Shown: one piece after another, positions 1 to 64,000 of the stretch
Layout of the letters: the number at the start of each line of letters is the position of its first letter
Numbering within the stretch: the stretch's first letter is position 1
DNA from: Candidatus Pelearchaeum maunauluense
GTDB lineage: Archaea; Thermoproteota; Nitrososphaeria_A; Caldarchaeales; Caldarchaeaceae
NCBI GenBank assembly: GCA_030059675.1
Contig: JANVYQ010000002.1
Span: 64,001-128,000, forward strand
Length of the DNA stretch: 64,000 bases
Direction: 5' to 3'
Program-made: the position numbers and the translations under genes
The notes under the pieces: generated by a model
Database searches by the model: none
Told to the model about the DNA's origin: nothing
What the model saw: the letters and a program-made list of their open reading frames with translations, nothing else

Positions 1-386
1 CATCTTAAGAGAATCCATAATAATTTAAGAACCCATAGAGTTACTTGAGAAGAGAAGGCAATTGCAGTTGCATCTCATTATAATAGAAGAGTTAGGCTCT
101 TCAGGCTTAAAAGGCAGATAATCCTTTTTAACACGTAAGTCAGGCCTAAGTAATGTGTAGCTCAGGAAGACATTTTGAAAGTATAGATGATTCACGTGCT
201 ACTACTGTCAAGCGCTTTCGGAAGGAATAGTCCTATGAGAAAGCCTAAGACAATATAATGAATCGAAAGCGTGATGATACGCCAGAGATCTCATAAGCTA
301 AGAAATTCCTTAACTTTATAAGACTCCACATCGATACCACGTTAGGGTACGGATTGCCTAAGATTTGGCGAATATTAGGAATCGAG

Positions 387-678
387 ATGGAGGCCAAGTA
401 TTGGGGTAATAATCTTCATCGGCCTAGGGGTAACAATCGTGTCAACCATCCTCCTTATGGTGATGCTCACACCGATGGAAATTGACCTAATCATGCTGCT
501 ACTAGGGATTACAGGAACTTTCACATCAGCTTTAGCACTCACGATAGATGCAACGAAGGAGATTCGTCCAAGAACATGTAATAAATAACGTTCAAAACAT
601 CAGCAGAACACTCCAGCAACAAACGAAACCCTACAAAGAATCCTTAACACGCTACAGCAGATACGCGACAAACTATAA
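387..678 (+). pseudogene. Degraded paralog of the adjacent small membrane protein
   Basis: Frameshifted reading MEAKYW...IDLIMLLLGITG resembles MKLKHW...LDLIGVAMGITG of ORF 872-1216. Confidence 0.4.
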
Positions 679-871
679 AGACTAAAAATAATCAACTCTG
701 CGAGTCATGCTACTAATGTTAGCAAGCGCGACGCCTTCAATATCTATAATGCATTTATAAATCGACTATGATGTTAGCCAGTTTCTCGGATAGAGTTTAT
801 GTAAATCTTTAGGTTAGTTGGATCTACTCATTAGAGGGATAAAGAATAAATGAGGGTTTATACCTTTTTTA

Positions 872-1216
872 GTGTGGAGAGGGTTGGGTAGGCTTTTAGA
901 GAGAAACGTTAGGATTCTTGGCTTGTCTATGAAGCTGAAGCATTGGATAGCGGTGTTTACGTTCCTAATTATAGGGATCTTGGGCTTCCTAACAGCTATA
1001 CTGTTATCACCGCTCTTACTGGATTTGATAGGCGTAGCCATGGGGATAACGGGTATACTGCTCAGCTCCCTATCAGCTATATATGGGGCTACGAGCGCGC
1101 AGGTTGATACGTTTAGGCATGAATTTAGGGAGTTCAGGAGAGACGTGGTGGATGAGCTAAGAACGATTAGAATTACTCTAGACGAGGTGCTTAAAGTATT
1201 GAGAGGTGGCGGGTGA
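872..1216 (+). CDS. Small two-TM membrane protein with C-terminal coiled coil (likely start 929)
   Basis: Hydrophobic N-terminal half; heptad-like charged tail. Confidence 0.6.
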   Translation: MWRGLGRLLERNVRILGLSMKLKHWIAVFTFLIIGILGFLTAILLSPLLLDLIGVAMGITGILLSSLSAIYGATSAQVDTFRHEFREFRRDVVDELRTIRITLDEVLKVLRGGG

Positions 1217-1283
1217 ATAGTCAGGAAAGGTTAAAGCTTTAAGAATGCCTTAATAACTCTTAAGAAACTGAGTTAATGGAAGC

Positions 1284-1772
1284 ATGTCTATTGTTCTGGA
1301 ACTTCCTGATAGGCTATTGGTAAAGCTTAAGGAGTTATCGGATTCTAGGAATATTTCCTTAGAAGAGGCGATACTTGAGGCTATTTATGAATACGTTGAG
1401 GAGATGGATCCTGAGATGAGGTCGGAAATGTATCTTAAGCTATGCGAGAAATACCTTAGGGATGCTAAGGAGCTATTGTCTAAGGGAGACTATGTGCAGG
1501 CTGGTGAGAAGTTATGGGGCGCGGCCGCCCAGATAGTTAAGGCAGTAGCTGCTAGGCGGGGGATCGTGCTTGATAGCCACGCGAAGCTATGGGACTTCGT
1601 AGCCTCACTACGCGTTGAGCTGAACGACCCCGATATAGGCAGGCAATGGTCAGTAGCAAACTCGCTGCATAAGAACTTTTACGAAGCTCAGGTCAGCCCT
1701 GAGTTAGTCAAGGACTACGCGGAAGACGTTAGAAAATTCGTAGATAAGCTGAAGCTATTAATAACGAAGTGA
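1284..1772 (+). CDS. PaREP1 (HEPN-like) family protein with N-terminal RHH-like domain
   Basis: QAGEKLWGAAA ... SHAKLW ... ANSLHKNFYE motifs. Confidence 0.85.
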   Translation: MSIVLELPDRLLVKLKELSDSRNISLEEAILEAIYEYVEEMDPEMRSEMYLKLCEKYLRDAKELLSKGDYVQAGEKLWGAAAQIVKAVAARRGIVLDSHAKLWDFVASLRVELNDPDIGRQWSVANSLHKNFYEAQVSPELVKDYAEDVRKFVDKLKLLITK

Positions 1773-1889
1773 CTAAGCATAAATGGAAGATAATACTACT
1801 AAATGAGACTAGATGCATATTCAAGCTAACCTGGGAGGGCAAGCAGAGAAATACATTATATAAGGGCACGGAGTTCGTTGAAGTAGGTC

Positions 1890-2398
1890 ATGCCGTCATT
1901 CTCCGTAAGTATTCCGGAGAATCTAGCTGAGGGACTTCGTAGCAGGGGCGTCGATATAGACTCATATGTAGTTGAGTTAATAATCAGGGAACTGCGATTA
2001 GATCCGCGGTCTGAGGCCGAAGCACACCTAGAACTATCTAGACGCTTCTTAAGGGAGGCTAGCGATCTTCTCAATAGAGATTCCGTCCAAGCTAGCGAGA
2101 AGCTGCATAAAGCGGCTGAAGAAGCCGTGAAGGCCCTAGCAGTAGCAATGAGCTTACAGGACTGATAAACAAGGCTAGGCAAAGGGGTAGATGGACTGTA
2201 ACGGAGCTTGAGAAGGCCGTCAGAGAGATTTCTAAGACCTTAGGTGAGGATTTTAGGAGGTGGTGGGATACAGCTTGGGCCCTCCACGTATGGGGTTTCC
2301 ACGAAGCTAAGCTAGACTTAGAAGCCGTGAACAGCAGGCTAAAGGACATAGAGAATATAGTTAAGAGCGTGGAGGATTTCATAAGTAAACAAAAGTAG
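1890..2398 (+). pseudogene. PaREP1 family, frameshifted near 2160
   Basis: QASEKLHKAAEEAVKALA, continuing in another frame with GRWTVTELEKAV...AWALHVWGFHEAKL. Confidence 0.75.
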
Positions 2399-2542
2399 TT
2401 TCCAAAATTCAAAGACTTGAGAAGTTCTAATTCAAATGAAGTAATAAAGATTGTTTCAAAGATTTTCTCTTAACAAAAGAAGATCATCTATTCTGGGAAA
2501 GAACAAGTATAGGTTTAAGGTTAAAAGAACACATAGACCGTA

Positions 2543-2914
2543 ATGTGCTCTCGGAGAATCGTAGTTATTGGTCTAGACTCTGTTCCCTTGTCATTGTTAT
2601 TTAATGAGCTTAGAGATGAGATGCCGACTATTAAGAGGCTGATCGAGCCCGGTCTTTACTCGGTTTTGGAGAGCTGCCATCCACCCATTACTGTCCCTGC
2701 TTGGATGGTCATGATGACTAGCAAGAATCCTGGGAGACTTGGCATATACGGGTTTAGGCATAGGAGGGGCAGCTCTTATAGTGAGATAAACATAGCTAAT
2801 TCAACATACGTTAGGAGGGAGATGACTGTATGGGATATCGTCTCGAAGCATGGGAGGAGGTATGCGCGGCGACTTCTGCATCAACGAGTGGCTTATCAGG
2901 CACGCCAGAACTAG
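2543..2914 (+). pseudogene. Type I phosphodiesterase / nucleotide pyrophosphatase, internally deleted fragment
   Basis: VIGLDS...PPITVPAW...NPGRLGIYGF, then an abrupt jump to a downstream motif (FCINEWL). Confidence 0.7.
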
Positions 2915-3048
2915 CAATCTGGACCTTCAAAAACTCAGGCCTAAAATACCTAGCAATAGGAAACTGCCTCCTAAAAAGGAAGTAACAGGTCAAAGCACAT
3001 TGAAAAAGCCTAAACACATCTTCGACAACGTTCAAAAAGAGCAAATAC

Positions 3049-3549
3049 ATGAGCATCACCGTTCCTAAAGTAATAGTAGAGGAGCTGCGGAGAAGGGCGA
3101 AGAGAGCAGGAGCGTCAGTCGATGAATACCTGCTAGACCTTTTAACGAGGGACTCAGACCCAGAGGAGGCTTGGAGAAAATACCTAGCAGGGGGCGGAGC
3201 AGCTCCTAGATCAGTCCGAGAAGAGCTGGGGAGGGGCGATCTCCGACAAGCGAGCGAGAAGCTATGGGGAGCGTGCGCGCTAGCGGTAAAAGCACATGCC
3301 CTAGCGAAGAAGGCAAAGAAAATAGAATCTCACGCAGAACTCTGGGAATACAAAGACCAGGTAGCCCAGGAGATAGGTGAGTGGATAAGGCCAGCGTTCA
3401 GGCAGGCAAGCCTAATGCACACAAACTTCTACGAAAACCAAGCAACGAAAAAGGACATAGAGGACGTGCTAAGAGAGGTCAAAAATCTAGTAGAGGCAAT
3501 ATCACAAAAACTGAAGCAGCGACAAACAAGCAATAACAAGCACGGCTAA
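3049..3549 (+). CDS. PaREP1 family protein
   Basis: QASEKLWGACALAVKAHA, SHAELW, MHTNFYE. Confidence 0.8.
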   Translation: MSITVPKVIVEELRRRAKRAGASVDEYLLDLLTRDSDPEEAWRKYLAGGGAAPRSVREELGRGDLRQASEKLWGACALAVKAHALAKKAKKIESHAELWEYKDQVAQEIGEWIRPAFRQASLMHTNFYENQATKKDIEDVLREVKNLVEAISQKLKQRQTSNNKHG

Positions 3550-3604
3550 AAACCAGACTATTTCAGTAAAGCTATAAGCCAGGAGATAAGTGATTGCTTA
3601 AGGA

Positions 3605-4090
3605 ATGGAAACGATACAGGTCCCTAGAAACGTTAAGCAGGCCCTTAGGAGGATAGCTGAGGAGAGGGGATTAACTCTAGGGGAGGCGCTGGTCGAATTG
3701 GTAATCGACGCGTCAGACCCAGGTGAGAGGTCGAGAGCCTACATAGAGGCGGCCCATGAGCTTATAGCACAGGCAGGCAGAGAGCTGGAGGAGGGGAGCT
3801 ACAGGCAGGCATCCGAGAAGATATGGGGAGCGGCGGCCCTAGCTATAAAGGCACACGCATACAGCAGCGAGAAGAAAAGGCTAGCATCACATTCAGAGTT
3901 ATGGCAGTATAAGAGCAAGATAGCAGAAGAGCTTGGAGAATGGATACACGACGCCTGGGCACAGGCTAACGCCATGCATACAAACTTCTACGAGAGATGG
4001 GCAGACAAACAATCAATACAAAAAGCGTTAGACAGCGTAGAAAAACTAATAGAAGCAATATATCAGAAAGTAACAAACAAAAACCCTTGA
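3605..4090 (+). CDS. PaREP1 family protein (tandem paralog)
   Basis: QASEKIWGAAALAIKAHA, SHSELW, MHTNFYE. Confidence 0.85.
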   Translation: METIQVPRNVKQALRRIAEERGLTLGEALVELVIDASDPGERSRAYIEAAHELIAQAGRELEEGSYRQASEKIWGAAALAIKAHAYSSEKKRLASHSELWQYKSKIAEELGEWIHDAWAQANAMHTNFYERWADKQSIQKALDSVEKLIEAIYQKVTNKNP

Positions 4091-4513
4091 CAAACTGTAG
4101 CACATCCACTCTCTGGGTTGAATGGGATAAATTCGGAAAGGACTGGAAGACGATAGATATGAGGAATATATCCGAGGTATGGAATTATTCAACGCAACGT
4201 ATTCTTCAGAAACTCATCTAAACGCTTTCTAATAGCTTCTAGATGAAAACCCAGTTTCAGTAATGCTTATAGAAGCAGACGCAGGAATACTTGTCACAAC
4301 ACCATTACTAATAATTAGTAACCTTTTTACTTTTGGAAGTGATAGTAAGAAGAAATGGTGAGAAATAATAACTAAGAGAATCGCATAGACTAAAAGACAG
4401 CCTGAGAAGTACGCTTGGTCCGGCTGAAGTATTCATAGCCTTACGTATAGCAAATATTTTTATAGCCCTTCAAGATACCCACGGTTGCGGCGTACAACCA
4501 GAGCGCTCTCCTA

Positions 4514-5175
4514 TTGGTGGAGCGGCTTACTAAGCAAGAGGCAATACTGCCAGCTAGGCTTATTAACTCTCTAGAGCAGCTATTTCTATTCATAGAGGAG
4601 GATTTAGTCAAACCCCTCATGAATTGTAAGCCAGAAGAATTCGAAGCAAAGCTAAAAGAAGTACTAGCTATTTATGGCAACTTGAGGGGGCTATAGGCCT
4701 CATAACCTGGAGCGTATATCAAAAAGACATAGAGAGGTTGAGAGAACTTTATCTTAAGAGCTACGACACCATTCGCACGTATCTGCAGAAGGTGGGCGAT
4801 AAGATAGGCGAGGAATACTCGATAGCACTCCTAAGCACGCTCGACGCCTTCTACGAGCTAGTACTAAGCATGCTCAGCAAGGTTATACAAGGTAAGCAGG
4901 AAGAGCTGGGTAAGCTGATACAGGTTGAACCCGGTGAAGCAGCTATCGGCTTTCAGCTCAGCGAGAGCTTCATCAAGCTATCCCTCCATTCAACAATCCT
5001 AGATTTAGGTTTATGGGCTGCATATAGTATTGCTAATGCTGAGGAGTTAAACGATATAGAGATTGAGAACTGCAGGAAATTATCCAAGATAATGGAAGAG
5101 CACGCCGCCGAGCTTGAGGAGTGCTCCGACCCAGCTCTCCTCGACGAACCCGTTAACAGCTCCTGTCTCGACTAG
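4514..5175 (+). pseudogene. Helical hypothetical protein split into two frames
   Basis: Adjacent ORFs 4514-4696 and 4738-5175 of similar composition. Confidence 0.4.
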
Positions 5176-5441
5176 GACGTTGGGCCTGAACCTCTCGACG
5201 CTGAAGTCGCTCGCAGGCCTGAGCTTCCTCAGGGACTTTAAGCTAGAAGTCGTGAGCAGGTGAACGGCTCTCCCCTTTCACGCCCTCTTCTCCATCAACC
5301 AGCCGACCTCTGGGAGCCTGATGAGCCTTAATACTCCCACAAGGCTTTTACGGAGTGCAGTAGCTTCAATTCTTTAGGATAAAAATCGCAAATCACAAAT
5401 TTTATAAGTACATCAATCTTAAAAGTTAACGCCGAGGAGAG

Positions 5442-6189
5442 GGCAGTGTCAAGTTAAGTTTTCCCATAGGGCTGGTGTAGTTCCCAGCGTTCTATGGATT
5501 CTTATGTTGTTGTAGTAGTATGTGAAGAGCGTTGGCCAGTTTTGTACATGCGTTCTGGCTCCTTGCTTGCATCTGCATGGGAAATATTTGCTGAATCTAG
5601 TTATTCGCTGTTTTAATGTTAGAAACCAGCGTTCAATGTAGTTTCTGAATCCTCCGCTTATCACTTGGTGTTTGAGCCTTAACCACTTTAGGGCTTGATG
5701 GTACCATGGCCCCCATCCGTACATACTAGTTTAGGCCTACCATAACGCTTAATAAATTCCATCATAAAGGCGTATACGCTTAGGGTGGAGCGGCTTGGAT
5801 ATAGCCTTAAAAGCAGAATACGCCTCGATTCAGGGTTTATTGTAGCATGTAAATAGACTATTTCACCACCAATGTTTATGGATGTCTCATCTAAGACTAT
5901 TATCTTAGGTTTTTTAGCCTTATCAGCCTCAAAAAGCTTTGGAGCAAACCTTTGAATCCACTTCCATATGGCGTTATGGCTACGCTTTAAGCCTTCAACC
6001 TCTGAGGCTGAAGCCTCCCGGAGCGAAAGCCCAGCAGCATGCCTCACAAGCCACTGAACAATAGCACTAGGAGAAGTTCTCCCGACGCTGAACGGCCCCC
6101 AACCTCAGCCTCCATCTGATCCAAAGCCAAATCAAGCCAAACCATAAACTGTAATATAAATAGAATAACTCTCTTGAGTTGACACTGCC
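5442..6189 (-). mobile_element. IS6-family insertion sequence with frameshifted DDE transposase
   Basis: TIR GGCAGTGTCAA (5442-5452 / 6179-6189); 8-bp target duplication GAGGAGAG (5434-5441, 6190-6197); transposase motifs VLDET, TDGG, RNYIERWF across ORFs 5688-6047 and 5449-5724. Confidence 0.9.
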
Positions 6190-6201
6190 GAGGAGAGATT
6201 C

Positions 6202-7662
6202 ATGTCTGAAAAGAACTCCTCGGAGAAAGTTAAATTAGGATTCATGGATCCCCTAAAGCTTACTGACTTTCCCCCTGTGCCTGGCATATTCGCACTGCTT
6301 GGAGCTGGTGTTATTCTGGCATCATTTAACCTTGGTAGCGGCGAATTAATTTGGTGGCCATACATGACTGCCAAGTATGGGCTTGCCTTTGTTTGGTTAA
6401 TGATACCATTCGCTCTTATGCAGTGGTGGATTAATACGGAGTTAGCCAGATATTCGCTGGTAACAGGAGAACCTACATGGGCTGCCTTTACAAGAGCAAG
6501 CAGAAAGTTTAGCATAATATATTTTGCCATGGCAGTCGTAACGTTGTTGTGGTGGGGAGGATACGCTGCAGCAGGAGGAACGGCACTTGCAGCCGTTACA
6601 AATTTCCCTCCTGGCTGGGATGCCCGTGGACAAACACTTTTCTGGTCATATGTCACAATGATTCTCTTCTTCGCTGCATTAGTCCTATCGCCAATAATCT
6701 ACAAATTCCTTGAAAGATTTCTCCTTGTCTGCATGATAATAGGGGTCGGTGGCGTCATCATAGTTGCTTTTCACCCAGCTCTATGGGGATACTGGCCAAC
6801 CTTTGCATCAGCACTGGTGACTCCTCAACCGTGGCCATCGAATTTTGATCCAAAGGATTATGATATTTTGCTAACCTCGCTTGCCTACCTGGGTCTAGGT
6901 GGCTTTTGGCAACTTACGTATCCAAATTGGGTTCGAGAAGTTGGAACTGGAATGAGTAAGTATTTGGGTAGGATAACGAGTCCAGTAACTGGTAAACCGG
7001 AACCAGTCGGAGTCGCAGGATTTGCCCCTAGATGTGATGAAGAAAACAAAAAGCGTTACTACGGTTGGCTTAAAACTGTTTACGCTAATAATACGTGGGG
7101 AGTGGGGGTAAATTTATTCACAACCATCCTGTTAGCGTTTCTAGCGTACGCCATTTTGCATCCTAAGGGAATTTGGCCTTCAGGCTATAGACTTGTCGTT
7201 GAACAAGGACGTTTTCTTGGTGAGTTGTGGCCACCCGGTTTTACCTTGTTCCTAATTGTAGCAGGTTTCCTCATCGTAGATACCTACGCGGTCATACTAG
7301 ACTTTGTACCCAGACTTTACACGGACTTTCTCCACACAACCTTTCCGCAAACAAGAAAAAGACCTTACCGATGGTGGTATTATCTATTTGTATGCATCTT
7401 CTTTGTGTGGACTGCCATAAGCATACTGCTAGCACCGCCCGGAGCATTGATAGTATGGGGTGGAGTACTTAACTTCTTGGCATGGCCTGTAATGCACTTT
7501 GCTATGCTTTATGTCAACTACTACAAACTACCAAAGTCTATATGTCCGTGGTTAAGGCCTAAGTGGCATTGGCTAGTACTGGGTTTAATAATTTCATTAA
7601 TATATACAGCTATTTCCATATGGTACTTGTCACTAGTAATACCAGCAGCACTAGGGTTTTAA
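6202..7662 (+). CDS. Nramp/APC-superfamily divalent-metal-type transporter
   Basis: GSGELIWWP motif, ARYSLVTGE, about 11 hydrophobic segments. Confidence 0.75.
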   Translation: MSEKNSSEKVKLGFMDPLKLTDFPPVPGIFALLGAGVILASFNLGSGELIWWPYMTAKYGLAFVWLMIPFALMQWWINTELARYSLVTGEPTWAAFTRASRKFSIIYFAMAVVTLLWWGGYAAAGGTALAAVTNFPPGWDARGQTLFWSYVTMILFFAALVLSPIIYKFLERFLLVCMIIGVGGVIIVAFHPALWGYWPTFASALVTPQPWPSNFDPKDYDILLTSLAYLGLGGFWQLTYPNWVREVGTGMSKYLGRITSPVTGKPEPVGVAGFAPRCDEENKKRYYGWLKTVYANNTWGVGVNLFTTILLAFLAYAILHPKGIWPSGYRLVVEQGRFLGELWPPGFTLFLIVAGFLIVDTYAVILDFVPRLYTDFLHTTFPQTRKRPYRWWYYLFVCIFFVWTAISILLAPPGALIVWGGVLNFLAWPVMHFAMLYVNYYKLPKSICPWLRPKWHWLVLGLIISLIYTAISIWYLSLVIPAALGF

Positions 7663-7882
7663 TTAAGGTCTTCGAATACTGGCAAAAACTATGAATATTA
7701 CGAAAGCTACTGCGAGAAAGAGATATAGCATTTCCATTCGTTTCTTTTTTCATAAACTCTTCATATTTTTTCTTGCAATACAAGCTACAGAACTGGTTTT
7801 CTGGTTTGATCGAAATTCCACAAACAGGACAGTGCCGATGCTTCGGTATACTGGTGGTCTCTTTTCTACGTTTACGGGACAT
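7610..7882 (-). CDS. DUF2116-like Zn-ribbon protein (3' end probably frameshifted)
   Basis: IPKHRHCPVCGISI...FCSLYC. Confidence 0.6.
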   Translation of the reverse strand: MSRKRRKETTSIPKHRHCPVCGISIKPENQFCSLYCKKKYEEFMKKETNGNAISLSRSSFRNIHSFCQYSKTLIKTLVLLVLLVTSTIWK

Positions 7883-7975
7883 TTCTCAACCTCGTGGTAA
7901 GCTCTATCTTAAATAATTGAGCTTTAAGCATAATTTTTTTATTTATTTCTTCTACTTCAACAGTTCGGGAACCGT

Positions 7976-8135
7976 ATGAAGTGGCACGCTATGGAAAGTG
8001 AAGAAGTTTTACGAGGCTTACAGCCAGGTCTTGAGGGGTTAACTACGGAGGAAGCAAGAAAGTCTAACACAGTACGGATATAATGAACGAGGGAGAAAAG
8101 GCGTCGAACCGCATTTCAAATGTTTTTGGGCCAAA
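7976..8135 (+). pseudogene. N-terminal remnant of a cation-transporting P-type ATPase
   Basis: MKWHAMESEEVL...EGLTTEEARK..YGYNE, frameshifted and truncated. Confidence 0.55.
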
Positions 8136-8460
8136 ATACGAGAGATACAAGATATGAGTGTTCTATTATCTCCCATGGAACGACCCCTGGGTTAGGGAGA
8201 ATGCCCATAAAGGAGCAGGGGGCTGCCCGTTCAATTGCTCATTCTGCGCATCCTCAAGGCTTTTCGGCGGATGCTGGAGAGCCAGAAAACGTCCTAGAAG
8301 AAATCAAAATCACCCTTAAAGTAGCAATAAATTATATCAGAGAAAATTTCTCCTTGATAACATGACGGATCCATCAGAATTCCTCCTTGTTAATATGGAA
8401 TCCATGAAACAACGGAACACACCACTATACATGATATGTGCGCGTGGTTTACCTTGGCGT

Positions 8461-8544
8461 TTCATGGTGAGTTCGTACTTCCTACTTGGCATTCTATAGT
8501 GAGTCCGTACTTTTTCCTTGGTGGTTCATGGTGAGTTCATAGTC
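8461..8544. repeat. Tandem 32-bp degenerate repeats (GTGAGTYC core)
   Basis: Units start at 8461, 8493 and 8525. Confidence 0.6.
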
Positions 8545-8825
8545 ATGGACCAGGCCAGGAAGATAATACTCCAGAAAGAGCTCAAGAAATAACATTAGGA
8601 AGCTTCAGAGAAACCCGTAAGCTTCAACTGGAAGGACGTAGGCTGGGCCTTGGGAAGCCTAAAAGTGAATATAGGTCTCCTGAAGGACGACGTAGAACAG
8701 AGGAACGCCATCCAAGCCTACACAACCACCAAGGACATGCTGGAAACCCTCGGGAAACTAAAGAACCTCCTATCCCTACACACAGACATCAGGGGATTCT
8801 AAGCGGAAACGTTTCCGCTAGATGG

Positions 8826-9158
8826 GTGGTAACAGCGGGAACGCTTAAAGTGAGGCTTGACGTAGGGATAGTTGAAGTGGTTCCGATGTCGGGGAAACGT
8901 GGGGAAAGGGTTGGGGAACGTGTTCAGCGATTTAAGGAGCTTATAAAGCAGGGCTACCGCGTAAGGGAGGCTCTGAAGGAGAGCGGGTTGAGCGGACAGC
9001 AATATAAAAAGCACGACCACGAAATATGGTCTGATCCCGAGATGGAGTCATATAAGCCCGAGCCCGTGATGCAGAGAACTGAGGAGCTGAATGACTCCGA
9101 CTCTGTAGAGAAGGAGGTGCTCTGGCCGGTTAGGATGGAGTTCTTAAGATCGAACTAG
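8826..9158 (+). CDS. Hypothetical protein, possibly plasmid- or virus-derived
   Basis: ORF preceded by perfect palindrome AGCGGAAACGTTTCCGCT (8802-8819). Confidence 0.4.
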   Translation: MVTAGTLKVRLDVGIVEVVPMSGKRGERVGERVQRFKELIKQGYRVREALKESGLSGQQYKKHDHEIWSDPEMESYKPEPVMQRTEELNDSDSVEKEVLWPVRMEFLRSN

Positions 9159-9351
9159 CTTGGCTCCTTCAACGTAAACCTAGATCTAGTCGAAACCAAC
9201 ATTTCGGGGCTGATGGGGTGATGAAGAGGAGAAAGTTAAAGCCGCGCGTTTTGTTTCAGACGCTGTGATTGTTAGATATGGAAAGAAGATGTTGGGTCTA
9301 GAAGGTAGGTAGGTTATCGTTATCTTTGGTTTTCTGGTCTTTAAGAAGGGA

Positions 9352-9825
9352 TTGCATTTACTCGTAGACGCCGTGAGAAAAGTACAAAACGTTGTAAACA
9401 ATGTTGTGTTACTCATCATTAGGGCTTCAAGAAAAGAAATGACCCTACATAGAAAATTTGGTATCAGTGTTGTGTTGACAGGCTATGTTCCAGAAAATGA
9501 GCAACCTCTATACTTTAGTGCTGCAGACGTCTTTGTATTTCCAAGCGACGATGATGTTGTAGGAGCGTTAGGTGCTGTAGCTAGGGTGCTATGCTATTCA
9601 AAGCCTATTATAGTAACTGATGTCCCAAGATTTTACGAGCTGAAGAGAGATGGCGTAGTAATGGTTGTGCCTAGTGGGAATGCAGAGTCACTAGCGAAAG
9701 TAGTAATGAATACACTCAACAATTTGAATGGTGTAAAAGCAGGGAAAATGCTTCAATATTGTAGGGAGAGATCTTGGAAGGTTATAGCTAGTAGGTGGCT
9801 TGAGATCATCAAGCAACTTGCTTGA
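9352..9825 (+). pseudogene. GT4 glycosyltransferase, C-terminal fragment
   Basis: GYVPENEQPLYFSAADVFVFPS...SKPIIVTDV. Confidence 0.7.
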
Positions 9826-9841
9826 GGGTTGTAGGGTGGTT

Positions 9842-10353
9842 ATGGATTCTAGTGGTTTTGTTCTTAGTGTTGTTGTGCCTACGTATAATGAGAGGGAGAA
9901 TGTAGGGATCTTATAGAGAGGATTGATAGGGCTTTGAGGGTTTGTGGTGTCCCCTATGAAGTTGTTATTGTTGATGATAGCTCGCCTGATGGTACTGCTG
10001 ATTATGCTGAGGGGTTGTCTAGGATCTACCCTGTTAGGGTTGTTAGGAGGCCTGGTAAGCTGGGTCTCTCGTCAGCTGTTTTAGATGGTGTTAGGGCCTC
10101 TAGGGGTAGCGTAGTAGCTGTTATGGATGCTGACCTCCAGCACCCGCCTGAGGTTCTGCCCGCTATGCTTAAGAAGTTAATGGACTATGGATGCGATGTG
10201 GTTATAGCGTCGCACTATGTGGAGGGTGGCTCGGTGGGTAGCTGGTCCTTCCATAGGAGGTTAGTGTCTTGGGGGGCTATACTGGTGGCGAAGGTACTAC
10301 TCCCTAAGGTGAGGGGGTTAAGGACCCTATCTCAGTCCACTGCCTGGTATTGA
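9842..10353 (+). pseudogene. Polyprenol-phosphate mannose synthase (GT2), frameshifted and truncated
   Basis: VVVPTYNERENV upstream in another frame; IVDDSSPDGT; VMDADLQHPP. Confidence 0.75.
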
Positions 10354-11024
10354 CATAAATCCCTAAAGTATGCTTAACAAGCTTCGCAAAACTACTCTCC
10401 GTATATTCACCGTCTTCATCTACCCCACCAAGCACGAAGATAGAGATGTTAGACCACTTTTCCTAAGCTCTTGACAGCGTAACGTTCTCAAGGATATCAA
10501 CTTTAAGTTTCTCATGTAATTTTAACAGTAACTCAGTTGTTTTATGTAAAGGTATGATATTCTCCTTAACATAATTCTTCCATCCATCAACACTCCAATA
10601 TACAAAGTCTGATTCTTCCATCATACGACTCTTATTGAAAGCAATCATGCTAATTTATTTTAGGCTTAAAAGCGTTTTAATTAACGCTTACAAGGAATTA
10701 TTAATGTTCTACAGCCTTAAGAGACTCCCTTTCTGTCTAACCTACTGCTTAGCAGAACATCTTAAAACACCTTTTAAGGGTATCCGGAATCCTAGCTAAC
10801 ACAGGAACAAGACTCTCAGTACGCTTCCGTTTACTAGCTGACAAGCTAACGATTAATCAAGCTGGAAGAACTAAGGATTATGAAACACTAGTCAATTTAA
10901 TAAAAACTGAAAAGCATCCAGATATCTTACCATTATATACCTGCCTATTTTCATAATCCCCTTATACTAACCATTCCGAGATATTAAAGAAGATTTATAT
11001 AGACATCTTACGGATTCGGCAAAC

Positions 11025-11659
11025 ATGAGGAAATACGAGCTCCCACAGCTACCGTATTCCTACGAGGCGCTGGAGCCTTATATATCCCGCGAAATAATGA
11101 CGTTGCACCATAGCAAGCATCATCGGGCCTACGTAGACGGCGCTAATGCTGCCTTAGAGCGCCTAGAAAAGCAGCGCAGAGGAGAAAGTCAGGAGAACGT
11201 AAGAGCGATTTTGAGGGACCTTAGCTTTAATCTATCAGGCCATAAGCTGCATAGTGTATTTTGGTGTAACATGGCGCCGCAGGGCAAAGGAGGAAAACCA
11301 GGAGGAGCAATAGCAGACCAAATAAACAAAGACTTCGGCAGCTTCGAAGCATTCAAGAAACAATTCAGCGACGCAGCAAAAAACGTAGAAGCAGTAGGAT
11401 GGGCAATACTAACATACGACCAAGAATCAGACACCCTACTAATCTACCAAGTAGAAAAACAAAACTTCATGCACCCACCACACCTACCACTACTACTAAC
11501 ACTAGACGTATGGGAGCATACGAGGCTGGGCGTATTGCCCCCTCGGCTCAGGCCTACTACCTCCAGTACAAGAACGACAGAGCAAGCTACGTGGAGCAGT
11601 GGTGGAACGTGGTTAACTGGGACGATGTCGACAAACGATTCTCTAAGGCCAAAGTTTAA
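11025..11659 (+). CDS. sod: Fe/Mn superoxide dismutase; exons 11025-11519 and 11552-11659, 200 aa after splicing
   Basis: [23 protein letters not shown]|AYYLQYKN; frame restored by removing 32 nt. Confidence 0.95.
11520..11551 (+). other. Bulge-helix-bulge mRNA intron (32 nt) in sod
   Basis: Central helix GAGC(11514-17)/GCTC(11546-49); 3-nt bulges ATA and AGG; inner stems CGAGG/CCTCG and GGGC/GCCC; canonical cuts after the 2nd bulge nt give CAT|GCC. Confidence 0.9.
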
Positions 11660-11757
11660 CTAAGTTTTCCACATAATATTTTATATCCCAAAATTATTTT
11701 GTTTTTTATAAAATATAGGGAGGGGAGTGGTCGGGTATAGTAGTCTATCTGCTCAAT

Positions 11758-12469
11758 TTATCGCTGTCTATGTGGACAATATCCATAGAATCCTTTCGCT
11801 AGGTTGCAGTTAAAGCATAGAACTTGGAATTCCTCAGGAAAGTTGTTTTTAACTATCCATTTATAAAAGTGTATTCCCCAGCCTACTTGCTTGAAATGTC
11901 GTAAACCTCCTCCGTTTACGTGGTCTATTGATAGGAATTCAAGTCTAGTCTCGCCACAACAACTACAACGTGGGACTCCCCTGCTATAATACCTGAGTAT
12001 TTCCTTTCTTTCCTCAGCTAGTCTGATAGCCACTATAGACTTATGAGGGCATTATTCCATAAAGTGCTATTGCTTTATTGCAGTTGTAGCAGAGAACTCT
12101 AAAGCCTTCAGGGAAATTGTTCTTGATGATCCAGCAATAAAACTCTGTCCCTCCCCTAATCCTATAGCGACGCTTCTGTAAACTGCCATCCTGACGTATA
12201 TGGTCAATCGAAAGGAACTCTATTCTATCCTCGCCACAACATGTAGATTTGCCACCGTAGCGTTGTATCACTAAGGATTTAATCCGTCTTCTTCGCCGTC
12301 TCTCTCTTTCTCTGCGAATTTCGCGAAGTCTATCCCGACGTCGCCAATATGATTCACACCATATCTTGCGTACTCGCTCTTTGTTTCTTTCGAAATAGCG
12401 AATCCAACGACGATGTTGTTTTATTTTCGCATCATCTAACTTAGAGGAACTACTGCTCAATGCCTCCAC
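11758..12469 (-). CDS. Arg-rich tandem (double) HNH endonuclease split by a 1-nt frameshift near 12052
   Basis: Two repeats of CCGE.R.EFLSIDH...WI.KNNFPE.F.VLC.NCN; deleting one A from GGAATAATGC fuses them as ...YGICPHKSIVAIRLAEE..., about 236 aa. Confidence 0.75.
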
Positions 12470-13250
12470 CTCCCTACGCCCCTAGCACCAGCTCTACGGG
12501 AGCGCCTGCTCCTAAAAATCGTAGAGCTAAGCGCCTTTGTTCTACCGCCATCCAGGGCTTGATGGCGGTCCCGCATAGGCAGGGCCTTCATACTCCCCCT
12601 TGGTAACATATTGGGGGGCGGCCCGCTTGGCCGCGAGCCCCTGCCGTGCAGAACCGCCATCAGGTCGGCGACGCTAACTGTATTCAGAAGCACTCGCCGG
12701 AACTAGCTGGCAGATGACACTCGGCAGAAGGATAGCAGTATTTCCATCACCTGTCCAGGTTCTCCTCCCGTGTCTTCTCCAGGATACCCTCTACGCTGCC
12801 CCGTTCACCGCGTGCTCCAGGCATAGTTAAGCCCTTCACCGCACGCTCCAGGAAACAGTGTAGAAGTATCCGTTCACCGAAGACATGGGAGGATATCGGC
12901 CGTCATCTAGGTTCTGCATGCGGAGTATTGGCTCCGGGCCGGAACAGCCCTAGAAGCACCCTTCACTACTTGGCTCCTGGAGTCTAGCTAAACCTCCTTT
13001 CACCACCAAGCTCCAGGCAACCCCTAGAGCTGACCAACCCTTCACCACCAATACACCCACATGCAGCTCACCCATCAGGCCGACCTCCGTGAGGCTCAGG
13101 CTAAAACTCCCTTGAACATCAGGCGGAAGCCTAAGCCCCCGAGGCTCGGCACCATAACCCGACCACCCTCCGCCCGGACTCAAATAACTATCCGGGCGTC
13201 ACCCTATTTCAGGTGAGGACAGGAAAGAGAGAGGCTGGGCCGGTCGGGCT
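12470..13250 (-). ncRNA. Large structured ncRNA with at least six kink-turns
   Basis: No credible ORF; long helices, with G-U pairs on the minus strand in arm A; repeated RGU-GAA / (C)CNGGA k-turn strands in arms 12914-13066 and 12763-12893. Confidence 0.75.
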
Positions 13251-13256
13251 ACTTAA

Positions 13257-13625
13257 CTAAACATAATATTCTATTGCTCTAACTGGTTCTAGCTTTCTTG
13301 TTATCGGATTTACTCTCAGCCCTAGAGTCTCTAACGTTGTTACGCCTATCAATGGTTTTTCGTTTTCGTCCGAGAAAGTTACTAGAACTGGTCTCCTGGT
13401 GTTGTTTATCTCTATATCCGCTAGGCCTGCGCCTCTGCTTATAACTCTTCCATCAGCAAGCTCAACCTCAACCTCGTACCTCTTCTCTATCCCAACGAGC
13501 TCGGTGACTTCCTTAGGAACCTTAGTAAAGGTCGCACCAGTATCGGCTACACCATCAAGCTCGTAAGAACACTTAGGCCCGTGTATTCTGAAGCGGACAA
13601 GCACCTCTCCCATGCTACCTCTCAC
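13257..13625 (-). CDS. Clan AA (retropepsin-like) aspartyl protease
   Basis: ADTGATFT; VELADG; PLIGVTTLETLGL. Confidence 0.85.
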   Translation of the reverse strand: MRGSMGEVLVRFRIHGPKCSYELDGVADTGATFTKVPKEVTELVGIEKRYEVEVELADGRVISRGAGLADIEINNTRRPVLVTFSDENEKPLIGVTTLETLGLRVNPITRKLEPVRAIEYYV

Positions 13626-13987
13626 CTATATTTTCTTTACATAAGAATCTCTTTAGCTTGTCTATGAAGGCCTGAACTATTTCTGTCCCTCTCCTAACGA
13701 AGTCATCGCTAAGCCAGCCTTCATAGGAGTTCGTAGAGGCTGTTAGCTACGTGAAATGCGTCTACAAGCCCTTGCTCTGGATTCTCCCTATCAAGCTGTG
13801 AGACAAATTGGAATAGGCTTGCGTGAGTCCCCAGCGATATGCCCTTAGACGCGGCGACAGCCTTAACTGCTTCAACAACGGCTAACCAAAGCTTCCCCGA
13901 CGCCTGCGCATAATCTCCATTCCTCAACATCTCCTCAGCCTCCCTGAGGAGCTTGCCGCTAAGCTTAAGACGTTCATTAACGCTCAA
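13621..13987 (-). pseudogene. PaREP1 family, frameshifted at the C-terminus
   Basis: QASGKLWLAVVEAVKAVA...ANSL; the NFYE-equivalent segment is shifted. Confidence 0.7.
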
Positions 13988-14470
13988 AGACCTTCCGAAA
14001 TCAATTTACTTAGCAACCCCTATATACACATGACGCCAGCCAAAGGCGATACGCCCACTCTTTGCATCATGCGGAGAAGAGGCAGGCCATTGATTACTGC
14101 TGTGTTAACAATAAAGCCGGGCGGAAGGCGCAGTATGCTGTAGGTCATCTAGACCCCCTCCTCAACTCCCATCACCCAGACATAGGGTCTTTTGTTTTGT
14201 CTGGGTGGGCCGGCCACTCTACCCCTCCCAGCCACCCACCCCCAGCATGGATGGCTTCTAGGGGCTATGGGCAGGCCGGACCAGCCCGCCAGGCCCATTA
14301 AGGCACGCCAATTAGGCGCCTGGGGCGGCTCTTATGAATCATCCCCGAAGAAGCCCCACCCCCTCCGTCGCCGGAGAAGGCCACGCTCAGGACCCAAGCG
14401 TGTTTAAAGGGGCTCTTAATCGGGGACTCATGGTCCCAAATGGCTCACAGACAAACCTGCTTATCCAAGT

Positions 14471-14530
14471 AACTTGAGAAGAAACCTGACCAGAAACTTG
14501 AGAACTAACTTGAGCAGAAACCTGAAACCA
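14471..14530 (+). repeat. Five tandem 12-bp repeats (AACYTGA core)
   Basis: Units at 14471, 14483, 14495, 14507, 14519, preceded by ACCTGCTTAT. Confidence 0.8.
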
Positions 14531-14559
14531 GCTGAGAAGGCTGTTTAAGCAGTAAAGGT

Positions 14560-14610
14560 ACTGGTCAAGTTTTTACTCAAGTTTCTACTCAAGTTACTTT
14601 TATAAACCAG
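14560..14610 (-). repeat. Three inverted copies of the same 12-bp repeat
   Basis: ACTGGTCAAGTT TTTACTCAAGTT TCTACTCAAGTT. Confidence 0.75.
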
Positions 14611-14935
14611 TTCTCCATACGAGCCGGACACGAGTTGGTTCTTAGGCTAAATCATATAGTTTTCATGAGTGATGTTATCTTGCTTAGTAAAGAAAATATA
14701 TAGACCGCACAAAGCTTATCAGCTGATAATTTTCCTCCTTATATTAATCCTGCCCTTAAGCTATTACGCGCTTAATCTAAATGTTGTGGTCTGAGATTAG
14801 GCTAGGGTTATTATGGAAGGGCTGTCTTCTATGACGTGTAGAGCTCAATTTCGCCCCCTAAACCGAGGCAGACAATACGGTGAGCGAAGCTTATAAGACC
14901 TATAGAAATCGGATTAAGGGCGAAGAGCGATATTA

Positions 14936-15148
14936 TTATATTGTTCCGGCAGTTATTTCCGCTAACTGTTTTAGTATTCCCCTCTTCTTTGCATTCCACA
15001 CTTCTATTCCCATAACCATACCTCTATCGTCCCTCTCAACTATTATCCCATCCTCTAACTCTTCAACCGACTCAGAAGGCCCGTCCCTCAAGTGAATGTA
15101 TAGAATATCATTCTCATGATCGTAGCTAAATCTCAAGCCCTCACCCAA
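14936..15148 (-). CDS. DUF2283 antitoxin-like protein
   Basis: YDHENDILYI...GIIVERDDRGMVMGIEVWNA. Confidence 0.8.
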   Translation of the reverse strand: MGEGLRFSYDHENDILYIHLRDGPSESVEELEDGIIVERDDRGMVMGIEVWNAKKRGILKQLAEITAGTI

Positions 15149-15411
15149 ACACCCCTATCCACCTTTCTTCTTATAAGCTTATCTACGCTCGACGAGTAAT
15201 AAACTGTCACAATTCTCACCATATCATCCCTTCTAGTAAAGACTATTACCAACATTCTCTGCCCTATAATCCCTATAGCTACCAATGTATCAGATTCAAC
15301 GTCGCGGAATAGCATGTTAGGCCTACTAATAATTTGCAAGACGTCATTCATATCAACTCTTCTTACCCGTATCTTCTCCTCAGCATGCCTAGTTAGCTCA
15401 ATCCTAACCAA
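15133..15411 (-). CDS. DUF4258 (RelE/BrnT-like) toxin
   Basis: IELTRHAEEKI...VRIVTVY; overlaps the DUF2283 gene. Confidence 0.75.
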   Translation of the reverse strand: MVRIELTRHAEEKIRVRRVDMNDVLQIISRPNMLFRDVESDTLVAIGIIGQRMLVIVFTRRDDMVRIVTVYYSSSVDKLIRRKVDRGVWVRA

Positions 15412-15565
15412 GCTATTAAAACAAACTTTGCCGATTAATTAAACATGCGAAGGATACTAAATTAATACCCTAGTCCTTGATTTTTAGAGTAAATAAGAGA
15501 CCTGGGTTATAAGCAAATACACCACATACGGATTAAGAGCTAACTATTAATAATTGCGTTATTCT

Positions 15566-15629
15566 CCGGCTCAAGTATCTATTCAAGTTTCTTCTCAAGT
15601 TTTTGGTCAAGTTATTTTTATAAGCAGGT
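15566..15629 (-). repeat. Four inverted copies of the 12-bp repeat ending ATAAGCAGGT
   Basis: Reverse complement matches the 14455-14530 end. Confidence 0.75.
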
Positions 15630-15878
15630 ATTTTGTGTCTGTTTCTTTATATTTTTCAATGCATAGGTCTTTTAGGGGGGTACATATTAGGTAGACCATA
15701 GGCTACTTGTAGTTGTTAGCAACGTGAGAATCGTGTGAGCGAGCTTTTTATCCTTATTTAATTAATTTCCTTTAAGGGGTAAGGGGATGGGGTTTGATTG
15801 TTCTTTTTGGGTATCGAAGGCGAGAGAGTCGGGATATCCTGTGTGAGGAGGATCTTGTGTTGATTATTTGAAGGAGAG

Positions 15879-16202
15879 TTGTGTGTAAAGAAACCTTCAG
15901 AGGCAAAGGAGGAAATCGTCTATACGCCTGCACCACAGCCTACCGAAAAAGCTGTGAAGGAAAAGAAAGAAGAAAAAACTGCTTTTGAAGAATACACAAG
16001 AATATATCTTAAATTAAATGTTCCCATAGGGCAAATATCTACTATTGCCAAAATTGTAAACTACTTGAATGGCTTGTTCAAAGAATGTAAAGTGAGAATT
16101 GAGATAACTGCGCAAAACGGAAAAATTAGGGCTACTGATTACGAAAACAAAATAGAAGAAGCTCTAAGACAGGCGGGGGTTGATGTTGAAAGTAAAGAAT
16201 GA
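15879..16202 (+). pseudogene. C-terminal fragment resembling DUF499 ATPase proteins
   Basis: IEITAQNGKI..DYENKIEEALRQAG tail; no good start. Confidence 0.4.
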
Positions 16203-17431
16203 AATTGCCGCTTGCCTAACAGCAGTTGTCCGAAATTGCAGGCGACAAGCTTGTAAATGTCAAAAAGGATTTAATACGAGAAGGATATTGTCCTAAACGT
16301 GATGGGAGGCTATAAAAATGAAGGTAGTTTCATTTACTTTTTGTAGGTTCGCTTGTATATTTGCTGTATAACAAGACAATTTTAGGAAAGAATTTTACTC
16401 TATTTCCATTTAGGAAAATAATTCGTAAAAAATACTTAGAACAAATTAATAGACGATGAATGGAGAGAATAATACGAGCACGTCGCACAACAAGCGGGTA
16501 TCTGCCTTTGCTCACTTCGTTCGTTCCAAATTTGCAAGCTTTAATCAATTCTCGTGTTAGGTATATGCGTTCAGAAGACTTAAAAGCCTAATAGTCAGAT
16601 TAATACTAAAGTTAAAGCTGAGATGGTAAAATGATCAAAGTTATCAGAAAAGGTAGAGTTTTAGAGAAAGTGCTTGCAAGAACGCCAAAAGAAGCAGCCT
16701 CCAAAATCTTAGGGATTAACCCAGCTAAGCTGAAGCTCATCAAGAAAACTGAGAGGGATGACTATGTTTTGGATTCGAAGGGGAAAAATTGAAGTTTGGG
16801 AAGTTTTGCCTGCTGTGTGGGATTATGATATTGGACCAATAGCTCGATCCGTTTGACTAGAGATACCAGACCCAGAGACTAGGTCGAACCCCAAAAACCC
16901 GATCGCGTTCGTAGTTGGTGTCGTGGGTGCTCTGCTAAGAAGTATTCGGTTCCCTCCGTTTAGATTTCCTTAACAAGCTAACTACTTTACGAACTTGCTG
17001 AGGAGGATAAATGCAGACTCCAGCTTTCGATTTTGTCTGAGCATCGACCGCAGTAGGGGTGCGGGTGGAGCTGTATGCACATGGTTTGATCTTATAAGGC
17101 AATTCTTGATCACGCAATTCCGAAGAAATCGAGAAAAAATCGTGAACATAATTGCAAGTAGAATCGATGATACGGCAAAAGGAGAGCTTAGCAAGAAGCA
17201 CGAATATTCAAGGGCAAAGAACGATAAGAGAAGTGGAGGTTGTATTGAAAGATGAGATAATAGATAAGAAAGAGTATCAGGAAGACATGAGACTGAGAAG
17301 CTTAGCCCTTAATTTAAACATGGAGAAAGAGTAAAAGCCAGCGATCTTGCAGATGTTGTTCTTAAAATCATCAAGGACCCATTGAGCGATTGAACGGTGT
17401 TGTTACTGATATTGCGAGAAAGCTTGGTTAT

Positions 17432-17611
17432 ACACCTTCCACTACTACTAACACTAGACGTATGGGAGCATACGAGGCTGGGCGTATTGCCCCCTCGGCT
17501 CAGGCCTACTACCTCCAGTACAAGAACGACAGAGCAAGCTACGTTGACACTTGGTGGGTACTGGTCAACTGGGACGATGTCGACAAGCGCTTCTCCAAGG
17601 CTAAAGCCTAA
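17432..17611 (+). pseudogene. Second copy of the sod 3' end, including the same BHB intron (17472-17503)
   Basis: [12 protein letters not shown]|[35 protein letters not shown]; no 5' part. Confidence 0.9.
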
Positions 17612-17684
17612 TTAAGTTCCCCGCACATATATTATATCCCAAATTTTATTTTTTTAAAATATAGGAAGAAGTCTTCTCACAAAT

Positions 17685-18578
17685 CTAGACAATTCCTAAT
17701 CTTTTTTCGAAGTCTTTCGCTTTCTGTTTTACTTCATAAAACTCTGTAACATCTTGCCATGATAATATGCGAAATACATGCTTTAACTCGTGAAAAGATC
17801 CTTCAATCCAACGTTTCGCTTCCTCGATTTGGTCGTTGGTAGTTACTAAAACTGGGATACTATTCCATAAATCAAATGCATGTTTTAACTTGCTCAAAGC
17901 TTCAAATATGTTTCCGCCTATTTGAACTTCAAATGCTACGCTCGGCATACTTTTCGGTGTTCTCCTCCAGATAACGTCTATTCTCTTGTTCTCTATAGTA
18001 TACTCCGTCGCAGGAAAGCGATTCTGTATTTCCCCTATTTGGTATACGATTTTCTTTATTAAATCATGATCAGGTTTTTGAACTACTATCCTTTCATTTT
18101 TAGCACGCAATATGTCAATAGTTTTCTTAACAGCATTATACTGTCCTTGGATGTTTTCATCAACAAGTATTATAGACCATCTGTCAAACTTTTGACGGAA
18201 GATCTTGATTCCTAATGAGGCTAGTTCATCTTTGCGGATGGGTTCTATGTAGTCAAGCTTTTCTCGCTGGAATTTATCTATCGGAAAAACTGGAGCTAAT
18301 TTTATTTGCCACGGATAGCCTGTTGGATTTAATTTCCAGTATCTCACCGGTTCCCTGGATTCTCTCTTCTCTAATAGGGTGCATAATATCCATATTCCTT
18401 TAACGCCTCTGTATTCCCCATAAAGCAAGATATCATCGCCAGCCTCTAACTTCATCCATTTACGTTTATTATTACCAGACCTATCATCAGGAAATCCCCA
18501 TAAACCTTCGGAGAATAAAGACTCAGCATGCGCATGGCTAAAACTCAAAATGTTAACAATGGCTGTTTGCTTATTCAA
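17685..18578 (-). CDS. EVE/PUA-like reader fused to a PD-(D/E)xK nuclease; candidate modification-dependent restriction enzyme
   Basis: GLWGF..W.KLEAGDDILLY N-terminus; RIDVIW...AFEVQIGG C-terminus. Confidence 0.6.
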   Translation of the reverse strand: MNKQTAIVNILSFSHAHAESLFSEGLWGFPDDRSGNNKRKWMKLEAGDDILLYGEYRGVKGIWILCTLLEKRESREPVRYWKLNPTGYPWQIKLAPVFPIDKFQREKLDYIEPIRKDELASLGIKIFRQKFDRWSIILVDENIQGQYNAVKKTIDILRAKNERIVVQKPDHDLIKKIVYQIGEIQNRFPATEYTIENKRIDVIWRRTPKSMPSVAFEVQIGGNIFEALSKLKHAFDLWNSIPVLVTTNDQIEEAKRWIEGSFHELKHVFRILSWQDVTEFYEVKQKAKDFEKRLGIV

Positions 18579-18955
18579 CTAACTTCCCCCACGACGGCAT
18601 TGACTTAAATGGTTTATTTATTTTGTTGCATAAGGATCTTAAAAGAACTTTGGATATCTTAAAAAGGCTAATGCAATGGATTACATGGTATTCTTACTTC
18701 TCAGTATGAATTTATCCGATTTGGGCTACGAAAATTGACCCTACTCTGATTGGAATAGAATCATTATTTCTTTAATGTCTTTTAGCACGATTATCGTTAT
18801 TCCTATTAGTTCCATTTATCTGATTCTTAGGATTTACTCCTTCCTGGGACTCTGCGGTATCCTCCGCCTCTCTTGGTTCGCCGAACGAGATATAGAGGAC
18901 ATAGTTTTAACAAGGTAACCTATGTTAGGTTTATCTAGACTAATAACCATGCCCT

Positions 18956-19364
18956 TCAAAACTATTCTATAGTGTCTTCTACTCTTCGCGGATCTATTCT
19001 TTCTATACCTAAATCATCATAGGTTTTGTTTGTACTTATTATCTTTAGGTTTCGGCTTTTAGCTACTGATGCATGGAATGAGACGAAAACACCATAGCCC
19101 TTAGCTATTAAGGAGAGAGCCTCGTAAGCCTCTTCTGAAGTTGGCTGTAGTATATATATAGATTCTTTAATGTTTTCATTATTTCTTCTACTTTTTCGGG
19201 GCCTATGTCTCTTTTTATGACTATTGCAAGTTCTAAGACGACAATTATGGAGGTCTTGACAGTTATTTTCCCAGTTTTTATCAGCCCTACTACCCTATCT
19301 GCCGCTTCATGCAGCCAGTCCGAGGGATTAAGATAAGCATATCAGCGTCTATGAAGTAATCCAA
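18956..19364 (-). pseudogene. PIN-domain (VapC) toxin, frameshifted
   Basis: YFIDAD..., SDWLHEAA..., FHASVAK...IISTNKTYDDLGIERIDPR. Confidence 0.6.
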
Positions 19365-19367
19365 CCC

Positions 19368-19507
19368 TTAGCCTCCATATATGCAATCATCTCGGCCTTC
19401 CTGTGGAAATCTCTAGTAAGCTCGCTGAGCCCAAGCTCATAAATTAAACTAGCCTTATCCTCTGGAATAGACTCAGGGACCTTCACCGTTATAGTAGTCT
19501 TCTTCAT
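19368..19507 (-). pseudogene. UPF0175-like antitoxin remnant
   Basis: MKKTTITVKVPESI...KASLIYELG; position upstream of the PIN gene. Confidence 0.4.
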
Positions 19508-19642
19508 AACTAGCCTAACTAAAATTAGGCTAAGACATTTAAATATGTTGCTGCCTATCAGCCTTATCTATAGAACATCGTAAACTGGACGACGTTGACA
19601 ACGATTCGCTAAAGCTTATATCTAATAACTTACATCACCTTT

Positions 19643-19894
19643 TTGATGGCCGAAGGTTCTGCGGAAGAGCTGCTTGAGAGAATAACCGTTGATCCTGATA
19701 TATTGGCTGGGAAGCCAGTTATTAAGGGCACTAGGATATCAGTTGAGCTGATCCTAGAGTTACTTGCTAACGGCTGGTCTTTTGAACAAATCCTAGAGAA
19801 TTATCCACAGCTAAGCATGCAGGACATTCGGGCCGCAATAAGGTATGCTGCTGAAGTATTAAAGGGCGAGAGGGTGTACCAAATCCCTGAGTAG
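19643..19894 (+). CDS. DUF433 antitoxin
   Basis: ITVDPDILAGKPVIKGTRISVELILE...YPQLS..DIRAAIRYA. Confidence 0.9.
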   Translation: MMAEGSAEELLERITVDPDILAGKPVIKGTRISVELILELLANGWSFEQILENYPQLSMQDIRAAIRYAAEVLKGERVYQIPE

Positions 19895-20240
19895 GCTAAT
19901 AGCAGACGAAAATATACCAGTAAAGGCCATAGAGATTCTAAAAAGAAAGGGCGTGGATATTATCTCTTTTTCTGAGTTTTCTAAGGGTCTTAAGGACGAA
20001 GGAGTAGTTAAGGTAGCAAATAGGTAAAGAAGGATAATAGTAACGTTTGACAAGGATTTTGGTGAAATAGTAGTTAAGAGGAAATTTAAGATAGAGGGAA
20101 TAATTATATTAAGATTCAAGCCAGAATCTCCCGAAAAAGTAGCTGATAGAATATTGTATTTACTAAGCTCAAGCATAGAGTTGCAGAATTACATGATCAT
20201 AATGCAGCAAAGGCGGATAAGGATAATATCATTAAAGTGA
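19888..20240 (+). pseudogene. DUF5615 (VapC45-like PIN) toxin with internal stop
   Basis: LIADENIP...GLKDEGVV..*.RIIVTFDKDFGE. Confidence 0.7.
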
Positions 20241-20703
20241 AAGCATCTAAACTAAAATAGTAAAAGCCAAGTTGCAATATATCGGAAGAGCTAAGAAAGT
20301 TATATTAGATAGTACACAAATATAAGAAATAAGGCACTTTAGCAAATAACACCTGGCGGATGTTGATTACGACAACTAGTCATACTCTGATTAAATACAC
20401 TCACTCAATATATTTCTTTAGTGTCTTTGCCCTATTATCGTTATTCTTATTAAGTTCTCTCTATTGTCTGATTCTTATTATTGCTCTTCCCTGATGCTTT
20501 ATGCTACTATCTATCTGCTTAAATGGCCTTACTAAATTGTAACAATTTACCTGCCCTAAAGATATCACAAGAGATTAGTGTATATAGAAACTAAGTCTTT
20601 AATGGGTTGTTGTAAGAGGGATTGAGGTTATTCATGGGTTCGTTTTTGCTAAGGGGTAAACGCTTATATTGTGGGTATTTTCTTGTTTTGTGGGTATAGC
20701 TTT

Positions 20704-20952
20704 ATGAGTGTGGTTAGCATTGATGAGCGTGGGCGGATTACTCTCCCTAGGGATATTAGGGAGATGGGTGATAGGGCTGTTGTTATTTCTGCTGGGAGTT
20801 TTGCGGTTGTTATTCCCATTCCTAAGAAGCCTGAAAAGATTGCGGGTGGCTGGCTTAAGTCTAGGAGAGGTAGGAAGGAACTCGGGTTGTTGGCTGAGGA
20901 GAAGGCTAGGGGCGACGCCGTCGCGAGAACTAGAATGAGAAAGCAACTATGA
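20704..20952 (+). CDS. AbrB/VapB antitoxin
   Basis: MSVVSIDERGRITLPRDIRE. Confidence 0.8.
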   Translation: MSVVSIDERGRITLPRDIREMGDRAVVISAGSFAVVIPIPKKPEKIAGGWLKSRRGRKELGLLAEEKARGDAVARTRMRKQL

Positions 20953-21365
20953 TTATTGAGAGCGATGTTATATATGAGTATGTTAAGGCTAGCGACTGGC
21001 TAAAACCAGTGGCTAATAAGCTAATATCCAGAATAGCACGAGGCGAGTTTGGTACTGTGTATTCAAGTAGAGAGATTCTCCACGAGCTATATTATGTCTC
21101 GATGGAGGAGGGCGTATCCCTTAAGGAATTTATAAGAAGGGCGGCGACAATAACAGCAATACCAAACCTCTCACTACTACCTACAACATATGAAATAGAC
21201 CTCCTGGTCCTAACCCTCATGCAGCAATACAAACTCAGCTCAATATTTGACGCATACTATGCTGCTACATGACTAAACATGATAGAAGACAAGACAATGA
21301 TATCAACAGACGAGGAATATGACAAGATAGCAGGCATAAGGAGAATAGATCCACGAGATATTTAA
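20949..21365 (+). pseudogene. VapC PIN toxin with in-frame TGA at 21270
   Basis: MIIESDV...FDAYYAAT*LNMIEDKTMISTDEEYDKIAGIRRIDPR. Confidence 0.75.
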
Positions 21366-22269
21366 CGCTCACATCAAAAATAGCTATCTAATGAAGCTCC
21401 AGTATCAAGAAATGCCCTTATGTCCTTCCCATGTTTTGTTTTAATCTTTATTCTACAGTAGACTGTTCAAGCTTGTTTTTTCTCAGTTTAGTGTTTGTTT
21501 TGTGAGGAGATTGTGTAAGATTTGGAGGTCGTTTTTAGATATTTTTCTATGCATTTTACTAGTTGTTTGCTGATGTGTTTTCTTCGTAGTTTTTCTAGTA
21601 GAGGTATTGGGTGTACGTTGAGAAAACGATGTTGTATCCTTCTTATTTTATTGATTTGATCTTCATTTTTGGCTAAAGCTACTGTTTCTTCGTCGTTTAG
21701 GAGCTGTATCATAAAAGCCAGCATGGTTATTATGTGATCTGGTTTTCTGATTCGTGTTCGTATCCTGCGTTTCTGTAGAACTCGTTTATTGTCATGGGGT
21801 AGAGCCTCCTTGCTGCTGGGTCTAAGTCTTTTCTCACATATCTACCTAGTATGTTTGGAATTTCTTCATATGCGTTATCTTTTATTTTCTCTGGTTCGAT
21901 GTCGCATCCAAGTTCTTTAATCCTTTCCAAAACTACGATAATATTAGGGTCTTTCTTTTCAAGAAGTTTGAATAATGAATGTAAAGTTCTGTAAAATGTT
22001 TGTCGTGTTCTGGTCGTTTCATATTATTCATGCTGTCTTCATTGATGTGAAGGATAAAATATAAAGGAATGAGAAAGTTTACCATATTACCTGCGGAACT
22101 TCTAGTTTCTTTTTCCCCCGTCGGTCTCATCTTCGCTGGTGCTATGAAATACGCCTGTGCTGCTCCATAAGTAATGGAAGCGGTCGCGCTTAATTGTTGG
22201 TATGTTTGCCATGCTTTGTGAGAGGGTTAATTAATTATTTAAATAAATTGGGAGAGGGTGTTAAGATTT

Positions 22270-23088
22270 TTAGCATCGGCGTAGTAGTATTCCTACCGTT
22301 ATAGCCGCTATCATTATAGCTATGATTGATACTGTGGCTATCGTTATTATATCCGTGGGCGGATAGGGTTCTGTGCGTAATGTTTCGGTGGCTTTCTTCT
22401 CAAATACAGTTGTCGTAGTTGGTTTTGTTTCTTCAGCCCCTTCCTCTACCGTGGTTGTTATAATGATTGTTGATGTGATTATCTTCTCTTGCTCTGTGAA
22501 TATGCTGGTTATAGTTGTAGGCTCAACGAACATCGTAGTATATGTCGTGCCCTGTTCTGTTGTGGTGTATTTGTTGGTTGTTCCCTTGATTGTCGTGGTT
22601 TTTGTCGTTGGTGGGAATAGTGTGGTTGTCTCAATAGGTGGTAAAGTTATTGTGAATTCTGTTCCTTGGATGAAAATGGTAGTTCCTGGGAACCCCGCAG
22701 CGAAAATCACCGTAGCTGGGACATTCTCTATAATGAAGGTGTTTTCAACAGTAACTACCACGTCGCTGCATTCTTTAATCATCTCGGCATAAACGGGGAG
22801 AGGAACAGAGTACGTGGTTGTCAATCCAGGCATGGAAACTACCGTCTCAAATGCATAATCCTCAAAATCTATACCAGTCGTTGTTGTGGTGTAGCCTTTT
22901 TCAGTTGCTATTACCTTAGTAACCAGGGTTTGTTCATCCAAGACTGTTGAGAACATGAATGTGGTGCCTGGGAAGGTTATGGTGGTTTCTGGCACTTTTA
23001 TAACTTGCGTCTGCCCCGCTGGCGGCTCCAAGGGGGTTACTCTCACTATGCATACTTGGTCTCCTCTTTTCTCTACAATTATCTTCAC
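22270..23088 (-). CDS. Thr-rich, C-terminally anchored surface protein (5' part probably frameshifted)
   Basis: Poly-Thr tracts; C-terminal TM followed by RR. Confidence 0.65.
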   Translation of the reverse strand: MKIIVEKRGDQVCIVRVTPLEPPAGQTQVIKVPETTITFPGTTFMFSTVLDEQTLVTKVIATEKGYTTTTTGIDFEDYAFETVVSMPGLTTTYSVPLPVYAEMIKECSDVVVTVENTFIIENVPATVIFAAGFPGTTIFIQGTEFTITLPPIETTTLFPPTTKTTTIKGTTNKYTTTEQGTTYTTMFVEPTTITSIFTEQEKIITSTIIITTTVEEGAEETKPTTTTVFEKKATETLRTEPYPPTDIITIATVSIIAIMIAAITVGILLRRC

Positions 23089-23361
23089 TAGCCTGGGTAC
23101 TGTACTGTGATTTCGCCAACTCCGCCGCCTACTTCTATGACGGCTGTATAGACCTTTCTAGGTATTGTGACGAGCGTCGTCTTCGTTGTTGTTATTGTTC
23201 TCGCGCCCAACGCAACAGCTGTTAAGCCCAAAACAATAATCAATAATAAGACCAGGGCTCCGCACGTATGTTTGGTGTTTTGCGCTGATGAAGAAGTTTA
23301 AGCTTCTTTGCGTGTGTTGGTGGGGTTTGTAGTTAAGCTTTTTAGTAAATGAAATTAAAAG

Positions 23362-25857
23362 TTGGAGAGAAGTGCGATGAAGTTAAGCATCCAAGCTGTG
23401 GGTGAGTATTCTGAGCTTTTCGGTGATAGGGTTGTTAATGGTAAGCGGGTTAATGTTGAGCAGCTTATAGCCGAGCTTAGTGAGGAGCTTCGGCCTGAGA
23501 TTGACAGGGCTCTGGACGCCAGGCGGCGTTGGCTTGAGTCTAGGTCATCCATCCGCGAGAAAGGCGCTTTCCCAGACTGGGATGAGAAATTCACAGACGC
23601 GGATGGGAATACGCGCACGTTTCGCGAGATTGTTCAGGGGATGATTGATAATTTCCTTGGTAGGGATACGCCTCTCCGATGGCGGCTCAACGATAACGTG
23701 CCTGTGCCCAGCGACGCCCATCCGACCAAGAACCCTGGCCTGGAGATTACTGGTCCTTGGCATCCGTTGAGCAGGGCTATACACCAGATAAACGCGGACG
23801 TTGCGGTGGCTTTTGAGGATGAGGAGGACGCTTCTCCCGCGTGGTATGTTCCTTTCGGTTTTCCAGATAAGTTGCCCGCTGTTTGGCAGGCTAGGAGGAA
23901 CGTTAAGCTTGTTCTGGCTGGTGAGGTGCCTACCCCCCACTATGAGAAGGGGAAGGTCTATCGTATTGAGAAGCCGCGCGGGAGGTGGCCTACCGTCTTC
24001 CATAGAATACCTGGAATCCATCTCCTTGATTTCCAGGTGTTGATGGATGGTAAGCCCGTGCCTGCCATAGTGGTCTCAGTAGTAATCTACGTCCTCAACA
24101 ACTACGAGTCTCTCAGACGCGCTGGCTCAGGCGTTTACTTCTACGTCCCCAAGGTGCAGACACCTGAGGAGGCCTTGATTGTGGAGAAGCTCCTACGCCG
24201 CGTTGAGGAGAAGCTGGGGCTGAGGTATGGGGCGATTAAGATAGCCATGCTCTATGAAGAAGGGAATGCGGGTAGGTTCCTGCCTGTAATACTCTGGATA
24301 TGGCGCGAACGTCTCATAAAGTCTAGCAATGGTCGTTGGGATTATCTGGGTAGCCTTATTGAGATGTGGAAGGATGAGGCTGTCTTTCCAGACCCGCAGA
24401 CTGTTACGATGACCTCGCCCAACATGATGGCTTACCAGCGGTATAATGCTCTCATGATGCTGATGGCTGGGGTTGGCGACGGCGACCTTAACGCAGCGCC
24501 AGTAGGAGGCATGGCCGCGGTCATGCTCTACCCACAGACCGACCCGTACGGCCGCTTCAAATACAACCTAAAAGCGCTACGCGACATAAAGCTGGACAAG
24601 CTGAGGGAAAGGCTCATAGGGCTTATCTTCGTCCCAGACGAACCCATACCGCGGGATAGGGAGATAACGCTTGAAGATATTCTGGCTGGCAGGGTTAAGG
24701 GCAGGCTGTTTGATGTCTTTAGACAGAGCTGGGTTGCTACGAAGGAAGAGGCTTACGTAGCAGCTGGTAATGAGCCGCTGAGAGCAGAGTTGAAGGACTT
24801 GCAGGCTATCATAGATGCTGAGATAGAAACTGTGGAGGTTGGTGGTAAGAAGCTCCCCACCGTAAGGAGTGGATTGACGCCAGACGAGAGGAAGAGGCTA
24901 CAGAACTTGGGGCTCCTCAACAAAGATGGTAAGATAACTCCATGGGTTATCCAGCGCGATAAGATAGACACGCCTGAAAAGCTCTTTTCCGAGGAGGTTT
25001 GGGGAGGGAAAGACCTCTGGCACAGCCTATACGACATCCCGCCTGGAGACATTACGGCTGAGCATGTGCAGCACGCCTTCTACATGGCTGCCAACTACGG
25101 CTTCCAGCTGCTCAACGGAAACCTGGCGGCGGCCATAGATGATTACGAGCTTAACCAGCGTTTCATGAACGACCTAGCCACGTATCGCATCTTCGTCTCA
25201 TGGCTCTGGACGGTCATACGCCACCAAGCCACAATAACAAAGGACGGGTATCTCAAGAAGCCAGCCCTAACGGAGAACGGCGTAATACCAGCGGTTAACG
25301 ACATCCACATCAAGGCTGGTACGCGATTCACGGCAGAGCTCTTTGAGAAGCTTTGGGAGCTCCACTATGAGTGGACACGCGAGTTCTACGCTGAGCAGGA
25401 TAGGAGGGTTGCCTCGCGTATTGTGGGGCGGCTCGCAAAGGGTGGTGATGGTGGTGAGCTTGTCAAGAAAGTAGTAGAGGTTCTCTCTCGCGCGTATGGC
25501 TCTGGCCCGTTCAGGGAGCTCTCAGCCGAGGATGCTGCGCACCAAATAGCCCAGCTACTGGGGGCAAAGCCTGAGGATGTGTTGGAAGAGGTTAAGCAGG
25601 GAGCGCCCCGCTTTGACCGTGCATTCGCTCCAGTGATAATGGACATACTAAAACGCCAGCTCACAGCACCACGCTACATACAGCACAGCGCGAGAATACT
25701 ATTCGTGGCAGCAGAAGCCGATAACCAGAAGAGAGAAAAGATACTAGAAGCGGTCTTCAGCCCCTCGCGCGAGGAAGTGGTAAAGAAGGTTCAGGAAGGC
25801 AAGCTGGACGAATCAATCCTAAAGATACACGACTACATATACGACTACCGCAGCTAA
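23362..25857 (+). CDS. Malate synthase (archaeal long form)
   Basis: LEITGP, FEDEEDA, YFYVPK, SNGRWDYLGS, PVGGMAA, MNDLATYRI. Confidence 0.85.
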   Translation: MERSAMKLSIQAVGEYSELFGDRVVNGKRVNVEQLIAELSEELRPEIDRALDARRRWLESRSSIREKGAFPDWDEKFTDADGNTRTFREIVQGMIDNFLGRDTPLRWRLNDNVPVPSDAHPTKNPGLEITGPWHPLSRAIHQINADVAVAFEDEEDASPAWYVPFGFPDKLPAVWQARRNVKLVLAGEVPTPHYEKGKVYRIEKPRGRWPTVFHRIPGIHLLDFQVLMDGKPVPAIVVSVVIYVLNNYESLRRAGSGVYFYVPKVQTPEEALIVEKLLRRVEEKLGLRYGAIKIAMLYEEGNAGRFLPVILWIWRERLIKSSNGRWDYLGSLIEMWKDEAVFPDPQTVTMTSPNMMAYQRYNALMMLMAGVGDGDLNAAPVGGMAAVMLYPQTDPYGRFKYNLKALRDIKLDKLRERLIGLIFVPDEPIPRDREITLEDILAGRVKGRLFDVFRQSWVATKEEAYVAAGNEPLRAELKDLQAIIDAEIETVEVGGKKLPTVRSGLTPDERKRLQNLGLLNKDGKITPWVIQRDKIDTPEKLFSEEVWGGKDLWHSLYDIPPGDITAEHVQHAFYMAANYGFQLLNGNLAAAIDDYELNQRFMNDLATYRIFVSWLWTVIRHQATITKDGYLKKPALTENGVIPAVNDIHIKAGTRFTAELFEKLWELHYEWTREFYAEQDRRVASRIVGRLAKGGDGGELVKKVVEVLSRAYGSGPFRELSAEDAAHQIAQLLGAKPEDVLEEVKQGAPRFDRAFAPVIMDILKRQLTAPRYIQHSARILFVAAEADNQKREKILEAVFSPSREEVVKKVQEGKLDESILKIHDYIYDYRS

Positions 25858-25903
25858 CAACTTATATGTTGAAATAATGCTTAACGTTGTTTTATGAATA
25901 ATT

Positions 25904-26469
25904 ATGTGTGGCGTAGCGTGGATTAATGTTATTGATGAGGACGCTGCTGATGAGCGTTTGCGTGTTGTTTTTGAGCATGTACGCCGCGAGCGTGGTAGGC
26001 TCTCCAACGTCTTTAGGGCGCATAGCCTAAACCCAGAAGCCCTAGATGCGCATCTAACGCTTTACATGACGTTGATGTTCGGCGAGTCTGGTCTCAGCAG
26101 GGCAGAGAGGGAGCTCATAGCATCTGTCGTCTCGGCAACCAACCGCTGCCTCTACTGCACGACGCACCACCGCGAGATGCTCGTCAAATACGTGAGGAGC
26201 GAGGAGACTGTTCGGGAGATTCTGGAGAGGTTTGAAGAAGCCAGAGTAAGTGAGAGGGAGAGGGCGCTCATAAGGTTTGTCAGGAAGCTCACGCAGAGCC
26301 CGAGCAGCATGAGCAGCGAGGATGTGGAGATGCTCAGAAAACTGGGTACGACGATAGGGCGATACTGGACACTGTGCTGGTGGCTACGTACTTCAACTTC
26401 GTGAATAGAATAGTCCTGGGTCTTGGGGTGAGGCTTGAAGAGAGGGAGGAAAGGTCATACAAGAGCTGA
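25904..26469 (+). CDS. AhpD/CMD-like peroxidase-related enzyme (1-nt frameshift near 26346)
   Basis: ERELIASVVSATNRCLYCTTHH; YFNFVNRIVLGLGV in the shifted frame. Confidence 0.75.
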
Positions 26470-26554
26470 CAAATGACGCCTCTACAGTCAAGCCGCTTGA
26501 CTGTAGAGCTGACAAAAGCAGCCATATATCCAAGCCTGGGCTACAACCTACGGG

Positions 26555-27505
26555 ATGGGCTGCCGTGTTCTCATAACAGGCTGCTCAGGCTACCTCGCCA
26601 GCGTTTTGATAGAGCAATGCGTCGGAGACCCTGACTTTGAGTGGGTGGGAGGAATAGATATGCGCGAACCCCGCTCAAAGCATGGCTGGTCTTTCCACAT
26701 GCTAGATGTCCGCGATAAGGCTTTAGCAGACATCATACGCGAGAACAAGGTAGATACCCTAGTACACCTGGCCTGGATATTCAACCCAACACACGACCCG
26801 GAGCTGGAGTACTCCGTTGATGTGGAAGGTAGTAAAAACGTCTTGGAAGCCTGCCGCTCCGCTGGTGTATCATACATACTATACCTGAGCAGCACAACAG
26901 CATACGGGGCTCACCCAGATAATCCGCAGGAGATGGATGAGGAGCATCCCAGGAGAGGTCATCCGAAGTTCCTCTACTCAAAACACAAAGCGATAGTTGA
27001 TGAGCTATTCCTGGACTTCATACGCGAGAATCCTGGAATAAAGGTCTGCATGTATAGAGCGCCCATCGTGCTGGGCCCTAATACTAGGAACTTCGTAACT
27101 GACATAGCTGGTATGCGCTTCATGTTTGGTGTAAGCGGATATGACCCGCCTATGCAGTTTATGCACGAAGACGACATGGCTGGGCTTCTCTACTGGTCGT
27201 TGAAGAATAGGCCTGTTGGTGTGTATAACGTGTCTAGCACTGGTGTTATGCGCTATTCAGAGGTGGCGCGTCTATTGGGGAAGCGCTTAATGAGGCTCCC
27301 AGCATGGCTAATCTACCCGCTCACAAGCCTGGGCTGGAGTCTTAGGCTATTATCATTTCCGCCAGCGGTTCTGGACTTCATCCGCTACCCATGGGTTGCC
27401 AAGACCGAGAAATTCACATCACAATATCCTTCTGTCATAAAGCACAGCTCCGAGGAAGCAGTCCGCGACTTTGCAAAAGCTAGATGGCCTGAAAAATTTT
27501 CATAG
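26555..27505 (+). CDS. NAD-dependent epimerase/dehydratase (extended SDR)
   Basis: ITGCSGYLA, SSTTAYG, YSKHK. Confidence 0.85.
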   Translation: MGCRVLITGCSGYLASVLIEQCVGDPDFEWVGGIDMREPRSKHGWSFHMLDVRDKALADIIRENKVDTLVHLAWIFNPTHDPELEYSVDVEGSKNVLEACRSAGVSYILYLSSTTAYGAHPDNPQEMDEEHPRRGHPKFLYSKHKAIVDELFLDFIRENPGIKVCMYRAPIVLGPNTRNFVTDIAGMRFMFGVSGYDPPMQFMHEDDMAGLLYWSLKNRPVGVYNVSSTGVMRYSEVARLLGKRLMRLPAWLIYPLTSLGWSLRLLSFPPAVLDFIRYPWVAKTEKFTSQYPSVIKHSSEEAVRDFAKARWPEKFS

Positions 27506-27526
27506 TTTTATGCATCAAGGATTATC

Positions 27527-29188
27527 ATGCGTTTATTGGCTGTCATCGTACTTGCTGCTCTCCTCTCACCCTACCTAGCGCTTGGATACTTTATCATCAG
27601 CGTTGAGGAGCCCTGGTGGAGCCGTGAGGTAACTTCTATAGAGTCTCCTCCCAAGCCTGCTGGGTGGAGGGTTCTAACAGTCTCGCGCGACGGCGAGTTC
27701 TCCAGCATAAGCGATGCCGTTGATGCTGCCAGGCCTGGGGATAGGATAGTGATACAGCCAGGAATCTACCGCGAGTCAGTCATAGTTGAGAACAAGCCCT
27801 GGATAGTGATAGAGGGCGTGTCGCGTGATGACGTTATCCTAGAGGGCGGGAACAGGCTGGGTAATGGGATATACGTGGTCTTCTCACCACACATAACCAT
27901 AGCCAACCTAACGGTTCAAAACTACCTTGGCAACGGAATCTTCTACGTCAATTCCGACTATTTCATGGTCTTCAACGTGAAGGCGCTGAATAACCGTGTG
28001 TATGGTGTTAATTTCTTGGCCAGTGAGAAGGGTATCGTATCCAACGTTATTGCAGCTGGTAGTGGGGATTCGGGAATATACGTTGGTGAGGTTACCGAGG
28101 ACTGTGAGTGCGTCGTAGAATATTCGGAGGTGTATAACAATACTCTGGGATACAGCGGCACCCGCGCTAATGGCGTTACGATACGATACTCCAAGTTCTA
28201 TGGCAACGCTGTAGGCATAGCGCCCAACACGCTGATGCCCGACCTCCGTCTCCTCCTCACCGGGAGGTGGCCGCTCCTAGTCTGGGCGTCAAACAACGTG
28301 ATTGAGCACAACATAATAGAGAACAATAACAATAGGTGGATTGAGGCGGCTGGCTTCGCCGAGAGTTATGGCGTCCCAGTTGGGGTTGGGATAGCCCTCA
28401 TAGGCTCGCACTCCAACGTGATTCGCAACAACACCATACGCGGCCATGAGCGCTGGGGGATTGCCGAGTGGTATTTCCTAGTACCGCCAATAGGTAATAG
28501 ATTCTCGTCCAACATCTTCTCAGGCAACGGCGCAGACTACTGGCGCGATGGCTGGGGCTTCTGGGGGTGTAGCGAGCTTGAGAGCGCCTCTGGAGATGTC
28601 CCGCCAGCGTGTAGCCTGCCGCCAGCTCTTCGCGTAAGCCTGCCAAACCCCTTGAAGCATGTTGAGTTGCTAACAAACCTAGAGATTCCCAGCGCTTCCG
28701 TCGTTGCTGCCCTAGCCCTTGGCGTCGGCGGGGCTTATGCAGCAAAACGCTCTACTGGAGCTGGGGCACCTAGGGGGAGAAGAATATCCGCCGCCATAGT
28801 TGATGCGCTGGTAGCTGGAGACATCTACCTAGCCCTCGCGGCAGCGCTCATGGTGGGTGGCTTCGGCATAACCGACCCCAGAAGCCTGGTCGACGCTGTC
28901 CTCTCCCTAACGCTACTACTGCTCCCGCTGGCTTATTTCCTCTGGGCCACAAGCTGGGTAATCTACGGAGTGTTGCTTGAGACACTCACAGGAGCGACGC
29001 TGGGAAAACGGCTCTTCAAACTACAGACTGAAGCCCAGCACCGCCCACGGAGAGCGCTAATACTGGTCAAGAACATAGCCAGGTACGTGGATATACTACT
29101 CTTCGGGCTAGTGGGGGTTATACTACTGCTCACACTAAGACGGTCATTCGGCGAGCTGGTTTCTGGAACTAGGGTTGTTGAGAGATGA
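27527..29188 (+). CDS. Right-handed beta-helix (NosD-like) protein fused to an RDD domain
   Basis: SISDAVDAARPGDRIVIQPGIYRE; Asn/Gly repeats; RRISAAIVDAL...GATLGKRLFKL. Confidence 0.7.
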   Translation: MRLLAVIVLAALLSPYLALGYFIISVEEPWWSREVTSIESPPKPAGWRVLTVSRDGEFSSISDAVDAARPGDRIVIQPGIYRESVIVENKPWIVIEGVSRDDVILEGGNRLGNGIYVVFSPHITIANLTVQNYLGNGIFYVNSDYFMVFNVKALNNRVYGVNFLASEKGIVSNVIAAGSGDSGIYVGEVTEDCECVVEYSEVYNNTLGYSGTRANGVTIRYSKFYGNAVGIAPNTLMPDLRLLLTGRWPLLVWASNNVIEHNIIENNNNRWIEAAGFAESYGVPVGVGIALIGSHSNVIRNNTIRGHERWGIAEWYFLVPPIGNRFSSNIFSGNGADYWRDGWGFWGCSELESASGDVPPACSLPPALRVSLPNPLKHVELLTNLEIPSASVVAALALGVGGAYAAKRSTGAGAPRGRRISAAIVDALVAGDIYLALAAALMVGGFGITDPRSLVDAVLSLTLLLLPLAYFLWATSWVIYGVLLETLTGATLGKRLFKLQTEAQHRPRRALILVKNIARYVDILLFGLVGVILLLTLRRSFGELVSGTRVVER

Positions 29189-29556
29189 GGCTGGGTATAG
29201 CGCTCCCAGCCATAATTGCGGCAGTACTAGTAGCGGCTGCGTTACTCGCTATGGCAGAGACGCAGAAAAGCGGGATGGTGGTGGTAACTATACCTAGAGG
29301 AGTAGCGCATCTCCCATACATAGCAAACTACTGGCCACCCACGATAAAGGTCGTGATAGGAATAAACAACTCCGTCAAATGGATTAACATGGACGACCAC
29401 ATGCACACAGTAACAAGCGATAACTGGAGCTTTCATTCAGGAGAGCTCAACCTATATGATTCATTCATCTACACATTCACAAAGCCTGGAGTATATGGCT
29501 ACTCGTGCATGCCCCACCCATGGATGCGCGGCTATGTTGAGGTAAGGGAGGCGTGA
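29185..29556 (+). CDS. Plastocyanin/amicyanin-like cupredoxin
   Basis: HTVTS...YSCMPHPWM. Confidence 0.85.
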   Translation: MRLGIALPAIIAAVLVAAALLAMAETQKSGMVVVTIPRGVAHLPYIANYWPPTIKVVIGINNSVKWINMDDHMHTVTSDNWSFHSGELNLYDSFIYTFTKPGVYGYSCMPHPWMRGYVEVREA

Positions 29557-29966
29557 GAAACAGCTTGAAACGCTTAGCCATTCTCGTCATAGCTTTAGCA
29601 GTAATTATATTGTCCGTCTATACCTTCGTGCTGAACGCTGGGCAGGGTGGAAAGGAGCATGTCGTAATAATTCCATCGGGGGCTTTCATACCGCCTGAAG
29701 GCTGGAAGAAGGGGGAGAGAGTCTATGACGATAGGTACTTCTCGCCCAATACCCTAGAGATAAATGTGGGCGACTACGTTAGGTGGATAAACCGCGACTC
29801 TGTAACCCACACGGTAACTAGTGAAAAAACGCCAGTAGGGGGAAGTGGTTTTGACTCTGTTCTAAGCCCTGGAAAATCCTTCCGAACAAGATTTACAAAA
29901 GCTGGAGAGTACGACTATTACTGTACAATACATCCATGGCAGGGTGGAAGGGTAATAGTTTCATAG
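29553..29966 (+). CDS. Cupredoxin with Gln axial ligand
   Basis: HTVTS...YYCTIHPWQ. Confidence 0.8.
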   Translation: MRNSLKRLAILVIALAVIILSVYTFVLNAGQGGKEHVVIIPSGAFIPPEGWKKGERVYDDRYFSPNTLEINVGDYVRWINRDSVTHTVTSEKTPVGGSGFDSVLSPGKSFRTRFTKAGEYDYYCTIHPWQGGRVIVS

Positions 29967-30063
29967 CTGGTGGGGAAGGAGCCTAGGATGTTGTTTTCTT
30001 TTTATGCATTTTGAAGACGCAGTTATCGTCTCCAGTGTTTATGCATTTTACCTCTATAGCATC

Positions 30064-30783
30064 TCACTCGCCGCCGAAGGGTTCTGAGAAGACGCCGCAG
30101 GCAACGCCCCTAACCCATTGCGAGGTGTAGCCAGACTTGAAGCCGCGGAGGATTTCACACTCCGTCAGCTCGTCAAACCTTATCTCATACTCGTCTGGCG
30201 CCGTCATGGTTATCTTCGCCCACCTGCAGTAGCCTAATGCGTGGGCTTGCCGCTCATGTATCTTCAGGCATGTCTGCTTATCGCTGAAGAGTGAGGCATA
30301 GTACCGCGCGGCCTCACGGCCTGGCTGTGTTCCTATCAGAAATAGGAATGCTGGCGTCGCCTTATCGCCAAAAGTATTGTACAATCCTTTCAGCATGCCG
30401 CCTAGTGTCTTTTCTGTGAAGATGAGGATGCGCATGTTGAATGCATGGTACTCGTCATGGAAAGGCTCGACGGCAACACCTGGTATGTCGGAGCTGACAG
30501 CCCTTACGCTGATGACGTGCTTAACCTGCTTAAGCTGTTGCACGGCCTCGTTAAGCTTGGTGTCGTCCTGGCCTGTTGAATCTATGAGGACGCTCATCGT
30601 ATATACGGGGTCTTTCTCCAGCGCGGCGTTGGTCATCAACGACATTACGTCAAGGTCAAGCTCGGAGAGTTTCCTCAGTATAGTCTTCCGCGCCTCTGGA
30701 ATGTTCTTCATCTCAATCCCAATTACGGTGATTCTGCGGTGAGGTAGGAGGAGTGAGAGCGGTAAATTCATGACTCTAATCAT
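30064..30783 (-). CDS. ACT + V4R domain regulator (3' end possibly frameshifted)
   Basis: ACT-like N-terminus; LTECE...SQWVRGVACG. Confidence 0.6.
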   Translation of the reverse strand: MIRVMNLPLSLLLPHRRITVIGIEMKNIPEARKTILRKLSELDLDVMSLMTNAALEKDPVYTMSVLIDSTGQDDTKLNEAVQQLKQVKHVISVRAVSSDIPGVAVEPFHDEYHAFNMRILIFTEKTLGGMLKGLYNTFGDKATPAFLFLIGTQPGREAARYYASLFSDKQTCLKIHERQAHALGYCRWAKITMTAPDEYEIRFDELTECEILRGFKSGYTSQWVRGVACGVFSEPFGGE

Positions 30784-30923
30784 ACTTCAACGCCTCTTCC
30801 CTTTTGATATTGCATAAACAATGTAAAACTCGGCTATTAGATGTATTGTCCGGGGAAGCTTCTCGTGTATAAGCTTGTTTCCTGACGATTAGCAAACTAT
30901 TAACCTTCGGTTAGCCTATAATT

Positions 30924-32042
30924 TCAACGCCTCTCCACTTTTATCCGATTTATCTCAACTTGCGTAAGCTGGCGTATTCTGCTAAACTCCCGCTTCTCTT
31001 CAGGGGTTATTATCGTGTAGCTCCTACCAGCCTTCCCAGCTCTGGCCGTCCTGCCTACACGGTGGAAATATAGCAACGGGTTCTTGGGAGGCTCGTAGTT
31101 TATGACGCAATCCACGCTGGGTATGTCAAGACCCCTACCAGCCACGTCTGTTGCCACGAGTATCCTAGCCCTCCCATCCCTAAACCTGCTCATCGCGCGA
31201 AGCCTCTCGCGCTGAGACAAATCGCCATGTATCGCTACGGCATCCATCTTGAGGCGCCTAAGCTTCTCCGAGAGTCTGCGGACACCAACCTTAGTATTGC
31301 AGAACACCATGCAGCGGGCACCGCGCTCAAGCTCCAAAACGCCTAGAAGGGTCTTCAGCCTATCACCCCCAGAATGGACAAGATAATACTGCCTCAGCTT
31401 CTCTACTGAGGGCTCGCTCCAATCTAGGAGAATTTTCTCAGGGCTACGCATATACTTCCGAGACAGAGTGATTATGTTCTGCGGTATTGTGGCGGAGAAT
31501 ATTGCAACCTGCTTCCGCTCAGGTGTATGTTTTAGTATGTATTCCACGTCATCTATGAAGCCCATCTCCAGCATGGTGTCGGCCTCGTCTATTACGACCA
31601 TGCTCACACGGCTGAGCGTTAGGGTCCTCCTCTTTATGTGGTCTATAACCCTGCCAGGAGTTCCGACAACCACATGCACACCGCGTTTAAGGCGGTCTAT
31701 CTGCTGCTTTATCGGCTGGCCACCATAGAGCGTAGCAGCACGCACACGCATATACTTGCCCAGCCGTCTTATCTCCTCGGTTATCTGTATAGCCAGCTCG
31801 CGCGTCGGCGCCAACACGAGAGCCTGAACACTACCATCCTCAACGTCTAGCCTCTGGAGCATGGGGAGAGCATATGCGGCTGTCTTCCCAGTCCCAGTCT
31901 TCGCCTGCCCTATCACATCCCTACCATCCAGAAGCGGGGCTATCGCTCTACGCTGTATCGGGAAAGGCTCGGCGAAGCCAGCGTCGGCACACGCCCTCAC
32001 AAGCCTACCATCAAGCCCGAAGTTCGCAAAACCATCAAACAT
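30924..32042 (-). CDS. DEAD-box RNA helicase
   Basis: AKTGTGKT, PTRELA, DEAD, SAT, HRVGRTARAG. Confidence 0.95.
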   Translation of the reverse strand: MFDGFANFGLDGRLVRACADAGFAEPFPIQRRAIAPLLDGRDVIGQAKTGTGKTAAYALPMLQRLDVEDGSVQALVLAPTRELAIQITEEIRRLGKYMRVRAATLYGGQPIKQQIDRLKRGVHVVVGTPGRVIDHIKRRTLTLSRVSMVVIDEADTMLEMGFIDDVEYILKHTPERKQVAIFSATIPQNIITLSRKYMRSPEKILLDWSEPSVEKLRQYYLVHSGGDRLKTLLGVLELERGARCMVFCNTKVGVRRLSEKLRRLKMDAVAIHGDLSQRERLRAMSRFRDGRARILVATDVAGRGLDIPSVDCVINYEPPKNPLLYFHRVGRTARAGKAGRSYTIITPEEKREFSRIRQLTQVEINRIKVERR

Positions 32043-32218
32043 CCTACACTACTACTCCATTACCTCTGCAAGAAAGTGCAACACGACACTAGTCGCGCCA
32101 GCACCGTTGCAGACAAGACTAGCGGGTATGCGCATTATATAACTGTATGCCGCGATTGTTGAGAAAACTCGGTAATGCTACGCTTATTAGACTCTATCAC
32201 CAGCTCTAAAGTAGCCGT

Positions 32219-33205
32219 ATGAAACGCAGTATCTCTCAAATGCTGGTGCTGGCTGGGCTGCTCTTCATGGTGATCATAGCGTATGCTTCTCAGCCAGCCC
32301 AGGCACAGGAGCCAGAGGAGCTGACCACATACATCGTGCAGCTCGCCGATGACGGCTCAGCAAGGTGGATTGTAGAATACCGCTTCCTGATAGCGTCTGA
32401 GGAGGATGAGCAGGGCTTTATGGAATACGTCAAGACGCTTGGGCAGGACGACGAGGAGATACGCTCCCGCTTCCTAGAGTGGGCTACGGAAATCGTATCC
32501 GAGGCCGCGAAGCTGACGGGCAGGGAAATGAGCGTGGAGAACCTAAGCGTGAAGGTGGAACTAGCGGAGACCATCACGGGGAAATTCGGCGTAATTCGTA
32601 TAACATTCCTGTGGAAGGGCTTTGCAGAGTGGGTGGATAGGGAGCTTAGGGTTGGCGACGTCTTTGAAGGCGGCCTCTACCTCTTTGAGGGAGATGTATT
32701 CACGGTAAGAGCGCCCAGCGGCTTCACGCTGGCTGAAGCATATCCAGAGCCCGATAAGCTCAGCGGCAGCGAGGCCAGCTGGTCTGGAAAGAGGGTCTTC
32801 TCGCCTAACGAGCCTAGAGTCATAGCTACACCAATCATCGGCGAGCCTACCACAACCACGCAGACAACAACGGCGGGAGAAACCCAGCCCCAGGCTGCTC
32901 CGATGATAACAGACACTAGCCTCCTCACAATACTCGCCGTCTTGGCGATAGTGGTGCTATTCGGGGTCCTAGCAATAGCGGTAAGCAAGAGGCACGGCAG
33001 GCTATAGCAGCGGTCAACAGACCTGATGACGGTTATAGAGATAATCAAACGGCATGGGGGAGAGGTTTTGCAGTCAACGATAGTTGCGGAGACGGGATTC
33101 TCAAAGGCCAAGGTGAGCACCATCCTGAAGGAGATGGAGGAGATGGGCTACATAGTGCGCGAGCGCATGGGGCGGGAGAATATAGTACGCCTTCTACGGG
33201 AATAA
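32219..33205 (+). CDS. Membrane-anchored protein with C-terminal winged HTH, interrupted by in-frame TAG (33005-33007)
   Basis: After the stop the frame continues GGEVLQSTIVAETGFSKAKVSTILKEMEEMGYIVRERMGRENIVRL. Confidence 0.65.
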
Positions 33206-33269
33206 ACCGAAATGAACCTTTAGAAACTTATGAGAACATTTTTCTGGATTTTCCGTTCTAGAAACCTAT

Positions 33270-34775
33270 TTGAGAACCGCTCCGCCAGCTCTACTAGGCA
33301 TGTATCGGAATGTCGCCGCGTTATTGTTTGTTGCCGCGTTGTTGCTTACTCCCGTAGGGGCTGCGGTTAAGCCAGCCCAGGGAGACGCGCAAGACGAGCT
33401 GGAGCGCCTGCCGCTGGGCATGGAGATACCAACACGCCTTAAAGAACTGATACAGGAACATAGGGGCAGGATAGAGGGCTTCATCATGGAAGTAAGGCTT
33501 CTACAGCTTGACACCCAGGAGAAGCGTTTAGCGTTGTTGGAGGAGTTTCATGACAAGCTTTGGCAGAGGCTTGAGGAGATAGCGCAGGAGCGTGAAGAGC
33601 TGCTTAGGCAGCTCCGCGAGGGGGAGATAACGCCCAGGGACTTCGCGGCGCGTATGAGGCTGCTCCACGCATCCTTAGCTGCGCTGGGCGAGGAGGGGCG
33701 AAGGCTGGGTGAGAGGCTTGGAAAGCTGGGCCGCGAGCTTGCTGGAGAGCTGAGAGACAGGGCTGAACGGCTGGTGGAGTCCAACAAGCTCTTCGCCGAG
33801 GAGATGCGCGAATTCGGGAGGCGTGTAGCAGAAGAAGCGTCGCAGAGAGCCCTGGAACTTAGGATGAACCTCACACGCGAATGTGAGGCGGCCAAAAACC
33901 TCAAGGAGAGACTAGCCAACCTGCTGTCCAGGCTCAGAGACATGCGTCAGCAGCTAGATGATCGGATACAGATGCTTGAGCGCCGTCTGTCCACGCTTAA
34001 CGTTAATGCAAGTCGGCTTGCTGATACGGTGGAGCGGCTTAGGGATGAGCTGGCGCAGCTGAGGCAGGAGAGGCAGAGCTTGGAGGAGAGGTTGGCTGAG
34101 CTTGGCAGGAGTAGGGCTGCCCTGGAGTCTGAGATAAACTCTCTCAGGGAGCAGCTTGCTTCGCTTCGCGAAACGCTGAGCCAGAGGCAGCGGGAGCTGA
34201 GCGGCCTAGAGAATGAGCTGGCCAGCGTGGAGTCTGAGCTTGAAGCACTCAACCAGGAGAGGCGCGGCTTAGAGGATGAGAGGGCAAGCCTCCAGGAGGA
34301 GATGGCATCCCTACCACCGCAGGCTAAGAAGAGGCTTGAGGAGATTCAGGCCAGGCTGAGCCAGATTAGCGAGAGGCTGGCGCAGATTGAGAGGATGGTA
34401 AGCGAGCTCACCAACAGGCGCGCAGATATATCAGAGCAGATAAACCAGGCGCGCCGGAACATAGCGCAGGCCCAGCAGAGGATAGCCGAGATAGAGGCTG
34501 CACTTAACGAGAAGACAAAAGCCATGGAGGCGTTGGTCAGCGAGGAGAGGGAGCTAAGCGATAGGATGCGCTCCATCGCTGGGAAGATTAGCCAGGTCGA
34601 GAGAGGGCTGGAGAGAGATGAGAGAGCAGTAAGCTTCTTCAAGAAGCATATCGCCACTATTGAGAGCGCGCTTAGCAGAGCTATGCAAGAGGCGGGCCGT
34701 ATTGAGGAGCTGATGTCGCAGCCTCAGGAGCAGATTAGCCGCGCCGAGCAGAGGATTGAGGAGCTGTGCAGCTAG
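33270..34775 (+). CDS. Secreted long coiled-coil protein
   Basis: Signal-like N-terminus; extended E/L/R heptads. Confidence 0.7.
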   Translation: MRTAPPALLGMYRNVAALLFVAALLLTPVGAAVKPAQGDAQDELERLPLGMEIPTRLKELIQEHRGRIEGFIMEVRLLQLDTQEKRLALLEEFHDKLWQRLEEIAQEREELLRQLREGEITPRDFAARMRLLHASLAALGEEGRRLGERLGKLGRELAGELRDRAERLVESNKLFAEEMREFGRRVAEEASQRALELRMNLTRECEAAKNLKERLANLLSRLRDMRQQLDDRIQMLERRLSTLNVNASRLADTVERLRDELAQLRQERQSLEERLAELGRSRAALESEINSLREQLASLRETLSQRQRELSGLENELASVESELEALNQERRGLEDERASLQEEMASLPPQAKKRLEEIQARLSQISERLAQIERMVSELTNRRADISEQINQARRNIAQAQQRIAEIEAALNEKTKAMEALVSEERELSDRMRSIAGKISQVERGLERDERAVSFFKKHIATIESALSRAMQEAGRIEELMSQPQEQISRAEQRIEELCS

Positions 34776-35882
34776 ATGAGGGGCTGGAACTTCGGCGAAA
34801 AGCCGCTCCTAGTATTCTGGGAGACCACTAAAGCATGCCTACTCGCGTGCAGGCACTGCCGCGCCGAGGCCATAACGAGGCCGCTGCCCAACGAGCTCAA
34901 CGACGAGGAGTCGTTCAGACTGGTGGAGCAGGTGCACGTGTTCGGAAAAACATACCCAATACTCATATTCACTGGCGGAGACATGCTGATGAAGAGAAAC
35001 ATCTACGACCTAGCGGGGTATGCGCATGAGCTCGGCATCCCCACCGCGGCAGCCCCAAGCGTAACCGGGCTGCTCACGCGCGAGGCTTTGCTGGAGCTTA
35101 AGCGGCGTGGTGTTTCTATGGTTTCCTTCAGCTTGGACGGGGTGAGGGAGACGCATGACCGCATAAGGGGCGTGGCGGGGACGTGGGACGCTACGATGAT
35201 GGCGATAAGAACGGCGGCCGAGACAGGGATGGCGGTTCAGGTTAACACATGCGTTATGCGGCTCAACGTTAACGAGCTTCCCGATGTTTTCGCAGCGATA
35301 AAGAGGGCTGGGGCAAGCGTCTGGGAGGTCTTCTACCTCATCAAGGTCGGGAAGGGCGTCGGTATGGAGGAGCTTAGCAGCGTAGAATGCGAGGAGGTGG
35401 CGAACTTCCTATACGATGCTGCCATGTATGGGCTTAGGGTAAGGACTGTGGAAGCACCGTTCTTCAGGCGCGTGGTGAAGCAGAGGGGTGATGGAGCCAG
35501 CCCGCCCAACACGGGGCTGTATAGCATGCTCGTAAACAGGCTAAGACAGCTATGCGGAGAGCCAGAACGCGAGCCCGACGCCCCCATAACACCAACACGC
35601 GACGGGCATGGGATACTCTTCATAGGCCACGACGGCTCAATAACCCCTGGAGGATTCCTCCCAATACCGCGCGGAAACACGCGCACAACAACGCTAATGA
35701 AGACATACCGCGAGGACACGCTCTTCCAGCTCCTGAAGAATCCCGACAACTTCAAGGGAAGATGCGGCGTCTGCGAGTTTAGAGAGCTCTGCGGCGGCTC
35801 GCGGGCGCGTGCCTACGTAAAGTATCAAGACCCGTTGGAGGAGGATCCAGCCTGCCCGTACAAGCCAGCGGCAGGCGGGTAA
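34776..35882 (+). CDS. Radical SAM/SPASM protein (NirJ/Ahb-like)
   Basis: CLLACRHC; CGVCEFRELCGGSRARAY. Confidence 0.85.
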   Translation: MRGWNFGEKPLLVFWETTKACLLACRHCRAEAITRPLPNELNDEESFRLVEQVHVFGKTYPILIFTGGDMLMKRNIYDLAGYAHELGIPTAAAPSVTGLLTREALLELKRRGVSMVSFSLDGVRETHDRIRGVAGTWDATMMAIRTAAETGMAVQVNTCVMRLNVNELPDVFAAIKRAGASVWEVFYLIKVGKGVGMEELSSVECEEVANFLYDAAMYGLRVRTVEAPFFRRVVKQRGDGASPPNTGLYSMLVNRLRQLCGEPEREPDAPITPTRDGHGILFIGHDGSITPGGFLPIPRGNTRTTTLMKTYREDTLFQLLKNPDNFKGRCGVCEFRELCGGSRARAYVKYQDPLEEDPACPYKPAAGG

Positions 35883-35916
35883 AATTAATTTCCACACGCT
35901 TCACGCTATAATTCCC

Positions 35917-36240
35917 ATGGCGGAGCTTGTGATAGTTCTGGCAACATTCCCAGCGGAATATGACTGCGCAGCCCTAGCGCGCCGCCTGGTGGAGAAAGGG
36001 CTGGCCGCCTCGGTCAACATGATGAGAATAAGCTCCACATACCACTGGCGCGGCGAGGTTGTGGAGAGCGGCGAGACGCTTATGATTCTCAAGACAGAGC
36101 GCGGAGCCTATGAGAGGCTCAAGCAGGAGATTATACGCGAGCATCCATACGAGGTGCCGTTCATAGCGGCGCTCCAGCCGTTGGACGCGCATACACCATA
36201 CCTAGAGTGGGTATTTGAATCAACGACCAGGCGTCTATAG
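35917..36240 (+). CDS. cutA: Divalent-cation tolerance protein
   Basis: SSTYHWRGEV...HPYEVP. Confidence 0.85.
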   Translation: MAELVIVLATFPAEYDCAALARRLVEKGLAASVNMMRISSTYHWRGEVVESGETLMILKTERGAYERLKQEIIREHPYEVPFIAALQPLDAHTPYLEWVFESTTRRL

Positions 36241-36648
36241 GTTATATGCCACAGCTTTTTTGGGTGTGAGCTTGATTATCACGGACTCGCCCTCCTCCAG
36301 GGGGGCGTAGCGCTCATACTGGCGGTACTTCCTATACAGCAGCTTACGCGCATACCTGAAGCCATCACCGCCATCAAGAAGCTCCGCATCGCATACCAGC
36401 ATAAGATGCTTGAGGCGGCTCCAGTTCTCGTAATAAGCGTCAACCAGCAGCGTCGCCCTAGGATTGGCTCTTAGGTTCTTAACCTTCTTGGAGTCGGCGC
36501 CTGTTCCCACGTATATCGCCTTACCATCATAGGCGTAGCAGATGGGGACTAGGTGTACCGAGCCGTCTTCCGCTATCGTTCCAAGCCGCGCAACACGCTG
36601 CCCGCGGAGAAAACGCGCATATGAGCGTTTCAGCTCCATACAACACAC
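36235..36648 (-). CDS. Pyridoxamine 5'-phosphate oxidase-like (split-barrel flavin/F420) protein
   Basis: ARLGTIAEDGSVHLVPI...SKKVKNLRANPRATLLVD. Confidence 0.8.
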   Translation of the reverse strand: MCCMELKRSYARFLRGQRVARLGTIAEDGSVHLVPICYAYDGKAIYVGTGADSKKVKNLRANPRATLLVDAYYENWSRLKHLMLVCDAELLDGGDGFRYARKLLYRKYRQYERYAPLEEGESVIIKLTPKKAVAYNL

Positions 36649-36653
36649 CCCAA

Positions 36654-36710
36654 GGTCAGAGTGAGCTGGTTCTCTTCACCCAAATCCGAATGAGACAGAC
36701 TCATCATTCC
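36654..36710 (-). ncRNA. Box C/D sRNA
   Basis: C ATGATGA, D' CGGA, C' GTGAAGA, D CTGA; 12-13-nt guides. Confidence 0.8.
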
Positions 36711-36830
36711 AGAGAACAAACAACCACAAGGCAGTAAATTAACGTTAATGCTGAAGCCCCGCGCAGGCCCTTAAACCATAAAACGGGTGTTCAGCTCTGG
36801 AATAGCCTTGTTATCGTTTTCTTCGCTCCC

Positions 36831-38308
36831 CTATATGCTGCCATGCTTATAGCCGCTCCTATGGCGGTTGTTATTAGTGTGGCTGCTTGTATTGGGAGCC
36901 ATTCTGGCTTTAGGGCTGCGTATACGTATAGCGGCGTCGCGGTTGCTGCAAGAGCCGGCCGCGGCTGTTATCATGGTTAGGAACATTCCGAGGGGTCTTA
37001 TGAAGCGCGCCCGCGGCGTTGTTGTGAAGTCTGGAAAACGGGAGCTGAAGTAGGTTCCTATCATCACGGTCTCAACCAGCGCTGTATAGCCTGCCACCAC
37101 CAGAGCCAGCGCAGAACCCCAGCTGGACACGACGGCTGGGATGGTTGCCGCCAGGATGAGCGCCATCGCTGGGGACGCAACTATAATCGTGGTGGCGGCC
37201 TTAGCTCTCACAATCTCACCTGGCCTTAGGGGGCTATGAGGAGGTTTAGGAACGACTCGCCCTCGCGGCCTATGGATGTTGCGGAGAGAAGTAATGCGAA
37301 GAGGAGCAGCCCCACGGTAGGCTGGAGGTAGAGAGCTAGCCTAGCCCTAGACGCTGTGAGGAACGGGATTATCGCCACCGCCGCTGGCACGGCTATAAAC
37401 GCGGCCATCTCACGCCGCCGAAGAAACGACTTAAGCTCCTTCCTGATTATAGCCGAATCACCTGGCGTGAAGCCCAGCTTCGTGAATATACTCGGCTTAG
37501 GCGTGTAGGATTTGCTTGTTATCCTTATCTCAGTCTCATGCACAGCCCAGTATCGTGTCCTAAGAGCCGTGCCGATGAGGAATCCTGAGAAGGCAAAGAG
37601 CGCTCCCAGGAATGTGAAGAGCATGCCACCAGCCAGGTCGGCCTCAAAATACCTTTCTATAGCTATTGAGAGCCATACAGGCGGTATGAACCAAACCAGG
37701 CCAACTATATCCATAATCCATTCAAGAGAGCTTATGAGGACTTGGAAGTTGAACATAACGACGAAGATGAAGATTACCATCGTGTTGAATAGCGTGGCCA
37801 GCGGTAGCGCGAGCCTCCCTTTCCGCCTGTAGATTCGCCTCGCCGCCCTAGAGGTTATGGAGAGTATTATCTCCACGATGAAGCTTCCCGCAGCCAGCGC
37901 TATTCCGAGGGCTGCGCCGAGAATTATGGAGAGGAGAGGCAGCACCGAGTAGGCAGAGGAGAGGGAGGACGCCACCACATACTCGGCTGGCGTTATGGGA
38001 AGCCAGTTAACGGCGTCGACCGAGGGTGTGTTGATGCTGCGGTTAATCTCAAACATTATCGTATAGACTACTGAGAGGAACATCAGAAGGAGCGGGAGCG
38101 CTACCAAGAGCTGGTATAAGGATTGCTGCGGCGGAGACTGGGAGGTTGCGCCTTATGTGGCTAGGGAGGAGCCTATGAAGAGGGTTATTGATAGCCTTAG
38201 GTTTAGACGCAGCCCCCTACCCAGTAGGCGCCTTACAAGGCTCTGGGACGAGGATGCTCTCAAAGAGGATAGTGCGAGAATCTGCGCAAGCCTCATCACA
38301 AGCCTTAT
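36831..38308 (-). pseudogene. ABC-2-type permease, fragmented
   Basis: Multi-TM ORF pieces; IIRKELKSFLR; directly downstream of the ABC ATPase. Confidence 0.6.
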
Positions 38309-38315
38309 GTTCAGC

Positions 38316-39081
38316 CTACCTCACCAACGCCTCTACAAGCTCCCTAACATCCTCCGAGCCTGTGAGCTTCAGGAAAACATCCTCCAACGTGCTGTTAGGA
38401 CTTTCGGAGAGCAGCTTAAGCTCCCCTGGGCTTCCCTCAGCTATTTTCACCCCCTCATACAGTATGGCTATCCTATCGCATATGGCTTCAGCTATCTCCA
38501 AGACATGCGTGCTTATGATTGTGGTTGTACCGTCTAGGGCTAGCTTGTGGAGCATCTCCTTAACTAGACGCGCTGATTTGGGGTCTAAGCCGCTCAGCGG
38601 CTCATCAAGTATTAGGACACGCGGCCTATGGAGAAAAGCAGCCATCAAGGCTATCTTCTGCTTCATCCCACGCGAGTAGCCTGCGAGTAGCTCACCCTCG
38701 CGGCCGCTTAACCCGAAGGCCTCAAGAAACTCAGCAACCCTAGAACGCCAAACAGAGGGGAGACACCATAGGCCTCTCTGATGAAGTCCAGATACTCGGC
38801 TGCCGTAAGGTATTCGTAAAGCCTGGGCGTCTCTGGACGTAGCCTACTATGCGCTTAACCCCGACAGGGTTCTGCGATGGGTCTATCCCATGAACCGAGA
38901 CCATGCCGCTATCTGGCTTAAGAAGCCCCAACATCATGCGCATCGTCGTAGACTTAACAGAGCCGTTAGGCCCTAGGAGGCCGAAGATAGACCCTCCCTG
39001 GATGGTGAGTGAAAGTCCCCTTACTGCCCACACCTCGTCAAACCTCTTGGAGACGTTCTCCAGGATTACGGCGTTGGTCAT
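38316..39081 (-). pseudogene. ABC transporter ATP-binding protein, frameshifted
   Basis: GPNGSVKST; LILDEPLSGLDP; ISTH. Confidence 0.75.
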
Positions 39082-39122
39082 CTATTTGGTCTGCCTCTAG
39101 CTGCTAAGCGCGGCTTATGAAT

Positions 39123-40307
39123 CTAAACATTCTCAGCTTTGGTCTGGGCTTCAGGCTCTTCGCGCCTCTTCCCAGCTGCTGCGCGTCGCGCCTGCCTGCG
39201 GTAATACTGCATCGGGCTCTTAACATCGCCGCAGAGGCGGCCATTCTCTATACAGAGCCCATGAGTCTGCAACGTGGCGCAGCGCGGGACGGTGTATTTG
39301 GTCCTACTCCCGCGCTGGCCTGCTATATGCTCCACCTGATAACGGGCTATCCGCTCATCAAAATCACCGCGCTGGGAGTACATCTGGATAATCTCGTCTG
39401 TCGTCCATCCTATGTTGATTAGGAACGCAGCTATTGTGAAGTTTCCGAAGTGTGATACCGCCTCGCCAGCGAGTAGGCGTTGCTTGAGCGCCTGCATGCA
39501 TGGCGGCCATAGCTCTGGCGCTAGCCTCTCACCCAGCTTAACCTCGCGCCACCTACGGGTCTCAAGCAGCTGCTTAAGACGCTGGACATGCTCCTTCAGG
39601 AAGTCTGGGACGCCTAACCTACCGACAGCGCGAAGCCTCTCCTCTATATGCGTCTCAAGAGCGTTCTTGATGAGCGTTGCCATCTCTGGGCGTGTTAGGA
39701 GAACATAGCCGCGCTTGAGTGTTCTATTGACAAGCTTCCAGCGCGGCTCGTTGAGGCGCGTGGCGTGCTTTAGATAATCGGCAAAATGCATCTCAAACTC
39801 ATACGGCGGTTGGGCTAGCTTCACACGCATGCCGAGAACCTGCGTAGCCACGTAGTGGAGGATATCCCTGACGCTGCTCCTATCTATCTTCTCAAGTATC
39901 TTAGCGTATCGCTCAGCCTCCGATGCGGCGAAGCGCCTAATGGCGTAGTCATCCTCAAGCATGGCGACCAGCGCTATTGAGAGGGGGTAGGAGAATATCT
40001 CAACCTCAGAGGGAGAGGTGCTGCTCTCCTCCGCAGCCCTAATCCCATGAGCCAGAGAATCCTCAACCCTCTTAACAGCAACATCCACCAACGACCTCAT
40101 AGAAGGGTCGGCGAAATCCTCCAGCTTAATCCCGAAAGAACCCACATACTCGCGTATCTGCTGCAAGAAGGGGAACTCCATCATCAGCCGCTCTATGAAG
40201 TATGGGTCGCTGACCGTCAAGGACCCTTGCCGCCATATATGTTGTGCCCGCCAGCTATATAAAGCGCTCCTACAATAACCAAGCAGAAAATATACAATTT
40301 TTGACAA
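39123..40307 (-). CDS. priL: DNA primase large subunit (true start probably near 40214)
   Basis: WKLVNR; WPPCM; YQVEHIAG; PRCATLQTHGLC. Confidence 0.9.
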   Translation of the reverse strand: MSKIVYFLLGYCRSALYSWRAQHIWRQGSLTVSDPYFIERLMMEFPFLQQIREYVGSFGIKLEDFADPSMRSLVDVAVKRVEDSLAHGIRAAEESSTSPSEVEIFSYPLSIALVAMLEDDYAIRRFAASEAERYAKILEKIDRSSVRDILHYVATQVLGMRVKLAQPPYEFEMHFADYLKHATRLNEPRWKLVNRTLKRGYVLLTRPEMATLIKNALETHIEERLRAVGRLGVPDFLKEHVQRLKQLLETRRWREVKLGERLAPELWPPCMQALKQRLLAGEAVSHFGNFTIAAFLINIGWTTDEIIQMYSQRGDFDERIARYQVEHIAGQRGSRTKYTVPRCATLQTHGLCIENGRLCGDVKSPMQYYRRQARRAAAGKRREEPEAQTKAENV

Positions 40308-40381
40308 TTAGAGGTCTGAGAAAATAGTGTAAGATTGATGATGAGACAAAACCATACACCGTGGAGGGAAAGGGAGGTTCA

Positions 40382-40954
40382 TCAAATATCTGGCTTCTTT
40401 CCACCCTGTTTTGCTATGCTCTCCATAATCTCCCGCGTGGTGGGGTTTCTAGATGCGTCGCGCATGAAGCGCTCAAGCTTTATGTTCTGTTCTTTCTGGA
40501 GCCTTGAGGCTTCCAGAGCCATCTCAAGCCTATCTAGAGCGTGGAGCAGCCGCGCCTCGCGGCTCCTGCCCTCGACATACTCCCTGTAAAGCTCCAGGTA
40601 TCTCCGCCTAACCCCATCGGGCAGCCCTGAGGTCAGTTCCCTCAATATGCCGCCCTCTATATTGTTGAGCATCTCCTTCCTCACTTTGTTTTTCTCGCGC
40701 GGCGTTAGGTCGTCTGTGAATGCTTCAGGCAGGTCGTGGAGTAGCGCCATGCGCATAGCTTTCTCCGCGTCCATGCCCAGGAGGTCTGCCGCCACCATGC
40801 TGAGCAGAGCTAGGGAATAGCCGTGGTCTGCGACCGACTCTGGGTTCTTAACACCAGCCTCAACCCAGCCGCTGCGCTTCACGCGCTTAAGCCCAAGCCC
40901 AGCCTCAAGCAGCTGTATGGCGCCGGAGAGCTTAGCTGAGCCTCGCCTTGCCAT
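40382..40954 (-). CDS. HD-domain 5'-deoxynucleotidase-like hydrolase
   Basis: KRSGW...ESVADH...LLHDLPEA. Confidence 0.85.
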   Translation of the reverse strand: MARRGSAKLSGAIQLLEAGLGLKRVKRSGWVEAGVKNPESVADHGYSLALLSMVAADLLGMDAEKAMRMALLHDLPEAFTDDLTPREKNKVRKEMLNNIEGGILRELTSGLPDGVRRRYLELYREYVEGRSREARLLHALDRLEMALEASRLQKEQNIKLERFMRDASRNPTTREIMESIAKQGGKKPDI

Positions 40955-42194
40955 CCCTCACCAACCTCTCCACGACGCGCTGGACGCCAGTCCCATACTG
41001 GAGAGCCGACTTCCTGGAGCGCGCGACCTCATCAAGCCCCAGCAGAAGAGCGACGCTCCTTAGAATACGCTTCCTCACGTAGCCCTCAGCCGTCTTAGCT
41101 ACCTTCAGCTCAGGTGGTAAGCTCAGGGCGTAATCCACCAGCTCATAATCCAAGTAAGGCAAGACCAGCTCAACCCCAACAAGGGAGCATGCGAGGACAT
41201 CGCGGGGCAGGCTAAAGGCGTGGAGGCCCATGACATCCTGCCACAACGCCTCCTGCACGGCTTCATGACCATACCTCTCGGCTATCTTCTCGTATTTCAT
41301 GTAGCCGCCGAACAGCTCGTCAGCCCCTTGGCCCGCTACGGCAGACCTAGCGCCCAGCTCTCTGGCGCGCTCAGCCTGGAGCAGAAAGACAGAGCCTATC
41401 GCAGCGTCCATCAGCGACAACCTGCCAAAAACCCCGCGGAGGAGCTCAACAGCCCGCGAAACATCGCTGGGGGATATCTCAACATGCGTTGCCTCAATCC
41501 CCAGCAGCTTGGCGACGCTCTTGATGTTCGCCCAATCCCGCGCGCCAGGGAGGCCTGCTGATACTAGCATGGGCTCAAGCCCAGCCTCTGCGCAGAGCTT
41601 GGCTAGGATGGAGCTGTCCAAGCCGCCTGAGAAGAAGAGCGCAGAGCCGCGCTCAACGTAGCGCTCAACCGAGGAGCGGAGTAGGCCGAGTATCCTACCC
41701 GCATCCCCCTTCACATGACGCCGCGACGGCTTCCAATAAGTCTCCACAACAGAGCCATGTTCGCCCAGCCGCGTTATGCACGCTGGCCGCGCTGGAGTCG
41801 GTTCATACCCAGCGTTGATGATGAACGCAGGAGTGTTGCTGCAAATTATGAGGCCGCGCGTCTCCGCTATGAAGAGCGGCCTACACCCAAGGTGGTCGCG
41901 GACGAGCACAAGCCCCTCGCCGCTTACCATGACCGCGGAGAAGAAGCCACGCAGCCCCCTGGCGTCCTCTACAGAACCAACCCCGAAGGCGGGGTATGCA
42001 TCTACAAGCGTCAGCCTCCCGTCGCTATACTCGGCAGCCTTCACCCCACGCTCCCGCCGCACCATCCCGAAGTATGCCGCAGCCGCCTGTCCCTGGGAGT
42101 AGTACTCAGCTTCCCTGCCCGCTTCTCCCAAAGCCCTCTTAACCGCCTCCCCCGCGCCCCTGCCGTAGGCAGCCACGAAGCCGAACACAAGCAA
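40932..42194 (-). CDS. Asparagine synthetase B-like protein
   Basis: RDHLGCRPL, FSGGLDSS, GQGADELFGGY. Confidence 0.8.
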   Translation of the reverse strand: MLVFGFVAAYGRGAGEAVKRALGEAGREAEYYSQGQAAAAYFGMVRRERGVKAAEYSDGRLTLVDAYPAFGVGSVEDARGLRGFFSAVMVSGEGLVLVRDHLGCRPLFIAETRGLIICSNTPAFIINAGYEPTPARPACITRLGEHGSVVETYWKPSRRHVKGDAGRILGLLRSSVERYVERGSALFFSGGLDSSILAKLCAEAGLEPMLVSAGLPGARDWANIKSVAKLLGIEATHVEISPSDVSRAVELLRGVFGRLSLMDAAIGSVFLLQAERARELGARSAVAGQGADELFGGYMKYEKIAERYGHEAVQEALWQDVMGLHAFSLPRDVLACSLVGVELVLPYLDYELVDYALSLPPELKVAKTAEGYVRKRILRSVALLLGLDEVARSRKSALQYGTGVQRVVERLVRDGKARLS

Positions 42195-42244
42195 CCCCCA
42201 GCGTATAGTAGCGCTAATTAACCAGTGGCGTCCTCCCTATATTC

Positions 42245-42400
42245 GTGGATTCGGACTGCCAGCATGAGTTTGAATTCCTCGGCGAGCAGAAGACCGACGA
42301 GGGGACGAACAAATACTTCCGCTGCACCCTCTGCGGCGATGTCTTCGTCTTCCCGCCCAACTCTGACATAGCGTATAAAATACCTGGCAGGAAGGACTAG
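42245..42400 (+). CDS. Small Zn-finger protein (51 aa, below the ORF-track cutoff)
   Basis: MDSDCQHEFEFLGEQ...KYFRCTLCGDVFV. Confidence 0.55.
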   Translation: MDSDCQHEFEFLGEQKTDEGTNKYFRCTLCGDVFVFPPNSDIAYKIPGRKD

Positions 42401-42894
42401 ACACCTAGGTTAAGCTCGTCCCAGCTAAGCCCAGCTTGGTGGAAGACCTCCTCGCCAATCCTCGTCGGCTCGGCCGCCTTCTCCTCCGCCGCCTTAAGCT
42501 CACGGTATTTTCTATAAAACGCCTGCCTAACGGTCTCAACCGCCTGGAAAAGCTCCTCAGCATTCCTGTACCGCGCAGTCTTTACGGAGCTCTCCACACC
42601 CTCAGGCGAGATGCGCGCAATCGTGTATGTAACCTCTCCTGGAAGCTCTGCGAAAGACCTCACCAAGCCGCTTCCTGCATCTGCCCTAGCTTCCACTAGA
42701 ATTGAGTATAGCTTCCTAACACCGCCCTCCATACGCACAACATCTATGGCGAAGCCGCAGCGTCCAAAGCGCGAGTATATCATGCGCTCATGCGGGTAGT
42801 GCCTATGCGTGGCCAGCCCCACCACGTCGCGCGACTCAATTAATGAGACAACCTCAGACGTTAGAGAACCAGCGTCAGACGACAACACCAGCAC
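42397..42894 (-). CDS. Hypothetical protein
   Basis: ORF with core-like codon usage. Confidence 0.6.
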   Translation of the reverse strand: MLVLSSDAGSLTSEVVSLIESRDVVGLATHRHYPHERMIYSRFGRCGFAIDVVRMEGGVRKLYSILVEARADAGSGLVRSFAELPGEVTYTIARISPEGVESSVKTARYRNAEELFQAVETVRQAFYRKYRELKAAEEKAAEPTRIGEEVFHQAGLSWDELNLGV

Positions 42895-42991
42895 CGACGA
42901 TAGGGGATAGGCTCTAGCTCATAAATCTTGAAAGGAAGGCCGACAACATTAAAACCAAGCCAGCGAAACAGCATGAGCAGAACAACAAGGG

Positions 42992-43076
42992 GCCGGGGTG
43001 GCGGAGCGGACAACGCGCAGGCCTTGAGAGCCTGTGGCCTTCGCGGGCCGCGTGGGTTCAAATCCCACCCCCGGCG
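42992..43076 (+). tRNA. tRNA-Ser (anticodon UGA)
   Basis: Acceptor GCCGGGG/CCCCGGC; anticodon arm CAGGC-CTTGAGA-GCCTG; long variable arm; GGTTCAAATCC. Confidence 0.95.
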
Positions 43077-43340
43077 CATTATGGCCTCTCTGGCGTCGCG
43101 CTCAACTATAGCGCCCAAGGTATCTGATATGCCACCCACATTCTTGGCGAGCCACTCCCTAAGCCTGATTTCACCCTCCAAAACCTTCCTCAACCCAGCT
43201 ATTGCGCTAACATTATTTGCAGAGGTCTCCGCAACTTCCCTAAGAATTATATAAACTCCCATAATCACCGTTCTTCTTATTGGCTTCACTCAACGTTTCT
43301 CAAGGCACTTGATTCGGGTTTAGCGTATATAAGCCTTGAT

Positions 43341-44135
43341 TTAGAAGACCATTCTTACTGCGAAGAACAACGCGAGAGAAGCCACGAATGCGGCTACCCA
43401 TATTGTCGTGTTCCAGCTCATTATCTTCTGGCCGTCTAGGGGGCCTATTGGTATTAGGTTGAAGAACGCTAGGAACGCGTTGATGTGCGCTAGCGCTCTC
43501 AGGGGGAATTGGGGCAGTAGCGGCTGTAGTGGGATTAGCGCTATCGCTATCGCTATGTTCGTGAGGGGGCCTGCAAGGGCTACTTTGCCCATATGCCTAT
43601 GCGTGGCCGCTCCCCAGATAACTACTGCCCCAGGGGCTATGATGATGAAGAACGGCAATCCTATGAAGACGATGAGCGAGGTTATCGCGGTCAGCGCGGC
43701 TCCGAAGGCGTAGATCTTGAAGCGGGCGGACAAGCCTCTGCGGAGGGCGACGAATTTATGGGCCAGCTCGTGGGCTATGAAGGATGCTGCGAAGCCGATG
43801 AGCATGAACGCGGTGATTGCTGGCGAGAATATCACCCCGCGCGAGAGGGCGAAGCCAGCCAGCATGACGAGGGCAGCCCCAGCCGCTAAATGGCCCAGCT
43901 CATCGGCGCTGAATACTCTCTCACGCGCTCTCGCAACGTGAGGCGGGGCTACGGCGTATCCCCAGCCAGTCTCATCACGCGCCTCACGCCGCTTAATTTC
44001 CTCTGGGCTCTTCGCCGCAAAAACCCCTGGACAGCTATGCTTCTCAGGAATCCTATGCTCGGCGCAGAAGAACTCGCCGCAATAAGCGCATTTGAACGGG
44101 AGTAGCTCATCTCTTCCACATACACCGCATCTCAT
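43341..44135 (-). CDS. AN1 Zn finger fused to an M50 (site-2) metalloprotease
   Basis: CGVC...CAYC...CAEH; HELAH; FNLIPIGPLDG. Confidence 0.9.
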   Translation of the reverse strand: MRCGVCGRDELLPFKCAYCGEFFCAEHRIPEKHSCPGVFAAKSPEEIKRREARDETGWGYAVAPPHVARARERVFSADELGHLAAGAALVMLAGFALSRGVIFSPAITAFMLIGFAASFIAHELAHKFVALRRGLSARFKIYAFGAALTAITSLIVFIGLPFFIIIAPGAVVIWGAATHRHMGKVALAGPLTNIAIAIALIPLQPLLPQFPLRALAHINAFLAFFNLIPIGPLDGQKIMSWNTTIWVAAFVASLALFFAVRMVF

Positions 44136-44254
44136 AACCCAAGGCCTCTTAAACTTCCGTTGCTACAAGCTTAGCCGCCTATTTATTGATAGCTTTCGGG
44201 CTAAAACTCTTTAGGAGGAAGGTGGTTGTAGGGAGTAAGGAAGGGTGCTTTGGC

Positions 44255-44683
44255 ATGTCTAGGGGCTTTGGCGAGGATGTGGGCAGGATAGCTAGGGAGC
44301 TCGCGGAGAAGATACGCGAGGCCGTTGAAGCCTCGCTTTCCGCCGTGCCCTCCACGCTATACGGCGGCTATAGGCGGCCAATAACTGAGATGCGCGTGGA
44401 GGACGGCTACATCTACCTACTCGTGGAGCTTCCGGGATGTAGCCGCGATAACATCTCCCTAACGGTGGAGAGTAGGGAGGTTGAGGTGGAGGCGCGGTAC
44501 AGCGACCCACCATTCCCAGAGATGCGCAACATGGCACGCTACCGCGACGGCGGGTTTAGGAGGAGGATAGACTTCCCACACAGCGTAGATACCAGCGATA
44601 TACAGGCGAAATATGTTGATGGCGTTCTATACCTAAGGCTTAAACTAGCCCAGCCCAGCGGCACTAGGGTTAAGATAGAATGA
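44255..44683 (+). CDS. Small heat-shock protein (Hsp20)
   Basis: VELPG...AKYVDGVLYL. Confidence 0.8.
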   Translation: MSRGFGEDVGRIARELAEKIREAVEASLSAVPSTLYGGYRRPITEMRVEDGYIYLLVELPGCSRDNISLTVESREVEVEARYSDPPFPEMRNMARYRDGGFRRRIDFPHSVDTSDIQAKYVDGVLYLRLKLAQPSGTRVKIE

Positions 44684-46269
44684 GCGGCGCTCATTATGCC
44701 GCTTTCGTAGAGCTCTGTGAGAAGCTGGAAAAAACACCAGGACGAAACCAGAAGATACAGCTGGTCGCGGCGTATCTCAGGACGCTCTCGCCAGAGGAAG
44801 CGAAGATAGCAGCTTACATGCTGGTTGGCAGGGCTACGGAGGAGAAGGGGAAGACGCCGCTCAACGTTGGCTGGGCGGCTGTGCGCGACGTGCTGGACGC
44901 GGGCATAACGAAGCCCCTCGTTGAAACGCCCCTAACGCTTCTGGAGCTTTGGTCATCCCTCAAGTCGGCGGCGCAGGCAAGTGGTGAAGGCTCGCGGACT
45001 CGTAAGAAGGCGGTCATAGAGGCGCTCCTTTCGCGGATGAGCGAGGTTGAGCGGAAGTGGTTCATCAGGATGCTTTTCGGCGAGATGCGGCACGGCGTAA
45101 GCGCAGGCTTGCTGCTTGACGCAATAGCCCAGGTCTCTGGGCTTGACGCTGAGCGGGTTAGGCGGCTTGACATGGTGATAGGCGACATAGGCGAGCTGGC
45201 CAAGCTGGCCGTTAAGGGCAAACTAACAACAGCTGGCATGAGGCTCTTCAGCCCCGTCAGACCTATGCTGGCAGAGATGAGCGAGACAGCCCAGGACGCG
45301 ATTAGGGAGCATGGCGGCAAGACGGCGTTTGAGCCAAAGTTTGACGGCGTGAGGTTGCAGATACACAAGCAGGGAGACGTGGTAAGGCTCTACACGCGCC
45401 GCCTCTCTGACGTTACCCACAGCCTGCCAGACGTGGTTGATGTCGTCAAGAGGGCTGTAAAGGCCTCCGAGGCCGTGCTGGACGCTGAGGTAGTAGCCGT
45501 AGACCAGGCGGGCAAGGCTCTTCCATTCCAAGAGACCATGCGGAGACTAGGCAGAGAGAGGGACGTGGAGGAGGCGGTAACCCAGATACCGCTACAGCTC
45601 AAGGTCTTTGACATCCTATACCTTGAGGGCGACACGGTTATTGACAAGCCCTACATGGAGAGGCACCGACTCCTGGAGAGGGTTGTAGAGGATGGCTCTC
45701 TCCTAGCGGAGCAGCTAATTACAGACAACGCCGAGGAGGCTGAACGCTTCATGGAGCGCGTGTTGGAGCAGGGGCATGAGGGCCTCATCGCCAAGGACCC
45801 GCGGAGCGCATACACACCTGGCAGGAGGGGCGGGCACTGGCTCAAGATAAAGCCAGCCGAGAGGCTGGACGTGGTTATTATCGCCGCTGAGTGGGGGCAT
45901 GGCAGGAGACAAGGCTGGCTCAGCAACTACCACCTCGCCGTCCTCGACAAAGAGACGGGGAGCTTTGAGATGGTGGGCAAGACCTTCAAGGGGCTTACCG
46001 ACAGGGAGTTTGAGGAGATGACGCGGAGGCTGCAGGAGATTAAGCTCGCGGATACTGAGTGGGGCTTGATCGTCAGGCCTGAGATAGTGGTTGAGGTTGC
46101 CTATAATGAGATACAGCGGAGCCCCCACTATAGGAGTGGCTATGCCCTGCGCTTCGCCCGAATAACGAGGATACGCGACGACAAGCCTCCCAGCGAGGTG
46201 GATACCCTCCAGCGCCTCAGGATGCTATACGAGAAGCAGTTTGAGAAGAAGGGGAGGCTGGAGGAATAG
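44680..46269 (+). CDS. lig: ATP-dependent DNA ligase
   Basis: EPKFDGVR, EGLIAK, WLKIK, ALRFAR. Confidence 0.95.
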   Translation: MSGAHYAAFVELCEKLEKTPGRNQKIQLVAAYLRTLSPEEAKIAAYMLVGRATEEKGKTPLNVGWAAVRDVLDAGITKPLVETPLTLLELWSSLKSAAQASGEGSRTRKKAVIEALLSRMSEVERKWFIRMLFGEMRHGVSAGLLLDAIAQVSGLDAERVRRLDMVIGDIGELAKLAVKGKLTTAGMRLFSPVRPMLAEMSETAQDAIREHGGKTAFEPKFDGVRLQIHKQGDVVRLYTRRLSDVTHSLPDVVDVVKRAVKASEAVLDAEVVAVDQAGKALPFQETMRRLGRERDVEEAVTQIPLQLKVFDILYLEGDTVIDKPYMERHRLLERVVEDGSLLAEQLITDNAEEAERFMERVLEQGHEGLIAKDPRSAYTPGRRGGHWLKIKPAERLDVVIIAAEWGHGRRQGWLSNYHLAVLDKETGSFEMVGKTFKGLTDREFEEMTRRLQEIKLADTEWGLIVRPEIVVEVAYNEIQRSPHYRSGYALRFARITRIRDDKPPSEVDTLQRLRMLYEKQFEKKGRLEE

Positions 46270-46357
46270 CGTGGGGAATCCCAGCATACTACCAGTGGAA
46301 TTCCATCATGCGCCAGCTAGCCAAACGGTTATTAGAGTATAGGCCGGCGAGGAGGCC

Positions 46358-46924
46358 ATGGCAAGGATACGCCCCGCCCTCTTCGGGTTCTCCATACTCA
46401 CGTTGGCGGGGGCTATAGCCACGCTGGGGACGCAGACAGCTGGCATGATAGCCCCCTCAGACCAAATGCGCGTGTTGGCGACGCTCTTCAACGCGCTGGC
46501 ACCCATGCTCTCACCCCTCTCATCGGCGGCGGGCACTAAGGTGCTCATGCCAATAGGCGGTGAGGAGCTAGCCCTCGGAATAGCTCCCCTAATCGCATGG
46601 GTCGCTGCTGGCGTGGCTATAGGCCTGATGAGCAGGGACGGGAGCGAGGCTGCAACGGCATCACTAGCCCTGGCAAGCCTAACATACATACTATGGCTGG
46701 GCTTGGCCCTGCTGGTTCTCCCAAGCACGGGAGCGGCTATACCCTGGAGCAACTACCTGGACATGGTTGTGAGCAGGATACTCGTCTCAACACCACTGGA
46801 CTTCTTCTCAATCTACATAATACCCACAGCCCTCTCAGCAGCCACCACGTCCCTCTACCAGAAAGCCACCAGGCCGAGAATACATGAGAAGCCTATAGAG
46901 AGAAGGAGGATATGGGACTACTAG
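46358..46924 (+). CDS. Hypothetical membrane protein
   Basis: Several TM segments. Confidence 0.6.
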   Translation: MARIRPALFGFSILTLAGAIATLGTQTAGMIAPSDQMRVLATLFNALAPMLSPLSSAAGTKVLMPIGGEELALGIAPLIAWVAAGVAIGLMSRDGSEAATASLALASLTYILWLGLALLVLPSTGAAIPWSNYLDMVVSRILVSTPLDFFSIYIIPTALSAATTSLYQKATRPRIHEKPIERRRIWDY

Positions 46925-46971
46925 GTCAGAAAAAGAAAAGGGGGAAGGGTTTCTGGGATGGTGATGGGGAC

Positions 46972-47136
46972 TTAGCCCATCCCAGTCTCTTCCGCCGCGG
47001 CGGGTGAGGGCGCAGCAGCCCTCGCCCGCGCTCCTCGCGCGGATTTCTTCTTGGTGGCTGCTTTCGTCTTACCCGTTTTTTTAGCTCCCTTCTTGCTTGA
47101 TTTCTTAGCTGTCTTCTTTCCCTTCTTTGCTGGCAT
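46972..47136 (-). CDS. Small Lys/Ala-rich basic protein
   Basis: MPAKKGKKTAKKSSKKGAKKTGK... Confidence 0.6.
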   Translation of the reverse strand: MPAKKGKKTAKKSSKKGAKKTGKTKAATKKKSARGARARAAAPSPAAAEETGMG

Positions 47137-47265
47137 CTCCGTTTCCTCGTGCATAATTGATTATGGGAGACATAAAAGATTTTCGGAAAAAATTATTGTC
47201 AAACCTACCCGATAGCATATTGCTTAACCCTTTAAGCAACCACTTTGGCCTTATCTGCGAGGGTA

Positions 47266-47595
47266 ATGAGCAGAATAACGTTAGGAGAGTTTAAGCGCGT
47301 TGAGATACGTGTGGGTAGGGTTGTTGCAGCGGAGCGTGTGAAGGGGACTGATAGGATAATCAAGCTGCGGGTGGACTTCGGCGATAAGCAGATGCAAGCG
47401 CTCACAGGCCTTGGCCACATCTACGAGCCTGAGCACTTCATAGGAAAGAAATACGCGTTCGTAACCAACCTTGAGCCGAAGAAGCTTAGGGGGGAGGTGT
47501 CGGAGTGCATGGTCCTCGCTGCTGTGGAGAGCGATGATAGCATAGCTCCTTTAGTTCCTGAGAGGGATGTGAGGGAGGGCTCTCCCGTATACTAG
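47266..47595 (+). CDS. tRNA-binding protein (Trbp111/CsaA/MetRS C-terminal-like)
   Basis: EIRVGRVVAAE...VTNLEPKKLRGEVSECMVLA. Confidence 0.85.
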   Translation: MSRITLGEFKRVEIRVGRVVAAERVKGTDRIIKLRVDFGDKQMQALTGLGHIYEPEHFIGKKYAFVTNLEPKKLRGEVSECMVLAAVESDDSIAPLVPERDVREGSPVY

Positions 47596-47648
47596 CCCTC
47601 CTCCTGGGGTCTCTTAATATAATCGGCGGGTAGCAGTAGGCTTGGGCC

Positions 47649-48947
47649 TTGGTGGTGAAGACGCTCTTCGTCAAGGATGTGTTCGGCCTGGCAGGGGGGT
47701 CGCGGGTTGAGCTGCTGGGCTGGGTGAGGAATAGGCGGCTGCATGGTAAGTTGGTCTTCCTAGACGTGCGCGACTCAACTGGGGTTATCCAGGTTGCGGT
47801 TAAGGTGGGCGTCGCGAGCGGCTCTGCTTATGAGAATGCTGTGCGCGTGGGTAGGGAGGCCGCTGTAAGGGTGGTTGGGGAGGCTGTCAAAGACCCCCGC
47901 GCCCCTGGCGGGGTTGAGATAGCCTGCCGCGAGCTTGAGGTGGTGGGTGAGGCTCTTGAGGAGTTTCCGATAAAGCCTGGCGTGGGCGCGCGCTTCCTCC
48001 ACGACCATAGGCACCTCCACCTGAGAAGCCCCAAGGTCTCGGCAGTCATGCGCGTCAGGGCTAAGCTACTTGACGCGGCGCGGCGGTGGTTTGAGGAGAA
48101 CGGCTTCGTGGAGATACACTGCCCCACATTCATAACCGCGGCGGTGGAAGGCGGCGCGACGCTCTTCAAGGTGGACTACTTCGGACGCGAGGCGTACTTG
48201 ACGCAGAGCGTACAGTTCTACCAGGAGGCGGCGATATATGGGCTGGAGAAGGTGTATAGCATACAGCCCAGCTTCAGGGCTGAGAAGAGCAAGACGAGGA
48301 GGCATCTGACAGAGTTCTGGCATGTGGAGGCGGAGCTCGCCCACGCTGGGCTTGAGGACTTGATGAAGGTCGTTGAGGGGCTTGTCAGCTTCTCTGTGAG
48401 GGAGGCCGTGGAGAGGAGCGCGGAGGAGCTCCGCACTATAGGGAGGTCGTTCAACACCTCTTCTGTCGAGCCTCCGTTTGAGAGGATAAAGTATGCGGAG
48501 GCGCTGGAGCTTTTGGAGTCGCGGGGAGTGTCGCTGGAGTGGGGCTCAGACCTAGGGGCTGATGAGGAGCGGATACTCACCCAGCAGTTTGAGAAGCCGT
48601 TCTTCGTAACCCACTATCCGAAGGAGGCTAAAGCCTTCTACCATATGCCAGACCCGCGTGATGGGCGGGTTACGCTCTCAGCCGACCTGCTCGCGCCGCA
48701 GGGGTATGGCGAGATAGTGGGAGGTGGCCAGCGCATACACGACTATAACCAGCTGCTGGAGCGTATTAGGGAGGAGGGGCTTAACCCAGAGGAGTATAAG
48801 TGGTATCTGGACCTGCGTAAGTATGGTTCTGTGCCTCACAGCGGCTTTGGGCTTGGCGTTGAGAGGCTTCTACAGTGGGTTCTGGGGCTGCGGAGCGTTA
48901 GGAGCGCGTGCCTCTTCCCAAGGACGCGGGCGCGCCTCTACCCATGA
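47649..48947 (+). CDS. asnS: Asparaginyl-tRNA synthetase
   Basis: OB fold; VEGGATLF; FRAEKSKTRRHLTEFW; PHSGFGLGVER. Confidence 0.9.
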   Translation: MVVKTLFVKDVFGLAGGSRVELLGWVRNRRLHGKLVFLDVRDSTGVIQVAVKVGVASGSAYENAVRVGREAAVRVVGEAVKDPRAPGGVEIACRELEVVGEALEEFPIKPGVGARFLHDHRHLHLRSPKVSAVMRVRAKLLDAARRWFEENGFVEIHCPTFITAAVEGGATLFKVDYFGREAYLTQSVQFYQEAAIYGLEKVYSIQPSFRAEKSKTRRHLTEFWHVEAELAHAGLEDLMKVVEGLVSFSVREAVERSAEELRTIGRSFNTSSVEPPFERIKYAEALELLESRGVSLEWGSDLGADEERILTQQFEKPFFVTHYPKEAKAFYHMPDPRDGRVTLSADLLAPQGYGEIVGGGQRIHDYNQLLERIREEGLNPEEYKWYLDLRKYGSVPHSGFGLGVERLLQWVLGLRSVRSACLFPRTRARLYP

Positions 48948-49507
48948 CCGAGCCATACTCACCAGCGGAGGATACGCTACTCCTCATCAAGACGCTGGAG
49001 CGTACCGAGGTTGGGGGAGTGGTTGTTGAGATTGGCTGCGGTCTGGGCGCAGTGTTGGAAAGCATAGCAGACCGCGCGGATGAGGTCATAGGGACGGACA
49101 TACAGCTTGAGGCTCTCCTAGAAGCTAGGAAGAGGCTCACAGCTTTCTACGGCTCTACGCACCTAATCAACGCCCGCGGCCTTTCGTGCATCAGGAGGAA
49201 TAACATAATCAGCCTGGTTGTCTCCAACCCTCCCTACCTGCCCGAAGAGCCTGAGATACGCGACCCCACCATACACGCAGGGCCAACAGGCGTGGAGACG
49301 GCGCTGGAAATCGTCTCCGAGGCTGCTCAAATAATGGCTAAGGGATGCAGAATAATACTAATAGCGTCAAGCCTATCCGACTTCAACCGATTAAAGGCTG
49401 AGACCACCGAGAAAGGGATGGAAATGGAGACGTTATCAAAGCTTGACCTGTTTTTTGAAAGGCTTATATGCGTACAAATAAGGGGGAAGTGTTCGGCGAA
49501 ATTTTGA
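48944..49507 (+). CDS. HemK2/PrmC-like methyltransferase
   Basis: YSPAEDT, EIGCGLG, SNPPY. Confidence 0.85.
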   Translation: MTEPYSPAEDTLLLIKTLERTEVGGVVVEIGCGLGAVLESIADRADEVIGTDIQLEALLEARKRLTAFYGSTHLINARGLSCIRRNNIISLVVSNPPYLPEEPEIRDPTIHAGPTGVETALEIVSEAAQIMAKGCRIILIASSLSDFNRLKAETTEKGMEMETLSKLDLFFERLICVQIRGKCSAKF

Positions 49508-49553
49508 TTAAAGATAAATTAGCTGGTTTGGTAGAGTCATCCCCCAGCCCCCT

Positions 49554-51485
49554 ATGGGGGAGGCAAGGCGGGGGTTGCACCGCTTCTCGGATGTGGAGCT
49601 TAAGCGGGACGTTGGGTGGTTTGGCTCATTCGCGATGGGGTATGGCGATGTTGGAGCTGACATCTTCATAGCCCTCGGAATAGTAACGCTCTACGCAGGC
49701 GGCGCAGCTCCCCTCGCATTCTTGATAGCAGCCCTCGTTTATGTCGCCGTTGGTCTGGCATACGCGGAGCTGGCTCCCATATATCCCTACGCAGGCGGCT
49801 CTCAGGTATATGCCATGCGCGCATCCAACAGTCTGGCAGGCTTCCTAGCAGGCTGGGCGCTAATGCTCGATTACATCCTCTGCATATCCCTCTTCGCCGT
49901 TGCCGCGGCTGGCTACCTCAAGTTCCTCTTCCCGATTCTAAGCATCCTATCACTGGAGATACCCCAGCTTGGCGTAGGGCTTCCAAGCATAGGCGTGGTG
50001 GGAGCGCTGCTGGTTGCGCCGCTAATATTCCTAAATTATATAGGAATAAAATACTCGGCCAGCTTCATAGCGTTTCTTGTCTGCTTCGGCCTGCTCGTCC
50101 AGGGCGTTATACTCTTCCTAGGGTATGCGCTGGCATTTGAGCCTGAGCGCATGCTGGAGCAGGTCTGGATATTCGGAAGTGATGAACAGCTACCAGAGGT
50201 GGGCTACCTCCCCTGGCTTGACATAAACACCAACAACTTCCTCTACGGCTTGACGCTCGCCATGGCCTCCTTCATAGGGATTGAGTCTATAGCGCAGGCT
50301 GCTGAGGAGACGAAGCGGCCCCACCGCTGGATACCGCGGGCCGCGAAGCTCTCTGTGGTTGCGGTCTTCCTCTCGGTCATACTCTTCGCCGTCCTCTCTA
50401 TGGGTGTGCTGGAGTGGAAGACGCTGGGCAGCGCGTATGAGAATCCAGTAGCTCGCCTGGTGGTGGCTTTCCCGATAGTGGGCATATACCTAGCCCCCCT
50501 AGTTGCGTTCGCGGCCTTCATACTATGCTACGCCTCTTCCAACACTGGGGTTATAGGAATCTCAAGGCTCGCAGCCAGCATGGGGCGTTTCGGGCTACTC
50601 CCAAGGTGGTTCTATAAAATCCACCCACGGTACAGAACACCGACGAGGACGCTCACGGTCTTCGGCATCATAGGCCTGCTAATCGCCATGGTCGGAGACA
50701 TACCGTTCATAGCCAGCATCTACAACTTCGGAGCCCTGCTGAGCTATATGCTCCTCATGTATAGCTTGTTGCTGCTGAGGAATAGGGACCAGGACGTTTA
50801 TAGGCCTTGGAAGATTCCGCTATCGCTTAAGTTCAGGCGGGGCGATGGTGTGTTTGAGCTGCCGCTGGTTGGGCTTCTAGGCCTCGCGGGGACAACAGCC
50901 CTGTGGATTCTAGTAGTCTTCCTACACCCATTCGGCAGGCTCTTCGGCTTCGCCTGGATAGCTGTCGGAATAGCCTTCTACATAATCAGCAGGAGGATAA
51001 CTGGGAAGCAGCTCCTAAGCCATGAGGAGGGTGAGATGATAGCGCCGATGGCTTATAGGATGGATATAGGAATACTCATAAGGCCATACGACGACCTGGA
51101 TGTGGTGAGGAAGACGATAACCCACCACTTGGATAAGCGCTTCAGGGTTAGGCTCATAAGCGTCCTGGACCCCGCAGCCATAGGGAAAGAGGCGATGAGA
51201 AGCCCAGCCGAGGTTCAGAGATACCGCGAGCATCTTGAGGCAGACCTGGCTGAGCTATGCCGAAACCTTAGAGAAAAGGGATACGAGGCTGCCTACTGCG
51301 TCCACGTAGGGGATTTTGACGCGATAGTCGAGCAGGAGCTCCAGTCGGGCAAGATAGACATGCTCGCATACATCAAGCGCTCCACCGAGAAGGCCACGCT
51401 GGAGAAGGGACACGATCCAGCAATACATAAAATAATGCAGAAATACCCAGGTAAGATAATGGTCTTGAAGAGAACGGGTGAGTAG
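49554..51485 (+). CDS. APC-family amino-acid permease with USP-like C-terminus
   Basis: YAELA..P.AGG; FIGIES; about 12 TM. Confidence 0.85.
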   Translation: MGEARRGLHRFSDVELKRDVGWFGSFAMGYGDVGADIFIALGIVTLYAGGAAPLAFLIAALVYVAVGLAYAELAPIYPYAGGSQVYAMRASNSLAGFLAGWALMLDYILCISLFAVAAAGYLKFLFPILSILSLEIPQLGVGLPSIGVVGALLVAPLIFLNYIGIKYSASFIAFLVCFGLLVQGVILFLGYALAFEPERMLEQVWIFGSDEQLPEVGYLPWLDINTNNFLYGLTLAMASFIGIESIAQAAEETKRPHRWIPRAAKLSVVAVFLSVILFAVLSMGVLEWKTLGSAYENPVARLVVAFPIVGIYLAPLVAFAAFILCYASSNTGVIGISRLAASMGRFGLLPRWFYKIHPRYRTPTRTLTVFGIIGLLIAMVGDIPFIASIYNFGALLSYMLLMYSLLLLRNRDQDVYRPWKIPLSLKFRRGDGVFELPLVGLLGLAGTTALWILVVFLHPFGRLFGFAWIAVGIAFYIISRRITGKQLLSHEEGEMIAPMAYRMDIGILIRPYDDLDVVRKTITHHLDKRFRVRLISVLDPAAIGKEAMRSPAEVQRYREHLEADLAELCRNLREKGYEAAYCVHVGDFDAIVEQELQSGKIDMLAYIKRSTEKATLEKGHDPAIHKIMQKYPGKIMVLKRTGE

Positions 51486-51765
51486 GGTGGTCCAGCGGGG
51501 AGGACTTAGAGCAATACTCCATGTATTCGTTGATTCCAACTCGCTGGAGAAGGTGGCTCGCGAGATAACCAAGATACCAGAAGTCGTTGATGTCTATGAA
51601 GTAACTGGGGAGTTTGACATCGTGGCTATTATAATGTCGCCAGGCATTGAGCAGTTTAGGGAGCTTCTGAAGGATAAGATACTCAAGATGCCAGGTGTGA
51701 AGAGCGCCGTAACCTCGATAGTTCTCTACACGTATAAGAAGGATGGCGTTGAGACGGGTGAGTAG
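51478..51765 (+). CDS. Lrp/AsnC ligand-binding domain protein
   Basis: IPEVVDVYEVTGEFDI. Confidence 0.85.
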   Translation: MSRVVQRGGLRAILHVFVDSNSLEKVAREITKIPEVVDVYEVTGEFDIVAIIMSPGIEQFRELLKDKILKMPGVKSAVTSIVLYTYKKDGVETGE

Positions 51766-51791
51766 CCTTCTCAACTAGGCGCCGCGTCCTG

Positions 51792-52187
51792 GTGCCCGTC
51801 GTTCTAGAGCCTGATGCTGGTCTTTTAATAAGAGCCCTCAGACTACTTGGATGGAGCGATTGTGAGTATGTTCTTTTTCACGTTATAGAGCTTCCATTGC
51901 CTACGGCTACGTATCGCGAGACAGTCGGATACCTGGTTGAAGATTCTTACAAAAAGCTAGAGGGTTTGAGGAACTGGCTCATGAATGAGGGATACGATGT
52001 GGTGCTTAAGGTTGTCGCAGCGCGCGATGTTGTTGCTGGGATTCTTGAAGAACTTGACCGAAACCACTACTCGCTAGTCCTACTCCAACGAAAGAAACGT
52101 GGTAGATTGGGCATACTTAGCAAAAGCACTACCCAACGACTGCTCAAACGGCTGGCTGCGCCAGTCCTAATCATGCCAGTCGACTAG
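51792..52187 (+). CDS. Universal stress protein-like
   Basis: LFHVIE...STTQRLLKRLAAPVLI. Confidence 0.6.
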   Translation: MPVVLEPDAGLLIRALRLLGWSDCEYVLFHVIELPLPTATYRETVGYLVEDSYKKLEGLRNWLMNEGYDVVLKVVAARDVVAGILEELDRNHYSLVLLQRKKRGRLGILSKSTTQRLLKRLAAPVLIMPVD

Positions 52188-52193
52188 CTGCCG

Positions 52194-52316
52194 TCAGAAC
52201 TCCTCTTCTTCCTCCTCTTCGAAGTCTTCCTCGAAGTCCTCGAACTCCTCCTCCTCAAACTCTTCCTCGAATTCCTCTTCTTCCTCTTCAGCAAGTAGTA
52301 TTCGTGGATAGCTCAT
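52194..52316 (-). CDS. 40-aa hyper-acidic peptide
   Basis: MSYPRILLAEEEEEEFEEEFEEEEFEDFEEDFEEEEEEEF; GAAGGT precedes the ATG. Confidence 0.5.
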   Translation of the reverse strand: MSYPRILLAEEEEEEFEEEFEEEEFEDFEEDFEEEEEEEF

Positions 52317-52530
52317 ACCTTCGGCACCGCGCCTATCAGCCCAAAAAGCTTATGATTTATAGTTTTCTAAAGGGCCTGTATGGAGACGAACCCTACAAAG
52401 CCCCAAAACTATAACGGTATATTCCCTCTACAATACTTGGGCAATTACGGCGTTTTCTGGAGGGGTGGATTTATCCTTTACCTTTGTTGAAAGAAACTAT
52501 TTCAGTTGGGGGCGTGGTTCTCTAGTCTCT

Positions 52531-52589
52531 GGGGGATGAGGCCGTCGTCCCAGTCTGAGTTGTGATGCATGAAGAGCCGAGCCGACCCC
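52531..52589 (+). ncRNA. Probable box C/D sRNA
   Basis: Terminal GGGG/CCCC stem; C-like GGATGA, D' CTGA, C' GTGATG, D-like CCGA. Confidence 0.6.
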
Positions 52590-52594
52590 GCGTC

Positions 52595-53848
52595 TTATGT
52601 TGGTGGCAGGTTAACCACCACCTCGGCGCCGCGCTCCACATGCTCGACGCCCTCGTTGATGACTATAAAGCCGTGAGAGCGTACTGGTATGCTCATCCTA
52701 CTAGACTCACCCAGCTGAGGATAGCAGAGATAATCAGCCTCACCACGCTCCTCAAGCCTAACCCAAACAACCTTCTTGAAATCCACATACCTTGAGATGC
52801 GGACATCCTCGGCGAGTCTAGCTCTTAGGCGCTTATGGTATGGTGTTGGCTCAAGCCCCTGCATATACTTGAGGAGAGGATACGCTAGGAAGAGGAAGAC
52901 GTTAATCGTTGACATTATCAGGCCTGGTAGCAGGATTATTGGTTTTCCGTTTGCTATTGCGAAGCCTCCAACCCTGCCTGGCTGTATAGCTAGTCCCTGA
53001 ACAATCCTCTCGGCTCCTATTCTTCTTAGCGCTAGTGATGTGGCGTCCTTCTCGCTGACGGATGAGCCGCCTATCGTGAGGATGACATCATGGCTGGCTA
53101 GGGCTTCCCGCAGCTTCTGGCCGACCAGCTCCGCGTTGTCTGGCATGATTCCCAGGTATCTGACCTCGCAGCCAGCAGCCCTAGTGAGGGGCTCTATAAC
53201 CCTCCTATGCGTGTTGAAGACCTTACCCCGCGCCGCCTCTTCCAGGTCATCAGTAAGCTCGTCCCCAACGACTAGTAGAGCAACACGTGGCCTATGGAAG
53301 ACCTCAACCCAGCGGAGGCCTAGGTAGTGGAGGAGCGCCAAATCCTGTGGCCTTATCCTATGCCCAGCCCCCAGCAGGACTTCACCCTCCCTTATGTCGG
53401 CGCCAGCTGGGTCTATGTTCTCACCCGCCCTGACTGGGCGCTTGACGTGTATGTAATCTCCAGCTAGCTTAACCTCCTCCTGCGCCACTACAGTGTCAGC
53501 ACCCAGCGGGAGAGGAGCTCCAGTAAGCACGCGCATAGCTGCGCCGCGCGCCAGCTCAGGCCTATGCCGCGCGCCAGCCTCTATGGAGCCAGCAATCCTT
53601 AGACGCGCAGGCCTCTCCTCAGAAGCGTTGAGCGTGTCGCGGTGGTTAAGAGCGAAGCCATCCATGTGGGATGTGTCGTACTCCGGATAGTTCCGCTCAG
53701 CAGTTATCGCTGTGGCTAGAACCCTTCCCAGCGAGGCGTCGGCATCAACCCTCTCAACGCGCCTAGCATCCCTGACAGATGCTACAAGTATTGAGACGGC
53801 CTCCTCTATGGGAGTGAAGCTCCTTATCCTCCTCAAGGAACCATCCAC
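52595..53848 (-). CDS. moeA: Molybdopterin molybdotransferase
   Basis: SHMDGFA, TGAPLPLGADTVV, GDEL, IGGSSV, QPG. Confidence 0.9.
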   Translation of the reverse strand: MDGSLRRIRSFTPIEEAVSILVASVRDARRVERVDADASLGRVLATAITAERNYPEYDTSHMDGFALNHRDTLNASEERPARLRIAGSIEAGARHRPELARGAAMRVLTGAPLPLGADTVVAQEEVKLAGDYIHVKRPVRAGENIDPAGADIREGEVLLGAGHRIRPQDLALLHYLGLRWVEVFHRPRVALLVVGDELTDDLEEAARGKVFNTHRRVIEPLTRAAGCEVRYLGIMPDNAELVGQKLREALASHDVILTIGGSSVSEKDATSLALRRIGAERIVQGLAIQPGRVGGFAIANGKPIILLPGLIMSTINVFLFLAYPLLKYMQGLEPTPYHKRLRARLAEDVRISRYVDFKKVVWVRLEERGEADYLCYPQLGESSRMSIPVRSHGFIVINEGVEHVERGAEVVVNLPPT

Positions 53849-53923
53849 AACTTCTTCACCAGCCTAGAATCCAAACATGCTTGTCCCTGACGAATAGATA
53901 TATAATTCTCAGCAACCTACTAC

Positions 53924-54853
53924 TTGTGCGGTATGTCCGTTGAGTCGCTGGGCTTCGCCGAGGCTCTTTCAAAGCTCGCGAACGAGCGTAAGCCCTTCGC
54001 AGTCGCTACAGTAGTACGTGTGGAAGGCTCCTCACTCGGTAAGCCAGGCTTCAAGATGATTATAGACGATGAGGGGCGTATAATCTATGGAACTCTGGGA
54101 GGCGTCTGCCCAGAGGGGCCGATAATCGCCGTAGCCCAGGAGGTAATCAAGACAGGAGCGCCTAGGCTAGTTAGGGTCTATCTGGAGAGCACGGAGAACT
54201 CTATAATAGGGATGATTAGGCAACAGTCAAGTGATGAGATTCATGTTGAGACGTTTTGCGGGGGTGTGATGGAGATTTTCGTAGACGCATACCTGCCACC
54301 CAGCAGGCTTATCCTCATAGCCCAGGGTGGGCGCGATGATGTTGAGGAGACGCTAGTCAAGATGGGGAAGCTCCTCGGCTTTGAGGTCTGGGTTATAGAC
54401 CCGCTCCCAGTCCTCGCTACGAAGCCAGACAAGCTGATAACCGAGGTGGACTACGATTTTGGCGAGCTTAAGCTGGGCGAGAGGGATTATGTCGTGGTCC
54501 TCACGAAGGGTGAGCGGGATATCAAGGTGCTGGAAGCTCTCTCCAAGACCAAGCCCCGCTTCGTGGGGATGCTCGCGAGTAGGAAGCGCGTGAAGTATGA
54601 CTTCTCAATACTCCGCGACCGCGGCGTCTCTGAGGAGTTTCTGAAGAGCGTGAGCGCCCCAGTTGGCGCTGACATAGGAGCCCACACACCTGAAGAGATA
54701 GCCCTCTCCATAATGGCTGAGATAGTGGCGGTTAGGAGGGGTAAGCGCGTACCGCGTAAAGATGAAGAGGCGATGGAGGAGGTTAAGGTGACAGGCGTCG
54801 CAGCAGGCCTGGATATAGGCAGCTCATGCGGCCCGACGTACACGAATAAATAG
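53924..54853 (+). CDS. XdhC/CoxI accessory factor
   Basis: ATVVRVEGSS, GTLGGVCPE, CGG, APVGADIGAHTPEEIALSI. Confidence 0.85.
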   Translation: MCGMSVESLGFAEALSKLANERKPFAVATVVRVEGSSLGKPGFKMIIDDEGRIIYGTLGGVCPEGPIIAVAQEVIKTGAPRLVRVYLESTENSIIGMIRQQSSDEIHVETFCGGVMEIFVDAYLPPSRLILIAQGGRDDVEETLVKMGKLLGFEVWVIDPLPVLATKPDKLITEVDYDFGELKLGERDYVVVLTKGERDIKVLEALSKTKPRFVGMLASRKRVKYDFSILRDRGVSEEFLKSVSAPVGADIGAHTPEEIALSIMAEIVAVRRGKRVPRKDEEAMEEVKVTGVAAGLDIGSSCGPTYTNK

Positions 54854-54856
54854 CAA

Positions 54857-55981
54857 CTACGCCTTGCGCGCTATAGGCTCTAGCGCAAGCCCGAAGTATC
54901 TCCTATACCCCTTCAAGTTCTGGAGCGCCGAGATTCCAGCGAGAAGGTCTATGTAGGGCATCGCGGTCTCCATACCTATAGTGCGCGGCTTAAAGCCAGG
55001 CTTATCCGCGTGGGGGTTTATCCAGACTATCCTGCCCACACGGGACTTGAGGGCGCGCATGGCCTTATCAAGCAGCTCAGGCTCGCCAGTATCCCAGCCG
55101 TCGCTCACTATCATCACCACAGTCCCACGCGTCAGGAGGCCGCCATACTTCTCCAAAAACGCCTTGAGACAACTCCCTATACGCGTCCCACTACCCCAGA
55201 TATCTACGGCGTGCGATATGCGGGCGGCCGCCGCCTCAGGTCCGTGAAGCCGTAGAATCTCGGTAACCTTCACCAGCTTTGTGCTGAAGACGAAGACCTC
55301 AAGCGCAACCCCCTGGCGGGCAAGGGCGTACATGGATTGCACCAGCAGGCTGGTGTATGTGTCCATGGAGCCGCTTACGTCAAAGAGGGCTACGAGCCTG
55401 CATCGCGTTACCTTCCTCTTTCTGCGGCTCAGCGTTAGGGGCTCGCCGAAGGTTGCGAGGCTTGAGCGGAATGTCTGGGGGAAGTCCAGCTCGCCGCTTA
55501 TGCTCCTGAACGTCCTCCTCCCAGGTAGCAGGGCGAGCCTACGGCGCATTCTCTTCATGACGAGCTTTATCTCGCGCAGAGACTCGCGAGTTGGTGTAGG
55601 TATCTCCCGCTTCATCAAAACCTCCAGCGGGCTGTAGAAAGCCATCTGAGCAGTAGCCTGAGCCTGCTTCGTGGTCTTAGTCTTCTCATGCTCGCCCATC
55701 TTCCCACCGCCCTGCGAGAACATCTCGGTCTCGCGCTGCTGCCTCATCCTCTTCTGCCGCATCAACTCGTCAAAAACCATGTCAAAGATAAGATAGTCTT
55801 CAAAACGCTTAACCATGGTCAGGCGCAGAACCTCGCGGAGATGCTTCACGCTCCTAATCTCAATACTATTCACCGCGGTAAAGGCGTCTATGCTCTCGGA
55901 AGTCCCACACTTAACACCATGCTCCCGAAGCTTCCCCGCGAGCGTTACTATGAGGTGCATCAGGTCTGTTTCCATGCCCAT
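54857..55981 (-). CDS. coxE: CoxE-like VWA protein
   Basis: DVSGSM, WGSGTRIG, VSDGWD, WINP. Confidence 0.85.
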   Translation of the reverse strand: MGMETDLMHLIVTLAGKLREHGVKCGTSESIDAFTAVNSIEIRSVKHLREVLRLTMVKRFEDYLIFDMVFDELMRQKRMRQQRETEMFSQGGGKMGEHEKTKTTKQAQATAQMAFYSPLEVLMKREIPTPTRESLREIKLVMKRMRRRLALLPGRRTFRSISGELDFPQTFRSSLATFGEPLTLSRRKRKVTRCRLVALFDVSGSMDTYTSLLVQSMYALARQGVALEVFVFSTKLVKVTEILRLHGPEAAAARISHAVDIWGSGTRIGSCLKAFLEKYGGLLTRGTVVMIVSDGWDTGEPELLDKAMRALKSRVGRIVWINPHADKPGFKPRTIGMETAMPYIDLLAGISALQNLKGYRRYFGLALEPIARKA

Positions 55982-55990
55982 ACCACGAAC

Positions 55991-56851
55991 CTAGAGTATG
56001 CCAAGCTCCCTCAGCCTAGCTGAGTCGTCCTCACTCTTAATCAGGCAGCTCATGGTGGAGCGTATAACGTCTGGGGTTATCTCCGAGATGTTGAGCGCCA
56101 TCAAGGCGTTGGCCCAGTCCAGCGTCTCCGATATCCCAGGCTTCTTTGAGAGGTCATCAACCTGGCGTAGGCGTTGAACAAACTCCACAACCTCGCTGGA
56201 CAGCTTCTCGGAGAGAGAGGGAACCTTCAAACTAAGTATGCGCTTCTCCTTCTCCGCACTTGGATACGTTACGTATAGGTAGAGACACCTCCTCCTAAGC
56301 CCCTCACCAACCTCGCGAGTCCTGTTTGACGTTATTATCACTATCGGCTTCCTCTTGGCGGCGATTGTGCCTATCTCAGGTATAGTAACCTGGAACTCCG
56401 CTAGGAACTCAAGTAGGAAGCCCTCAAACTCCTCATCGCTCCTGTCTATCTCGTCAATCAGCAATACGGGGGGCTTGGGGCCGTCGTGGAGCAGGGCTTG
56501 GAGAAGCGGCCTCTTGAGCAGAAACTTCTCGCTAAATATCTCGGAGGCAATCTCCTCTGGAGACTTGCTCCTCTCCATCAGCCTTATGTGGAGAAGCTGT
56601 CTCGGATAGTCCCATTCATAGAGCGCCTGCGCCGCGGTTATCCCCTCATAACACTGAAGACGTATAAGCTCCGTCCCCAACATCTTGGAGAGAACCTTCG
56701 CAACCTCAGTCTTCCCACAGCCAGGCTCCCCCTCAATCAGTAAGGGCTTCTCCAACTTAAGGGCCAAATAAACTGCTGTTGCTAAACTTTCATCAGCCAC
56801 GTAAAGCTCTTTCTCCATCGCCTGCATTATTGCTGCGGGGCTTAGCTCCAT
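55991..56851 (-). CDS. coxD: CoxD-like MoxR AAA+ ATPase
   Basis: EGEPGCGKT, RLQCYEG, LLIDEIDR. Confidence 0.9.
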   Translation of the reverse strand: MELSPAAIMQAMEKELYVADESLATAVYLALKLEKPLLIEGEPGCGKTEVAKVLSKMLGTELIRLQCYEGITAAQALYEWDYPRQLLHIRLMERSKSPEEIASEIFSEKFLLKRPLLQALLHDGPKPPVLLIDEIDRSDEEFEGFLLEFLAEFQVTIPEIGTIAAKRKPIVIITSNRTREVGEGLRRRCLYLYVTYPSAEKEKRILSLKVPSLSEKLSSEVVEFVQRLRQVDDLSKKPGISETLDWANALMALNISEITPDVIRSTMSCLIKSEDDSARLRELGIL

Positions 56852-56968
56852 TCTCTACCCAAATTCTCCTAACCAGCTAGATACAATTTATGTATTCTTC
56901 AGCGACGCTCCAACCCCCAGATAAAGACTATAAAGAGGTGTTTTGGCTAAATAGCGTGAGCTTACAGC

Positions 56969-57844
56969 ATGATTCCAAAGCAGTTTGAATATTTTGCACC
57001 GAAGACTGTCGGGCAGGCAATATCCCTGTTGAAGAAGTATAAGGAGGATGCAAAGGTTCTGGCGGGTGGACAGAGCCTAATACCGATGATGAAGCTACGC
57101 CTAGCAGCCCCCAAATACGTGATAGACCTCAACAACATTAGGGGACTATCATACATTAAGGAGGTTGGGGGAGTTATCCGTATAGGCGCCTTAACAAGAC
57201 ACGCCGAGATAGAGCACTCACCACTCATCAGGCAGAAGCTACCCATCATGGCCGAGGCGGCTGAGTGGATAGCCGACCAGCAGGTAAGAAACCTCGGCAC
57301 AATAGGGGGCGCGATATCCCACTGCGACCCAGCAGGAGACTGGGCGCCCAACCTACTAGCGCTGGACGCTGAGCTGGTAATCCAAGGAGCGCGTAGGAGG
57401 GTCGCTAAGGCTGTAAAGTTCTTCAAGGGGCCGTTTGAGACCGACCTAAAGCCCACCGAGATACTCACCGAGATTAGGATTCCCCTACCGCGCGGAGGCC
57501 GCGTAGGGCAGGCTTACATGAAGTTTGAGCGTAAGGCGGGGGACTTCGCCACCGTAGGCGTAGCTGCAAACCTACTGCTCAACGACAAGAATGAGATAGT
57601 AAAGGCTGGTATTGGAATAACAGCCGTAGCACCTGCGCCATTCAGGGCAAGCGAGGCGGAGAAGATACTCGTGGGAAACCAGCCAACCGCTGAGCTTGTT
57701 GAGCAGGCAGCACAAGCGGCGGCAGACATGGCCGAACCATGGTCAGACCTAAGAGGCTCAGCAGAGTATAAAAAGGAGATGACACGCGTCTTCACCCGCA
57801 GGGCAGTTAAGCGCGCCCTAGAGAGGGCGGGCATAACGCTCTAA
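56969..57844 (+). CDS. coxM: Xanthine/CO dehydrogenase FAD subunit
   Basis: LAGGQSLIPMMKLR, QVRNLGTIGG. Confidence 0.9.
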   Translation: MIPKQFEYFAPKTVGQAISLLKKYKEDAKVLAGGQSLIPMMKLRLAAPKYVIDLNNIRGLSYIKEVGGVIRIGALTRHAEIEHSPLIRQKLPIMAEAAEWIADQQVRNLGTIGGAISHCDPAGDWAPNLLALDAELVIQGARRRVAKAVKFFKGPFETDLKPTEILTEIRIPLPRGGRVGQAYMKFERKAGDFATVGVAANLLLNDKNEIVKAGIGITAVAPAPFRASEAEKILVGNQPTAELVEQAAQAAADMAEPWSDLRGSAEYKKEMTRVFTRRAVKRALERAGITL

Positions 57845-57866
57845 AATATGATGGGGTGAGTAAAGT

Positions 57867-58439
57867 ATGGTGAAGAAGAAAGTCAAGAAGAAGGCGGCAC
57901 GCAAGGCTGCGCGCAAACCAGAGGCAGAGTTCCCCAAGAAGCACAGGATAGAGGTTGAGGTTAACGGCGTAAAATACACGCATGAGGTCGAGCCGCGCCT
58001 CCTCCTAGTCCACTATATCCGCGACGTGCTGGGCCTGACTGGCACGCATATAGGCTGCGACACGACACACTGCGGTGCTTGCACGGTCTTGATGGATTGG
58101 GATGACGGCCGATGGAAGGCGATAAAGTCATGCACGATGTTCGCAGTCCAGGCTAATGGTAGGAGGATACTCACGATAGAGGGGCTCGCCAAGGGTGATG
58201 AGCTGCACCCGCTCCAGAAAGCATTCTGGGAGCATCACGGATTGCAGTGCGGCTACTGCACACCTGGAATGATAATGTCCGCCCTAGGCTACCTCATGAT
58301 AAACCCCAACCCCAGCGAGATGGATGTCCGTAAGGGAATATCAGGAAACCTATGCAGATGCACAGGATACCAGAACATAGTCAAAGCAATACTAGCAGCG
58401 GCAGAGGAAATAAGGAGCAGCGGCAAGCCAATACTATAA
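57867..58439 (+). CDS. coxS: Xanthine/CO dehydrogenase 2Fe-2S subunit
   Basis: [10 protein letters not shown]; QCGYCTPG; NLCRCTGY. Confidence 0.95.
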
Positions 58440-58454
58440 CTGGTGAACGAATAA

Positions 58455-58910
58455 ATGCACTTTGAGGACAAGTTTGAGGTCCAAGCACCCGTAGAGACTG
58501 TCTGGAACTTCATAACAAGCCCCAAAGACTTCGCAAAAATAATACCAGACCTCCAGAAGTTTGAGATAATAGACAAGCGGCAGTTCAAGGCAGCCTTCAA
58601 AGTAGGGCTAGGCATGATTAAGGGTACGATAAACATGACATTCAAGTTCGAGGACATGGAGCCCATGACTAGGGTGAAGGTCGTCGGCCGCGGCTCTGGG
58701 CTACAAAGCACAGCAGACCTAACAATAGACCTAAACCTCCAACCCAGCAACGAAAAGACGCTCATAGCATGGAGCGCAGACCTAAACGTAGGCGGAATGG
58801 TAGCAAGCGTAGGAGCACGCCTCCTAGAATCAACAACAAAAAACAAAGTCAAAGAAATAGTAGAGGGAATAAAGAAAGCAATAGAGAAGAAACCAGGAAA
58901 AAAGAGATAA
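58455..58910 (+). CDS. coxG: CoxG (SRPBCC) protein
   Basis: FEVQAPVETVW...GGMVASVGARLL. Confidence 0.85.
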   Translation: MHFEDKFEVQAPVETVWNFITSPKDFAKIIPDLQKFEIIDKRQFKAAFKVGLGMIKGTINMTFKFEDMEPMTRVKVVGRGSGLQSTADLTIDLNLQPSNEKTLIAWSADLNVGGMVASVGARLLESTTKNKVKEIVEGIKKAIEKKPGKKR

Positions 58911-58956
58911 CAGAATACCCCTAGGCTTACTCCTACTCCTCAAAGACTACAGTTAT

Positions 58957-59468
58957 TCATTTATATGTCCTCTCGTTAGGACACCAATACCTCCCGTAAT
59001 GGGCTATATACTGCATGACAGCACCACAAGTGGGACAGACAGCGCTCCCAGCTATGGGAGAACCCCTCGAACCACTAGTGGCTTGCTGATACATCACAAC
59101 TAGCTGGCTGTATACCTCGTGAGTGATTTCGCCGCCATCCACATCTTTTGGTATGAAGCAAAACCTCCTATTTTTCCCATACTCATCCACGAATAGTAGA
59201 TCAATAGCTTCTTTCCCCAACCATAGAAAACTTCCTCCCCAGATTCTTGTTATAGACAACTCACTAACACGTTGGTAGGGTACAGTATAGTCCTTAAGTT
59301 TTTCTTAAATTCTTTACCAAAAGAGAATAAAAATAATATGGGCGCTAGGATTAAAGATAATACTAGAGAAGGGAGTAATAAAGGAAATAATACTGTAATT
59401 AACATGAAAGACAACACAACGATAAAAATAGGTAGAATAATCTTAGCAGACATCTCAGGAACTCTCAA
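58957..59468 (-). pseudogene. Membrane protein with C-terminal Zn ribbon, split
   Basis: TM piece 59250-59468; CPTCG...YWCPN piece 58957-59259. Confidence 0.4.
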
Positions 59469-59786
59469 TAGACATATTGAGAGTCATACGCAAAGTAGCC
59501 ATGTGCACCGCCGCCCATCCCATAAGGACTTCCTTCTTTAAAGAACGCCCGTCGCCAGCTAAGAGCTGACATGGTTAAGATAATCTTGGGAAAATATTAT
59601 GACTTTTAAGCTTTTAAGGCTAAAAGCCCCAACAAACGACAATATAAAACCCGCCTTGGAAAAATTATTGTAGGATTTAAAATGACCAAAACCCTGAGAA
59701 GAATAACAAACTCATTAAAGAAACGCTTATGGACGCTATTACTTCACGTACTACTAACGAATAATAGCGATTAATGTCACTTATGT

Positions 59787-60307
59787 TTGATGGATAGGAG
59801 AATCAAGCTGGTTGATTATAACGCTCTATGGCCAGAGATGTACAGGGAGGAGAAGAGAAGAATCATGGAAAAGGTAGGACACCTGATAGTTGATGTGGAA
59901 CATATAGGAAGCACAGCAATCCCAGGGATGAAAGCAAAGCCGATAATTGATATAATGATAGCTGTCAAAGACCTAAACATAGCTGACGAGTGTATAACGC
60001 TACTCCAAGAGCTTGGCTACGAATACGTGCCTGAACCAGACTTCCCAGAAAGATGTTTCATGCGCAAAGGCTCCCCCGAAAACAGAACACACCACATATC
60101 CATAGTCAAGCACATGGGACATTCTGGATAGAGCACCTACTCTTCAGAGACTACCTTCGTAAAAACCCCGATGAACGCTTACGATACTCTGCATTGAACG
60201 AAACGCTAGCAACAAAACACAGCTCAAACCGTCGCGCATACACCTTCGCCAAAACAGAATACATCAAAGAAGTAATAGCAGAGGCACGACTAACATCATC
60301 AAAATAA
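59787..60307 (+). pseudogene. GrpB-family nucleotidyltransferase, frameshifted
   Basis: EHIGSTAIPGMKAKPIIDI; HLLFRDYLR...YTFAKT. Confidence 0.8.
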
Positions 60308-60573
60308 GAGCCTAAAGATATCTCACACCTCCTCTATATAAGGGTTAGGGAAGGAAACTACGCATATAGCGAAGAGGTAAACGAGAACGTAGTAATAGAC
60401 CTAGACAACGAAGGCAAAATACTAGCCATAGAAATACTAGACGCATCCTCAACACTAGGCAAAGAATCCCTAGAAAAGACACTAAAAGCAGAAGGAGCAG
60501 TAATAAGATGAGATATCCACTATCTCATGTGGAATGATAGAATATTTGGATTAGAGAATATTACTAAGCTAGC

Positions 60574-60786
60574 TTACGTTACTACGGATTCTTTCTTGGC
60601 TAGTGCTTCTACCATTAGGGGTATTATTTTGCTGGCCCTCAATATCTCGATGAAGAGTGGTTTCCCATCCTTGCTAAAATGGATTACTAGGTCTCCAGCC
60701 TCTTCCGCGTGGGAGTGCTCTCCATCCTCCGAGATAATTAAGGATAATACGTCGGCTTCCTCGTCATAAGACATCTTATACTCCAT
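60574..60786 (-). CDS. DUF2283 protein
   Basis: YDEEADVL...IEILRAS; another DUF2283 remnant at about 60340-60505 (+). Confidence 0.75.
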   Translation of the reverse strand: MEYKMSYDEEADVLSLIISEDGEHSHAEEAGDLVIHFSKDGKPLFIEILRASKIIPLMVEALAKKESVVT

Positions 60787-60945
60787 ATCTACTTCTTCTC
60801 ACAGGATAGTAATGTTATGACAAGTAGATAACCATTCGCTCCTCATAAACAACACGAAGAGCATACTTCTCATTAACAGGCCTAGAGCTAAGTATTGAGA
60901 GCCTGGAGTTGATGAAAGATTTTACATCTAAGTCTTTATTTCACT

Positions 60946-61245
60946 CTAGGTTTTAGCCTGTGCTTCCACTAGCTTTGCTAATGCGCTCCATAGCGGCTTC
61001 ATATCCTCCCTAAAGCTCCTTATCTCTGTTGTTAGCGTGTCAAGGCGCTTGTTCATCTCCTCAAATCCCCGCCTCACGGCCTCTTCTGTCCTAGAAGCTC
61101 TGGCCCTTAAGTCATAGAGAAGTAAAAGCGTTAAGTCCTGAGCCGTAAGCCTTCTCTTCCCAGCCCTCTCCAACAACTCCCTAACACCCTTCTCGATAAT
61201 GGCATCAACAGCTGCTGAGGCAGCTTTCTCAACCATCCTAAACAA
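60946..61245 (-). CDS. Hypothetical coiled-coil protein
   Basis: RRGFEEMNKRLD heptads. Confidence 0.55.
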   Translation of the reverse strand: MFRMVEKAASAAVDAIIEKGVRELLERAGKRRLTAQDLTLLLLYDLRARASRTEEAVRRGFEEMNKRLDTLTTEIRSFREDMKPLWSALAKLVEAQAKT

Positions 61246-61340
61246 TAGTTAAGACCGAGATATATAAACATCCCTAAAGGAAAGGTCTACGATATCCTCA
61301 GTCTTGGTGGGTAGCTTGATGGCATTGTCCATGTTTCTCC

Positions 61341-62242
61341 TTAGCTAGTCAGGTCAATCTGGAGAAATAGCCCCCTAAAAGTTCCTCCGCTGCGCTGGTT
61401 TGGGATGAAGGTCAGGGTTATGTGCGCTCTTCTCCCCTCTGGAACGTTTATGGTTACAGTTTTGACTATGTAGTCCTCGTCTGCTCCAAGAGCTATGTCC
61501 CTCCTTATCCTGATAGTTATCTCGCCTGATAGGTCGCCGCCTTCGGCCCTGATGAATATATGCACCTCAACCCTCTCACCCACCCTAGACTGGCTAATTC
61601 TCAAACCGTCCTTGGCGAAGTATACATCCTCCACTACTGGTATTCCACGCCTAGGTGGTTCTACGTATAGGCGCGGCGGATAGGAGTCTGGCATAGAATA
61701 TATCTTTGCTCCGTTAACATAGACTTCCACGTGATACCCTCTAACAGAGTCTCCACTAGGTAGCTGAGGCGTGAAACTAAGCGTAAGCTCCCAGCCTCCC
61801 TAGCTGCTAGGCTCGCGGTAAAACTAGCCCTTCTAACCTCCACCTCGGGCGACAACGCTATGTCCTGCTTAATCACGACATCTATTTTTCCTGAGAATTC
61901 GCCTCCTACAGCTGTAATCAGAACGTGTGCAGTGACTGGGCTTCCTACCTTCACGCTGGTAACTTGCCTACCATCACTAGACCACCAGACATTAACTATT
62001 GAGAGCCTGCCTTTGGCTGGCATTTGTAAAGCAAGCCTTGGCGGATATCCCTCCTGCTCCCAGACCTCGCCGTTGCTCAAAGTAACCCTCAGGAAGTATC
62101 CCCTAACGGAGCTTGATGGCCTATAGGTGAGGCAGAATCGCTGGCTTAATGAGCCGTATCCCTCATAGGTTGCTACCGTCCTATCAGCCCCCAGCCTAAC
62201 ATCTTCCCTAACCTCGACTACGAAGCTAGTGGCTGGCTCCAC
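61341..62242 (-). pseudogene. Repeated beta-rich (Ig-like) domain protein, frameshifted and 5'-truncated
   Basis: Repeats DV/IxLG/SxD ... GYF/H ... YPPRL in both ORFs. Confidence 0.5.
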
Positions 62243-63158
62243 GCTCCGTGAAGTAGAGGTTGATGAAGATGAGCTTGATGAATACTGCCCGTCATGCGCC
62301 TCAAGGCTATACGAACTGAATGAGGGTAAGGTATGCGGTAGATGTAGCGTAGTCTATAAGCTTAGAAAAGCTGAGAAGGTCTATGAGGCTTGGAGACTCC
62401 ACATACCGAAGACAGAGCTTGAGAAATCTCCTCTGCTACTCGTTGTTCTTGAGAATTTTCCCTACTTCGTTCCAGCTAGATTTAGTGTAGAGGTAGAGGG
62501 TCATAGCTGCTCTATCTACAGGATAGATGAATCTGGAAGGGAATGGACGAGGACGAGATAATTGATAGGATCGCAACGAATTGTAAGAGACGTTAACATA
62601 GGTGTAATTCCCGTGCTTACAGCCGTAAGGTATGGCTACGACCCAAGGGCGAACGAATACAGATACATAGAGAGAACTGCGAGAATAATATCAAACATAC
62701 TTAGGAACCCGTCATTATTGAGGAAGAGCGATTTACGATTAGTCGCAGTAGTCTCTAAATCTGTGCTATCAAAGAATACTGCCGAGACATTCTTAGAGAT
62801 GCTTGACGAAGAAGGCATAGAATATAGCACGTATAGCTACGTAATAGATGAGGGGAACGTAGTTAGAAGGTTAATAGATGTTGGTCTAGACCATAAAGAC
62901 GCAACCCTACTCATAGACCTAGTTAAAGCATTCCCAATAATCATAGACAGATTAAGGCGTAGCGATAGAGCATCACCTGAGAGAATTAGAGACTCCTTAA
63001 GGCAGGAGCTTGGAGAAGAATATGACTTCATGGCTGATATATACTCCGAAGCACTAAGGTTAGGTAGAAGATTAACAATAAAGGAGGCCAAGAGAAGGGC
63101 GAATATGAATAAAGCCTTCAGCCTAGACATACTCAAGTCCCTAAAAATAATAGAATAG
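62229..63158 (+). CDS. Two adjacent hypothetical ORFs (62229-62561 with CxxC motifs; 62562-63158), possibly one gene with an internal stop
   Basis: Same frame, abutting. Confidence 0.4.
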
Positions 63159-63427
63159 GATTGATATAACGGAGTTTCTTAAAGAGATTACTTTTAAGAC
63201 ATTTTTATTCCATCGGAATCGAGTTTAGTTTTTTCTTCAATATATGCTTCATAACATCTAATACTGAGATAATTAAGAAATGGTTAAAGCATGACGAACA
63301 TGAAGTGATAATGTGGTTAGGTTTGTTAAGGATAATTGAAGACGTCCGTGAATAACCAAAAATGTGGACAGCCCATTAAATTAAAACTCGACAACTAGCG
63401 GGTTAAGGTCTTGCTCGTGTAGTCATG

Positions 63428-63865
63428 TCATTTCTCTAGGTGGGATGCCCATTGATTAAACAACTCGTGAAGTCTTATTCGTCTAGTTTCTTTGTATTCG
63501 TCAGAATACTGGATTTTGTTGAGCCTCCTAGCATAGCTTTTAATATTTTCTACTGAGATGTTAGGGAAAAGGAACTTGGATAATTCAAATAATTTATCTA
63601 AATCATCGGAACAACCAGAAGCACTAACAGACCTAGAAACAAATAGCCATCCTTTTTCTATGAGCAACTCTATGGCGTACCAATCTTCTCCATAAATCTT
63701 AAAATGAACCAAAATCAACCATAGAGCTGGGTCAACTTCGGGAAAAAGGTGTAGTGTAATATCATTCAGAGCTTCATCAAAAGCATTTTGTGAACCTAAC
63801 CTTTGGCGAGCAAACTTTAGGTATTCGTTCCATGCTACGTTAGAAATAAGGTTTTTATTTTCCAA
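63428..63865 (-). CDS. AT-rich hypothetical protein (probably extends past the window end)
   Basis: Long ORF with foreign composition. Confidence 0.45.
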   Translation of the reverse strand: MENKNLISNVAWNEYLKFARQRLGSQNAFDEALNDITLHLFPEVDPALWLILVHFKIYGEDWYAIELLIEKGWLFVSRSVSASGCSDDLDKLFELSKFLFPNISVENIKSYARRLNKIQYSDEYKETRRIRLHELFNQWASHLEK

Positions 63866-64000
63866 GTTTTGTTTCGTTATCTTCCATTCATTTGGGAAGA
63901 CAACCCAAACGTTGTAATCTAGAGGAGCGCATTTAAAGAGTTCTTCAAAGAAGAGAGAGAATAAATGTTTCAGATAATTCTCGTCGGATTTTTTATCGTC

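Follow-up and report, generated by a model that had tools for sequence, protein, structure and literature searches.

Group I and archaeal introns combine a large structured RNA with a peripheral open reading frame (ORF), closed by pairing across the ORF, and LAGLIDADG and HNH endonucleases are interchangeable at one site; their distribution is sporadic, and decaying copies carry frameshifts and truncations. The archaeal bulge-helix-bulge (BHB) motif, formed by the two ends, has a 3-nt bulge on each strand, with 4 bp between the bulges. Both HNH and LAGLIDADG homing enzymes recognize DNA through the protein, the HNH/His-Me finger core having the pattern CxxC ... DH ... N ... CxxC and LAGLIDADG endonucleases being expected to possess two LAGLIDADG motifs. 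Another arrangement is that of HEARO/omega RNAs, which have several hundred nt and are located upstream of an HNH-motif nuclease in a mobile context; IscB possesses RuvC and HNH domains in about 400-500 aa, with the 5' guide taken from the flank. Large and elaborate noncoding RNAs of mobile or island DNA are also represented by ROOL, GOLLD and raiA, compared here through Rfam only.

Regarding kink-turns (k-turns), those of the Kt-7 type and the C/D type are found in archaeal L7Ae-binding RNAs, such as C/D and H/ACA sRNAs and RNase P RNA. The Kt-7 fold is composed of a Watson-Crick C stem, a 3-nt bulge, tandem sheared G.A/A.G pairs and then the NC stem, the 3b.3n position often being A.G, and box C/D k-turns place an RUGAUGA-like strand against a CUGA-like strand, closing a stem. 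More than one turn per helix is described for P12 of RNase P RNA, where one paper (PMC5499556) presents a 'double K-turn' that folds the helix back, one turn's NC helix doubling as the 3-bp C helix of the following turn.

The minus strand of the window (the whole stretch of 64,000 nt from Candidatus Pelearchaeum maunauluense that was analysed) encodes a structured RNA at about 13215->12475, with the sequence reported in the preliminary description. Together with a homing-endonuclease ORF and a short 3' tail, it forms a compact cassette of 1.5-1.9 kb, and the available copies point to an undescribed mobile RNA-plus-nuclease element, with the nuclease type differing between copies. The region is tentatively read as the gene for a ~730-nt structured RNA, the conserved core of a selfish RNA-homing-endonuclease cassette whose ORF is nested as in an intron. 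The features are as follows:

11470..11719 (+): left direct repeat, SOD gene 3' end and downstream DNA, abutting the tail
11718..11757 (-): conserved 3' tail, with ACCCGACCACUCCCCUCCC at 11736-11718
11758..12469 (-): homing-endonuclease gene with tandem HNH, broken in two by a +1 frameshift near 12052
12469-12041 (142 aa) and 12033-11758 (91 aa) (-): HNH ORFs, halves of the ~232-aa gene
12475..13215 (-): RNA body, with 5' domain, arm A, arm B, connector and 3' domain
12484..12748 (-): connector and 3' domain, from alignments and fold
12535-12484 (-): terminal hairpin, containing the conserved AUUUUUA (12519-12513)
12662-12560 (-): long three-way hairpin of the 3' domain
12763..12893 (-): arm B, in which three Kt-7-type k-turns follow a 15-bp basal stem
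Arm B (-), Kt-7 sites: GAA at 12875, 12837 and 12806; GGA at 12780, 12818 and 12849
12829-12823 (-): UAACUAU in the apical loop of arm B
12897..13082 (-): arm A, with a basal stem, a basal C/D-like k-turn and three Kt-7-type k-turns
Arm A (-), Kt-7 sites: GAA at 13043, 13001 and 12964; GGA at 12935, 12977 and 13014
Arm A (-), basal k-turn: GA at 13076-13075; bulge GAU at 12907-12905 and GA at 12904-12903
13095-13083 (-): hairpin GCCUC-NNN-GAGGY, after the block GGGAGUUUUAGCCUGAGCC
13093..13111 (-): invariant block GGGAGUUUUAGCCUGAGCC, identical in 3/3 copies
13120..13203 (-): 5' domain, with hairpin 13196-13169 and stem 13176-13167/13129-13120
17432-17666: right direct repeat copy, bracketing with 11470-11719 an island of ~5.7 kb (11720-17431)

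The minus-strand region is supported as an undescribed structured RNA, in agreement with the preliminary description, which recognized no known family. The Rfam covariance-model search gave zero matches at gathering score in the window and, at E<=10, just chance miRNA/RsmW rows at positions 12000-13700; likewise, the available portions of the literature covered by a full-text search contained no description of a comparable RNA. The size of ~780 nt given at first has to be reduced: a large RNA is present, but homology to the other copies, which runs in alignments from ~13215/13203 up to the ORF start, backs about 13215/13203->12484, or 720-740 nt. Its GC content is 58% (0.57-0.59), compared to about 0.42 in the flanks. 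The minimum free energy (MFE) is -371.9 (z -9.9) for the minus strand and -297.6 (z -8.7) for the plus strand, coding controls having fold z values of -1.2 and -1.9. The minus strand, already proposed from G-U pairs, is favoured by 34/33/38 G.U against 2/6/7 A.C in the three copies, a count with a bias, as this strand was the one used for fold prediction.

Two arms with three k-turns each had been proposed, and six strict Kt-7 sites agree with this, but a seventh turn had been missed, a C/D-type one in the basal part of arm A; seven k-turns are thus present in one RNA, four in arm A and three in arm B. Each arm has three internal loops with the order 6-7-bp C stem, RGU, GAA ... GGA, C stem. 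The strict motif, in which a 6-bp C stem is followed by an RGU bulge and GAA faces GGA, occurs at six distinct minus-strand sites and none on the plus strand, compared to a mean of 0.025 and a maximum of 1 in 2000 dinucleotide shuffles. Genome-wide (3.57 Mb, both strands), there are 52 sites, with 6 in the window RNA and 2 in the second copy, and every other 800-nt bin holds at most one. Looser definitions of the motif gave no discrimination, and the loose-motif clusters C10 and C18 elsewhere in the genome were rejected as coding DNA. At the six sites, the Kt-7 motif stays as the helices change across copies. In the basal turn, CGGCC-U-GA-UGGG (13082-13071) pairs with CCUA-GAU-GA-CGGCCG (12911-12897), placing AGAUGA (12908-12903) opposite CUGA (13078-13075), as in box C/D k-turns; it is kept in 3/3 copies, with UAUGA / CCGA and CAUGA / CCGA as the equivalents in the copies L002 and L003, respectively.

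The k-turns of the window RNA have A.G at 3b.3n, which places them in the self-folding class, and both arms have a regular spacing of about 21 bp and 6-7 bp between turns. Unlike in RNase P RNA, a 6-7-bp C helix is common to two turns set back to back, with the third turn ~21 bp away. In addition, the covariance model R1, built on arm B, finds arm A (31.7 bits, E 1.8e-5), indicating that the arms are an internal duplication. Unlike C/D sRNAs, H/ACA sRNAs and RNase P RNA, the window RNA possesses neither guide boxes nor an RNase P core, and its almost continuous helical arms lack a pseudouridylation pocket; no Rfam match to these RNAs or to SRP RNA was obtained. The genome encodes an L7Ae family gene (102.5 bits), so coating of the k-turn RNA by L7Ae is plausible. 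Relative to ROOL, GOLLD and raiA, likewise without an Rfam match, the window RNA is archaeal, based on k-turns and coupled to an endonuclease ORF.

The consensus fold has 209 pairs, with 93.4% of cells paired, and 23 pairs are changed on both sides, compared to 11.6+-2.4 in shuffles (0/500 reach 23) and 2-9 in slid controls, which bears out the earlier view that the motif is kept amid helix replacement as a built-in covariation; the signal is formed by few events, as no more than three full sequences exist and two of these have suffered damage. Outside the arms, the loop of the hairpin 13196-13169 holds AUAGUUA (13191-13185), and the apical part of the stem 13176-13167/13129-13120 holds GGAGGGUGGUCGGGUU (13171-13156). 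A kissing loop had been suggested, and the 7-nt complementarity of 12829-12823 with 13191-13185 exists, but only 6/7 positions are kept, by eye, in the sole other copy having both loops, and no compensatory change of this pairing is seen among the copies. The closing G.U of the hairpin 13095-13083 is replaced by G-C in the metagenome run X1 as well as in the other copies. Moreover, the strand 12674-12667 can close on 13203-13196, and the terminal hairpin, followed on its 3' side by a GGAGG-type ribosome-binding site, has six pairs with compensatory changes when the window is compared to L002 (helices 25 and 26).

Three assembled copies of the RNA were found, plus fragments in two metagenome runs (X1 and X2); no RNA run was found to contain the stretch. 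The RNA is conserved at 72-73% identity among copies, and the ORFs are exchanged. By BLAST and covariance model, the RNA is held by 2/76 genomes of the class and 2/401 sampled genomes of the phylum, with no further copies in either set; the short matches L112 and L113 were rejected, as they are in coding DNA and below 7 bits with the model. The exact 19-mer of the invariant block is absent from metagenome and viral contigs (0 in each) and is present in genome contigs in one archaeal record plus three bacterial chance matches. The truncated copy L002 has no 5' domain: its 5' end is lost at a junction, formed by microhomology, to an ATPase gene, which is itself truncated and antisense to the copy. 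Its arm A has lost the bulged strand of one k-turn. In L003, the apical part of arm A is deleted, leaving a k-loop, and the last 3' hairpin diverges; a TATA-like box precedes its RNA, which by eye is not present in the window copy. A close relative in run X1 has the RNA and an HNH gene without the frameshift. Of the 40 differences displayed between X1 and the window, six are in predicted helices, five of them keeping or improving the pair (13005, 13083, 12638, 12660 and 12547) and one breaking it (12624).

The HNH nuclease noticed downstream of the RNA is supported by matches of PHROG HNH families to the window ORFs (E 1.2e-4 and 3.9e-5), but the 142-aa ORF is the first half of a frameshifted gene, as the intact relative P0001 (232 aa, 83% identical) covers both ORFs. 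P0001 is matched by phrog_2255 'HNH endonuclease' (E 2.4e-12), and the base at 12052 is missing from the contigs of X1 and X2. The HNH/His-Me finger motifs are visible in the translations; Pfam HNH and Endonuclease_7 reach 0.04-0.2 for the HNH protein, below cut-off, and no relatives in the PDB were found by sequence. Its matches are of the phage-type homing-endonuclease/EndoVII-like kind alone, with no RuvC domain in the Pfam search, so it is not IscB-like, and no IscB/TnpB-like domain was found in the ORFs behind the RNA. The conceptual likeness to HEARO/omegaRNA proposed at first holds as to the structural difference, the RNA architecture being unrelated and HEARO giving no Rfam match at E<=10, but an IscB-like partner and a flank-derived guide are absent, the protein being a 232-aa tandem HNH (142+91-aa ORFs in the window, without Pfam RuvC) that is replaced by LAGLIDADG in other copies.

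In L002 and L003, an HTH-LAGLIDADG gene is located in place of the HNH gene. PF14528 (LAGLIDADG_3) is above cut-off for both (E 4.9e-17 for L003 and 4.7e-7 for L002), so these ORFs probably encode LAGLIDADG homing endonucleases, with 27% identity over 268 aa between them. The ORF exchange point is exactly the start codon, as the RNA homology runs to the ribosome-binding site and start codon. A nuclease ORF directly follows the RNA in 3/3 copies, and no ORF-free allele was seen. Meanwhile, GC-rich RNA is present upstream of 0/2 relatives of the HNH gene on viral contigs, the ORFs of which have a GC content below their surroundings, and the RNA is present in 0/80 loci with LAGLIDADG relatives (nhmmer and model R1).

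The 3' tail is complementary to 13165-13156 in the RNA 5' domain, with 10 bp perfect and up to ~15 with a bulge, and it is conserved in 3/3 copies, behind three different ORFs. Both substitutions in the L002 tail are A->G opposite U and, therefore, wobble-compatible. No compensatory change of the tail pairing was found within this RNA family, and the duplex energy is not significant relative to shuffled tails, 69/500 being as good; the tail could also be a shared terminator. This pairing, between the 5' domain and the cassette's own 3' tail, is the sole guide-like complementarity found and is intramolecular. When the cassette ends, known to a few nt, are cofolded, one helix results, with 10 bp and, past a single 3-nt bulge, another 5 bp, and no BHB could be drawn by hand at these ends.

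The window cassette is at the edge of the island, reading outward, and cassette and island both end at about 11720. The rest of the island has nothing in common with the other copies. At L028, the cassette is within an insertion of ~3.8 kb adjoining tRNA-Gly halves; altogether, the three copies sit in unrelated, island-like places, sharing nothing beyond the cassette. In the genome G002, the tail and a relic of the HNH gene are found at the same place beside SOD, evidence of vertical persistence and decay no less than of mobility. For the gene upstream, only paralogues are present in relatives, and its DNA has no match in four relatives; in a same-genus genome, the contig stops at the SOD stop codon. 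The L002 junction was rejected as an empty site, being a microhomology deletion into the ATPase gene. Since no clean empty site was found among the relatives examined, mobility as a unit is deduced from the context only.

In the tentatively preferred reading, RNA, ORF and tail would form one transcription unit, as no promoter-like gap precedes the ORF, and the conserved U5 tract (AUUUUUA) in the last hairpin, a possible leaky terminator, may serve as a leaky stop. The ORF would be nested between RNA body and tail, like endonuclease ORFs in peripheral loops of introns, and the k-turns, self-folding or clamped by L7Ae, would bend each arm back, giving a compact, heat-stable particle. The endonuclease would move or maintain the cassette at the DNA level, and the RNA would be a cis-acting carrier, keeping the cassette tolerated and nuclease expression low. 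Seven k-turns and invariant single-stranded blocks look over-engineered for a mere carrier or leader. It is doubtful that the RNA instead functions in its own right, as an RNP scaffold, a cage or a decoy, from an autonomous noncoding gene belonging to a mobile element, with free-standing endonucleases repeatedly settling beside this gene by intronless homing, the conserved RNA gene being their target. The much better conservation of the RNA than of the ORFs, the two unrelated nuclease families at the same junction, a U5 tract that could terminate an independent RNA and the lower GC of the viral-contig ORFs, like that of recent invaders, are consistent with it; however, the ORF accompanies the RNA in every copy, occurrence in 2/401 genomes is too rare for a host function, and the conserved tail past the ORF can pair with the RNA, in favour of a single nested unit. 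It is rather unlikely that an undescribed intron-like or ribozyme element is excised, with RNA and nested ORF, from a host transcript, by self-splicing or by a splicing endonuclease with circularisation. An ORF nested behind a large conserved RNA and ahead of a tail pairing with the 5' part of this RNA, together with the exchange of HNH and LAGLIDADG there, is the classic anatomy of intron-borne endonucleases; a second family (see below) has a matching anatomy with sharp common ends, and the organism itself would splice mRNA, as suggested by a 32-nt SOD insertion with a hand-drawn BHB, and has large insertions in its rRNA genes. Nevertheless, no copy interrupts a gene in sense, as the window cassette follows a stop codon, is flanked by this and intergenic DNA and has no evident exons, and L002 is antisense to the ATPase gene; group I and group II matches are absent at E<=10 (12000-13700), no BHB could be drawn at the cassette ends, the tail pairing having just one 3-nt bulge, and no joints were seen, among DNA contigs only. 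K-turn-rich arms are not known as a feature of the described intron classes.

A role as a long cis-regulatory leader, where L7Ae on the k-turns would repress or time the translation of a toxic endonuclease, is quite unlikely. The RNA homology does reach the ribosome-binding site and start codon, and two papers (PMC5539422, PMC6298567) report that L7Ae represses translation through k-turns in 5' leaders; however, the leader k-turns are said to require protein for folding (PMC6298567), unlike turns with A.G at 3b.3n, and the turns of the window RNA are 300-600 nt from the start codon, away from the ribosome-binding site. Seven turns, duplicated arms and long-range helices also far exceed the needs of a switch. 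Finally, the RNA had been proposed as a guide or scaffold partnering the HNH nuclease, in which case 13171-13156 would recognize a site containing CCCGACC; this is very improbable. A 10-16-nt RNA segment is complementary to DNA at the 3' edge of the cassette, CCCGACC is also present 5' of the RNA (13248-13242), and two different nucleases would share one RNA-defined target. However, the complementary site is inside the conserved cassette, its tail travelling along, an IscB/TnpB-like domain is absent, and homing enzymes of both families read DNA by protein. Moreover, 2/3 RNA copies carry LAGLIDADG, the window HNH gene is frameshifted, and the upstream regions of homologous HNH genes, the comparison advised in the preliminary description, gave no RNA in either viral-contig locus. 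As the relatives of both nucleases lack the RNA, its role as a guide is not supported.

If this RNA is transcribed, no other natural RNA outside the ribosome is known to be as dense in k-turns, and its duplicated arms with regular turn spacing would be a natural counterpart of synthetic L7Ae/k-turn nanostructures, readily suited to testing the rules of k-turn folding. The stable core of this homing-endonuclease cassette would be an RNA gene, not a protein gene, with two nuclease families at one junction.

A second, unrelated family of a large RNA, a LAGLIDADG ORF and a pairing tail was found at 18 metagenome loci (L053/L058 type). Its RNA is structured and has about 1.35 kb, the LAGLIDADG ORF is homologous, and the tail holds 9-17-nt complements to the upstream RNA, with the tail variants of L053 and L059 both G.U-compatible; the family has sharp common ends. 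Rfam gave no match for L053/L058, with no group I match at E<=1. The L053/L058 profile has a 2.9-bit match to the window at 14276-14212, which was rejected. The second family hints at a wider RNA-nuclease class, and both families together suggest thermophilic archaeal RNA-nuclease elements missed by Rfam/Pfam annotation. That they are two families of one unrecognized class of archaeal mobile elements, with large self-organising RNAs, braced by seven k-turns in the family of the window, and a long-range-nested endonuclease ORF, processed at the RNA level, is fairly unlikely; such processing would require a new ribozyme or endonuclease-dependent excision with circularisation, and it would render the element harmless anywhere in a transcript. 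If it were true, these would be a third intron-like kind beside group I/II and BHB introns, and excision or catalysis would reopen the origin of archaeal introns and their endonucleases.

As side observations, the 32-nt insertion of the SOD gene is absent from G002; it was drawn by hand as a canonical helix-bulge-helix-bulge-helix, which the MFE fold did not recover. The rRNA genes carry large insertions.

The RNA gene (minus strand, 13215→12475) corresponds to a GC island, with a GC fraction of 0.57-0.59 compared to about 0.42 in the DNA on both flanks, in which no convincing ORF is found. Rfam contains no match to its RNA, whether at the gathering score or up to E ≤ 10, in agreement with the preliminary description of an undescribed noncoding RNA.

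Domains of the RNA gene
5' part of the RNA, minus strand: 5' hairpin, read as RNA
3' of the hairpin, minus strand: stem, apical part with GGAGGGUGGUCGGGUU (13171-13156), read as RNA
13111-13093, minus strand: 19-nt block, invariant across all copies
13082-12897, minus strand: arm A
12893-12763, minus strand: arm B
3' of arm B, minus strand: connector
12662-12560, minus strand: long three-way hairpin
12535-12484, minus strand: terminal hairpin, followed by a GGAGG-type ribosome-binding site and the ORF start at 12469

Each arm has three internal loops in which C stem-RGU-GAA lies opposite GGA-C stem, composed of a 3-nt bulge, G.A and A.G pairs and A.G at 3b.3n. Under the strict definition, the minus strand has six sites and the plus strand has none; 2000 dinucleotide shuffles average 0.025 sites and never exceed 1, confirming the two arms with three k-turn loops each. 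Genome-wide, it is present at 52 sites on both strands, six of them in this RNA and two in a second copy (L002), while looser definitions are swamped by purine-rich coding DNA. A seventh turn, of the box C/D type, is located at the base of arm A and is retained in all copies. The order along each arm is one turn, a helix of ~21 bp, two turns and a short capped NC stem, the paired turns standing back to back on a common C helix of 6-7 bp. This layout differs from the RNase P 'double K-turn' as described in PMC5499556, where a single 3-bp helix serves as NC helix for one turn and as C helix for the following one. A covariance model of arm B recovers arm A (31.7 bits, E 1.8e-5), showing that the arms arose by duplication. 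Natural deletions respect the k-turn motif, as L003, from another genome, has lost the apical part of arm A with a k-loop remaining, and L002 has lost one bulged strand.

The second copy, L002, lies on another contig of the same genome (72% identical) and the third, L003/L028, in one other genome (73%). Further copies were not found in 76 genomes of the class (BLAST and covariance model), in a 401-genome sample of the phylum, or among viral and metagenome contigs queried with the exact invariant 19-mer. A protein identical to the L003 ORF product is recorded from a Calditenuaceae archaeon. Contigs from a vent metagenome DNA run (X1) match 26 of 30 bins at 90-99% likeness, with loose ends that point to at least one more diverged arm-B variant, and a hot-spring run (X2) contains an L003-like fragment and an HNH contig. 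Among the 40 differences listed (112 more exist), six are within predicted helices, five of which keep or improve the pair; the other breaks it, in a small hairpin that also carries indels. At the basal turn, the 3b and 3n positions changed together among the differences listed.

The RNAalifold consensus of the three copies has 209 pairs, with 93.4% of cells paired. Changes on both sides affect 23 pairs, against 11.6 ± 2.4 after shuffling (0/500 reach 23) and 2-9 in slid controls, so that the proposed covariation is borne out. The minus strand, favoured earlier from G.U pairs, is also upheld: G.U pairs number 34/33/38 against 2/6/7 A.C in the three copies, a count biased because the fold was predicted on that strand, and independently the folding energy is 74 kcal/mol better there (-371.9, z -9.9, versus -297.6, z -8.7; two coding controls have z -1.2 and -1.9).

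Regarding the nuclease, the 142-aa ORF and the next 91-aa ORF are two halves of one gene, both covered by an intact HNH relative (P0001, 232 aa, 83% identical); the window carries one extra base near 12052, which neither the X1 nor the X2 contigs have. The gene product consists of a tandemly repeated CxxC...DH...N...CxxC module; its profile matches are to HNH and endonuclease VII families of phages (phrog_2255: E 2.4e-12 for P0001, 1.2e-4 and 3.9e-5 for the halves), with Pfam matches only below cut-off. Thus, the proposed position upstream of an HNH nuclease holds in the window, where the gene is split; however, in L002 and L003 the ORF at the same place encodes an HTH-LAGLIDADG protein (PF14528), and these two are just 27% identical to each other. 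The window-L002 RNA homology extends to the start codon. It is thus the RNA that stays constant between copies, and the nuclease that varies.

Downstream of the stop codon, each of the three different ORFs has the tail ACCCGACC(N)ACUCCC..., and U-rich sequence follows. The window tail is perfectly complementary to 13165-13156 over 10 nt, extending to ~15 bp with one 3-nt bulge, and the complementarity in L003 spans 9 nt. L002 has no 5' domain, and the two substitutions in its tail are A→G changes that face U. A conserved tail complementary to the 5' domain would place the ORF within the fold of the RNA, on positional and conservational grounds only, the pairing energy not being significant against shuffled tails (69/500).

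The data fit a selfish RNA-endonuclease cassette, in which the RNA would be the selected, conserved carrier and the nuclease gene a nested, replaceable part. A guide or scaffold RNA for the nuclease, as first proposed, is the least supported interpretation: two viral-contig HNH relatives, located in DNA of 32% GC, are not preceded by a GC-rich RNA and give no match with nhmmer, 80 metagenome loci with LAGLIDADG relatives hold no copy of this RNA, and no IscB- or TnpB-like domain is present. Within the cassette reading, the RNA may be a folded carrier only, form a ribonucleoprotein that is itself active, or be excised like an intron; intron-borne endonuclease genes likewise lie inside an RNA fold, an arrangement suggested here by the tail. 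No known family fits the RNA, and no described counterpart of its architecture was found in the literature at listing and abstract level; the cassette is therefore rated, from three sequences, as probably lying outside known kinds.

The window cassette ends at ~11720, and leftwards lie the 3' end of a SOD gene and its downstream sequence. This DNA is present as a direct repeat at 11470-11719 and 17432-17666 (plus strand), identical over the first ~105 nt and then divergent, bracketing an island of ~5.7 kb; the cassette lies at the island edge and is oriented outward. Besides the cassette, the island contains a retropepsin-like gene, a PaREP1/HEPN gene and a BrnT/DUF2283 pair, none of them common to the other RNA copies, and no integrase was seen in it. 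A relative (G002) lacks the RNA but has the SOD gene and the tail, together with a degraded 3' remnant of the HNH gene. A short microhomology joins L002 to a P-type ATPase gene at codon ~273, in antisense orientation to that gene. At L028 the cassette is in an insertion of ~3.8 kb that two relatives lack, flanked by tRNA-Gly halves and inverted duplications. The surrounding elements (L028:8314-8449, 8790-8828, 11802-11877, 11952-11981 and 12005-12141) comprise a full tRNA-Gly gene, isolated copies of its 5' half and its 3' half in the opposite orientation, and inverted duplications of 50 nt, the footprint of a tRNA gene integration followed by inversion.

Eighteen of the 80 metagenome loci form one cluster (L053, L058, L059, L060, L074, L076 and 12 further; e.g., L058:4572-6905), where a homologous HTH-LAGLIDADG ORF is preceded by 0.9-1.35 kb of 60-65% GC with no Rfam match. 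The module contains a promoter-like TTATATAAA, the GC-rich RNA, the ORF and a tail; in six loci, homology begins at one point and stops at one 3' motif, with differing flanks. The cluster's alignment has 252 pairs, 20 with compensatory changes, and the first hairpin covaries cleanly. The tail motif, present in 17/18 loci, is complementary over 9-17 nt to a motif of the upstream RNA, which occurs in the 5 loci whose sequence extends far enough upstream; the two tail variants are G.U-compatible. Its C-rich part resembles the window tail; homology between the two RNAs was not demonstrated by comparison. A convergent tRNA gene lies closely downstream in 7/20 loci scanned. One inverted arm at L028 also resembles this tail, and the nucleotide profile of this second family matches another LAGLIDADG-like segment of the genome that contains the window (G000:C15:12465-12681, E 7e-17). 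At another locus, L063:3010-3078 (plus strand), a DUF3800-X RNA (44.1 bits, above the Rfam gathering score) precedes, by ~120 nt, a LAGLIDADG ORF that belongs to the same protein family.

Both window copies of the SOD gene (11515-11546 and 17469-17500, plus strand) carry a 32-nt insertion directly after the DVWEH codons, shared with a same-genus genome (G001) and absent from G002; since 32 is not divisible by 3, the mRNA must lose this insertion. It can be drawn by hand as a putative bulge-helix-bulge mini-intron in a protein-coding gene (outer helix, 3-nt bulge, 4-bp GAGC/GCUC, 3-nt bulge, inner CGAGG/CCUCG), a shape that the MFE fold did not return. A further region, at 14090-14440 (minus strand) and 14470-14610, comprises a GC-rich block (0.56-0.62) with no ORF or Rfam match and, beside it, a group of inverted repeats of AACTTGAG-like units. 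Two short glycosyltransferase ORFs at 9352-10353 (plus strand; 157 and 139 aa), with partial Pfam model matches only, look like gene fragments beside the island. Elsewhere in the genome, the 23S rRNA gene (L008, G000:C14:10397-14670) spans 4274 nt against a 2987-position model and the 3' part of the 16S gene (L009, G000:C18:5-1390) 1386 nt for 638 model positions, so that both contain large insertions, possibly introns.
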